Origin: a virus
Lineage: Duplodnaviria; Caudoviricetes
IMG/VR virus record: IMGVR_UViG_3300048598_000552
Location: 1-38,387 of that record
Strand: one strand, 5' to 3'
Length of the DNA: 38,387 nt
The notes beneath the pieces are model-generated. The model saw only the letters and a list, made by a program, of their open reading frames with translations. It searched no databases and was not told the origin of the DNA. Positions within the stretch are counted from its first letter, which is position 1; every line of letters begins with the position of its first letter. A program made the position numbers and the translations under genes. Of the stretch, positions 1 to 38,387 are shown piece by piece.

Positions 1-249
1 ATGCCAAATTCCTGGCTCGCTTCAAAAGAAGAAATTCAAAAAACCGTTTCCCAAAAAGCTAAACATCGGCAAATAGTTCAAGCTAAACTAGGGAAAATGC
101 GCCGGACTGGACTGCCAAAATTATCACACCAAGAAGTCTTTGCCACAAAAGAAGCAGCCCAAAAAGCTCTTTCTGTAAAAGCAGAATACCTGCAAAGTGT
201 TCAATCACAAATTCTAAAAATGCGCTCTAAAAATTACTCCCAATTATAG
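1..249 (+). CDS. hypothetical basic phage early protein
   Basis: 82-aa Lys-rich ORF at the window edge; upstream context not visible. Confidence 0.45.
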   Translation: MPNSWLASKEEIQKTVSQKAKHRQIVQAKLGKMRRTGLPKLSHQEVFATKEAAQKALSVKAEYLQSVQSQILKMRSKNYSQL

Positions 250-635
250 ACGCATTCTTCGTCCTTTAAATAGTTATACCAAAAAACAAGCAAGAATGCC
301 GCTAAAACCTCATCAGGTCCAAGTGAGCGGCCAAAATCAATTAATTTTTCTCGATCATCCTTAAAGTAATTTATGACTGCGATTTGCCGTGAAGCAACTA
401 GACACTGAAGCATATCGGGAGCATTTGAGAAAATTGACTTTCCTAAATCATCCGGTGTTCGTATTATTTTAAGGATCATATTGTCTACTTCATTACAATA
501 AAGTGATTGCAAAGTTTTACGTTGTTCAACCGTATAGAGTTCTTGGAAAAAATTATACTTTTCGCGCATGCCATCCGGAGCATACATACTAAAAGCTTCC
601 AACATGCAGTCATAAATAGATTTTTGAGCCATCAT
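234..635 (-). CDS. hypothetical protein, antisense to the early operon
   Basis: ORF 234..731; likely start ATG at 635/632 after RBS AAAGGTGG (642-649, minus strand); AT-rich. Confidence 0.65.
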   Translation of the reverse strand: MMAQKSIYDCMLEAFSMYAPDGMREKYNFFQELYTVEQRKTLQSLYCNEVDNMILKIIRTPDDLGKSIFSNAPDMLQCLVASRQIAVINYFKDDREKLIDFGRSLGPDEVLAAFLLVFWYNYLKDEECVYNWE

Positions 636-684
636 TAATAACCACCTTTCAAGTAACTTAAACTGAAATACTTTAGTGTCTAAA

Positions 685-713
685 ATCTTATCATAACGGC
701 AGGTGGTAAACAA
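685..713 (-). promoter_or_regulatory. putative sigma-A promoter for the leftward gene
   Basis: Minus strand TTGTTT-N17-TAAGAT with TG extended -10 (TGaTAAGAT). Confidence 0.4.
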
Positions 714-1192
714 TGCCAAAAGGTAAATCAAAAATAGATAACGGGATGTCTAACCAACTCTCCCTTTTTGACATCGTCCGCCAGCATCAAAAGGACAAGC
801 TCTCCTCAGCCTGTGAAGCCGGTAGTTTCGATATCGGCCAGCGCCTCCGTGAGATGCTGTCCGAAGGGCTGCGCCAATGCGATTTTGACCGTTATGAAGC
901 CGCCGCCCGGATGAGCAGGTTGGTCGGTTGCGAAATCACCAAAAGTCAACTCGACTCCTGGACCGCCGAAAGTAAAGAGGGCTATCGTTTCCCTGCCGAA
1001 TACTTGCCTGCCTTCGTCAACGTTACCGGCTACAAAGAGCCGCTCCGGGTCATGGCCGAGATGGTCCAATGTTACCTGCTGGAATCCGAGGAAGCACTTT
1101 TGGCGGAACTCGGTAAAATTGCATGTCAAAAAGAAGAACTCTCAAAAAAAGAAAAAGCCGTCCGCGAGTACTTAAAACAGATGGGACGGTAA
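713..1192 (+). CDS. putative phage regulatory/DNA-binding protein
   Basis: RBS AGGTGG; helical HTH-like segment RYEAAARMSRLVGCEITKSQLDSW; lies upstream of the transposase. Confidence 0.6.
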   Translation: MPKGKSKIDNGMSNQLSLFDIVRQHQKDKLSSACEAGSFDIGQRLREMLSEGLRQCDFDRYEAAARMSRLVGCEITKSQLDSWTAESKEGYRFPAEYLPAFVNVTGYKEPLRVMAEMVQCYLLESEEALLAELGKIACQKEELSKKEKAVREYLKQMGR

Positions 1193-1204
1193 GGAGGCGA
1201 TAAC

Positions 1205-1345
1205 GTGAAACTGCTTTGTTGCGGCATTATTAAAAAAGATATCCAAACCACTTATATTTTCCGCCCTGGCCGGGTCGACCTTGAAGTCATCCGGATCGAC
1301 CGGACAAGATCAACGATGTCGGAATCCAAGGAGGGAAAAAATTGA
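1205..1345 (+). CDS. small hypothetical protein, 46 aa (not in ORF track)
   Basis: RBS AGGAGG at 1192-1197, GTG start, TGA overlapping the transposase TTG start. Confidence 0.55.
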   Translation: MKLLCCGIIKKDIQTTYIFRPGRVDLEVIRIDRTRSTMSESKEGKN

Positions 1346-3354
1346 GCAACACCGAGCTAACGTTTAACACCGAAAACTGGATTACCACTGAAGAAGCGGC
1401 AAAGTATTTAGGATTAACTCCCCGCGCGGTAAGACATAACGTTAATGAAGGCAAATATGGCGAAATCAAAGAGGAAACCGGACATGACTGCGGTCGTGGT
1501 GGTAAAATCATCCTCATCCGTCCCGAAAACCTCCCGGCTGCTGCATACCTGCGTTATTACGCCAAGCATAACCAGCCGCCCCAGGTAAAGGAACTTGGCC
1601 CCGAATGGGCCCAGGCCACCGAAAGGCAGAAACAAAAAGCCGTCGCAATCCATCAGCGCCTCATCGCCTGGCTGGATTATCGAAAAAACAATCCAAGCAG
1701 CAAAGGCGATTCAGACCGTAATTTCATCGCTGCCTGGCGGCATCTCAACCCGAAGGATCGTGTTTCCAAGGCTACCCTTTACCGGGACTTAGAAAAGTTT
1801 AAGCAAGGCGGCCTGGGCGCGCTGATACCCCAACAAGGCATCATCCTGCGCGGCCAGGAAATCATCGATCCTGAAGCCAGATTCACCTTTATCGCGCTTT
1901 GGGGTAAATTGTCCCAACCGAGCATCTCCCATTGTGTCGAGCAGTTGAAAACCTTGAAGATCCTAAAAGATAAAGACTGGACCCTGCCTTCATCCAACCG
2001 GACTTATGAGCGAATCATTGCCAATCTTGATGAAGCGACCAAAACCTTGATGCGCGAAGGCAAAACCGCCCTTAATAACAAGCATGGCGTTCATATTATC
2101 CGGGATTATGATGGATTGCAAGTGATGCAGATCTGGCAATGCGACCACCAGGAACACGACTTCTTCGTTAAAGGCCCCCACGGGGAGATCGCCAGGCCAT
2201 GGCAGACGGTTTGGATGGATGCTCGCAGCCGGTACGTGGTCGGGTTTCATTGTTCCATGGGTGGCAATACCGACACCATTATAGCCGCCTATGCCGACGG
2301 CAGTCTCGACTTAGAAGGTCTAACTCCATCTCATTGGGTCATCGACAATGGCCGGGACTTTACCGGCAAACGCTTGACCAACGGCTGTAAGAAATTCCGG
2401 AAGATAAATGAGAATACCGTCAAATCCATGACCCAGCACTTGGGGATCACCGTCCATTATTGCATCCCTGAGAATCCACAAGCCAAACATATTGAACGGT
2501 GCTTCCGGACGCTCAGGGAATACTTCGATAAATATCATCCCACATATACCGGGAACGACCCCAAGAAAAGGCCGGAGACTGCTGAGGAGGCCCGTAAGGC
2601 TGGTAAGGTGATGACCTGGAATGAATATGTCCAAGCTTCCAGAGATACCTGGCTCTACTATAATACCCGCCCCCACAGCGGCGACGGAATGGATGGTAAA
2701 TCGCCCAAGCAAGTTTTTTATGAAGGACTGGAAAAAATCCAAGCCCGTAAGGTAAAACCGGAATCCTTAATGTTCCTTATGTGGAGAACTTCGGAGCCGC
2801 GCATAGTGCGAGGCGGCGGTATACAAATCGACCGGGCCTTTTACCGCTCACGAGACCTTTATGAATACGAGGGTAAGAAAGTCTATGCCCGGTATAGCCC
2901 CAACTGCAAAACAGTCTATATTTTCAACGAAGACGACGTCAAACTCTGCGAAGCCGAACTCGTTTCAGAATCGGAATGGCTGAACCAGGAAAAGACCCAG
3001 GAAGGCATGGCAATAAAGTATGCCGGAAAAAAACAGGTTATGCAAAAAGTTAGTAAAATACGCACAGCCGCCGATCCGGACGCCTTAGACGATGCCCAAC
3101 TCCTTGCCAACCAGACCGAAATGGCCCACCGGGAAGATGCCAAAATAATCAAAACCAGGCCCACAGTCATTGAACCGGTACGCACTCCCTTTGATAAAAT
3201 CGCCAAAGAAGCGGTTGCCACTACGACCGACTATAAACAACCGCACCGAATGGCGGTGGCGGTTGGGCAAGAACGATACCGGGAAGATCCGGACGAACGG
3301 GACCGGCGTATTAGCTCCAATTTTGAAAAACTGTATCGCGTGACTCAAAAATAA
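1342..3354 (+). CDS. Mu-like DDE transposase (MuA-like)
   Basis: N-terminal HTH (WITTEEAAKYLG), catalytic WQCD / IDNGRDF / KHIERCF motifs, YNTRPHSG, Mu-transposase C-terminal region; RBS AAGGAGG. Confidence 0.93.
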   Translation: MSNTELTFNTENWITTEEAAKYLGLTPRAVRHNVNEGKYGEIKEETGHDCGRGGKIILIRPENLPAAAYLRYYAKHNQPPQVKELGPEWAQATERQKQKAVAIHQRLIAWLDYRKNNPSSKGDSDRNFIAAWRHLNPKDRVSKATLYRDLEKFKQGGLGALIPQQGIILRGQEIIDPEARFTFIALWGKLSQPSISHCVEQLKTLKILKDKDWTLPSSNRTYERIIANLDEATKTLMREGKTALNNKHGVHIIRDYDGLQVMQIWQCDHQEHDFFVKGPHGEIARPWQTVWMDARSRYVVGFHCSMGGNTDTIIAAYADGSLDLEGLTPSHWVIDNGRDFTGKRLTNGCKKFRKINENTVKSMTQHLGITVHYCIPENPQAKHIERCFRTLREYFDKYHPTYTGNDPKKRPETAEEARKAGKVMTWNEYVQASRDTWLYYNTRPHSGDGMDGKSPKQVFYEGLEKIQARKVKPESLMFLMWRTSEPRIVRGGGIQIDRAFYRSRDLYEYEGKKVYARYSPNCKTVYIFNEDDVKLCEAELVSESEWLNQEKTQEGMAIKYAGKKQVMQKVSKIRTAADPDALDDAQLLANQTEMAHREDAKIIKTRPTVIEPVRTPFDKIAKEAVATTTDYKQPHRMAVAVGQERYREDPDERDRRISSNFEKLYRVTQK

Positions 3355-3363
3355 ACAACGGAG

Positions 3364-4368
3364 GTGTTTGACATGGCGAAAACCGCCCAATTATTCAACA
3401 TTACGGAAGCAGTCCAACCAGATTACGAACTTTTAAGAGAACGGTTGCGGCAATATTTAGAGGCCATCGGTAAAAGTCAAAGTGAAATCGCCAAAAGCAT
3501 TGGCATGACTCCTGCGGTTCTAACCGGATTTATGAAAGGCACCTATAAAGGTGATATATCCGGAGTCGCGGCCAGGCTGGAGGATTATTTGAATCTGGAG
3601 AATCAGCGAATGGCCGCTCCGAAAGAACCGGAATTTGCAATGACCAAGTTTGCTTCCCAGGTCATAGCCGTGGCCGATTACGCCAGGAGAAACAATGATA
3701 TCGGATTGGTCCATGGTGACGCTGGGGTCGGCAAGACCACCGCTTTGGAATATTATGCCGCCGAACATAAGGAAGTCATTATGATTACCGCCGGTGAACA
3801 TCTCGCCACCCCCAAAGCGGTCCTGGAAGAAATCCTTGATAAGCTGGGAGACAGAGAGTATGGCAGCGTGTCCCGGATGGGCAAAAACGTGATTCAAACC
3901 CTGCGAGGTTCCGGACGGCTGATAATCATTGACGAAGCAACTGAGTTAAACGAACGGGCCAAGAAACTGATGCGGACCATTCATGATCATACCAAAGTCG
4001 GGATCGTATACGCCGGGACCCATGAATTATATAAACAGATGTATGGCCGGAACGGAGTCGTTTTTGCCCAATTGCTCTCCCGGATCGGTATTCGGAGAAG
4101 CCTTAAACTCAAAGAGATCTCTAGAAAAGATATTACATTATTGTTTGAGCAAAATGGGAAATTGGAAGAAGATTGTATTGATTTTTTACTTAAAGAGGCC
4201 AAGGGTGATGGAGGTCTGCGCTACGCCAAAAAGGTCTATATGTTGGCCTCCACCTTGGCTTGTAGTGATGGTCGCGACTTGAACATTCAATACCTTAAAG
4301 ATGCGACTGAAATGCTGAAAGAGGAAACGGAAACTACAGAGCAAGGCAAGAGAGGTAAGATCAGATAA
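3364..4368 (+). CDS. MuB-like AAA+ transposition ATPase
   Basis: N-terminal HTH, Walker A GDAGVGKT, Walker B LIIIDEA, QLLSRIG; directly follows the transposase. True start is probably ATG 3373. Confidence 0.92.
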   Translation: MFDMAKTAQLFNITEAVQPDYELLRERLRQYLEAIGKSQSEIAKSIGMTPAVLTGFMKGTYKGDISGVAARLEDYLNLENQRMAAPKEPEFAMTKFASQVIAVADYARRNNDIGLVHGDAGVGKTTALEYYAAEHKEVIMITAGEHLATPKAVLEEILDKLGDREYGSVSRMGKNVIQTLRGSGRLIIIDEATELNERAKKLMRTIHDHTKVGIVYAGTHELYKQMYGRNGVVFAQLLSRIGIRRSLKLKEISRKDITLLFEQNGKLEEDCIDFLLKEAKGDGGLRYAKKVYMLASTLACSDGRDLNIQYLKDATEMLKEETETTEQGKRGKIR

Positions 4369-4373
4369 AAAAC

Positions 4374-4391
4374 GTCAGACACTTGTCTGAC
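4374..4391. promoter_or_regulatory. palindromic operator GTCAGACA-CT-TGTCTGAC upstream of parM
   Basis: Perfect 8-bp inverted repeat 23 bp upstream of the ATG; same consensus as the array at 18226-18287. Confidence 0.65.
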
Positions 4392-4414
4392 TAATAAAAA
4401 GGAGCGATTCGAAT

Positions 4415-5422
4415 ATGGAACACATGGCGATTGATGTAGGATTTGGAGGAACCAAGGCAGTAGCAAGCAACGGTCGAAAAGCCAGCTTTATATCAGTGGT
4501 AGGCGACTTCCACCCGGTGGCATTTGTCTCCGGGATGAATGATGCCACCTCCAATCTGGTGATTGACTATAATTCAAGAAAGAGTTTCGTCGGCGAATCC
4601 GCTTTAAAACAATCGATTCCCAGGGCTACCGTCGACACCGACCGGACTGTCACCGATGAAGGAATGACTTTACTGGCGGCGGCGATGGCGCTACTTGCCG
4701 AAGGGCCAGCCACCAATACCAATATGGTTGTCGGACTTCCCGTCCGTCACTATGAAACCTTGAAAAATCAATACCTAAAGCAAGTACATGCCATTCATGC
4801 GATAGACCTGCTTACTCCTACCGGTGGGTTGATCGAACGCAAATTTGTATCGGTTGAGCAAGCCAGGGTTCTCCCCCAGCCGTTCGGAGCCTTCTTCGAT
4901 TTAATTCTGGATGACAAAGGCAAATTAACCAGCGAAAGCGAGGATCTGGCTAATGGTAAAGTAGGTATCGTGGATATCGGATACAACACCCTGGATTTAG
5001 CCCGCGCCGACCAACTGGAGTATATCAATCCCCGCTCCACATCATTCGCCGGTCAGGGGATTTTCAGCGCCTTTCAGGCTTTATCCAGTGAATTGTATCG
5101 GAGTTTCAAAGTGGAGATCCCGCCGGAGCGGATCGAGCCGATTGTCCGCAGTGGACGGATCAAAGTTGCTGGTAAGGAAACCCCTATTTTCATCCAACAA
5201 GAGACAGCTTTTAAGGAAGCCGCCGCCCAGATTATCAGCCGCATTAAATCGCTCTGGCCGGACCGGTGGGAACTGGATCGGATTCTGCTGGCCGGTGGCG
5301 GCTCCATTTTGTTGGGAAAATACCTGCAAGCGGAATTTAGTGAACAAGCGGTTATTGCCGCCGATCCCGCCTTCGCCAATGTCAATGGATATCTAAAATT
5401 TGCCCGGAGGGTTTGGAAATGA
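4415..5422 (+). CDS. parM: ParM/StbA-family actin-like ATPase
   Basis: Actin-fold motifs AIDVGFGGTK, VVGLP, PQPFGAF, IVDIGYNTLD, LAGGGS, ANVNGY. Confidence 0.9.
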   Translation: MEHMAIDVGFGGTKAVASNGRKASFISVVGDFHPVAFVSGMNDATSNLVIDYNSRKSFVGESALKQSIPRATVDTDRTVTDEGMTLLAAAMALLAEGPATNTNMVVGLPVRHYETLKNQYLKQVHAIHAIDLLTPTGGLIERKFVSVEQARVLPQPFGAFFDLILDDKGKLTSESEDLANGKVGIVDIGYNTLDLARADQLEYINPRSTSFAGQGIFSAFQALSSELYRSFKVEIPPERIEPIVRSGRIKVAGKETPIFIQQETAFKEAAAQIISRIKSLWPDRWELDRILLAGGGSILLGKYLQAEFSEQAVIAADPAFANVNGYLKFARRVWK

Positions 5423-5715
5423 CTGCGCCTCGGTATACATTCCGGGTCAATCCCAGGAGGTACCACGAGCTTTATGAACGGCTGGAATCCATAGAAGAAG
5501 GCGAATTAAGCTTTTGGATAGTGGAGGCGCTGCTTGCAAAAATGGAAATGGAAAAAGGGCTGGTTACTAATGTCACAACTCAGCCGGAACCAATTCCTAA
5601 TTTAGCATCATCCCTACCAATAAATCCGACAATGGTAGAAACGGCAGTTACCTATGAGACCGCAGAAAACAGTGAGATTGAAAGCAAACTTGACCATTTA
5701 GCCCGAATATTTTAA
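5419..5715 (+). CDS. ParR-like small DNA-binding adaptor
   Basis: ATGA-coupled to parM, RBS GGAGG; N-terminal beta-alpha-alpha pattern (RYTFRV...), low-complexity linker, short C-terminal helix. Confidence 0.6.
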   Translation: MTAPRYTFRVNPRRYHELYERLESIEEGELSFWIVEALLAKMEMEKGLVTNVTTQPEPIPNLASSLPINPTMVETAVTYETAENSEIESKLDHLARIF

Positions 5716-5736
5716 TCACCAAAAGGATGGTGAATT

Positions 5737-6132
5737 ATGGCTATTGTGACCTTATCCAAGCCTGTAACTCAAAGAGCCAAAGAAGCAATCGGCACGAATG
5801 AAGTTGAACTTCTGGAAAACATCGGACTGGTTCTGGTGGATAGGCTGGAGTATCAACAGTTCAAACAAGATTATATTGACTTGCAACAAGCTCATCTCTT
5901 GTTAAAAGAAACCAATAAGCGGCTTCACAATGATTTAAGCATTGCAGCCGCCGAAAAGATGTTGCTGCTGGCAAGAGGCAAGAGTGGAAAAACTGGAGGT
6001 GAGTTCTCAATGATCATCTGTTATAGGAAATATCCCCGGTTAAAGGGAGGTGAAATTCTCTTTCTACTCCCCGGTAAAACAGGTTTTAAAGACCGTTTAA
6101 AAACTTTTTTAAGGAGGTTTAAGAATGACTAA
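5737..6132 (+). CDS. hypothetical protein
   Basis: RBS AAGGATGG; also an internal RBS with in-frame ATG at 6010. Confidence 0.55.
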   Translation: MAIVTLSKPVTQRAKEAIGTNEVELLENIGLVLVDRLEYQQFKQDYIDLQQAHLLLKETNKRLHNDLSIAAAEKMLLLARGKSGKTGGEFSMIICYRKYPRLKGGEILFLLPGKTGFKDRLKTFLRRFKND

Positions 6133-6364
6133 AAAGCAAATGGACGGTGTCGATAATGAGAAAATCGCGGCGGTAAAAAGTTATCAAAAAAATTGTCCTC
6201 AAAAACTCCGTGATTATGTCGTAAAAACCCTTGGCTATAAAAGATGCAACGACTGGCCTTTTGAAATGCTGGCGGATGAATTTGGATATGGATATATCAG
6301 GTATTGGAATATGGAACTCGAAAAAGTTTTGTCAAATATCAAGGAGGCCCAAAATGGAGTATAA
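6125..6364 (+). CDS. hypothetical protein
   Basis: RBS AAGGAGG, overlaps neighbouring genes. Confidence 0.6.
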   Translation: MTKKQMDGVDNEKIAAVKSYQKNCPQKLRDYVVKTLGYKRCNDWPFEMLADEFGYGYIRYWNMELEKVLSNIKEAQNGV

Positions 6365-6617
6365 CAAAAAGCTAAACAAGGCCGGTTCGCTGACCCTTCC
6401 GGCAGCCATGCGTCGGGAATTAGGTATTGATCGTGGAGATCGATTTAGAATTGTCGTGCAGGATGAAGGAACTATTGAGTTAAGAAGGATTCAAGGTGAA
6501 TGCATATTTTGTAAAGATAATAACAATTTGTTAATCTACGCCGGACGCTTTGTATGCAATAGGTGCTTACAAAATATGAATGAAATTAAAGATGATAGGA
6601 GTGATGATCATGGATAA
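6354..6617 (+). CDS. AbrB/MazE/SpoVT-family regulator with C-terminal CxxC..CxxC
   Basis: KKLNKAGSLTLPAAMRRELGI; CIFC...CNRC; RBS AAGGAGG before ATG 6354. Confidence 0.85.
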   Translation: MEYNKKLNKAGSLTLPAAMRRELGIDRGDRFRIVVQDEGTIELRRIQGECIFCKDNNNLLIYAGRFVCNRCLQNMNEIKDDRSDDHG

Positions 6618-7269
6618 GATAACGAATGCGTTATGTATCATTAAGGTGGATGAGGCCATCGAATTGGAAAAGCAGATTAAGCAATTAAAAAAAAGGCTTG
6701 ATGGCATCAAATCAGTTCTAACCAATATTGCTTATGAAGATATGGATAACAGAAGTATCAAATTCACGCAGATTTATGGCACCAATGGGCATTTTAATGT
6801 TTTGTACAAAGAAAAGTTGGAAATTGATAATTATACCAAATTGGTTGAAGTTCTTGGCGAAATTGCACATGCCAAGATTGCTCACAAAGAGGAAATCAAA
6901 TACGATGTTGCCGACCGGTTTAGGGATGCGTTAATCGCTCTATACAGGCAGGAATTTAGCAATGAAACCTCGGTTGATCAGGTATTGCAAGGTCTTGGAC
7001 TGGAACCGAAAGCGATTAAAACGGCGCTAAAGAAACTCAAAGGGGATTATATCAAAGACAAAAAAGTATTGGAAAGCCTTGGAGTAAAAGGCGATTGTGA
7101 AGAAGAGCTATATACGATAAGGCTTTATAAAAACTATGAACTGGTTGAACGGTTTTTTGGTGGTTTGACACCCGTGGAGATAGAATTGGTTAAAAAAGCA
7201 ATCTTTGTTGAAGAAGGAATTAGCGTCGGATTTGAATATAACGAGGAAGTTCAAGAAAACGAAGGCTGA
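6610..7269 (+). CDS. phage coiled-coil hypothetical protein
   Basis: RBS AGGAGTG before ATG 6610; long ORF with an N-terminal coiled coil. Confidence 0.7.
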   Translation: MDKITNALCIIKVDEAIELEKQIKQLKKRLDGIKSVLTNIAYEDMDNRSIKFTQIYGTNGHFNVLYKEKLEIDNYTKLVEVLGEIAHAKIAHKEEIKYDVADRFRDALIALYRQEFSNETSVDQVLQGLGLEPKAIKTALKKLKGDYIKDKKVLESLGVKGDCEEELYTIRLYKNYELVERFFGGLTPVEIELVKKAIFVEEGISVGFEYNEEVQENEG

Positions 7270-7274
7270 AAGGA

Positions 7275-7613
7275 GTGGTAAATTTGTTCTATCAAATCGC
7301 TCTAATGGATGGTTTGTTTGTGCCTGTTGACGGACAGGCTCTTGAACTGGAAATGTTAGTACCCACATTGAGAGGCTTTAAGTTTTTTATGTATCAATCC
7401 GTATCTCACGGAGTGGAAACCTGGGTGGTTTCGGAAGTCATCACCGGGGCAAAAATCGCGGAGGGTCTGACGAAACCCGAGGCCATCGGGGCGGCAGTAA
7501 TCAAACTTTCCGCGAATGGCCGGAAGGTATTGGTTGAAAAAGTCAGAGGATTTACCCAAAAATATGGCCGGACAATAGACGGTCAAAAAATGACTATTCC
7601 CAATGCATCTTGA
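7275..7613 (+). CDS. hypothetical protein
   Basis: ORF tiles the operon; start uncertain. Confidence 0.55.
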   Translation: MVNLFYQIALMDGLFVPVDGQALELEMLVPTLRGFKFFMYQSVSHGVETWVVSEVITGAKIAEGLTKPEAIGAAVIKLSANGRKVLVEKVRGFTQKYGRTIDGQKMTIPNAS

Positions 7614-7977
7614 TAATCATCTTCAAAGAATTTTTGACCGGGCGATGGAGTCGGCCCGGCGGGCCGGGGAGGACCGCCGAGCCGATCCGGCTCCGGAGAC
7701 CAAACAGGGTATCAAACAAATTTGGCAACTTAGCATCCGGCGGCTGCCGTCCGCAAAGTATCGATTGGTAATTTTATTGGTTATGGCGGATGACAGCCTT
7801 TCATACCGTGAAGGCGAACTGGACGAAGAACAAACGATCCGGTTCTTTGAAAAAAACAGTTTGCCGCCGGGTCTTCCCCAGGCCGACAACCAGGTGGTAT
7901 ATATCATTGAAAATGGCAGAATGACCAAATGTGGAATGAAAGGAGCGGTGATGGATGACCTTCTCGGAAGTGATTAA
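7603..7977 (+). CDS. hypothetical protein
   Basis: ORF tiles the operon. Confidence 0.55.
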   Translation: MHLDNHLQRIFDRAMESARRAGEDRRADPAPETKQGIKQIWQLSIRRLPSAKYRLVILLVMADDSLSYREGELDEEQTIRFFEKNSLPPGLPQADNQVVYIIENGRMTKCGMKGAVMDDLLGSD

Positions 7978-8416
7978 CCTAATTATAAAACGCCGAAAAC
8001 TTGTTATCGCAGTGGATTTTGACGGAACAATCGTAAAAAACGAGTGGCCGGAAATTGGTCGGACACGATGGTTTGCTTTTCCGGTATTACGATGGATGAA
8101 GAAACGGGGTCATATTCTTATTCTTTATACATGCCGGGAAAATTTAGATTTAGATAAAGCGATCTTATTTTTAATAAGAAACAATTTAAAATATCCAGCC
8201 TTTGACTATATCAATGAAAATTGCAAGGAACTCATTAAAAAATTTGGCGATGCCCGGAAAATTGGCGCAGACCTGTATATCGATGATCTTGGAGCCGGGT
8301 TTTGGATCTGGCCAATAATACCAATGATTGTCTGGTTAAAGGAAAGAAGGCGAAATGATGGTACCCGAAACAAGAATAAAATGCGAAGCGACGCAAAGAG
8401 GTCCGGTTCATTGTGA
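7955..8416 (+). CDS. capless HAD-superfamily phosphatase-like protein
   Basis: Motif I IAVDFDGTIV, motif II LYTCR, motif III/IV RKIGADLYIDD. Confidence 0.8.
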   Translation: MTFSEVINLIIKRRKLVIAVDFDGTIVKNEWPEIGRTRWFAFPVLRWMKKRGHILILYTCRENLDLDKAILFLIRNNLKYPAFDYINENCKELIKKFGDARKIGADLYIDDLGAGFWIWPIIPMIVWLKERRRNDGTRNKNKMRSDAKRSGSL

Positions 8417-8543
8417 AATATGCGATGAAGACGGACATGGAACCACGGTAAATATTCACCCGGTATTTTGTATTTGCGATGATTGCTTGATGGATTTGGA
8501 TTTGAAACTGGCGGCGGAGGTGATTGGCAGTGACCAAGGATGA
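8355..8543 (+). CDS. small zinc-ribbon protein
   Basis: CEIC...CDDC; fills the gap between neighbours. Confidence 0.5.
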   Translation: MMVPETRIKCEATQRGPVHCEICDEDGHGTTVNIHPVFCICDDCLMDLDLKLAAEVIGSDQG

Positions 8544-9006
8544 GTGGAAAAAAGTCAAAGATGACCTAGACTTTTTTTACAAGACAGTCTATCTGAGGGT
8601 TGATGGATATGAAGTGGCATTAATATTAGTACGTGTTTCTCAATACAAAAATGCAATCGATATATATATCAATGGATATTTCAGAGGTGAGTGGCTGACA
8701 AAAGATTGTGAGGAGCGGCGAAGATTTGTACCGTATAGGATGTGTTATCTTTATGATAAAAAATTTCGTGATAGTATGAAATCAAAACGCAAAATGGCAA
8801 TCGCTAAATCAATGAATCTTGATCCTTTTATACAGTATAAAGCATATCGCTCTCATTGGCATTCATTCGCAGCGCTAAAAAAGCATCTTATCGCGAACAA
8901 CAAACAAATAGAGTTAAGCAGTCAGGAGGCGCACAAAATTGCAAAAGATAGGCAACAAGCAGAAAGCAATCATACACATGGCGAAAACTCAGTTGGGGCT
9001 GGATGA
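8524..9006 (+). CDS. hypothetical phage protein
   Basis: RBS GGAGGTG, TTG start. Confidence 0.7.
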   Translation: MAVTKDEWKKVKDDLDFFYKTVYLRVDGYEVALILVRVSQYKNAIDIYINGYFRGEWLTKDCEERRRFVPYRMCYLYDKKFRDSMKSKRKMAIAKSMNLDPFIQYKAYRSHWHSFAALKKHLIANNKQIELSSQEAHKIAKDRQQAESNHTHGENSVGAG

Positions 9007-9382
9007 TGACCGTTATCAGGATGTGTTGGAATGTGTCTGCGGTGCCGGGGTCCGCTCTTCCAAAAACCTGAATTTTGACCAATATAACAAACTGATTCAA
9101 CGGTTTACGAAAATGGGTTTTGAATTAAAACCAAAAGTGAACAAAGGCCACCGGCAGCCATATCATAAAGCACCTGGACCCGATCCGGACGGCCTCCCCT
9201 CCCCGGCCCACCTGAAGAAGATTAACGACCTTTATGATCAACTTGGCTGGGTTGAAAGTGAACGCCGGATTGGATTCAACCGGCGGGTTATCAAGAAACC
9301 CTGGCCTCAAAACCGGGAGGAAGCCAATAAAATAATCGAAGCTCTAAAGTCAATGGTTGCGCGGAAACAGAAAATGGGATAA
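8939..9382 (+). CDS. gemA: GemA/gp16-like protein of Mu-like phages
   Basis: IIHMAKTQLGLDDDRYQDVL...GVRSSKNL...ANKIIEALKSM; immediately precedes Mor. Confidence 0.85.
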   Translation: MQKIGNKQKAIIHMAKTQLGLDDDRYQDVLECVCGAGVRSSKNLNFDQYNKLIQRFTKMGFELKPKVNKGHRQPYHKAPGPDPDGLPSPAHLKKINDLYDQLGWVESERRIGFNRRVIKKPWPQNREEANKIIEALKSMVARKQKMG

Positions 9383-9391
9383 AATAAGGGA

Positions 9392-9721
9392 GTGAATTTT
9401 ATGGAAATCAAAGATTGGGCTAAGGAGGTTAAAGCCGAAGACATTCCATCCAGTTTTCAGGACATTGTATATGCCATAGGAATTGAGGCTCTTTTAAAAC
9501 TATCGTTTTCAGTTGGCGGAACTACGTTATATGTTCCAAAACCGGAATTTTTCTTACACAAAGCCAAAGAACGTCTTATCATTGATGAATATAACAAAGG
9601 ATCAACAATCAAGGAACTGGCTTTGAGGTACCAACTTAGCGATGCATGTATACGAAAGATAATTAGCGATTATTTTCTGGAAAAAGAGCAACTGAAATTA
9701 TTCGAAAAAGATGTCTCTTAG
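9392..9721 (+). CDS. mor: Mor/C-family transcription activator
   Basis: IGIEALLKLS..VGGTTLYVPK and C-terminal HTH IKELALRYQLSDACIRKII. Confidence 0.88.
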   Translation: MNFMEIKDWAKEVKAEDIPSSFQDIVYAIGIEALLKLSFSVGGTTLYVPKPEFFLHKAKERLIIDEYNKGSTIKELALRYQLSDACIRKIISDYFLEKEQLKLFEKDVS

Positions 9722-9761
9722 AACCGTTCCTGAGTACTTTATTACCCATAATTGATACAAT
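9721..9761 (+). promoter_or_regulatory. putative Mor-activated promoter
   Basis: Extended -10 TGaTACAAT (9753-9761), no good -35, dyad GAACCGTTC (9721-9729) centred near -43. Confidence 0.45.
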
Positions 9762-9797
9762 CCCAGTGTAGAGTTAATGCACTGGGATTTTTGTTTT
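9759..9797 (+). terminator. intrinsic terminator after mor
   Basis: AATCCCAGTGTA-gagttaa-TGCACTGGGATT followed by TTTGTTTT. Confidence 0.75.
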
Positions 9798-9809
9798 AGG
9801 CAGTCAAAT

Positions 9810-9870
9810 GGGGGCTGGGCCTAACTGTCCGGATACGGGCAGGTGCGGAATAACCGCAAAGCTCCCACCA
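9810..9870 (+). ncRNA. 61-nt tRNA-like element ending in ACCA
   Basis: Acceptor-like stem GGGGGCT/AGCTCCC+ACCA, two internal hairpins (CTGTCCG-gata-CGGGCAG; TGCGG-aataa-CCGCA); no D-arm, no TTC loop. Confidence 0.55.
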
Positions 9871-9873
9871 AAT

Positions 9874-9948
9874 CGCGGGGTGGAGGAGCGGTTCCTCAAG
9901 GGGTTCATACCCCCGTTTACGCCGGTTCGAATCCGGCCCCCGCAACCA
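9874..9948 (+). tRNA. tRNA-Met(CAU), initiator type
   Basis: Cloverleaf: C1xA72 mismatch, A11:U24, run of G:C pairs in the anticodon stem, CAT at 9906-9908, GCCGG-TTCGAAT-CCGGC T-arm, encoded CCA. Confidence 0.93.
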
Positions 9949-10002
9949 ATGTTTTACCGGGACAAGGATGTCTCGAATAAATACCAAGGATGGGATGACA
10001 AC

Positions 10003-10851
10003 ATGAGATTACGCAGCCCGATTGTTTGGTTTGGCGGAAAAAGCGCGATGGTTTCCAAATTAAAACCATTACTGCCGCCATCTCAATCATACAAGATTTT
10101 CGTTGAAGTCTTTGGCGGGGGAGCCAATCTTTTATTCGCCAAGGAGCCCATGGGAATCGAGGTATATAACGACCTTGATTCGGGTTTGGTTACATTCTTC
10201 CGGGTGTTGCGGGACACCAAAAAATTTACGAGGTTTTACCATTACGCGATAAATACCCCGTACAGCCGGGAAGAGTTCAAGTTTTGCAGGGATTCCTGGC
10301 TGGAGTGTAAAGATGAAGCCCTAAAGGCATACCGCTGGTTTGTCAAGAACCGGATGAGCTTCGCGGGACTAGGGAGAAGCTGGGGACGGTCAGTCACATC
10401 CAGTACGCGCGGGATGGCCGAAGCCCCGGCAAGCTGGATGAGTATCCTGGAATTACTTCCGGTAATCCACCACCGCTTGAGGGGAGTGCAGATCGAACAA
10501 AAGGACTTCCGAGCCATCCTTGCCGAGTATGATACGCCCGAAACGTTCTTTTATTGCGACCCGCCTTATGTGCCAGAAACCAGGCGCGACGGCAAATATA
10601 CCCATGAAATGACGTTGGATGACCACCGGGATTTAGTCCAAGTCTTGTTGCAACTCAAAGGGAAAGCGATACTTTCCGGGTATGCCCACCCGGTTCACCG
10701 GTCATTAGAAGAGGCTGGATGGGAACGCCGGGATTTTGAAATGACCTGCACCGCCACCGGCAGGACTCGTGGAAGCAGGCACTTGACCAAAGAGCAATTA
10801 AAGCGAATCGAAAGCGTATGGATCAGTCCAAAGCTCAAATCAGGAGGTTAA
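10003..10851 (+). CDS. Dam/D12-class N6-adenine DNA methyltransferase
   Basis: WFGGKS, FVEVFGGGA (SAM binding), YNDLD, YCDPPY; start reassigned to ATG 10003 because the longer ORF runs through the tRNA. Confidence 0.9.
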   Translation: MRLRSPIVWFGGKSAMVSKLKPLLPPSQSYKIFVEVFGGGANLLFAKEPMGIEVYNDLDSGLVTFFRVLRDTKKFTRFYHYAINTPYSREEFKFCRDSWLECKDEALKAYRWFVKNRMSFAGLGRSWGRSVTSSTRGMAEAPASWMSILELLPVIHHRLRGVQIEQKDFRAILAEYDTPETFFYCDPPYVPETRRDGKYTHEMTLDDHRDLVQVLLQLKGKAILSGYAHPVHRSLEEAGWERRDFEMTCTATGRTRGSRHLTKEQLKRIESVWISPKLKSGG

Positions 10852-10854
10852 TTC

Positions 10855-11418
10855 ATGAATTCGTTTATTCTGATTAAACCGGATGGAAGCCAACAAGAAA
10901 CGCCGTTCTTATTGAAAAATGGCGTTCCTTGTATTTCAGAACATGTTTTCTGTTCCGAATTCGGTGAACATGATGACAAAGGAAATTGGGTGCCGGAGAT
11001 CCCGATCCGGGCGTTCGAACCGACACTTAAATTGTTTGAAGCAATCCGGGAGATCGTGGGTCAACCGATTGCCATTAACTCCGGGTACCGTACTATCGAA
11101 AAACAAAAATACTTATATAAAGCCGACCTTGAAAGCAATGGCGGAAAGCCATCCGGAAAAGTCGCCAATCCTGCCAATGCCCCGCATACCACCGGAACGG
11201 CAATGGATCTATCCCTACCGGCAGGATATACCGCTCAGCAATTGGCCCAACTAATCCGGCAAACATCGGTCAAGCTTGGGTATCCAATGGCCCGTACCGG
11301 ATATATCACTTATGATTATAAATTTGTTCATTTCGATTTGGTGTTTCTATTATATGCCCCATATACTAAAACGCCTAATCCCGCACCTGCTTTATGGTTT
11401 CCGGGAGGTTCATGGTAA
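10855..11418 (+). CDS. peptidase M15-family endolysin
   Basis: INSGYR, HTTGTAMDL, FVHFDL Zn-peptidase motifs; RBS AGGAGG. Confidence 0.85.
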   Translation: MNSFILIKPDGSQQETPFLLKNGVPCISEHVFCSEFGEHDDKGNWVPEIPIRAFEPTLKLFEAIREIVGQPIAINSGYRTIEKQKYLYKADLESNGGKPSGKVANPANAPHTTGTAMDLSLPAGYTAQQLAQLIRQTSVKLGYPMARTGYITYDYKFVHFDLVFLLYAPYTKTPNPAPALWFPGGSW

Positions 11419-11633
11419 TGCGCAACGGAACCAAGATATTAATCGGATTCATCGTTACAAATCAGTTAGTCATTTATTCCCTGGTGTTTTTAGGACTTTT
11501 CACCCAAAAATCAAATCCAACCTTTTGGCCCAATGCGGCGGGAGTTATCGGAGCTTTAGCCGGGTTTAGCGCCTTGGCATTTGGAGCCAACGAATGGCGG
11601 AAAACAAGAGAAAATACAACCCGTAAGGAGTGA
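11418..11633 (+). CDS. putative holin (2 TM, basic C-terminus)
   Basis: Two hydrophobic segments, tail WRKTRENTTRKE, TAATG-coupled to the endolysin. Confidence 0.6.
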   Translation: MRNGTKILIGFIVTNQLVIYSLVFLGLFTQKSNPTFWPNAAGVIGALAGFSALAFGANEWRKTRENTTRKE

Positions 11634-12091
11634 TTTCCATTTGCAGATTAAATTTTCGATGTTTGTTGCTGCCCTTATTATCGCTTTTATTGCTGGTTAT
11701 TATCTCAGCTTCAACCAGAGCCGAGTCGAACTACGCAATTACCGAAAACGACTTGACGAAACTACTTTCAATCTTGCAAAGGCTCGAAGCGCTCAACAAG
11801 ACGCTATCCGAAGAGTTGAATACCTCCAAAACGAACTTGACGCTGCTACAAAACGAGTTAACGATTTGCAAGCAAGAGTTGACGGAATTAGAACAACGGC
11901 TGCAAGTATCGGAGACGGAATCGAAAGCGCTGTTAAGGGAGTTAACGAATGCAAACACCTTATTAACGAAAGCATCACTATCCTTCAACGAATACAAGCA
12001 AGCGGCGGAAGCGAAGATCCGTAAATTGGCCTTCCAGCGTAACATATCAATATTCGTAACAATCATTACTTTTTTAGGGGTGGCGCTTTAA
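11630..12091 (+). CDS. spanin-like protein: signal peptide + coiled coil + C-terminal TM
   Basis: LLLPLLSLLLLVIISASTRA, heptad-rich body, ISIFVTIITFLGVAL; GTGA/TAATG coupling to both neighbours. Confidence 0.6.
   Translation: MISICRLNFRCLLLPLLSLLLLVIISASTRAESNYAITENDLTKLLSILQRLEALNKTLSEELNTSKTNLTLLQNELTICKQELTELEQRLQVSETESKALLRELTNANTLLTKASLSFNEYKQAAEAKIRKLAFQRNISIFVTIITFLGVAL
11641..12024 (+). CDS. i-spanin-like protein embedded in another frame: N-terminal TM + coiled coil
   Basis: RBS AAGGAG (11625-11630) with TTG 11641 (or ATG 11659); FVAALIIAFIAGYYL then a helical body. Confidence 0.55.
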   Translation: MQIKFSMFVAALIIAFIAGYYLSFNQSRVELRNYRKRLDETTFNLAKARSAQQDAIRRVEYLQNELDAATKRVNDLQARVDGIRTTAASIGDGIESAVKGVNECKHLINESITILQRIQASGGSEDP

Positions 12092-12438
12092 TGAATAGCG
12101 GAAAGATACCTGAAATTTACGTGGCGCTTTGGCCGATACTCCTATCCGTTTTAACATTTGCCATCGGGATTATTGGGACATTATTCAAAGTACTCTGGGA
12201 TCAAAACAATAAGAAGCAATTGGAACAAGACCAGGCCATCAAGGAATTGCAAAACGCCATCACCGAGTTGCCTGAAAAATACGCTTTAAAAATGGACTTT
12301 ACAATCGCCATAACACAAATACAAAAAGAGATCAAGGACATCAGTGAAAAGATAGTCTGTTTGAATAACAACGTAATTGCAGCCATTAACGATTTGAGTA
12401 TTAAGGTAGCCAAACTCCCTGGAGGTGAAGATCCGTGA
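12091..12438 (+). CDS. TM + coiled-coil protein of the lysis/packaging region
   Basis: N-terminal hydrophobic helix, then heptads; position typical for Mu-like phages. Confidence 0.7.
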   Translation: MNSGKIPEIYVALWPILLSVLTFAIGIIGTLFKVLWDQNNKKQLEQDQAIKELQNAITELPEKYALKMDFTIAITQIQKEIKDISEKIVCLNNNVIAAINDLSIKVAKLPGGEDP

Positions 12439-12755
12439 CGGAATATAAAGGTCCAGTGGCATTTACTGAATACAAAGAGATCCGCTATTGGATACTCCGG
12501 CTCTTATATAATCATCTTCCGGCTGGGTGCAGCGCGCACACATTATCCGGCATGTTAATCAGCCTGGGTTTTAATATAGAAGAAATGCATGTATCCGGCC
12601 ATCTCCGATATCTGGCGGATAAAGAGTATATCGATCTGGAAGAAAAAGAAGTGAAACCGTTGGGTATCACTAGGCACATTGCCACACTCAACTCAAAAGG
12701 CGTCGACTTTGTGGAAGGTAATCTCCCTGAAGATCCGGGGATCATTCGGAAGTGA
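12435..12755 (+). CDS. small winged-helix-like protein (Mu gp26 position), paralog 1
   Basis: IRYWILRLL...LRYLADKEYI...LNSKGVDFVEG..EDPGI. Confidence 0.7.
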   Translation: MTEYKGPVAFTEYKEIRYWILRLLYNHLPAGCSAHTLSGMLISLGFNIEEMHVSGHLRYLADKEYIDLEEKEVKPLGITRHIATLNSKGVDFVEGNLPEDPGIIRK

Positions 12756-12769
12756 GGAGGGGTAATTCA

Positions 12770-13078
12770 ATGAATGACCAAACTATGGCCATGCAACATA
12801 ACAAACATATACGGGGATATATAATGCGTATGTTGGTAAAAAGCCCTCAATATACGTTACTCTGTCACCAAATATCACAAAAATTAATTTACGATAGAAT
12901 GACAGGCGATCCGGATATATCACCTTTTTTAAATTACCTCGCGGAAAAAAAGTATATCCAATTTGTCGGTAAAAACACAGCGTATACAACCTATGCCAAT
13001 GACCTGCCGGTTAGTTTAACGGCCAGTGGTATCGATTTAGTTGAAAGCTCCATCGAAGATCCGGGAGTGGACATCTAA
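12770..13078 (+). CDS. small winged-helix-like protein, paralog 2
   Basis: IRGYIMRML...LNYLAEKKYI...LTASGIDLVES.IEDPGV; RBS GAGGAGG. Confidence 0.7.
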   Translation: MNDQTMAMQHNKHIRGYIMRMLVKSPQYTLLCHQISQKLIYDRMTGDPDISPFLNYLAEKKYIQFVGKNTAYTTYANDLPVSLTASGIDLVESSIEDPGVDI

Positions 13079-13642
13079 ATGGGTGAACAGCGCCGCAGAA
13101 CCAGGATTCGGTCTAAAATCGATGATCTGCCGCCGGACGTTAAGGTCATGGTTGACCTGATGTTAGCGGATACACGTAATACGTATCAAATGATTGCCGA
13201 TTATATCGCCAGCACCGGCAATGAAGTATCCAAAAGCGCGGTTGGCGCATATGCGCTCCGGAAGAACTCAGCTGCTCAACGGCTGAAAGAGGCGCAGGAA
13301 CAAACCAAAACCTTGATCGAAGTGGTTAAACAAAATCCTGACGCTGATTATACTGAACCGGCGCTGCAAATTATCGGCGGCGAATTGACCAAAAAATTCG
13401 CGGCGGCCCAGGAAGAATGGGACGAAATGCCGCTCGACAAGGCCGGGAGACTGATGGTTGCCCTCTCCCGTACCAAGGTTTATAAGGATAAAATCCGGGC
13501 GGATTTAGCCGCGAAAACCAAGGTGGCGCTCGAAGAATTTAAACGACAAGTATACGCTGAGTTTGAAAAATATCCGGATCTATTGGAGCGGATTATCTCC
13601 ATCGCCAATCAGATGGCCGATAAGCTGGAGGGAGACGAATGA
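13079..13642 (+). CDS. Mu gp27/DUF3486-like putative small terminase
   Basis: RSKIDDLPPDVK...TYQMIADYI...VSKSAVGAY. Confidence 0.82.
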   Translation: MGEQRRRTRIRSKIDDLPPDVKVMVDLMLADTRNTYQMIADYIASTGNEVSKSAVGAYALRKNSAAQRLKEAQEQTKTLIEVVKQNPDADYTEPALQIIGGELTKKFAAAQEEWDEMPLDKAGRLMVALSRTKVYKDKIRADLAAKTKVALEEFKRQVYAEFEKYPDLLERIISIANQMADKLEGDE

Positions 13643-14130
13643 ACTGGTATGTCCTGCAGGTCCGAACCGGCGAAGAGGTCGCCATCCGGAATGCCATCGA
13701 AAACAAGATCGGTGTTAAAGCCTGGGTACCGCGCCGCACCATATGCGAGCGCCATCAGGGTAAAATACAAACTGTCATCAAGACCATTTTGCCATCCTAT
13801 GTATTTACTCAAATCAACTTGGAGCCAAAGGTTTATTATCAGTTAAGACGTATCTCCGGAGTGATCCGGTTCCTGGGCGGCAATGGCCCGGAGCCGGTAC
13901 CGGAACCGGAAATGACATACATGTTTAAAATGTGTGGTGATGGTGAACTGGCCGGACTATCCACCCTCTCCATCGGCGACGGTATCAGGGTACTGGCCGG
14001 GCCGCTCCAAGGGATGGAAGGACAGATCGTCCGAATTGATAAGCGCAAGCTCCGGGCCAGGGTCAGGCTGACCCTCTTCGGTCAACCTCATTTTGTGGAT
14101 ATGGGTTTGGAGGTTCTAAATGGAACTTGA
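13639..14130 (+). CDS. NusG-paralog antiterminator, LoaP-like
   Basis: NGN domain MNWYVLQVRTGEE...ILPSYVF...GVIRFLG; KOW GDGIRVLAGPLQGMEGQIVRIDKRKLRARV. Confidence 0.88.
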   Translation: MNWYVLQVRTGEEVAIRNAIENKIGVKAWVPRRTICERHQGKIQTVIKTILPSYVFTQINLEPKVYYQLRRISGVIRFLGGNGPEPVPEPEMTYMFKMCGDGELAGLSTLSIGDGIRVLAGPLQGMEGQIVRIDKRKLRARVRLTLFGQPHFVDMGLEVLNGT

Positions 14131-14279
14131 GCTTTATCGATGCGGTTCCATCGTAACAATTAAATTGATTAATATCCAAGGCATTATTACTGGCATATGT
14201 ATCAGAGATAATCGCATCACGTATGAAGTATCTTATTGGATTTCGATAAAAACAAAAAAGAATCTATTGGATTTATAAA

Positions 14280-14383
14280 AGCATCCGGTTGAAACGCCAC
14301 CCGTTACGGCGGGGGCGGGGATTCCGGAGAACAAATTTTAAATTGACTGACGCATCACAAGCGCCGGATGGCGAAGCTATGCT
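14280..14383 (+). ncRNA. structured cis-RNA candidate downstream of the antiterminator
   Basis: Outer stem CATCCGG(14282-88)/CCGGATG(14364-70), inner hairpin CGCC-a-CCCGT-tacg-GCGGG-GGCG (14295-14317), GCGAAGC mini-hairpin. Confidence 0.55.
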
Positions 14384-14410
14384 AAATAAGAAATTTAGGG
14401 AGATGAGGCA

Positions 14411-14728
14411 ATGGTTCAGACAATTATTATCATTTGTTTATTTATATGGGTTGCTTGCGAGGTTATCAGATTGGTTTTGCATATACGCCAAAAAACCGGC
14501 AAGATGACCCTTGGTTCGTTTAAACCATTTTTCACAAAAGAACCCAAATCTGAACCCGGTGAAATATTTGAAAAAGCTCTGGAACAATCTTGTGAAACAA
14601 GTAAGTTTTGTCCGGTTAGAGATGGGACGTACCGATGGACGTGTTATTCTCATGAGGATGTTGAATGCAGTAACTGCAGAAAAAATTATTTCATTAATAT
14701 GGCAAAAAAGCAGGGAGTCCCTGAATGA
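14411..14728 (+). CDS. hypothetical protein, N-terminal TM, Cys-rich C-terminus
   Basis: Purine-rich RBS GGGAGATGAGG; hydrophobic N-terminus; CP..C..CSNC. Confidence 0.6.
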   Translation: MVQTIIIICLFIWVACEVIRLVLHIRQKTGKMTLGSFKPFFTKEPKSEPGEIFEKALEQSCETSKFCPVRDGTYRWTCYSHEDVECSNCRKNYFINMAKKQGVPE

Positions 14729-14979
14729 TTGGTTACAAAAACAAACACGGCCAAATTCTATTTGTCTCCCCCGGCCTGGGCGGAGACAATTTTGCAACAT
14801 ATATCAAAAAACCAAATGGCGGCATCCGGCGATTTTGTTCTCGCCTGCTGCCAGTGCGTCCTGATCGGAGCCAGGCCGACTATGACCTGCGAAAATATGC
14901 CATGATTACCGGGATGCATAAAGTCGAATTACCCGACGACTATGTTCTAGATCGAAAATATGTCGGAATTAAACGATGA
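14725..14979 (+). CDS. hypothetical protein
   Basis: ATGA-coupled, RBS GGGAG. Confidence 0.55.
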   Translation: MIGYKNKHGQILFVSPGLGGDNFATYIKKPNGGIRRFCSRLLPVRPDRSQADYDLRKYAMITGMHKVELPDDYVLDRKYVGIKR

Positions 14980-14994
14980 ATAAAGGTTAATTAA

Positions 14995-16743
14995 ATGGGC
15001 ATTTTAAAAGACTTTCAACGCAAAGAGATCAAGCGTGACTTCGGGAACCTGAAGGAACTGCTTGAAAAATATCTTAACCGGGACGATCATCCGCGCCGGG
15101 TGGAACTGCGCGGGATGTATCAGACCGGGCATAGTCTGACCGGCAAGACCGGTCTACGGCGGAAACTTGCTGCCATTGATCTGGAGTTTTTCGGCAAAGC
15201 ATATCTTCCCCATTATTTCATCCGGGAGACCCCGGAGTTTCACCGGGAACTAGATAAAATCTGGAGCGCAGGCGTACTGAGAAATCAAGACCCCGACACT
15301 CCGAAAGCTGCGGAAGATTTTTACCGGATTAGTGGAAACAAGCGGGCGGTAGCTGCTCCGCGCGGTCATGCCAAAAGTACGACGTTTACGTTTAAAGATG
15401 ATTTACATGTAATTTTATATGAATACAAACATTATATTCTCATCCTTTCCGACTCATCCGATCAGGCTGAAGGTTTTTTGGAAGACATTCAAACCGAGAT
15501 TGAAGATAACAAAGCGATTATCGAAGATTTCGGAGATTTAGAAGGCAAGAAAGTCTGGAATAAAAGCGCCCTTCTTACTTCAACGGATATCAAAGTTGAG
15601 GCCATCGGCTCCGGGAAAAAGATTCGCGGTCGCCGCCACCATAACTGGAGACCCGATCTAATTGTTTTGGATGATATCGAAAACGATGAAAATATAGCGA
15701 ATCCGGCCCAGCGAAAAAAGTTGGCGAATTGGTATTTCAAAGCGGTCAGCAAATCCGGTGACACTTATACGGATATCATGTATATCGGGACAATTCTGGA
15801 CTATGATAGTTTACTATCAAACATCTTGAAAAATCCCGGATATCAATCCAAGAAATATCAGGCTGTAATCTCCTGGGCTACCAATATTGAACTTTGGGAT
15901 CGCTGGAACGAGATTTATATCGATCTTGCAAATGAGAACCGGGAAGCCGATGCCAGGGCGTTTTTTGATAAAAACCGCGAGGCCATGCTTGAAGGCACTC
16001 AGGTTTTATGGGAAAATAAAAAATCTTATTATGACCTGATGGTTGACAAGGTTGTTGAAGGTGAGGATTCGTTTTTCTCCGAATTTCAAAACGACCCCAG
16101 CAATCCCGAAGACTGTATTTTCAAAGAGGAATGGCTGGATGAATACCATCCGCCGGAGATTGACTTTCGGGCCGGATTTAGCTTTTATGGGTTTCTCGAT
16201 CCGTCGCTTGGGAAGAATACCCGGAGCGATTATAGCGCAATTATCACTCTAGCCAAGCAAGACTCAACCGGCTATCTTTTTGTTGCCGACGCCGATATCG
16301 ACCGGCGGCATCCGGACAAGATCATCGAAGACTGTCTGGAAAAAGAGAAGTGGCTCCGCCAGACCTATGGCCGGGGATATAAAAAGTTTGGTTGCGAGAC
16401 TAACCAGTTTCAATGGTACCTTAAAGAGAACCTGGCAAAAGCGAGCGCCGCCGCCAACCTTTACTTGCCTATTGAAGAGGTGCCGCAGCATTACGACAAA
16501 ATTGGGCGTATCACCACGATGCAGCCGGATGTGAAAAACAAGTATATCAAATTCAATAAAAAACATAAATTGCTTTGGGAGCAAATGATCCGTATCCGTA
16601 AGGACGGGCGTGGCGGTCATGATGATGGCCCGGATGCGCTGGAGGGCGCCCGGACCTTGGCAAAGGGACCAATGATTGATCAGACATTAGCAAAGATCTT
16701 CCAGGGGGTGAAAGTATGGGCGCAAACGGCTTTTGGGGAATGA
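14995..16743 (+). CDS. terL: terminase large subunit
   Basis: Walker A APRGHAKST, Walker B LIVLDDIEND, nuclease motifs LDPSLG, SDYSA, HDDGPDALEG. Confidence 0.93.
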   Translation: MGILKDFQRKEIKRDFGNLKELLEKYLNRDDHPRRVELRGMYQTGHSLTGKTGLRRKLAAIDLEFFGKAYLPHYFIRETPEFHRELDKIWSAGVLRNQDPDTPKAAEDFYRISGNKRAVAAPRGHAKSTTFTFKDDLHVILYEYKHYILILSDSSDQAEGFLEDIQTEIEDNKAIIEDFGDLEGKKVWNKSALLTSTDIKVEAIGSGKKIRGRRHHNWRPDLIVLDDIENDENIANPAQRKKLANWYFKAVSKSGDTYTDIMYIGTILDYDSLLSNILKNPGYQSKKYQAVISWATNIELWDRWNEIYIDLANENREADARAFFDKNREAMLEGTQVLWENKKSYYDLMVDKVVEGEDSFFSEFQNDPSNPEDCIFKEEWLDEYHPPEIDFRAGFSFYGFLDPSLGKNTRSDYSAIITLAKQDSTGYLFVADADIDRRHPDKIIEDCLEKEKWLRQTYGRGYKKFGCETNQFQWYLKENLAKASAAANLYLPIEEVPQHYDKIGRITTMQPDVKNKYIKFNKKHKLLWEQMIRIRKDGRGGHDDGPDALEGARTLAKGPMIDQTLAKIFQGVKVWAQTAFGE

Positions 16744-18209
16744 TAACCGGGGAAATGTCAAAGCTCCGGAATTATCTCTCCAATTTCGGCATTAAAATAA
16801 CCAGCGTGTATAACTCCTGGAAACTCGACAGCAGCCAGGTAAACTATGAATTAGCCCGCGCGCTTTATGATAATACGGATGACCGATATAAACTCGGGGC
16901 CGGTTTTTGCAAACGGATCATCAATGCCAAAGCCGGGTTTATCGGGGTGCCGAAGTTCAACTCAACTGATCCGGAGGCCCAGGATGCCCTGGATGCATTT
17001 TTTAACGACAACATCTCACAGCGCGGTCAAACCATGAAAAAGATGCTGGTTGAAGGACGCTGCATTGTTTGGATTACCCGTGAGGAGACCGATGCCGTTC
17101 TATATCCCGAAAGTAAAGCGCACCTGGTTTATAATATTATCCCTAACGAATCACTGAAAGGCATCATTCGGGACCCGGTTACATTACAGCCGGTGGAATA
17201 TGTTTTTGCGTTTACCCAGGAATGGTACGATAAGGAAGGCAACAAAAAGACCACATACATCCAGGAGCATGTTACGGCAGCCGGACGCCGCCGCCAGCAA
17301 AGCGGCGATCTAATTCCTGATTTTCAAGAAGAGCTAGAAACCAATTGGGGCTTTATCCCGATTATCATCTTTAACAACGAAGCGGATGTAACCCGCGAAT
17401 CCGGCCAGAGCGAATTCGAACCAGTGGAACCGTATTTGAAGGCATATCATGATCTGATGTTCCGGGCGCTCCAAGGCAGCCATATGCATTCCACCCCGCG
17501 CATGAAGCTAAAAGTCAAGGATGTAGCTTCATTTTTGCTATACAACTTTGGAATCGCCGACGCCCGAAAATTCGCCGAAGAAGGCGGCAAAATCAAGCTT
17601 GACAACCATGAGTTGTTAATTCTTCAGGATGGCGAAGACGCCCATTATATCGAAATTCAAAGCCCGGCGGGCGGCGCGGAAGCCCTTTTAAAACTGCTCT
17701 TTTACTGCATCGTTGACGCTTCGGAGACCCCGGAATTTGTCTTCGGAGTCCATACGCCGTCGGCGCTCAGTTCCGTCAAGGAACAGATGCCGGTCTTCGG
17801 GAAAACCATTGACCGCAAACGGGACAACGTGGCCGACTCATGGAAACGGCTGGCCCGGATCGTGCTGGCCATGACGGCCCTCTCCCAGGGAAAACATTTT
17901 GCCACCTATGCAACAACATTGGAATGGGAGGAAATCGCGGCCAGGGATGATAAGGAAGTCGCCGAAACCATCAAGGCGATTGTGGAGGCTTTGAATACGG
18001 CCATTGAGGGTAAATTCTGCTCGGTTGAGGCGGCGACGGCGTTCCTTCAAAAATATATCCCCACTATGCGCGATTATAATCCGGAGGAAGCTCCGGACCG
18101 GACCGAACGGGAGCGCATTATCGGCAACGCCATCGAGCGGGAACGGCTGGCGGACGGCGCTCTCAACTTGGAAGAAAAAAAGGCGCTTGAAACAGAAATA
18201 GCCGTTTAG
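16716..18209 (+). CDS. portal protein
   Basis: 497 aa immediately after terL; NWGFIPIIIFNNE, SETPEFVFG. Confidence 0.85.
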   Translation: MGANGFWGMITGEMSKLRNYLSNFGIKITSVYNSWKLDSSQVNYELARALYDNTDDRYKLGAGFCKRIINAKAGFIGVPKFNSTDPEAQDALDAFFNDNISQRGQTMKKMLVEGRCIVWITREETDAVLYPESKAHLVYNIIPNESLKGIIRDPVTLQPVEYVFAFTQEWYDKEGNKKTTYIQEHVTAAGRRRQQSGDLIPDFQEELETNWGFIPIIIFNNEADVTRESGQSEFEPVEPYLKAYHDLMFRALQGSHMHSTPRMKLKVKDVASFLLYNFGIADARKFAEEGGKIKLDNHELLILQDGEDAHYIEIQSPAGGAEALLKLLFYCIVDASETPEFVFGVHTPSALSSVKEQMPVFGKTIDRKRDNVADSWKRLARIVLAMTALSQGKHFATYATTLEWEEIAARDDKEVAETIKAIVEALNTAIEGKFCSVEAATAFLQKYIPTMRDYNPEEAPDRTERERIIGNAIERERLADGALNLEEKKALETEIAV

Positions 18210-18225
18210 CAGGCGTTTTAAAAAC

Positions 18226-18287
18226 AGTCCGACAATTGTCCGACAAATGTCGGACGGTCGGCCAAATGTCCGCCATTTGTCGGACAA
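18226..18287. repeat. array of six TGTC(C/G)G(A/C)CA-like units, parC-like
   Basis: Units start at 18226, 18237, 18248, 18256, 18267, 18278; contains a perfect 14-bp inverted repeat TTGTCCGACAAATG/CATTTGTCGGACAA. Confidence 0.8.
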
Positions 18288-18323
18288 ATCAATCTAGCTG
18301 GGGTTTTGTGCTGAGGTGATTTG

Positions 18324-19337
18324 ATGGCTGAAAAAGATATCGACCAGATTAAAAAGGCAGCCGGTGAATACTCCAAGGAAGCCCTGGAGGGACGGAAGAT
18401 GTATATTGATCTCCGGCTCCGCCAGGACCCGGAGGTCCGGACGATTTATATCCGGGCCGCCGAGCGGATCGCCAGGGCGATTATTCGGGGAGGAGATACT
18501 CCCCTACGGAAAAAACAACTTGCGGGATTATGGAGACTGCTGCGTGAGGAAGCCGGACTTATTGAAAAAGATCTCACTGAAAAGCTCGATGAATATATTT
18601 TGGAAGGAATCGAAGCCGGAGGCTGGCAGAGCCGGGCGGTTACGATCAAACTTTTTAAACAGGTTAAAACTCCCCTGGTTAAACTGGAGCAACTGGAACG
18701 GATGTATGTACGAGTCAACCGTGAAGCGGTAAACGCCATTTGGAACCGGACCCAAAAAGGGATAAAGCTTTCGAAGCGGATCTGGAACACATCCAAAAAC
18801 GCGGGGACGGCCATTCAAAACATTATCCAGGATGCAGTCGCCAGCGGCCAGGATGCGGTGACGACCGCAAAGATGTTGCAACAATATGTAAAAAAAGACG
18901 CATTTACACTGGCAAAAGATTATCCCAATCTAATGCTAAATATGAAAGGCCGGATTCCCAACGATCTTAGTTATGAGGCGCTTCGTCTGGCCAGGACTGA
19001 GACCGCCGCCGCCTTCGGCCAGGGCGCCATCCGGTCGGCGCAAGCTTCGCCTTCCGCCAAAGGGATAAAATATTGCCTGTCAGCCGCCCACCGGATTGCC
19101 GATATTTGCGATGAATTGGCACGGGATAATGAAGCCGGACTGGGGCCGGGGATTTATGCCGTGGATGATCCTCCACCCTACCCCGCCCATCCCAATACCA
19201 TGTCATATCTGGTGACAGTGAATGAATCACCGGATGATTTTGTCAAACGGCTGAAAGGATGGGTAAATAATCCAACTAATGATGGGGATCTGGAAAAATG
19301 GTATAACAATATATATAAGGGAGGGAATAATGGCTGA
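18324..19337 (+). CDS. head morphogenesis / minor capsid protein (Mu gpF / SPP1 gp7-like)
   Basis: LSKRIW, ALRLARTET, DICDELA, PYPAHPN; follows the portal. Confidence 0.8.
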   Translation: MAEKDIDQIKKAAGEYSKEALEGRKMYIDLRLRQDPEVRTIYIRAAERIARAIIRGGDTPLRKKQLAGLWRLLREEAGLIEKDLTEKLDEYILEGIEAGGWQSRAVTIKLFKQVKTPLVKLEQLERMYVRVNREAVNAIWNRTQKGIKLSKRIWNTSKNAGTAIQNIIQDAVASGQDAVTTAKMLQQYVKKDAFTLAKDYPNLMLNMKGRIPNDLSYEALRLARTETAAAFGQGAIRSAQASPSAKGIKYCLSAAHRIADICDELARDNEAGLGPGIYAVDDPPPYPAHPNTMSYLVTVNESPDDFVKRLKGWVNNPTNDGDLEKWYNNIYKGGNNG

Positions 19338-19342
19338 CGTTT

Positions 19343-19377
19343 TTAAGGGCGCTTAAAAGGAGTTTAAATAGAATTAA
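19343..19377. other. helically phased TTAA tract
   Basis: TTAA at 19343, 19353, 19364, 19374. Confidence 0.5.
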
Positions 19378-19420
19378 ACAATATTTGCAATAAAATCATT
19401 ATCCTAAATCTTACCCGCTG

Positions 19421-19452
19421 AAAAACACTCCCATGGAGGTGTTTTTAGTTTT
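19421..19452 (+). terminator. intrinsic terminator-like hairpin inside the late operon
   Basis: AAAAACAC-TCC-cat-GGA-g-GTGTTTTT then AGTTTT. Confidence 0.55.
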
Positions 19453-19468
19453 GCCTCAATGAGAGGAG

Positions 19469-20887
19469 GTGAAAAATTTGAGAAAAAAAGCGTTTATTTG
19501 TGGTGAAATGGCCGCTGAACCATTCCGGCCCGTTGGTATTATCGCCCATATCTGTGGCGAGATGTCGCCGGAGGATATCCCGGTGACGGCGGAAATCGAC
19601 ATCGCAGCGTTGAAAGATGGAGATACCGACCCCATGGAGGTAGTTGTCGAGGTTCCGGTTAGTAAATCAAAACGCGGCTGGAATTATAAACCGAAAGCCC
19701 TGCAAGACATCGTTGGTGAAGTAATGGACAAAGGACTACCCGGCTTTTTGGGACATCAAAAAGCTGAAAATGTCGGCAATGAGTTTCCGATTCCCGTAAC
19801 TCATTGGGTAGGAGCGAAATTCGATCCGAACGCCATAATTAAAACAGGCAAATCCATCAGCAAGGGCGCTGCCTATTTTCGCGGCATCGTCGATAAAAGC
19901 GCGACGGATCTGAAACGTTGGATCAGAGGCAAGATGGTCAAAGAAGTCTCCATTTTTGGTATGCCTCAATTACAACAGGTTAAAGGCGAGATAGACGTGA
20001 TTGGCTATGCTCCCCTTTCCATCGACTGGACTCCGCCGGGCCGGGCTGGAATGCCGACCAGAATTGTATCCATCGGCGAAATGGACATCCTTGCCGGTGA
20101 GCTTGACGGCAGCCACGAGGAACTGCGGGATGCGCTCCAAGCGGCTGTTCGTGAGCTGCTCACCCCGGACTCAAAAAAAGGGTACGCCTGGATTCGCCGG
20201 GTCTTCGACGAACATGTCATTGTCGAGCATGAAGACAATGGCCAAGTAAAACTATATCAATTTCCTTACTCGGTGACGGATGACAAAGTGGTTCTTGGCG
20301 CAAAAACCGAAGTTACGAGGAAAGAAGACTATGTCCCCGTCAACGGGGAAATCGATGATAAAGGAGGCGCGAAACCAAATATGAAGGAACTATTGGAAAA
20401 ATTCAAGGGTATGTTGGCGTCGGGTGAAATCACCAAGGCGCAATTCATCGCCGCTGTCGGTGAAATGTTGGGCATCACCATCCAGGAAGTTACCGGCGAA
20501 ATGGCTGTCGTCCAGCAAGACGCCGCCACTCTAATTAAGGTTAGGGAAGTTCTGGGAGTATCCGGCGAGATGGATGTGGTCGCGGTGGCCGGAGAAGCCG
20601 GTAAGGCTCTCGAAGCCAAGCGTCAAGATGATTGTGATAAACTCATCGCTGAAGTGCTTGGAGAAAAGGTCGCTGGAGAGATGGCGCAGCTTACCATCCT
20701 TGAAGCGCTCAAAGTGCCGGTAACGGCTACCAAGGAGCAGATCGCCGGAGAGATTGACAGCCTGCTGGCCAAGGATTCAATTAAAGCTCTGTTTAGCAAG
20801 ATGCATTTGGATACGCCGGTTCCGGGCGGTAATAGCGGTAAAGATTCGGCGGGTGGTTTTGCCCGGATTGAATCAGTATCTATATGA
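19469..20887 (+). CDS. prohead protease/scaffold protein
   Basis: Lies between the morphogenesis and capsid genes; GFLGHQ and EVSIFG candidate His/Ser motifs; helical C-terminal half with repeated GEM/GEI. Confidence 0.75.
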   Translation: MKNLRKKAFICGEMAAEPFRPVGIIAHICGEMSPEDIPVTAEIDIAALKDGDTDPMEVVVEVPVSKSKRGWNYKPKALQDIVGEVMDKGLPGFLGHQKAENVGNEFPIPVTHWVGAKFDPNAIIKTGKSISKGAAYFRGIVDKSATDLKRWIRGKMVKEVSIFGMPQLQQVKGEIDVIGYAPLSIDWTPPGRAGMPTRIVSIGEMDILAGELDGSHEELRDALQAAVRELLTPDSKKGYAWIRRVFDEHVIVEHEDNGQVKLYQFPYSVTDDKVVLGAKTEVTRKEDYVPVNGEIDDKGGAKPNMKELLEKFKGMLASGEITKAQFIAAVGEMLGITIQEVTGEMAVVQQDAATLIKVREVLGVSGEMDVVAVAGEAGKALEAKRQDDCDKLIAEVLGEKVAGEMAQLTILEALKVPVTATKEQIAGEIDSLLAKDSIKALFSKMHLDTPVPGGNSGKDSAGGFARIESVSI

Positions 20888-21072
20888 TGAACATCATAAA
20901 ACGGCATCCTGAAACCGGGGCATTTACCAGCCAAAAAAAGGACGGAACATTTACCCCGGCAGTATCAAAACCGGGAGTAGTCTTAACCAATCTTTCGGAA
21001 CAACCCGAAGGACCGGCGATATTAATCCAAAGGCAGATCACCGGGCAAAATGGGTTTAATGTTCTTAAATAG
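20884..21072 (+). CDS. small hypothetical protein
   Basis: ATGA-coupled 62-aa ORF, no clear RBS. Confidence 0.35.
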   Translation: MMNIIKRHPETGAFTSQKKDGTFTPAVSKPGVVLTNLSEQPEGPAILIQRQITGQNGFNVLK

Positions 21073-21109
21073 CTTTAATATCGGTTAATATCATTTGAGG
21101 AGGTAAATT

Positions 21110-21847
21110 ATGGGGCGAAAAGTCAGCAACGGGATGGGCATAAAAGTTACAGTACCCGAAAGTACCACCATTGAACAAGGCAAGTTTTATGTGTTGGATG
21201 GGATTTTTGGCATGGCGTTACAATCGGTAACAACCGGCGCTGGAGAAACAAGCTCGGTTATTCTAAGCCTTGATCCGGGCGAATATGAAACCGGCCAGAT
21301 TCTCACTACCGATGTTATGAACAAGGGTACCAAAATCTATTACGATACCACCAACAAACGGTTCACCATCACGTCTTCCGGTAATATTTTTGCCGGTGTC
21401 GTAACCGTGGCCAAGGATGCTGGAAATATCATTTGGTTCCTGTTCATGCCAAACAGCGCGGAAGTGGCGGCATCATTAGGTTCAGCGAAGAGTTTTGCGA
21501 CTTTCTTCATTCCGGGAACCATTACGGCTGGAGCGGGAAAAGTCGCCAATTTCGTTTTTGGAAAAAGTGTAACGGTTGACAAAGTCAAGGTCAGAGCCAA
21601 AACATTACCGGGTGAAACTCATTCGCTCGACATTGATGTCAATAATGGCGCCAGCAGTTTATTCACTGCCGCCCAATCCATTGCCAGCACCGACACGGCG
21701 AATGCGTTTAAAGAATTTACTCCAAATGCGGACCCGGCTAAAAATAGCTTTGATGCTGACGATATTTTATCGATTGATATCGACAACGCCGGTGACACTG
21801 CTGCGGCTGATGTAGAGATTGTGGTCGAGTTCACTCAAAACGTCTAA
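21110..21847 (+). CDS. capsid decoration/cement protein (DUF2190-like) with C-terminal extension
   Basis: MGRKVSNG...GIFGMALQS...KGTKIYYD...FAGVVTVAK; precedes the major capsid gene. Confidence 0.7.
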   Translation: MGRKVSNGMGIKVTVPESTTIEQGKFYVLDGIFGMALQSVTTGAGETSSVILSLDPGEYETGQILTTDVMNKGTKIYYDTTNKRFTITSSGNIFAGVVTVAKDAGNIIWFLFMPNSAEVAASLGSAKSFATFFIPGTITAGAGKVANFVFGKSVTVDKVKVRAKTLPGETHSLDIDVNNGASSLFTAAQSIASTDTANAFKEFTPNADPAKNSFDADDILSIDIDNAGDTAAADVEIVVEFTQNV

Positions 21848-21892
21848 TCCAAATCGGATTAGTATCAAATCAAATATTGGAGGTGTAAATTC

Positions 21893-22936
21893 GTGAAAAT
21901 TATAAGCATTGAATCGCTCCGGCAAGAGAGGCGCACCGGGACCATCGAACAACGGATTGCCTATATCTCCCCCACCGGAGAGATGAGGACGGTTGTTAAA
22001 AAAATTGTTAATGGTGAAATGGATATCATGGTACTTAACCGGCCTATTGGTGAGATGATTACTACTCCAGCCGGTTTGGATACCCTGGTACAAAAAACCG
22101 TCATCGATCTTGAACTGGGCCGCGAAGCGGTCCCGTTGCTTTATGGCCCCATATACCGGACTGTCAACGATCCCAATTTAACCCAGAATGTCGACATCAA
22201 AGCCTTTGTCGGGTGCCAAGTGGTATTTCTGCAAGTGCTTGAGGGTGAAGACGTTAAATTCGGCAGCCGTAAAGTAACCGCCGGAGATACGGTACCGATT
22301 ATCACCTATGCGGCTGGTTTGGAATGGTCTGAGGATCTGGTACTGTACGACAAAACCTGGGAGATGTCGGAAGCCAATCGGGCCATGGGTGAAGCTCATA
22401 ATGCGCTGCTCAATCATATCCATCTTAGCCCAATACTTACCTTTAACTATGCGGCCAAAAACCAGACCGCCGCCGATGCTACCGGGTCCACCGCAATTGA
22501 AAAACTCCGGAACACTATCGAAAACGGTCTGACTCATGCCGCGCAGGATAAGAATACCGATACCAAAGCGCCGCGCCGTCCCAATATTTTATTGGCGCAT
22601 TCAGCCAAACGGATGGCGATTGAGCGTTGCCTCAAAGAGTTCCAAGTTGGCGGCACTGTCTATCCGGCTTTGTCCCAGATTGACACCCTGATTTTTTATG
22701 ATGGCTGGAGCGGTGTGGTCGGCGAAAAGACCATGACGTATGCCGGATGCAATACCGGCAAAGCCTATCTGGTTGAAGGCAAAAAATACTTTGTCGAACT
22801 GATCAAGCACGGGTTACAAATCGACGCCACCGGAGCCGATCTGAAACGGCTGATCGAAAACGGAATTGTCGGCCGGGTCCGTCGCGGCGTCATTTCCAGC
22901 CCGGCCAACGCGGTTGAGGAATTAACCTTGCCTTAA
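21893..22936 (+). CDS. major capsid protein
   Basis: 347 aa, RBS GGAGGTG, after scaffold/decoration genes, followed by a strong terminator. Confidence 0.8.
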   Translation: MKIISIESLRQERRTGTIEQRIAYISPTGEMRTVVKKIVNGEMDIMVLNRPIGEMITTPAGLDTLVQKTVIDLELGREAVPLLYGPIYRTVNDPNLTQNVDIKAFVGCQVVFLQVLEGEDVKFGSRKVTAGDTVPIITYAAGLEWSEDLVLYDKTWEMSEANRAMGEAHNALLNHIHLSPILTFNYAAKNQTAADATGSTAIEKLRNTIENGLTHAAQDKNTDTKAPRRPNILLAHSAKRMAIERCLKEFQVGGTVYPALSQIDTLIFYDGWSGVVGEKTMTYAGCNTGKAYLVEGKKYFVELIKHGLQIDATGADLKRLIENGIVGRVRRGVISSPANAVEELTLP

Positions 22937-22969
22937 AAATTGCCTTTTAAACTGATTTAAAAATCCATT

Positions 22970-23003
22970 AAACCGTCCGGTACTTGGGTACCGGGCGGTT
23001 TTT
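22970..23003 (+). terminator. intrinsic terminator after the capsid gene
   Basis: AAACCGTCCGGTAC-ttgg-GTACCGGGCGGTTTTT. Confidence 0.8.
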
Positions 23004-23019
23004 GAAAGAAGTGAAATTG

Positions 23020-23388
23020 ATGGAACCGACAGCGGATCTTCGCGAGGAATTAAGGGAAATGCTTGGAGAGGAGATTCCTTCCGGGGGACAGGATACGGAT
23101 ACTAATTTCACAGCGGCGCAAATCGACAAATTACTTGCCAACGCCCAAACCCTTTACCAGGCCGCCGCCGCAGGATGGCGGAAAAAAGCGGCCAAGTTGA
23201 TTCAAAAACTCGGTGAAATCGCTGAGTATTCCGTCGGGCAGGAAACGTATAAAAAGGTCAACCTGCAAACGGCGATAAATACCGCCCAGGACATGATCAA
23301 AATGTACGAAGACCTCGACAAAAAAAGTAATCCAGCCACCAATACCGGGTCAATGATCCTGAAGATTACACCGCCGGAGGTATTGTAA
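23020..23388 (+). CDS. head-tail connector (putative)
   Basis: First gene after the capsid; helical, LREMLGE...FTAAQIDKLL; start moved to ATG 23020. Confidence 0.65.
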   Translation: MEPTADLREELREMLGEEIPSGGQDTDTNFTAAQIDKLLANAQTLYQAAAAGWRKKAAKLIQKLGEIAEYSVGQETYKKVNLQTAINTAQDMIKMYEDLDKKSNPATNTGSMILKITPPEVL

Positions 23389-23390
23389 TT

Positions 23391-23771
23391 ATGGATATCG
23401 TCACCCGCCGACGCAATGATATTTTATGGAATATTCACCAAAACCCTGTATCTATTAATATTACCCGTACCGAAAAAGTCAGATCAGGCGGCGGGTTTAC
23501 TGAAACCAAAAGCGCCATTGGCCCTTTTACCGTCCGGATTTATCAGCAAAAAAGTAGTAGCCAGCAAGAAGTGAGTTCGATGGCCGGAACAAAACAAAAA
23601 AATCCCAACTGGGGGATGCTGGCGGATTACCAGTCCGACATCAAAGCCGGGACCAATGTAACGGATGAATTTGACGCGCTGGGTGGACACTTCAAAGTGA
23701 CTACGGTGAACCCGCAATATTACAACAATCAAATCGTCGGATACCAGTGCGATCTGGAACAGGTGATGTAA
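23391..23771 (+). CDS. head closure/adaptor protein (putative)
   Basis: Synteny; beta-rich 126 aa. Confidence 0.6.
   Translation: MDIVTRRRNDILWNIHQNPVSINITRTEKVRSGGGFTETKSAIGPFTVRIYQQKSSSQQEVSSMAGTKQKNPNWGMLADYQSDIKAGTNVTDEFDALGGHFKVTTVNPQYYNNQIVGYQCDLEQVM
23658..23680 (+). repeat. 23-bp direct repeat, copy 1
   Basis: GTAACGGATGAATTTGACGCGCT, identical to 36405-36427. Confidence 0.9.
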
Positions 23772-23795
23772 ATGCCCATCATAGGAGGTATTACA

Positions 23796-23933
23796 ATGAC
23801 GAATTTATATTCCCAGGTCAAGTATGGATTCGGAAGTCGACTGTTAACGTTGGTTCGAAAAATGTTTTTGGCTGGATTAATTATTGGAATCGGCATAGGA
23901 ATCGGGTTGGGATATATATTTTGGGGGCGTTGA
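23796..23933 (+). CDS. 45-aa single-TM glycine-rich protein (not in ORF track)
   Basis: RBS AGGAGG 23783-23788; MTNLYSQVKYGFGSRLLTLVRKMFLAGLIIGIGIGIGLGYIFWGR. Confidence 0.65.
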   Translation: MTNLYSQVKYGFGSRLLTLVRKMFLAGLIIGIGIGIGLGYIFWGR

Positions 23934-23939
23934 TTTCTC

Positions 23940-24371
23940 ATGGCTTTCCTTGATCAAGCGTTGGACGATCTCAACCGGAAAAAAGCCGGTACCTATGCCC
24001 TGTTAAAAAACTGGTCCGGGCATCTGGAAAGCACCGCCAAAATTAATGCCCCATGGACGGATCGGACGGGCAATACCAGACAGGGTTTAAATAGCGATGT
24101 TGAGGACAAAGGTGAGGAATTAGTTCTGTTTCTGGCCCATAGCCAACAAACCGGCGAATATCTGGAAGAAGGCACCGGACTTCATGGCCCGAAACACAAA
24201 AAATATGTGATCCGGCCCAAAAATAAAAAAGCTTTATTTTGGGGTGGGGCCCGGCATCCGGTCAAAGAAATCCATCATCCCGGCATGAAGGCAAGGCCGG
24301 TGATCGAGCCGACATTGAACGACAACCTGGATGGTATCAAACAAACGATCCGGGATCTATGGGAGGTCTAA
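23940..24371 (+). CDS. HK97 gp10-like neck/tail completion protein
   Basis: AKINAPWTDRTGN, YLEEGTG, HPGMKARPVIEP. Confidence 0.75.
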   Translation: MAFLDQALDDLNRKKAGTYALLKNWSGHLESTAKINAPWTDRTGNTRQGLNSDVEDKGEELVLFLAHSQQTGEYLEEGTGLHGPKHKKYVIRPKNKKALFWGGARHPVKEIHHPGMKARPVIEPTLNDNLDGIKQTIRDLWEV

Positions 24372-24374
24372 GAT

Positions 24375-25238
24375 ATGCGCGACGCCATCAGGCAGCAGCT
24401 TATATTGCAAATTGCGGAAATCGGCGACCGGTGTTTCGACCCGAACGCAGCCGGAGCCGATACGGAAAAACCCTACCTTGTTTTGCAAAAAGGCAGCGAA
24501 ACCGAAGACAGCGCCTGGACCGGATATCGCCGTATACTTGAAATCTGGCCCAGCATAAGCCGGACCAATTTTCAATCCCTGGACAGCCTGGCGCAAAAGG
24601 TTATCAGCGCACTCGAAAAACAGCCCTTGACCACCCAAAGCGGGGAAACATTCACCTGCTTATATATCGGAGAGGCCGGGCCGGATTCGGTCGTCGAAGA
24701 ATGGGATCTCCTCACCCGCGGATTGCGGTTTGCGATCCTGGCCATCCAGCCGGTGGCGGTTACCGAAACCGTGGCGGATGATCCTTGGCTGGGCGCCCTT
24801 TATGACTGGACGGATGGCCTGTTGAACCCGGAGCCGGAACCGGAATGGACCATCTATCTGAATGCCTGGCCGGTTGGATATAAAATGCCGTCAGTCCTGT
24901 GGCGGTTGACTAACATTAAAGTAACGCCGATGCATGCCGGATTGTTTGAAATATCGAAACAAATCACCGGCCATGTACTGGGGCGGACGCCGAATGAACA
25001 ATTTAACGTCATGATGCGCCTTGTCGAAGGATTGGGCAGCAGTGTCAAAATCCCGTTGGATCTTGTCAATAAAAGGTATTTAACGGTGCTTTCCTCTGCC
25101 GGGGGATACAATCCAAACGCGGTCAGCGCGTTAAAAAACGGCCAGATCGCTTTGACTTTGAAACGCCTGACGTCAAAACCGGTGGAAGAGGCTCCTCCGT
25201 TAATCGGTAATGTTACACAGAAGGGAGAATTAATCTAA
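24375..25238 (+). CDS. tail terminator-like protein (putative)
   Basis: Synteny before the sheath gene; EKPYLVL and KMPSVLW suggest two related domains. Confidence 0.55.
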   Translation: MRDAIRQQLILQIAEIGDRCFDPNAAGADTEKPYLVLQKGSETEDSAWTGYRRILEIWPSISRTNFQSLDSLAQKVISALEKQPLTTQSGETFTCLYIGEAGPDSVVEEWDLLTRGLRFAILAIQPVAVTETVADDPWLGALYDWTDGLLNPEPEPEWTIYLNAWPVGYKMPSVLWRLTNIKVTPMHAGLFEISKQITGHVLGRTPNEQFNVMMRLVEGLGSSVKIPLDLVNKRYLTVLSSAGGYNPNAVSALKNGQIALTLKRLTSKPVEEAPPLIGNVTQKGELI

Positions 25239-25438
25239 TGGCTGAAAAGAAAGAAAAAGATCCTAGCCCGGCCCCCAAATATCCGCTTGATGAATTACTA
25301 AGCTACAGTGAAACCATCTTTAATTGCAAGCCGGAGGTAATTCGCGGGGCGATTGCCGGGACGAAGCAGCAAGAATTCACCATTGACGAAATGAAGAAGC
25401 TTATTGGTAGCTTCACGAACAGGAGGGTGATTACCTGA
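25238..25438 (+). CDS. small pre-sheath protein (YqzN/YkzM-like)
   Basis: YPLDELL..SETIFNCKPEVIRGA; coupled to the sheath gene. Confidence 0.55.
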   Translation: MAEKKEKDPSPAPKYPLDELLSYSETIFNCKPEVIRGAIAGTKQQEFTIDEMKKLIGSFTNRRVIT

Positions 25439-26895
25439 TGGCCGGAGGAAATTGGAGTCCGACTGAGTTACCCGTATTACCAGGTTTTTATTTAAATTTC
25501 CAATCAGCGGCCCTGGCCGGTATCCAGACGGGGGCCAGAGGCATTATTTGCGTCCCGGTGAAAGCCCACTGGGGACCGGTGCGCGAATTCAAAAACATCA
25601 CCAGTGAGCAGGAGATCATTGATACTTTTACCGATGCCGATACATATGGCGCTACAGCGTATAAAACGCTCCGGATGGCGCTGCTCGGCGGAGCCAAGCA
25701 AATTATGGCGTTCCGCCTGGCGGATGATAATGCGGCCATTGCCACCATTACCCTGCAGGATGGAACCCCGGTTAATGTATTAAAACTGGATACGTTGTAC
25801 CCGACAACCAGGGCGTTCAAAGTGACCGTGCAGGTAAATCCGGTGGACGGAACCAAGAAAGATATCAAACTGTATGAAGGAACCACCCTGTTACGGACGT
25901 TTACATTCACAAGCGGCACCGTGCAGGCGGCGGTGGATGCAATCAATCAAGATACGGCCAATCTTTGGATTACCGCCACCAAACTGGCTGACGGGAATGG
26001 AGTGCTGGCCGATATCAGCGGCCAGGATTTTACCGGGGGGAATTCCGGAACCCAAAATATTCTGGCGGCTGATTATACCGAATTTCTGACAGCGGCGGAA
26101 ACCCAAAGTTTCAATATTTTGACGCTGGACGGGGTTTATGATGAATCGATTCAGACCAGTGTTAAATCCTGGGTTGAGCGGGTCCGTTCGGAAGGTAAAT
26201 TTGTCATGGCCGTACTCGGAGGATCATCGGCATCGGATACCGCATCGGATGCCGTTGCCCAGGCAATGGCCCGGAGCGCCGGATTCAACTATGAGGGCGT
26301 GATTAATGTCGGTACCGGTGTAATCCTGGACGGGACCTCATATTCCAGCGCCCAGGCCGCTCCCTATGTGGCCGGTCTAATCGGTGGTCAAAAACTCAGT
26401 GAATCGACCACTTACGCCCCCACCCCGTTTGATGATGTCACCCGGCGCTGGACGATGTCGGAACAAAAAACGGCCGTGCAAAACGGGGTGTTTATACTTG
26501 TCCACGATGGCCGGATTGTCAAGCCGTTGAAGGGCATTAATTCGCTCATTACCCTGCGGCAAGGACAGAATAACCAGTTTAAAAAAATACGGGCCATCCG
26601 GGTTATGGACGCGATGAATTCCGATATGCTCAAGGCCGCCGAAGACAACTATATCGGAAAAGTAAACAATACCGAGGAAGGCCGTCTGTCGCTGATCGGG
26701 GCATACAAGCAGTATATGCTGGTCCATGTCCAGGGCGGTACGATTGAGTCCACCGATTGGGATGTCTGGCTCGACCCAACTTATCACGGACCCAACGCCA
26801 CCATCACCCCGGAGCCGGATCAGGTTTATGTTCAGTGGAAAGCCCGTATTACCGATGTCATGGAATATATATTCGGTACGTTTACCGTACAATGA
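25438..26895 (+). CDS. tail sheath protein (XkdK-like)
   Basis: MAGGNW..LPGFYLNF, HWGP, KGINSL, FKKIRAIRVMD, DVMEYIF. Confidence 0.92.
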   Translation: MAGGNWSPTELPVLPGFYLNFQSAALAGIQTGARGIICVPVKAHWGPVREFKNITSEQEIIDTFTDADTYGATAYKTLRMALLGGAKQIMAFRLADDNAAIATITLQDGTPVNVLKLDTLYPTTRAFKVTVQVNPVDGTKKDIKLYEGTTLLRTFTFTSGTVQAAVDAINQDTANLWITATKLADGNGVLADISGQDFTGGNSGTQNILAADYTEFLTAAETQSFNILTLDGVYDESIQTSVKSWVERVRSEGKFVMAVLGGSSASDTASDAVAQAMARSAGFNYEGVINVGTGVILDGTSYSSAQAAPYVAGLIGGQKLSESTTYAPTPFDDVTRRWTMSEQKTAVQNGVFILVHDGRIVKPLKGINSLITLRQGQNNQFKKIRAIRVMDAMNSDMLKAAEDNYIGKVNNTEEGRLSLIGAYKQYMLVHVQGGTIESTDWDVWLDPTYHGPNATITPEPDQVYVQWKARITDVMEYIFGTFTVQ

Positions 26896-26909
26896 GGAGG
26901 TGAAAACGA

Positions 26910-27323
26910 TTGCCGCCGTTAGATGCAAGCAGGATTGTACATGGTGATTTCGGTAAAATTTTCATTGATGGCGAATGGGAATCGAATTTTAATCACCTGG
27001 AAGCGAAAGTCGCCATCAACAAGGAAGAATTGCACCTGTCCGGTGATAACTGGGTCAGGCATAAAAGAGGCACCAAAAAAGGGACCGGAGCCATGGCCGG
27101 GTTTAAAGTGACCAGCCGGATGCTGGAACGGGAGTTTGGTAAATTTGAGGTGATTTCAAAGATCGATGATCCGGAAGCGTTTGGATATGAGCGCATCCGG
27201 CTGATGAATGTAATGGTTGACGAACTGGAACTTGCCAACTGGACAGCCGGAGAGACGGTAAAAGAAAATGTGCCGTTTACGTTTGAAGGGTACGAATTGC
27301 TGGACCCGATCCGGGCGAGCTAA
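26910..27323 (+). CDS. tail tube protein (XkdM-like)
   Basis: HGDFGKIFIDG, SKIDDPEAFGYERI, PFTFEGYELLD. Confidence 0.9.
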   Translation: MPPLDASRIVHGDFGKIFIDGEWESNFNHLEAKVAINKEELHLSGDNWVRHKRGTKKGTGAMAGFKVTSRMLEREFGKFEVISKIDDPEAFGYERIRLMNVMVDELELANWTAGETVKENVPFTFEGYELLDPIRAS

Positions 27324-27368
27324 ATTTTATTGAACCGGTATTTAAAACGATTTGAAGGAGTGTTGAAT

Positions 27369-27812
27369 ATGGATTTAAAAGCCATGACCGAGGAACAGGT
27401 TTTGGAAAGACTGTTACGTCACGATGACTCTCAATTGCCGACGCAGACGCTGTTTATAAAACGTCTGCAAATACCGGTCACATTGAGAGCGTTGGAAGAA
27501 TCCGAGTTGGAACGGCTGCGGCGCAAATGCACCTATACCATCCGGGGTAAAAAAGGCGGCGATGTTGAAAAATTGAATGAAGATGAGTACGCATACGCCG
27601 TGATCGTGAAAGGGACCGTTAGCCCCAATTGGGCCGATCCCGCCTTGCTGGAAAAATACAAAGCATCCGGGCCGGAACAGGTATTGAAAAAGATATTTCT
27701 ACCCGGCGAAATCGCCACCATCAGCGATCATATTCTGGAACTTTCCGGGTACGGCGAGGATGCGGTGGAAGAAATAAAAAACTTATCCGCGCCGGAGGAG
27801 CCGCCAGGCTAA
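27369..27812 (+). CDS. tail assembly chaperone (XkdN-like)
   Basis: VSPNWADPALL, FLPGEI, LELSGY, EEIKN; start ATG 27369 after AAGGAGTG. Confidence 0.85.
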   Translation: MDLKAMTEEQVLERLLRHDDSQLPTQTLFIKRLQIPVTLRALEESELERLRRKCTYTIRGKKGGDVEKLNEDEYAYAVIVKGTVSPNWADPALLEKYKASGPEQVLKKIFLPGEIATISDHILELSGYGEDAVEEIKNLSAPEEPPG

Positions 27813-27928
27813 TCCATGAATTATGGGTCCGGCATCATTTGCGGCCCGGAGTATTCTGGAAGCTGCCTCATGGTGAGCAGCTTTTTTTGTTGGCCAGCAT
27901 CCAAATTGAGATGGAACCGAAACGGTGA
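27776..27928 (+). other. programmed -1 frameshift site and G-T-like extension
   Basis: A-AAA-AAC at 27776-27782 in frame; -1 frame is open to 27928 (LIRAGG...LRPGVFWKLPHGEQLFLLAS). Confidence 0.75.
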
Positions 27929-27942
27929 AAGGGGGGCTAATT

Positions 27943-30066
27943 TTGGCTGAAAAAGAGATATACCGCGCGCAGATCGCAGTGGAAGTTACCGGCGATGAGC
28001 CTGCCAAGGTCCGGCTCAAAGCCATGCAAAAATATATCGAACATACCGAAAAGCGGACAAAAGCTCTGGGTAAAGTCAAAGTTAGCTCTACCGCCAATTT
28101 GGTTGATAAAGTCACCGGCAAACTGCGCGCTATCAAATCAGCGCTTGGCAAACTGGCTCCGGTTAAAACCATAACCGTTCAAATATTGGATAAAGCCAGC
28201 GGCACAATTAAGTCGATTATTTCTAAACTTACCAGTCCGCTGGCTTTGCTTGGAGCCGGTGGCGGTTTTTTTGGCTTGGGTAAGCTGACTCTCGGGTCGG
28301 CGGCGGTCTGGGAGACACAAGCGGTTTCCATGGAACACTGGCTGAAAGGAAATAAAAAACTGGCCCAGGAGACCACCGCCTGGCTGGACAAGTTGGCTGA
28401 CGCCACCCCGTTTGAAATGGAAGACTTATTTCCCGCCATGACCCGGGCGATTGGAATTTATGATGGAAATGTTAAAAAGGCCCAGCGGTTGACTAAACTG
28501 GCTACGGACATGGCCGGGTTGACTCCAGGCAAAACAGTGCGGGATGCTATGGAAGCCATGGCGGACGCTCAAATGGGCGAATTCGAACGGCTCAAAGAGT
28601 TCCAGATGAAAATGACCAAGGAGCAGATGAAGTCGCTCGGCGGATTTGACGGTTTCTTGGCCGTGATGGAGCGGAAATTTGCAGGCGGCGCTCAGAAACT
28701 CAGCGAAACCGCCATCGGCAGGGTATCAACCATCACCGACAATATCAAAAAATTGTTTCGAAGCGCCGGTACCGGAATGCTGGACGGTATGCAGCCTGGG
28801 CTAAAAAAAATTACCGAAGGGTTTACCAAAAACGAAGCCGGTCTAAAACGGCTGCATGAACGGTTCAACGCGATGGGACGTTCAATCGGCGCCGCAGTTG
28901 TCTCAAAGCTTGAGCAGGCAAGCCGCTGGATCGACAAAATCACCAGTGATAAGACCTTTCAAAAGCTTAGCCTGGGCGATAAATTCATATACATTCTCGA
29001 CAAGGGGCTGGATGAAGTCAGTAAATGGCTGGACGGCCCCGGCGGCAAAAAGATGCAGGCGGTTTTTATCAAGCTTGGCGGAATCGCCGCCAAAGCCTGG
29101 GTACACACGCTAACCGGTTCGATTAAGGCGTCCGGCAGTTCGTTAATGAGTGGCGATTTTTTAGGAGCGCTTTTAGGGGCCGGGGCCTTTTTAAAACTGG
29201 GTGGCGGTAAGTTATTTACAGGCGGATTCAAGTTGGCCAAAAGCGGATATAAACTGTTAAAAGGGGCCAAAGCCGCTAAAACAGCCGCCAATGTAGTTCA
29301 AAATACGGCAAATGTGTCAAAGATGACCACATTGGCGGAAACGGCTACCACCGGGGCAAAATTCTTATATGGACCCAATGGCCAGGTTTTAAAAACAATC
29401 ACACCATTGGCGGAAACGGCAATTACTGGGACAAAAGGGTTGGTTGGACCCAGTGGACAGCTTTTAAAAACAATCACCCCGGCAGCCGAGACTGTTTCAA
29501 CAGTGGCGTCTACCGCAAGTTCCGGAGCGAAATTTCTGGGAACGGTCAGCAAGGTTGGGAAAGTGGCTGGAAAATTCGCCCTGCCTGTACAAATCGGAGC
29601 CGAAGTATTGGATGTCGCCACATCCAAAGACAAGGTCAAAGCGGCTTCCAAATCAGCGGCAGGTTTGGCCGGGATGTGGGGCGGTGCTAAATTGGGTGCG
29701 CTTATCGGCACCGCCATCGCTCCGGGTATCGGTACCGCCATCGGAGCCGCTTTGGGCGGAGCGGGCGGATATTTCATCGGCCAATGGATGGCCAATAAAA
29801 CTGTCGATGCAATACGCGATAACAAAAATAAAAAACTATCCGCCGAAGCATCTCAAATGAATTATCAAAATACCACCGGTCAAACGGACCAGCAAACCAC
29901 GCTACCCAATCAAGTCAACCAGCAAATTGATGTCCAAGTCGTGATTAATCAGAATGGAGCGATTGATTCGGATGCATTGGCGGATGAAGTCGGCCAAAAG
30001 GTCGCCGTAAAATTGGGTTCAATATTTGCCAATTCGACGGTGGCATTCAAATCGTCCTGGGGGTGA
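27943..30066 (+). CDS. tape measure protein
   Basis: ADATPFE tape-measure motif, Ala/Gly/Lys-rich, GTAIAPGIGTAIG; TTG 27943 after GGGGGG RBS. Confidence 0.9.
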   Translation: MAEKEIYRAQIAVEVTGDEPAKVRLKAMQKYIEHTEKRTKALGKVKVSSTANLVDKVTGKLRAIKSALGKLAPVKTITVQILDKASGTIKSIISKLTSPLALLGAGGGFFGLGKLTLGSAAVWETQAVSMEHWLKGNKKLAQETTAWLDKLADATPFEMEDLFPAMTRAIGIYDGNVKKAQRLTKLATDMAGLTPGKTVRDAMEAMADAQMGEFERLKEFQMKMTKEQMKSLGGFDGFLAVMERKFAGGAQKLSETAIGRVSTITDNIKKLFRSAGTGMLDGMQPGLKKITEGFTKNEAGLKRLHERFNAMGRSIGAAVVSKLEQASRWIDKITSDKTFQKLSLGDKFIYILDKGLDEVSKWLDGPGGKKMQAVFIKLGGIAAKAWVHTLTGSIKASGSSLMSGDFLGALLGAGAFLKLGGGKLFTGGFKLAKSGYKLLKGAKAAKTAANVVQNTANVSKMTTLAETATTGAKFLYGPNGQVLKTITPLAETAITGTKGLVGPSGQLLKTITPAAETVSTVASTASSGAKFLGTVSKVGKVAGKFALPVQIGAEVLDVATSKDKVKAASKSAAGLAGMWGGAKLGALIGTAIAPGIGTAIGAALGGAGGYFIGQWMANKTVDAIRDNKNKKLSAEASQMNYQNTTGQTDQQTTLPNQVNQQIDVQVVINQNGAIDSDALADEVGQKVAVKLGSIFANSTVAFKSSWG
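29330..29490 (+). repeat. 75-bp tandem duplication in the tape measure gene
   Basis: CATTGGCGGAAACGGC at 29330 and 29405; TTTTAAAAACAATCAC twice. Confidence 0.8.
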
Positions 30067-30777
30067 TTGATTTTGAGTGAGGTTTTAGCCAAACTGATGT
30101 CTCTGGTTGAACTATATTCCGGCAAAAGATCTTCCATGCCGAAACGTTCAATGGACTTTTATCTGATTAGTCCTGGCGAAGAACTCCGGCTGCCGGTGAA
30201 TCCGCCGGAAGTTCAAATCAAACAGGAAAAACTGTATGAAACAGTGTCCATCATCCGGCTGGGAGAAGTAGATTATACTCCCGATGCAACCAAAATCGCC
30301 GAGATCACATTTGCATCCTTTTTCCCGAAAGAATACGATCCGAGTTATTGCAATTACCAACCGCCCAATCCGCTGGATGCGGCCCAAAAACTAAAAATCT
30401 GGACTGATTCCCAAAAACCGGTACGGCTATTAATCACCGGGTTGCTGGATATCAATCAATTGGTATTGCTATCCGCCACTACCTATACCGTAAAAGGCGG
30501 CTTTCCGGACGATATCTATTTTGAGATTTCGTGCCGCGCCTGGCGCCCGGTGAAAGTCAGGACAACCGGGTATAACTATACCACCCGGACGGATCTCAAA
30601 CCGGCGCCCAAGGTTTATATTGTTAAATCCGGGGATTGCCTTTGGAAAATCGCCAAACAAAATTTAGGTTCCAGCGCTAAATGGCCGAGTATATACAATA
30701 TTCCGGAGAATAAAAAAACCATCGGGCCAAATCCTGACCTGATATACCCCGGCCAACGGTTGGTGATGCCGGTATGA
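30067..30777 (+). CDS. LysM-domain tail tube initiator (XkdP-like)
   Basis: LPVNPPE, SFFP, C-terminal LysM YIVKSGDCLWKIA...NPDLIYPGQRL; start uncertain. Confidence 0.88.
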   Translation: MILSEVLAKLMSLVELYSGKRSSMPKRSMDFYLISPGEELRLPVNPPEVQIKQEKLYETVSIIRLGEVDYTPDATKIAEITFASFFPKEYDPSYCNYQPPNPLDAAQKLKIWTDSQKPVRLLITGLLDINQLVLLSATTYTVKGGFPDDIYFEISCRAWRPVKVRTTGYNYTTRTDLKPAPKVYIVKSGDCLWKIAKQNLGSSAKWPSIYNIPENKKTIGPNPDLIYPGQRLVMPV

Positions 30778-31772
30778 TTGTGACCCAAAACCAAATTCAG
30801 AACAAGTATGACGTGCGTTTAAACAACCGGTATTACCTGCGGGAACTGGTTGAAAATATTGTGATGGATGAATCATTGGATGAAATCGCCTATCGCGCCG
30901 ATGTCAAGCTGATAACTGCTCCCGATCTGCCGCAGATTCAACCAGGCCAACGAATTGATATTATCGGCATACCCCTTGGAAAATCGGCGGCAACAAATCT
31001 GCTGGCCCCTGGGGTGGTTTGGGAGGTCTCCATTAATACATCCTCCATCCAATACATATCGTTACAGGTATTTGACCGGACAATCTATCTGGAAAAAAGC
31101 GAGGATGAATACCTGTTGCCTTCGGGCCAGACGGCCACACAACGGTTGCGCCGGTATGCCGCCGACTGGGGCATTTCGTTAGGAAACGTGGCCGATACCA
31201 AAATCCCGCTGGCAAAAGCAGTGTATCGCGCCCAGCCCATATATCAGATGATCCAGTCCGACCTGGTGGAAACCGTCTCCAAAGGCGGTGACATGTACCG
31301 GCTCCGGATGACTCCGAATGGGTTGGAATTAATTCGTTTGGGCAGTAATACCACCGTATGGATGCTGGAATCCGGCAAAAACATCCATGAATTGAATCAA
31401 GTAAGTTCGTTAGAGAGGACTGTCACCCAGGTTAAGGTGTTGGGAAATGCCGGTCAGGATGAACGTTCGCCGGTTTTGGCCGTGTTGAAAGGCGAGATTG
31501 CAAAATACGGCACACTGCAACGAATCTTGAATGACCAAAAAGTTACCGATACGAAATCGGCCCAAGCCGCCGGAGCCAAACTGTTATGCGGCGCTCAAAA
31601 CACCATTTCAGTCAGCGGGCCGGATATCAATAGTATCCGGGCCGGTGACAAAGTGCAATTGGACGGCGCGGAATTAATCGTATCCGCCGTCAAGCATGAA
31701 CTGGGGAATCCAGGCCGGATGCACTTGGATTTAGCGGATTTGGACTCCATTAAAAGGCGGTTTTACCAATGA
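30774..31772 (+). CDS. baseplate hub (XkdQ/YqbQ-like)
   Basis: YLEKSED, KYGTLQ, IRAGD; synteny. Confidence 0.8.
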   Translation: MIVTQNQIQNKYDVRLNNRYYLRELVENIVMDESLDEIAYRADVKLITAPDLPQIQPGQRIDIIGIPLGKSAATNLLAPGVVWEVSINTSSIQYISLQVFDRTIYLEKSEDEYLLPSGQTATQRLRRYAADWGISLGNVADTKIPLAKAVYRAQPIYQMIQSDLVETVSKGGDMYRLRMTPNGLELIRLGSNTTVWMLESGKNIHELNQVSSLERTVTQVKVLGNAGQDERSPVLAVLKGEIAKYGTLQRILNDQKVTDTKSAQAAGAKLLCGAQNTISVSGPDINSIRAGDKVQLDGAELIVSAVKHELGNPGRMHLDLADLDSIKRRFYQ

Positions 31773-32245
31773 ATAAAGACCCTTTTAAAACACTGGCCGG
31801 AGTGTTGGACGATAGAATTCGCGATTTCGCCTCCGGCGCAACCCAAGGAATACCCTGCGAACTCGGAACAATGACCGCAGGCGGCGTGAAATTGGACCGG
31901 TTCAAGCATGAGATTCAAGACCCGTTGGTCTTGGAACCGGTCATCGACTATGATATCGAATTCAGCCTGGAGGTACCGGCCCATGAGGAAACCGGGACCA
32001 TTATATTACCGGAAATACCCACCAATGAAATGCCGCCATTGCATATGACGAAAGCTGGAGAATATCAAGTTACCTATAAATTCAATCCCTGGTATTATGA
32101 CGCTGAAGCTTTGGGGAAAATCAAAGCCACCAAAGTCCGGCTAAAATACAAGCCGGAATATAAACCGGGTGACCGGGTTTTGTGCGCCCTGGTCAACGGC
32201 GGCCAGGACATAGTAATCATATCGAGGGTGATACCATATGCCTAA
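31769..32245 (+). CDS. baseplate spike-like protein (XkdR-like)
   Basis: ELGTM..., YKPGDRVLCALV; synteny. Confidence 0.65.
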   Translation: MNKDPFKTLAGVLDDRIRDFASGATQGIPCELGTMTAGGVKLDRFKHEIQDPLVLEPVIDYDIEFSLEVPAHEETGTIILPEIPTNEMPPLHMTKAGEYQVTYKFNPWYYDAEALGKIKATKVRLKYKPEYKPGDRVLCALVNGGQDIVIISRVIPYA

Positions 32246-32687
32246 TCTTTTCCCGACGGAAGAGGTTTCCGCCGAGGTACCGTCGACCGAATCCAACCAA
32301 ATTCAGTTCGGAAAGAGTTGGCGGTTTAATTTTAAAACCGGTGAATTTATTGTCAGCCCGACCGGCAAAGTGAATGAATCAGACGGTACCGGGGCCTGGG
32401 TGGAATGGTGCCAGAAAGCATTATTGACTCCCCGGTACCGGCATTTGATCTATGACCCGGATTACGGACAGGATTATGAGGATCTGATTGGCCGGGGCCT
32501 CACCCGTGAGGCGGTTGAAAGCGAGATCAAGCGGATCACGATAGAGACCTTGACCATTGACCCAAGAACGGCATCGGTCCAAAATTTCACATTTGACTGG
32601 CAAAACGACCAGGTGTTTTTTGAATGCGAGATATCCAATGTGCTTGGGGAAAGCGCCAAAATTGAAGGAAGCATGGTGAGCGGCTAA
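32238..32687 (+). CDS. baseplate wedge/sheath initiator (XkdS/DUF2634-like)
   Basis: WCQKALLTPRYRHLIYDPDYG, SEIKRITIETL.IDPR. Confidence 0.85.
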   Translation: MPNLFPTEEVSAEVPSTESNQIQFGKSWRFNFKTGEFIVSPTGKVNESDGTGAWVEWCQKALLTPRYRHLIYDPDYGQDYEDLIGRGLTREAVESEIKRITIETLTIDPRTASVQNFTFDWQNDQVFFECEISNVLGESAKIEGSMVSG

Positions 32688-34282
32688 TGGCTACAACTCC
32701 GGATTATTTACAACAAACCGAAGAAGAAATCCGGCAGCGGATGCTGGATAGTTTGCCTTCCGACCTGGATAAATCGGAAGGCTCTTATATTTGGGATACG
32801 ATTGCCCCGGCTGCCATTGAATTGTTTTTAGTTTCATTGTTGGGGCAGGATATTTTGACCAAAGGATTTGCCAGTACCGCCGCCAGCCAGATTGCAGGGT
32901 TTAGGTCTTCCTATTTGGATCTGCGGACGGAGGAACACGGCGTATTTCGCCGCGCCGCAGTAAAAGCATCCAAAGAAAACGGGGTGGAAATTACGGGAGA
33001 AATCGGTACTGTAGTTCCTATCGGCACCAAATTCGCCACCCCCGCCGATCCGGTTACCAATACTCCGTCCATTGAATTTGAATCCACCAACGAAATCACG
33101 TTGGAGGCGGCTACGGGGTATGTTGATGTCCAGGCTGTCGATGGCGGGATCTCCGGCAATGTTCCGGCTGGCGCTATCAGCATTCTAGTGACTCAAATAC
33201 AGGGAATTACGGCAGTTACCAATCCCGTACCGATAACGGGCGGATTGGACAAAGAAGAGGATGTTGCTCTGTTAGCCAGGTATTTGCAACGGGTACGCAA
33301 TCCATCGTCCAGCGGCAACCGGGCCGACTATATCGCCTGGGCGCTGGAGGTCTCCGGCGTCGGCGGGGTGTCGGTTATCCCGGTCCGGGATGGTCCGGGT
33401 ACGGTGAGCGTGGCCGTGCTGAACCAAACCATGGAACCGGCTGACCAGACGCTGGTGGATGCGGTCCAGAACTATATCGCGCCGCCTCACGTGCTGGAAC
33501 AGGAAGCGGAAAATATGACGATAGATGGTTATGGGGTGTCAATCGATGATACCCTGGCCGACGACTCCGGCGACAGTGTGATGATGGTATATGACTCTGC
33601 CGGAGCCGGGGTGATCAGCCACCGTTTGGAAACAATTCTGCCGCAGTTGGGTATATGGCAGGCCAGGGTCAAGGTAAAAGCTGATGTTGTCACGGGTGGG
33701 ACGGACCTTCTGCAAATCGGCATTTGGAATGTATCAGGGGCAAGCTGGTGTAAGACGGCTCCCCTGGGCAGTGTGGATGCTGTTAAAACATTCAAGGGAA
33801 ATGAATTGACTACCGGATTCAATGATATATCCGTGGAGTTTTACTGGAACGGACAGGAGCAGATTGAAATCCAGGTTTCGAGACTGACGACCGATGGCGG
33901 CACCACGGTCTGGGTGGACCGTATGATTTTCCGTTCTACTTTTTCACGGGACGATGGTGACGGCAAAGCGCCGATTGGGGCCAGGGTGACGGTGGAACCG
34001 GCCACGGCTGTTTTAATTAACATATCGGCCATTTTGGTGATTTCAAACGGATATAACGCCGAGAGCGTAAAAAGCGCGGCCACCGAAAATATTCGGACTT
34101 ATATCAAGTCGCTGGCGTTTGCCCAGGATAATGACGTCCGATATGTACGGATTGGCGAAAAGATATTAGACACGCTAGGGGTATATGATTTTTCAAACCT
34201 CACGGTTAATGGAGGAACAGCCAATATCCCCATTGAGTCCCAGGAAGTGGCGGTTTTAGGGACGGTGACCTTCACGACATGA
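32687..34282 (+). CDS. baseplate J-like protein (XkdT-like) with inserted domain
   Basis: DKSEGSYIWD..APAAIE, GGLDKE, SGNRADYIAWALEVSGVG, GPGTV, APIGARVTV. Confidence 0.9.
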   Translation: MATTPDYLQQTEEEIRQRMLDSLPSDLDKSEGSYIWDTIAPAAIELFLVSLLGQDILTKGFASTAASQIAGFRSSYLDLRTEEHGVFRRAAVKASKENGVEITGEIGTVVPIGTKFATPADPVTNTPSIEFESTNEITLEAATGYVDVQAVDGGISGNVPAGAISILVTQIQGITAVTNPVPITGGLDKEEDVALLARYLQRVRNPSSSGNRADYIAWALEVSGVGGVSVIPVRDGPGTVSVAVLNQTMEPADQTLVDAVQNYIAPPHVLEQEAENMTIDGYGVSIDDTLADDSGDSVMMVYDSAGAGVISHRLETILPQLGIWQARVKVKADVVTGGTDLLQIGIWNVSGASWCKTAPLGSVDAVKTFKGNELTTGFNDISVEFYWNGQEQIEIQVSRLTTDGGTTVWVDRMIFRSTFSRDDGDGKAPIGARVTVEPATAVLINISAILVISNGYNAESVKSAATENIRTYIKSLAFAQDNDVRYVRIGEKILDTLGVYDFSNLTVNGGTANIPIESQEVAVLGTVTFTT

Positions 34283-34854
34283 GTGATTATCCAATTACCA
34301 GTCAAAGGGGCCAGTTGATACTGGACTATATTCCGGCCTATTACCATGCCAGCCGGGTGATGAGGTCGATTATCCAGGCGCTGGGAACCGAGTTTGATAG
34401 TGTTCAGGATGCCTTTCAGTCCGTTTTGAAACAGTTTTATATCAATACCGCCGACGAATGGGGATTGGATTTATGGGAGAAGGAACTGGCGCTGCCGCCA
34501 GGTGATTCGGAGACCGTGGCTGAACGGCGGCAACGGATCATTGCCAAATTGCGCGGCAATGGTACGGCCACGATAAAAGCCATTAAATCATTGGCCGAAA
34601 GCTATGATAAAGGTTTAATCGATGTTGCCGAGGATTTTTCACAATACACGGTGATTCGGTTTGTGGATACAACCGGTATTCCATCGAACATTGATGACTT
34701 GAAGGCCATCGTCCGGGAGATTGTACCGGCGCATCTGGCGCTGGATTTTCAATATAACTATTTTATTTGGGATGAGCTTGATGCGCTAAGCCTTAATTGG
34801 GATGAGTTTGATGCGCTGAACCTCACCTGGGACCAGATACTGGTATATAAATGA
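34279..34854 (+). CDS. baseplate protein (XkdU/DUF2313-like)
   Basis: QFYINTA.EWGLDLWEKEL, ERRQRIIAKLRG, PAHL. Confidence 0.85.
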   Translation: MSDYPITSQRGQLILDYIPAYYHASRVMRSIIQALGTEFDSVQDAFQSVLKQFYINTADEWGLDLWEKELALPPGDSETVAERRQRIIAKLRGNGTATIKAIKSLAESYDKGLIDVAEDFSQYTVIRFVDTTGIPSNIDDLKAIVREIVPAHLALDFQYNYFIWDELDALSLNWDEFDALNLTWDQILVYK

Positions 34855-34869
34855 TTGGAGTGATTTATT

Positions 34870-36408
34870 ATGCCAACCACTACGCCAAAACTCGGGATTG
34901 AAAAACCGCTTGGTAATGAAACGGTCAATCGTAATGTAATCAACCTAAATTATGACAAAATTGATGAGAATGCCGCCGCCCAGAGCCAAGTTGATGAGCC
35001 GTTTTATCTTAAATCGGCGGTGTATGACGCGGGGAATAATAAAATTGATCTGACGTTTGGCCCAGGGAAGGCGTCGTTTTTGGGGACGTTAGTTTCGAAG
35101 ACCGCTGATTTTAGTTATAGCATTAATTCCCCCACTTCAAATACCACATATTATGTGTTTATCAAAAATGATGGGAGTTGTACGCATAACACCACCGGAG
35201 AGGCGATTACGGGGGCGGCTCTGATTTGGAAGGTTATTAATGGGGTGTCCGTAGAAAACATTACCACCGAAGATGTGAGAGGTCGGCTCCCGGATGCGTC
35301 GGCCAGGGCGGTGCAGGATAATTTGGAGAGCCATGCGGGATCGGGAGATAATGCCCATGCTTTGGCCACTCAAAGTACTGCCGGGTTCATGAGTGCGGCT
35401 GATAAAACAAATTTGACCAATCACCTTGGCTCTGGTGGTACGGCTCACGCTACGGCCACTCAAAGTACTGCCGGGTTCATGAGTGCGGCGGATAAAACGA
35501 TTTTGGATTTATTGGCGTCGGCTAATGTTACAAATTATAACTTATCCTTCGAATACGACAGCGATGCGGACGGTGTCCCTGATGGTTGGAACTGGGTTAA
35601 CTTTCCAAACGGAACTTGTGAAATGGATACATCGGCAGTTGAAGGGACTTATTGCGTTAAAATCACGCACCCAGGTGGAAGTGGTAGCGGCGGTGGCCAT
35701 TTAACTTCCGGATTCATTCCAATCCAAAGGCAGGTAAATAATTATTTTATACAGTTTGCGTTATGGTCCTCTGTGGCGGGTATTCGAAATGACATTGTTC
35801 TACTCTTTTATGACTCAAATAAGGCCTATATATCCAGTGTGTCGGTTTATTCCAGCACTTCGAACCCGACAAGCGCAGCCCTATTCATAACCCAAATCCC
35901 ATCCATACCATCCAATAGTAAATGGTGTAAAATCCGACTGTATGGCGGACACGATGCGGTAGCTACGGGCGGAACGACGCGTTTTGACTGTATTAGTCTG
36001 TATAATATGTTTCACTTAACTGGTAATAACGCGGGAACAGTGCCAACGTTTCCGGAGCGGGCAAAAGCCTCTGATATAAATTTTACTGATGCGGAGGCAA
36101 ATTTGTATGTACGAAGCAATAAAGGATTCCGGCTTGGTTATATGCCGTGCACAATTAGTTTAACAGTTAAAGGCGGTTCCACCGGTATAGGAGCCGAATT
36201 CAGATTACGATGTGGTTCGGAGTATGGCGATTATTATTTTTTAGCAACGACGAACTACCAATATGTAGATGTCCCGCTATCGATTACGATTGCCGATCCA
36301 TCCTCCCCAATAATGCTTGCAGTCCAGTACAGGACTCGTGGAACCGATTGGGTGGGAGTGAAGCGAGAGTCTACGTCTGCAACAATTTCTGTAGTTAATA
36401 ACTGGTAA
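34870..36408 (+). CDS. tail fibre / receptor-binding protein
   Basis: TPKLGIEKP...NYDKIDE N-terminus, two ATQSTAGFMSAADK repeats, CBM-like NLSFE..DGVPDGW region. Confidence 0.8.
   Translation: MPTTTPKLGIEKPLGNETVNRNVINLNYDKIDENAAAQSQVDEPFYLKSAVYDAGNNKIDLTFGPGKASFLGTLVSKTADFSYSINSPTSNTTYYVFIKNDGSCTHNTTGEAITGAALIWKVINGVSVENITTEDVRGRLPDASARAVQDNLESHAGSGDNAHALATQSTAGFMSAADKTNLTNHLGSGGTAHATATQSTAGFMSAADKTILDLLASANVTNYNLSFEYDSDADGVPDGWNWVNFPNGTCEMDTSAVEGTYCVKITHPGGSGSGGGHLTSGFIPIQRQVNNYFIQFALWSSVAGIRNDIVLLFYDSNKAYISSVSVYSSTSNPTSAALFITQIPSIPSNSKWCKIRLYGGHDAVATGGTTRFDCISLYNMFHLTGNNAGTVPTFPERAKASDINFTDAEANLYVRSNKGFRLGYMPCTISLTVKGGSTGIGAEFRLRCGSEYGDYYFLATTNYQYVDVPLSITIADPSSPIMLAVQYRTRGTDWVGVKRESTSATISVVNNW
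35364..35498 (+). repeat. 45-bp direct repeat (1 mismatch), 90-bp period, in the fibre gene
   Basis: GGCCACTCAAAGTACTGCCGGGTTCATGAGTGCGGC(T/G)GATAAAAC at 35364 and 35454. Confidence 0.9.
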
Positions 36409-36427
36409 CGGATGAATTTGACGCGCT
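36405..36427 (+). repeat. 23-bp direct repeat, copy 2
   Basis: Identical to 23658-23680; contains the fibre stop codon. Confidence 0.9.
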
Positions 36428-36441
36428 AGGAGGGAAAAATA

Positions 36442-36663
36442 GTGGTAAACGTACTAGTGATTTTTGATGAGGAAAACATTTACGCATGGCTGGTTGGCGA
36501 ATCGGTAGAAAGTGCTGAAATGCATATTATGAACGGATACCCGAAATTGATTGAGCCATACCGACAAGGGAACATTAAAACAGCAATTATATCAGTACCG
36601 GAGGATGATGCTTTTAATAAGACCCTGTATAGGGTTATTGATGGCGAAATAAGGAATATTTAA
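36442..36663 (+). CDS. small protein after the fibre gene (possible fibre chaperone)
   Basis: RBS AGGAGG, GTG start, ends YRVIDGEI. Confidence 0.6.
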   Translation: MVNVLVIFDEENIYAWLVGESVESAEMHIMNGYPKLIEPYRQGNIKTAIISVPEDDAFNKTLYRVIDGEIRNI

Positions 36664-36684
36664 TAAAATTTTAATAATTCTTCA

Positions 36685-36713
36685 TTGAACATTTTACATT
36701 TTTAGGATATCAT
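36685..36713 (+). promoter_or_regulatory. sigma-A-like promoter
   Basis: TTGAAC-N17-TATCAT with AT-rich upstream sequence. Confidence 0.6.
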
Positions 36714-36744
36714 TGAATTAAGAATAATATTAGGAGTGAGGCAA

Positions 36745-37656
36745 ATGAAAAAGATATTTGCAGTGTTGATCTGTTTGATAGTGGTTTTTGGTCTGATTGG
36801 CTGCGGCGGTTCAAAACCTCCTACAAGAACATATACTTTGGAAATCAATGTTACCGGCCAATCAATCCAGGAAACAGCGGTGTATATGGCAAATAAATTG
36901 CATTCCATGGCCGTAATAAAAGATCCGGACTGGTGGATCGACCGGGCTGAAAATGAATATTTTAATTATATTATGAGAGGTTCTGATGGCAATTTGGATG
37001 GGGGCGTCGAAGCCCATGCAATATTGCGTGATGATTTAGGGAATACGGTTGCACCTATTAATACGAATGATATAGTTTGGTCAAGTCCTGATAATCCGGT
37101 TTGGAGCGCAACCGGTCTAACCGCTAATTATTATAGTAGTACTCAAAACCGATATGTATTAAGAGTTGATTTTGATGGTGATATCTATACCGATGTCAAT
37201 ACCGGAGACATGACCCCAATCCATGTTACATTATCGGCGGAAGCGGTTGTAATACTGGTTTATTCAAATTCCGAGTTTCCCGGTCAGACCGATTATTTTA
37301 ATATGACGAATATCCAATGTGTGTCCGGGCCAATCGGCGCGGAAATTTACCACACAAATGAGGGCGGCATCGATTATATAAACGCGCCGTTTGGCATGGC
37401 GTTAATACTCGATCAGGAGATTGACCACCTAACCAGCGAAATCAATTGGTTTATACTTGGTTCTGTCAAGAAAGTTCCGGATGGCTTAACATTCACTGAT
37501 ACAAAATTACCGCTAACCAATTACGGTACATATATTGTTCGGTTAAGTGGCGGCGGATATGCAAAAGTTCAGGCGTGGATGGGAACATCAATAATGTGGT
37601 TTTTATATTCAACCTCACCTGATAACCAGTTTTCAATTCACTATGGGACATTATAA
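36745..37656 (+). CDS. lipoprotein (moron-like)
   Basis: MKKIFAVLICLIVVFGLIG-C lipobox; has its own promoter and terminator. Confidence 0.8.
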   Translation: MKKIFAVLICLIVVFGLIGCGGSKPPTRTYTLEINVTGQSIQETAVYMANKLHSMAVIKDPDWWIDRAENEYFNYIMRGSDGNLDGGVEAHAILRDDLGNTVAPINTNDIVWSSPDNPVWSATGLTANYYSSTQNRYVLRVDFDGDIYTDVNTGDMTPIHVTLSAEAVVILVYSNSEFPGQTDYFNMTNIQCVSGPIGAEIYHTNEGGIDYINAPFGMALILDQEIDHLTSEINWFILGSVKKVPDGLTFTDTKLPLTNYGTYIVRLSGGGYAKVQAWMGTSIMWFLYSTSPDNQFSIHYGTL

Positions 37657-37687
37657 TAGCCGTTTAAACGATTTTTATCTATGATTT

Positions 37688-37714
37688 AAAACCGCTTCAA
37701 AGAGGCGGTTTTTT
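37688..37714 (+). terminator. intrinsic terminator
   Basis: AAAACCGCTTC-aaa-GAGGCGGTTTTTT. Confidence 0.8.
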
Positions 37715-37742
37715 ATAATCACGACGGAGGTGTTTTGCACTT

Positions 37743-38387
37743 ATGGAACAGTATATTGCATTGTTGTTAATGATCCTACCGGGATTTGCGGCTCATCAGA
37801 TTTATGAACGGATGAACAGCGGAACCAAAGCTGAAGATACGTTCGATAAAACGGCCATTTCTCTGCTTTATAGTGTTGGAGTATTGGGAATGAACTATTT
37901 TTTTATTTGGCTCTTATGGGGTTTAACAACTATCAGCCAGATTATGAATAGTTTCAATCGTATTGGGTTTATTTTGAGTTATATCTTGATTACAGTGGCT
38001 TCGTGTCTAATTGTAGCGGTGATCTGGAACTTTATTTATCCGAGGATTCCATGGGTATTAAATCTGGTTCGCCGAATTGAAAAAAAACCGGATATCGGTG
38101 AACAGGAAACCGTTTGGGACCATATATTCCGAAAAACTAAGTATCATGCGGTTTCTATTGAAAGAGACGGCGTAGAAATAGTGAACGGGATAATTTCTGG
38201 ATTTAGTTTTGGCCATAATACCAATAAAGAGTTTTATATCGAACAAGTCGGCTTAATTAAGAAACGGCCTGAATTATTCGATGAGGTCAAAGGAGTTTAT
38301 ATTGATTGCCAGAATAACTTAATAATAAAAGAGTACGACCTCAAGAAGGCGTACTCTGAAATGGATTCCAAAGGTGTTAAGTACTAG
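37743..38387 (+). CDS. membrane protein, 3 TM + soluble domain (DUF6338-like)
   Basis: ILPGF in first TM, TVWDHIF, RBS GGAGGTG. Confidence 0.65.
   Translation: MEQYIALLLMILPGFAAHQIYERMNSGTKAEDTFDKTAISLLYSVGVLGMNYFFIWLLWGLTTISQIMNSFNRIGFILSYILITVASCLIVAVIWNFIYPRIPWVLNLVRRIEKKPDIGEQETVWDHIFRKTKYHAVSIERDGVEIVNGIISGFSFGHNTNKEFYIEQVGLIKKRPELFDEVKGVYIDCQNNLIIKEYDLKKAYSEMDSKGVKY

Follow-up and report, generated by a model that had tools for sequence, protein, structure and literature searches.

The analysis of a 38,387-nt virus record (hereafter the window, meaning the whole stretch of DNA that was analysed) revealed a parM-parR gene pair that is intact, under selection and not decayed, placed directly behind the transposition genes of a Mu-like phage (Table 1). 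By sequence comparison this cassette is a graft that is confined to one lineage and kept in at least two strains. Two sites with short tandem repeats accompany it: the smaller, ahead of parM, is a likely candidate for the ParR operator and the larger, 14 kb away, is a likely candidate for parC. Tentatively, and with slightly less than even confidence, we propose that the cassette is an early-operon ParMRC spindle, which would separate integrated copies of the phage during lytic transposition.

The window encodes a Mu-like gene set, all on one strand, comprising muA, muB, GemA, Mor, a gp27-type small terminase, terminase, portal, head morphogenesis protein, capsid and contractile tail. A DDE transposase (MuA) followed by an AAA+ MuB, GemA, Mor and the gp27-type small terminase marks it as a Mu-like transposable phage. 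Gene borders mark both limits of the window, and a 242-kb contig is on record as carrying its proteins, so it is likely to represent a prophage cut out of host DNA in the record. The closest parM relatives in named genomes were found in Bacillota MAGs, at 39-53% identity.

Table 1. Features of the window that bear on the parM-parR cassette (positions in nt)
Feature	Position	Strand	Evidence or location
muA, DDE transposase	1342-3354	+	Pfam DDE_2 (E 2.7e-20); PHROG 310
muB, AAA+ transposition protein	3373-4368	+	Pfam AAA_22 (E 1.7e-18); PHROG 296
Two 9-bp TGTC-N-GACA-type units, 11 bp apart (candidate ParR operator)	4373-4392		In the muB-parM gap, ahead of the ribosome-binding site
parM, actin-like ATPase, 335 aa, intact	4415-5422	+	Pfam, PHROG and PDB sequence matches; model; Foldseek
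parR-like adaptor, 98 aa	5419-5715	+	21-sequence alignment; family profile; model
Six units of the TGTC-N-GACA-type 9-mer (candidate parC)	18226-18286		Gap between the portal and head-morphogenesis genes

The parM-parR pair and its repeat sites

The parM gene starts 46 bp downstream of the end of muB (4368), on the same strand, and its stop codon is overlapped by the ATG of parR (ATGA), which bears out the placing of the pair directly after the muB-like gene in the initial annotation of this DNA. The parM product matched Pfam ALP_N (E 3e-24) and MreB-like_C (E 1.1e-13), both above their cut-offs, was assigned to PHROG 691 ‘partition protein’ (E 1.2e-52) and, in a sequence search of the PDB, matched pCBH ParM (E 5e-18). 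It scored under the NCBIfam cut-off for PRK13917 ParM (87 vs 417 bits) and below that for PRTRC system protein D (TIGR03739; 88 vs 214.8 bits), and no PRTRC-type neighbours were found among the window genes scanned. Using the predicted model (pLDDT 92.7), Foldseek placed solved ParMs ahead of MamK and MreB, with pCBH ParM (E 1.9e-24) and pSK41 ParM (TM 0.77) among the top matches. Five actin-fold motifs were seen at residues 7-14 (DVGFGGTK), 154-158 (PQPFG), 187-192 (DIGYNT), 293-296 (AGGG) and 322-326 (NVNGY), and D7, G9, K14, P154, Q155, D187, G189, T192, G294, G295, N322 and G325 were invariant in 38 aligned relatives. The product is a ParM-class actin-fold ATPase with intact nucleotide motifs, as in type II ParMRC systems.

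The parR product had no Pfam or PHROG match of its own. Genes downstream of parM in relatives align with it (21 sequences), and in this alignment the first 45 residues are conserved and ribbon-helix-helix-like, the linker is variable and the last helix, ending in Phe, is conserved. The model places helices at residues 16-24, 30-51 and 82-97, with a low-confidence linker. A profile of the family, which found 110 clusters at E 1e-10 or better, matched PDB entry 2q2k (E 4.8e-5), which we take to be pSK41 ParR on DNA, and the ribbon-helix-helix protein NikR (E 8.3e-5); in a fold search 2q2k and pB171 ParR ranked first, but these matches were weak (Foldseek E 0.46 and 1.1). The product has the anatomy of a ParR, being a small downstream adaptor with a ribbon-helix-helix-like N-terminal part and a C-terminal helix that would serve as the ParM-binding tail, and is predicted to be the DNA-binding partner of ParM. 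The original ParM/ParR call is upheld.

Selection was estimated against L105, a relative. The dN/dS of parM was 0.076 (333 codons), indicating purifying selection, and that of parR was 0.34, with 0.17 in the first 44 codons; purifying selection was stronger on parM than on parR in this comparison. The gene after parR in L105 (30 aa examined) matched nothing. A decaying insertion was ruled out by the open frames, the invariant motifs, the dN/dS of parM and its GC content (0.51), which is like that of the muA and capsid genes. The possibility of a one-off insertion in decay, raised alongside the initial annotation, is contradicted by the same dN/dS and by the presence of a second strain.

The units at both repeat sites are near-palindromic and have an 11-bp period. 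The pair ahead of parM is followed by the ribosome-binding site AAGGAG (4399-4404), and the larger array consists of two runs of three units, starting at 18226, 18237 and 18248 and at 18256, 18267 and 18278. The pattern GTCNGACANNTGTCNGAC (≤3 mismatches) was matched 6 times in the window against 0.73 expected, a number reached by 0/100 shuffles, and five of these matches fall at the two sites; as the pattern was derived from those sites, the shuffle figure describes recurrence rather than an independent prediction.

The distant array is likely to be parC, given that comparable repeats stand ahead of parM in related cassettes, which belong to integrase-bearing Bacillota elements. An early guess that 18226-18287 is a centromere gains from these relatives and from the occurrence of the unit ahead of parM in the window itself. 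In 6/18 related loci (L026, L106, L111, L113, L118 and L269) parM is preceded by a GxxNGAC pair at a distance of no more than ~70 nt, and in L025 such a pair stands ~750 nt upstream. A GTAWTAC variant is found upstream of parM in L004, L031, L110 and L270, which were chosen by eye for it; in three of these four, again by eye, NFK replaces TFR-like residues in the predicted ParR strand, a swap that would fit with ParR reading the repeat. No such repeat was seen upstream of the parM relatives in large SNF2-helicase phages (L002, L003, L108 and L112). A reading of the array as a MuA end-type site was set aside, since relatives that lack muA also have the unit ahead of parM. Taken by itself the unit proves little, and the repeat is not specific, as 45 viral contigs (L310-L354) carry tandem three-unit repeats of the TGTCNGACA type with an 11-bp period and have no ParM match in the stretch examined.

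The cassette shares with the type II ParMRC systems of pSK41, pCBH and R1 the parM-parR order, the actin fold and a ribbon-helix-helix-like adaptor with a C-terminal helix, as well as short tandem repeats upstream of parM (excerpts of PMC5016525). As a matter of sequence anatomy only, tandem 10-11-bp repeats make up the candidate centromere and are also present in the upstream region of the operon, whereas a single centromere locus upstream of parM and around the par promoter was not found: only two units stand there, and the main array lies 14 kb away from the genes. In a crude scan the muB-parM gap showed no sigma-70-like promoter. In L118 a promoter is readable by eye ahead of parM.

The position of the array within the genome was estimated from sister phages. 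The sister G001 is complete, starting with TGT and ending with ACA, and L189 shares its left-end motif; the left ends of the two map to about window -1,940 to -2,290, so that by alignment the window is without ~1.9-2.3 kb on the left (the repressor and ner region). TG...CA ends with transposase sites were seen in G001 and, on the left, in L189, but not in the window. A search of its last part (33001-38387) gave no end motif of the sister type, and the right end therefore likely lies beyond 38387. For an assumed right end between 41,000 and 38,387 the array would stand at 47.0-50.5% of the genome, and with ends taken from the sisters it is likely to mark the midpoint. There are 11 intergenic gaps of ≥60 nt in a hand-made gene list, and the chance of occupying the one nearest or second nearest to the middle is ~1-2 in 11; with both ends inferred, the central position is thus a lead.

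Distribution of the cassette

A second strain was seen in the metagenome sample X1, where one contig runs across the muB-parM junction (4253-5239) with 35 differences in 987 nt (96% identity). An X1 contig with the array has 33 differences in 701 nt (~95% identical), none of which falls in 18227-18322. At the local rate, the chance of an unchanged 60-nt array is ~0.055, and that of 96 unchanged nt is 0.01, which is suggestive, from this one sample, of conservation of the array itself. In X1 parM and the array are on different contigs. At the equivalent place behind the end of the portal gene, an array of three units is present in another, more distant X1 contig.

The initial annotation had pointed to other Mu-like prophages as a place to look for parM beside muB, but a ParM profile match was found in 0/83 other MuB loci. 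This set combines the 80 best viral matches (of 161), with the record of the window itself left out, and 4 genome matches; 81 of the loci were examined over at least 1.5 kb downstream. Two more MuB loci beyond the 83 also gave no ParM match. This count indicates a lineage-restricted graft and, together with the complete sister G001, which is without parM, rules out parM as a general feature of Mu-like phages. In two sisters (MuA 74-75% identity) other genes occupy the slot of parMR, including a lytic transglycosylase-type gene, and the absence of parM from such close sisters implies that it is dispensable for Mu-like phages of this host group. Searching from the other side, only the window's own record among 183 parM loci has muA or muB nearby; for the other 182 (0/182) this applies to the stretch examined, most being distant relatives and many short.

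The array was absent from the portal gap of 8/8 portal relatives (48-86%, two near-identical), which also had no ParM match, and ParM was found in 0/5 whole records of portal relatives, none of which is 90% complete. Unit pairs numbered 0 in 94 partly overlapping Mu-like loci (1.26 Mb), compared to 4 in the window. Among the Mu-like phages examined to date, the distant array thus occurs together with parM. In L302, which is the nearest of the portal relatives, this gap is occupied not by the array but by a gene of 177 aa (11454-11987, +), with a CxxxCxxC motif that is presumably radical-SAM-like.

A quick tree grouped the window ParM with P0002, P0003, P0126 and P0004 (SH-aLRT 100). The longest contig is 42,594 nt both for P0004 (ParM, 73%) and for P0082 (MuB, 45%), and this shared figure is a hint, not proof, of a second, divergent Mu-like carrier of parM. 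Uncharacterised parMR cassettes of the PHROG 691 family occur in Bacillota prophages, islands and large phages; they resemble that of the window in ParM (41-61% identity), in a common ParR family and in repeats that are equal or variant, but stand beside integrases or SNF2 helicases and not beside muA/muB. Serine or tyrosine recombinases adjoin parM in L106, L111, L116, L117, L118 and L031 and lie ~5 kb away in L025, and the other close parM relatives with context adjoin SNF2 helicases. The likely source from which the cassette was captured is a family that occurs in Bacillota prophages and islands with integrases. Further ParM-like genes, more distant (25-37%), were noted in Bacillota and Desulfobacterota genomes (L273-L297 and L027-L104); most of those examined have no ParR-like gene behind them and they are possibly chromosomal actin families.

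Matches to the ParM family were present in 113 GenBank phage records (best 30% identity). The term ‘undescribed system’, used at first for this cassette, is too strong for its parts, since phages commonly carry ParM-family genes and there are published partition systems from integrated elements. Phage actins and partition systems of integrating elements are already known; the Mu context and the central array are what we did not find in print. Searches of the open-access literature turned up no description of a transposable phage that carries a ParMRC-type cassette and has the main repeat array of that cassette displaced to the likely midpoint.

Possible roles of the cassette

The same strand, the 46-bp gap, the gene overlap and the lack of a promoter-like site in our scan suggest that parMR is likely expressed with muAB, which argues against upkeep of a plasmid-prophage and for a role in infection or lytic transposition. 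Transcription would come from the early lytic promoter on infection or induction, and not in the quiet lysogen. Judging from relatives and from known ParR-parC complexes, each ParR dimer would bind one 9-bp unit; at the two-unit site ParR may damp parMR, and on the six-unit array it may form a centromere complex. ParM filaments capped by two ParR-array complexes would then elongate, as in type II systems, and separate two phage copies by their midpoints. Such copies could be two products of replicative transposition, or copies on mixed host-phage circles, and the replication of Mu does give heterogeneous host-phage circles (excerpts of PMC10052514). More speculatively, copies might be spread through the nucleoid, aiding later rounds of target capture or packaging. 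To our knowledge, ParM spindles move free plasmids and not segments tethered in a chromosome. Six units are also short for a centromere, which counts against the spindle. Of the roles suggested at the outset, the positioning of replicating copies is the one that the anatomy favours, while nothing was found in support of delivery into the forespore.

A comparable case of an actin and a DNA-binding adaptor in an integrated prophage is AlpAC/alpS of the Corynebacterium prophage CGP3, which is induced early and for which a role in positioning the phage DNA as it replicates has been proposed (excerpts of PMC4446434). Once the integrated prophage has been induced AlpAC becomes active, and its mutants have about half the phage DNA (excerpts of PMC4446434). 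Unlike the window phage, CGP3 excises and replicates as a circle, alpS is located at the promoter and the gene order is not parM-parR.

An alternative that we consider quite unlikely is that the array stands in for the gyrase site of Mu. Here ParR would bend or wrap the midpoint, or a ParM filament would drag it. This would hold the tip of a supercoiled loop in place and bring together the two ends, each 20 kb away, for assembly of the transpososome. The strong gyrase site (SGS) is likewise a cis site near the centre of Mu, within the head genes (excerpts of PMC10052514, PMC3820752 and PMC5977238) and near genes G and I (excerpts of PMC10052514); pairing of the Mu ends needs its central position (excerpts of PMC3820752 and PMC10052514), and ParR is described as wrapping and bending parC DNA (excerpts of PMC5016525). 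The near-central array of the window, under the assumed ends, agrees with this, as does L118, in which the sole array found (14.9 kb examined) is the one upstream of parM. However, both true ends of the phage are outside the window, a central gap could be hit by chance as calculated above, and sisters without parMR have no array there, one of them having an extra gene in that gap, so the portal gap may simply accept insertions. The SGS recruits host gyrase, whereas the array matches the repeat of a phage-encoded predicted ParR; other strong gyrase sites were unable to replace Mu's own (excerpts of PMC10052514); and the conservation of ParM would be left unexplained. The spindle and the gyrase-site-like pairing of ends can coexist. 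An unlikely but more far-reaching combination is filament-assisted transposition, in which the cytoskeleton of the phage would replace or supplement the gyrase-based genome organiser of Mu: ParR would grip the integrated genome at its exact middle, and ParM filaments would move this point, driving synapsis of the ends and pulling daughter copies to fresh chromosomal targets. If true, partition machinery would here be at work on DNA that stays in the chromosome throughout.

The cassette could also serve a free-DNA stage, either an injected protein-closed circle prior to integration or a carrier state in a slow-growing host, which ParMRC would segregate or position as it does a plasmid; we regard this as improbable. 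It would suit the nearest relatives with context, which adjoin serine or tyrosine recombinases and hence belong to elements that excise, and it has a parallel in srpMRC of the SXT/R391 integrative conjugative elements, a functional ParMRC in a normally integrated element that stabilizes the excised form (excerpts of PMC4489591). Unlike the arrangement in the window, srpMRC acts on an excised, replicating circle and has its centromere upstream of srpM. Infecting Mu DNA is itself a transient, protein-closed and non-covalently closed circle (excerpts of PMC3325207), but this incoming circle is one copy only, and a spindle requires two. Neither a Rep gene, a replication initiator nor a site-specific integrase was found among the 52 window proteins scanned (Pfam and PHROG), no further iteron-like array appeared in a 12-mer repeat scan, which is insensitive as it also missed the known array, and the occurrence of the proteins on a 242-kb contig fits an integrated state. 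The extrachromosomal stage suggested initially has indirect support from the excising relatives and the circular Mu DNA.

Somewhat more doubtful still is that ParR is mainly a transcription regulator, acting as a roadblock within the early operon (two-unit site) and within the head operon (six-unit site), or that the array is an RNA hairpin, with ParM a recent passenger in either case. Both sites do lie in intergenic gaps of long operons, and the array folds as RNA at -41 kcal/mol (z -3.3), with z -2.2 for the site upstream of parM. The hairpin is mostly gone from the three units of the more distant X1 contig, in which the 11-bp repeat is kept, and neither a terminator-like tail nor a promoter-like site was found in the gap between the portal and head-morphogenesis genes. 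The stronger purifying selection on parM than on parR also speaks against this reading, with the caveat that the context of L105 is not established. We hold it very unlikely that the cassette acts in competition, extra ParR/ParM or a decoy parC disturbing co-resident prophages or islands with the same repeat, or bringing them together with the phage as targets for its transposition; near-identical repeat units are indeed seen in relatives located in several other mobile elements, but a host shared by such elements is without support.

The accepted view of type II partition systems is that they move free replicons, and what a chromosome-borne ParM does is stated to be open (excerpts of PMC12270681). 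A compact three-part system in a phage that multiplies while integrated would make it possible to test directly whether chromosomal segments can be moved by an actin spindle, and also whether Mu-like phages outside Proteobacteria solve the pairing of ends 40 kb apart without a gyrase site. Should only a transient circle be positioned, the cassette would be a modest extension of the AlpAC and srpMRC cases.

Other features of the window and its sister phages

Several further genes of the window were recorded. A tRNA gene with a CAT anticodon (9874-9948, +) lies between mor and the gene of a D12-class adenine methyltransferase (10006-10851, +), the latter ahead of the lysis genes, and the tRNA stretch also matches the sisters G001 and L189. 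A NusG-family antiterminator (13639-14130, +) is encoded between the small and large terminase genes and is also present in several sister phages. At the right end of G001 (L187 74-1761, -) a reverse transcriptase and a bAvd-like gene follow the tail genes, a pair that family matches identify as a diversity-generating retroelement; none was found among the window proteins scanned. The early operon of the window includes an AbrB/MazE-fold gene (6354-6617, +), the product of which has a CxxC...CxxC tail and a weak, sub-threshold match to the sigma-G inhibitor Gin family (E 0.0098). The right end of the window (36736-38387, +) holds two low-GC genes, encoding a 306-aa protein without family match and a DUF6338 protein, each with its own intergenic region, and these are likely accessory cargo.
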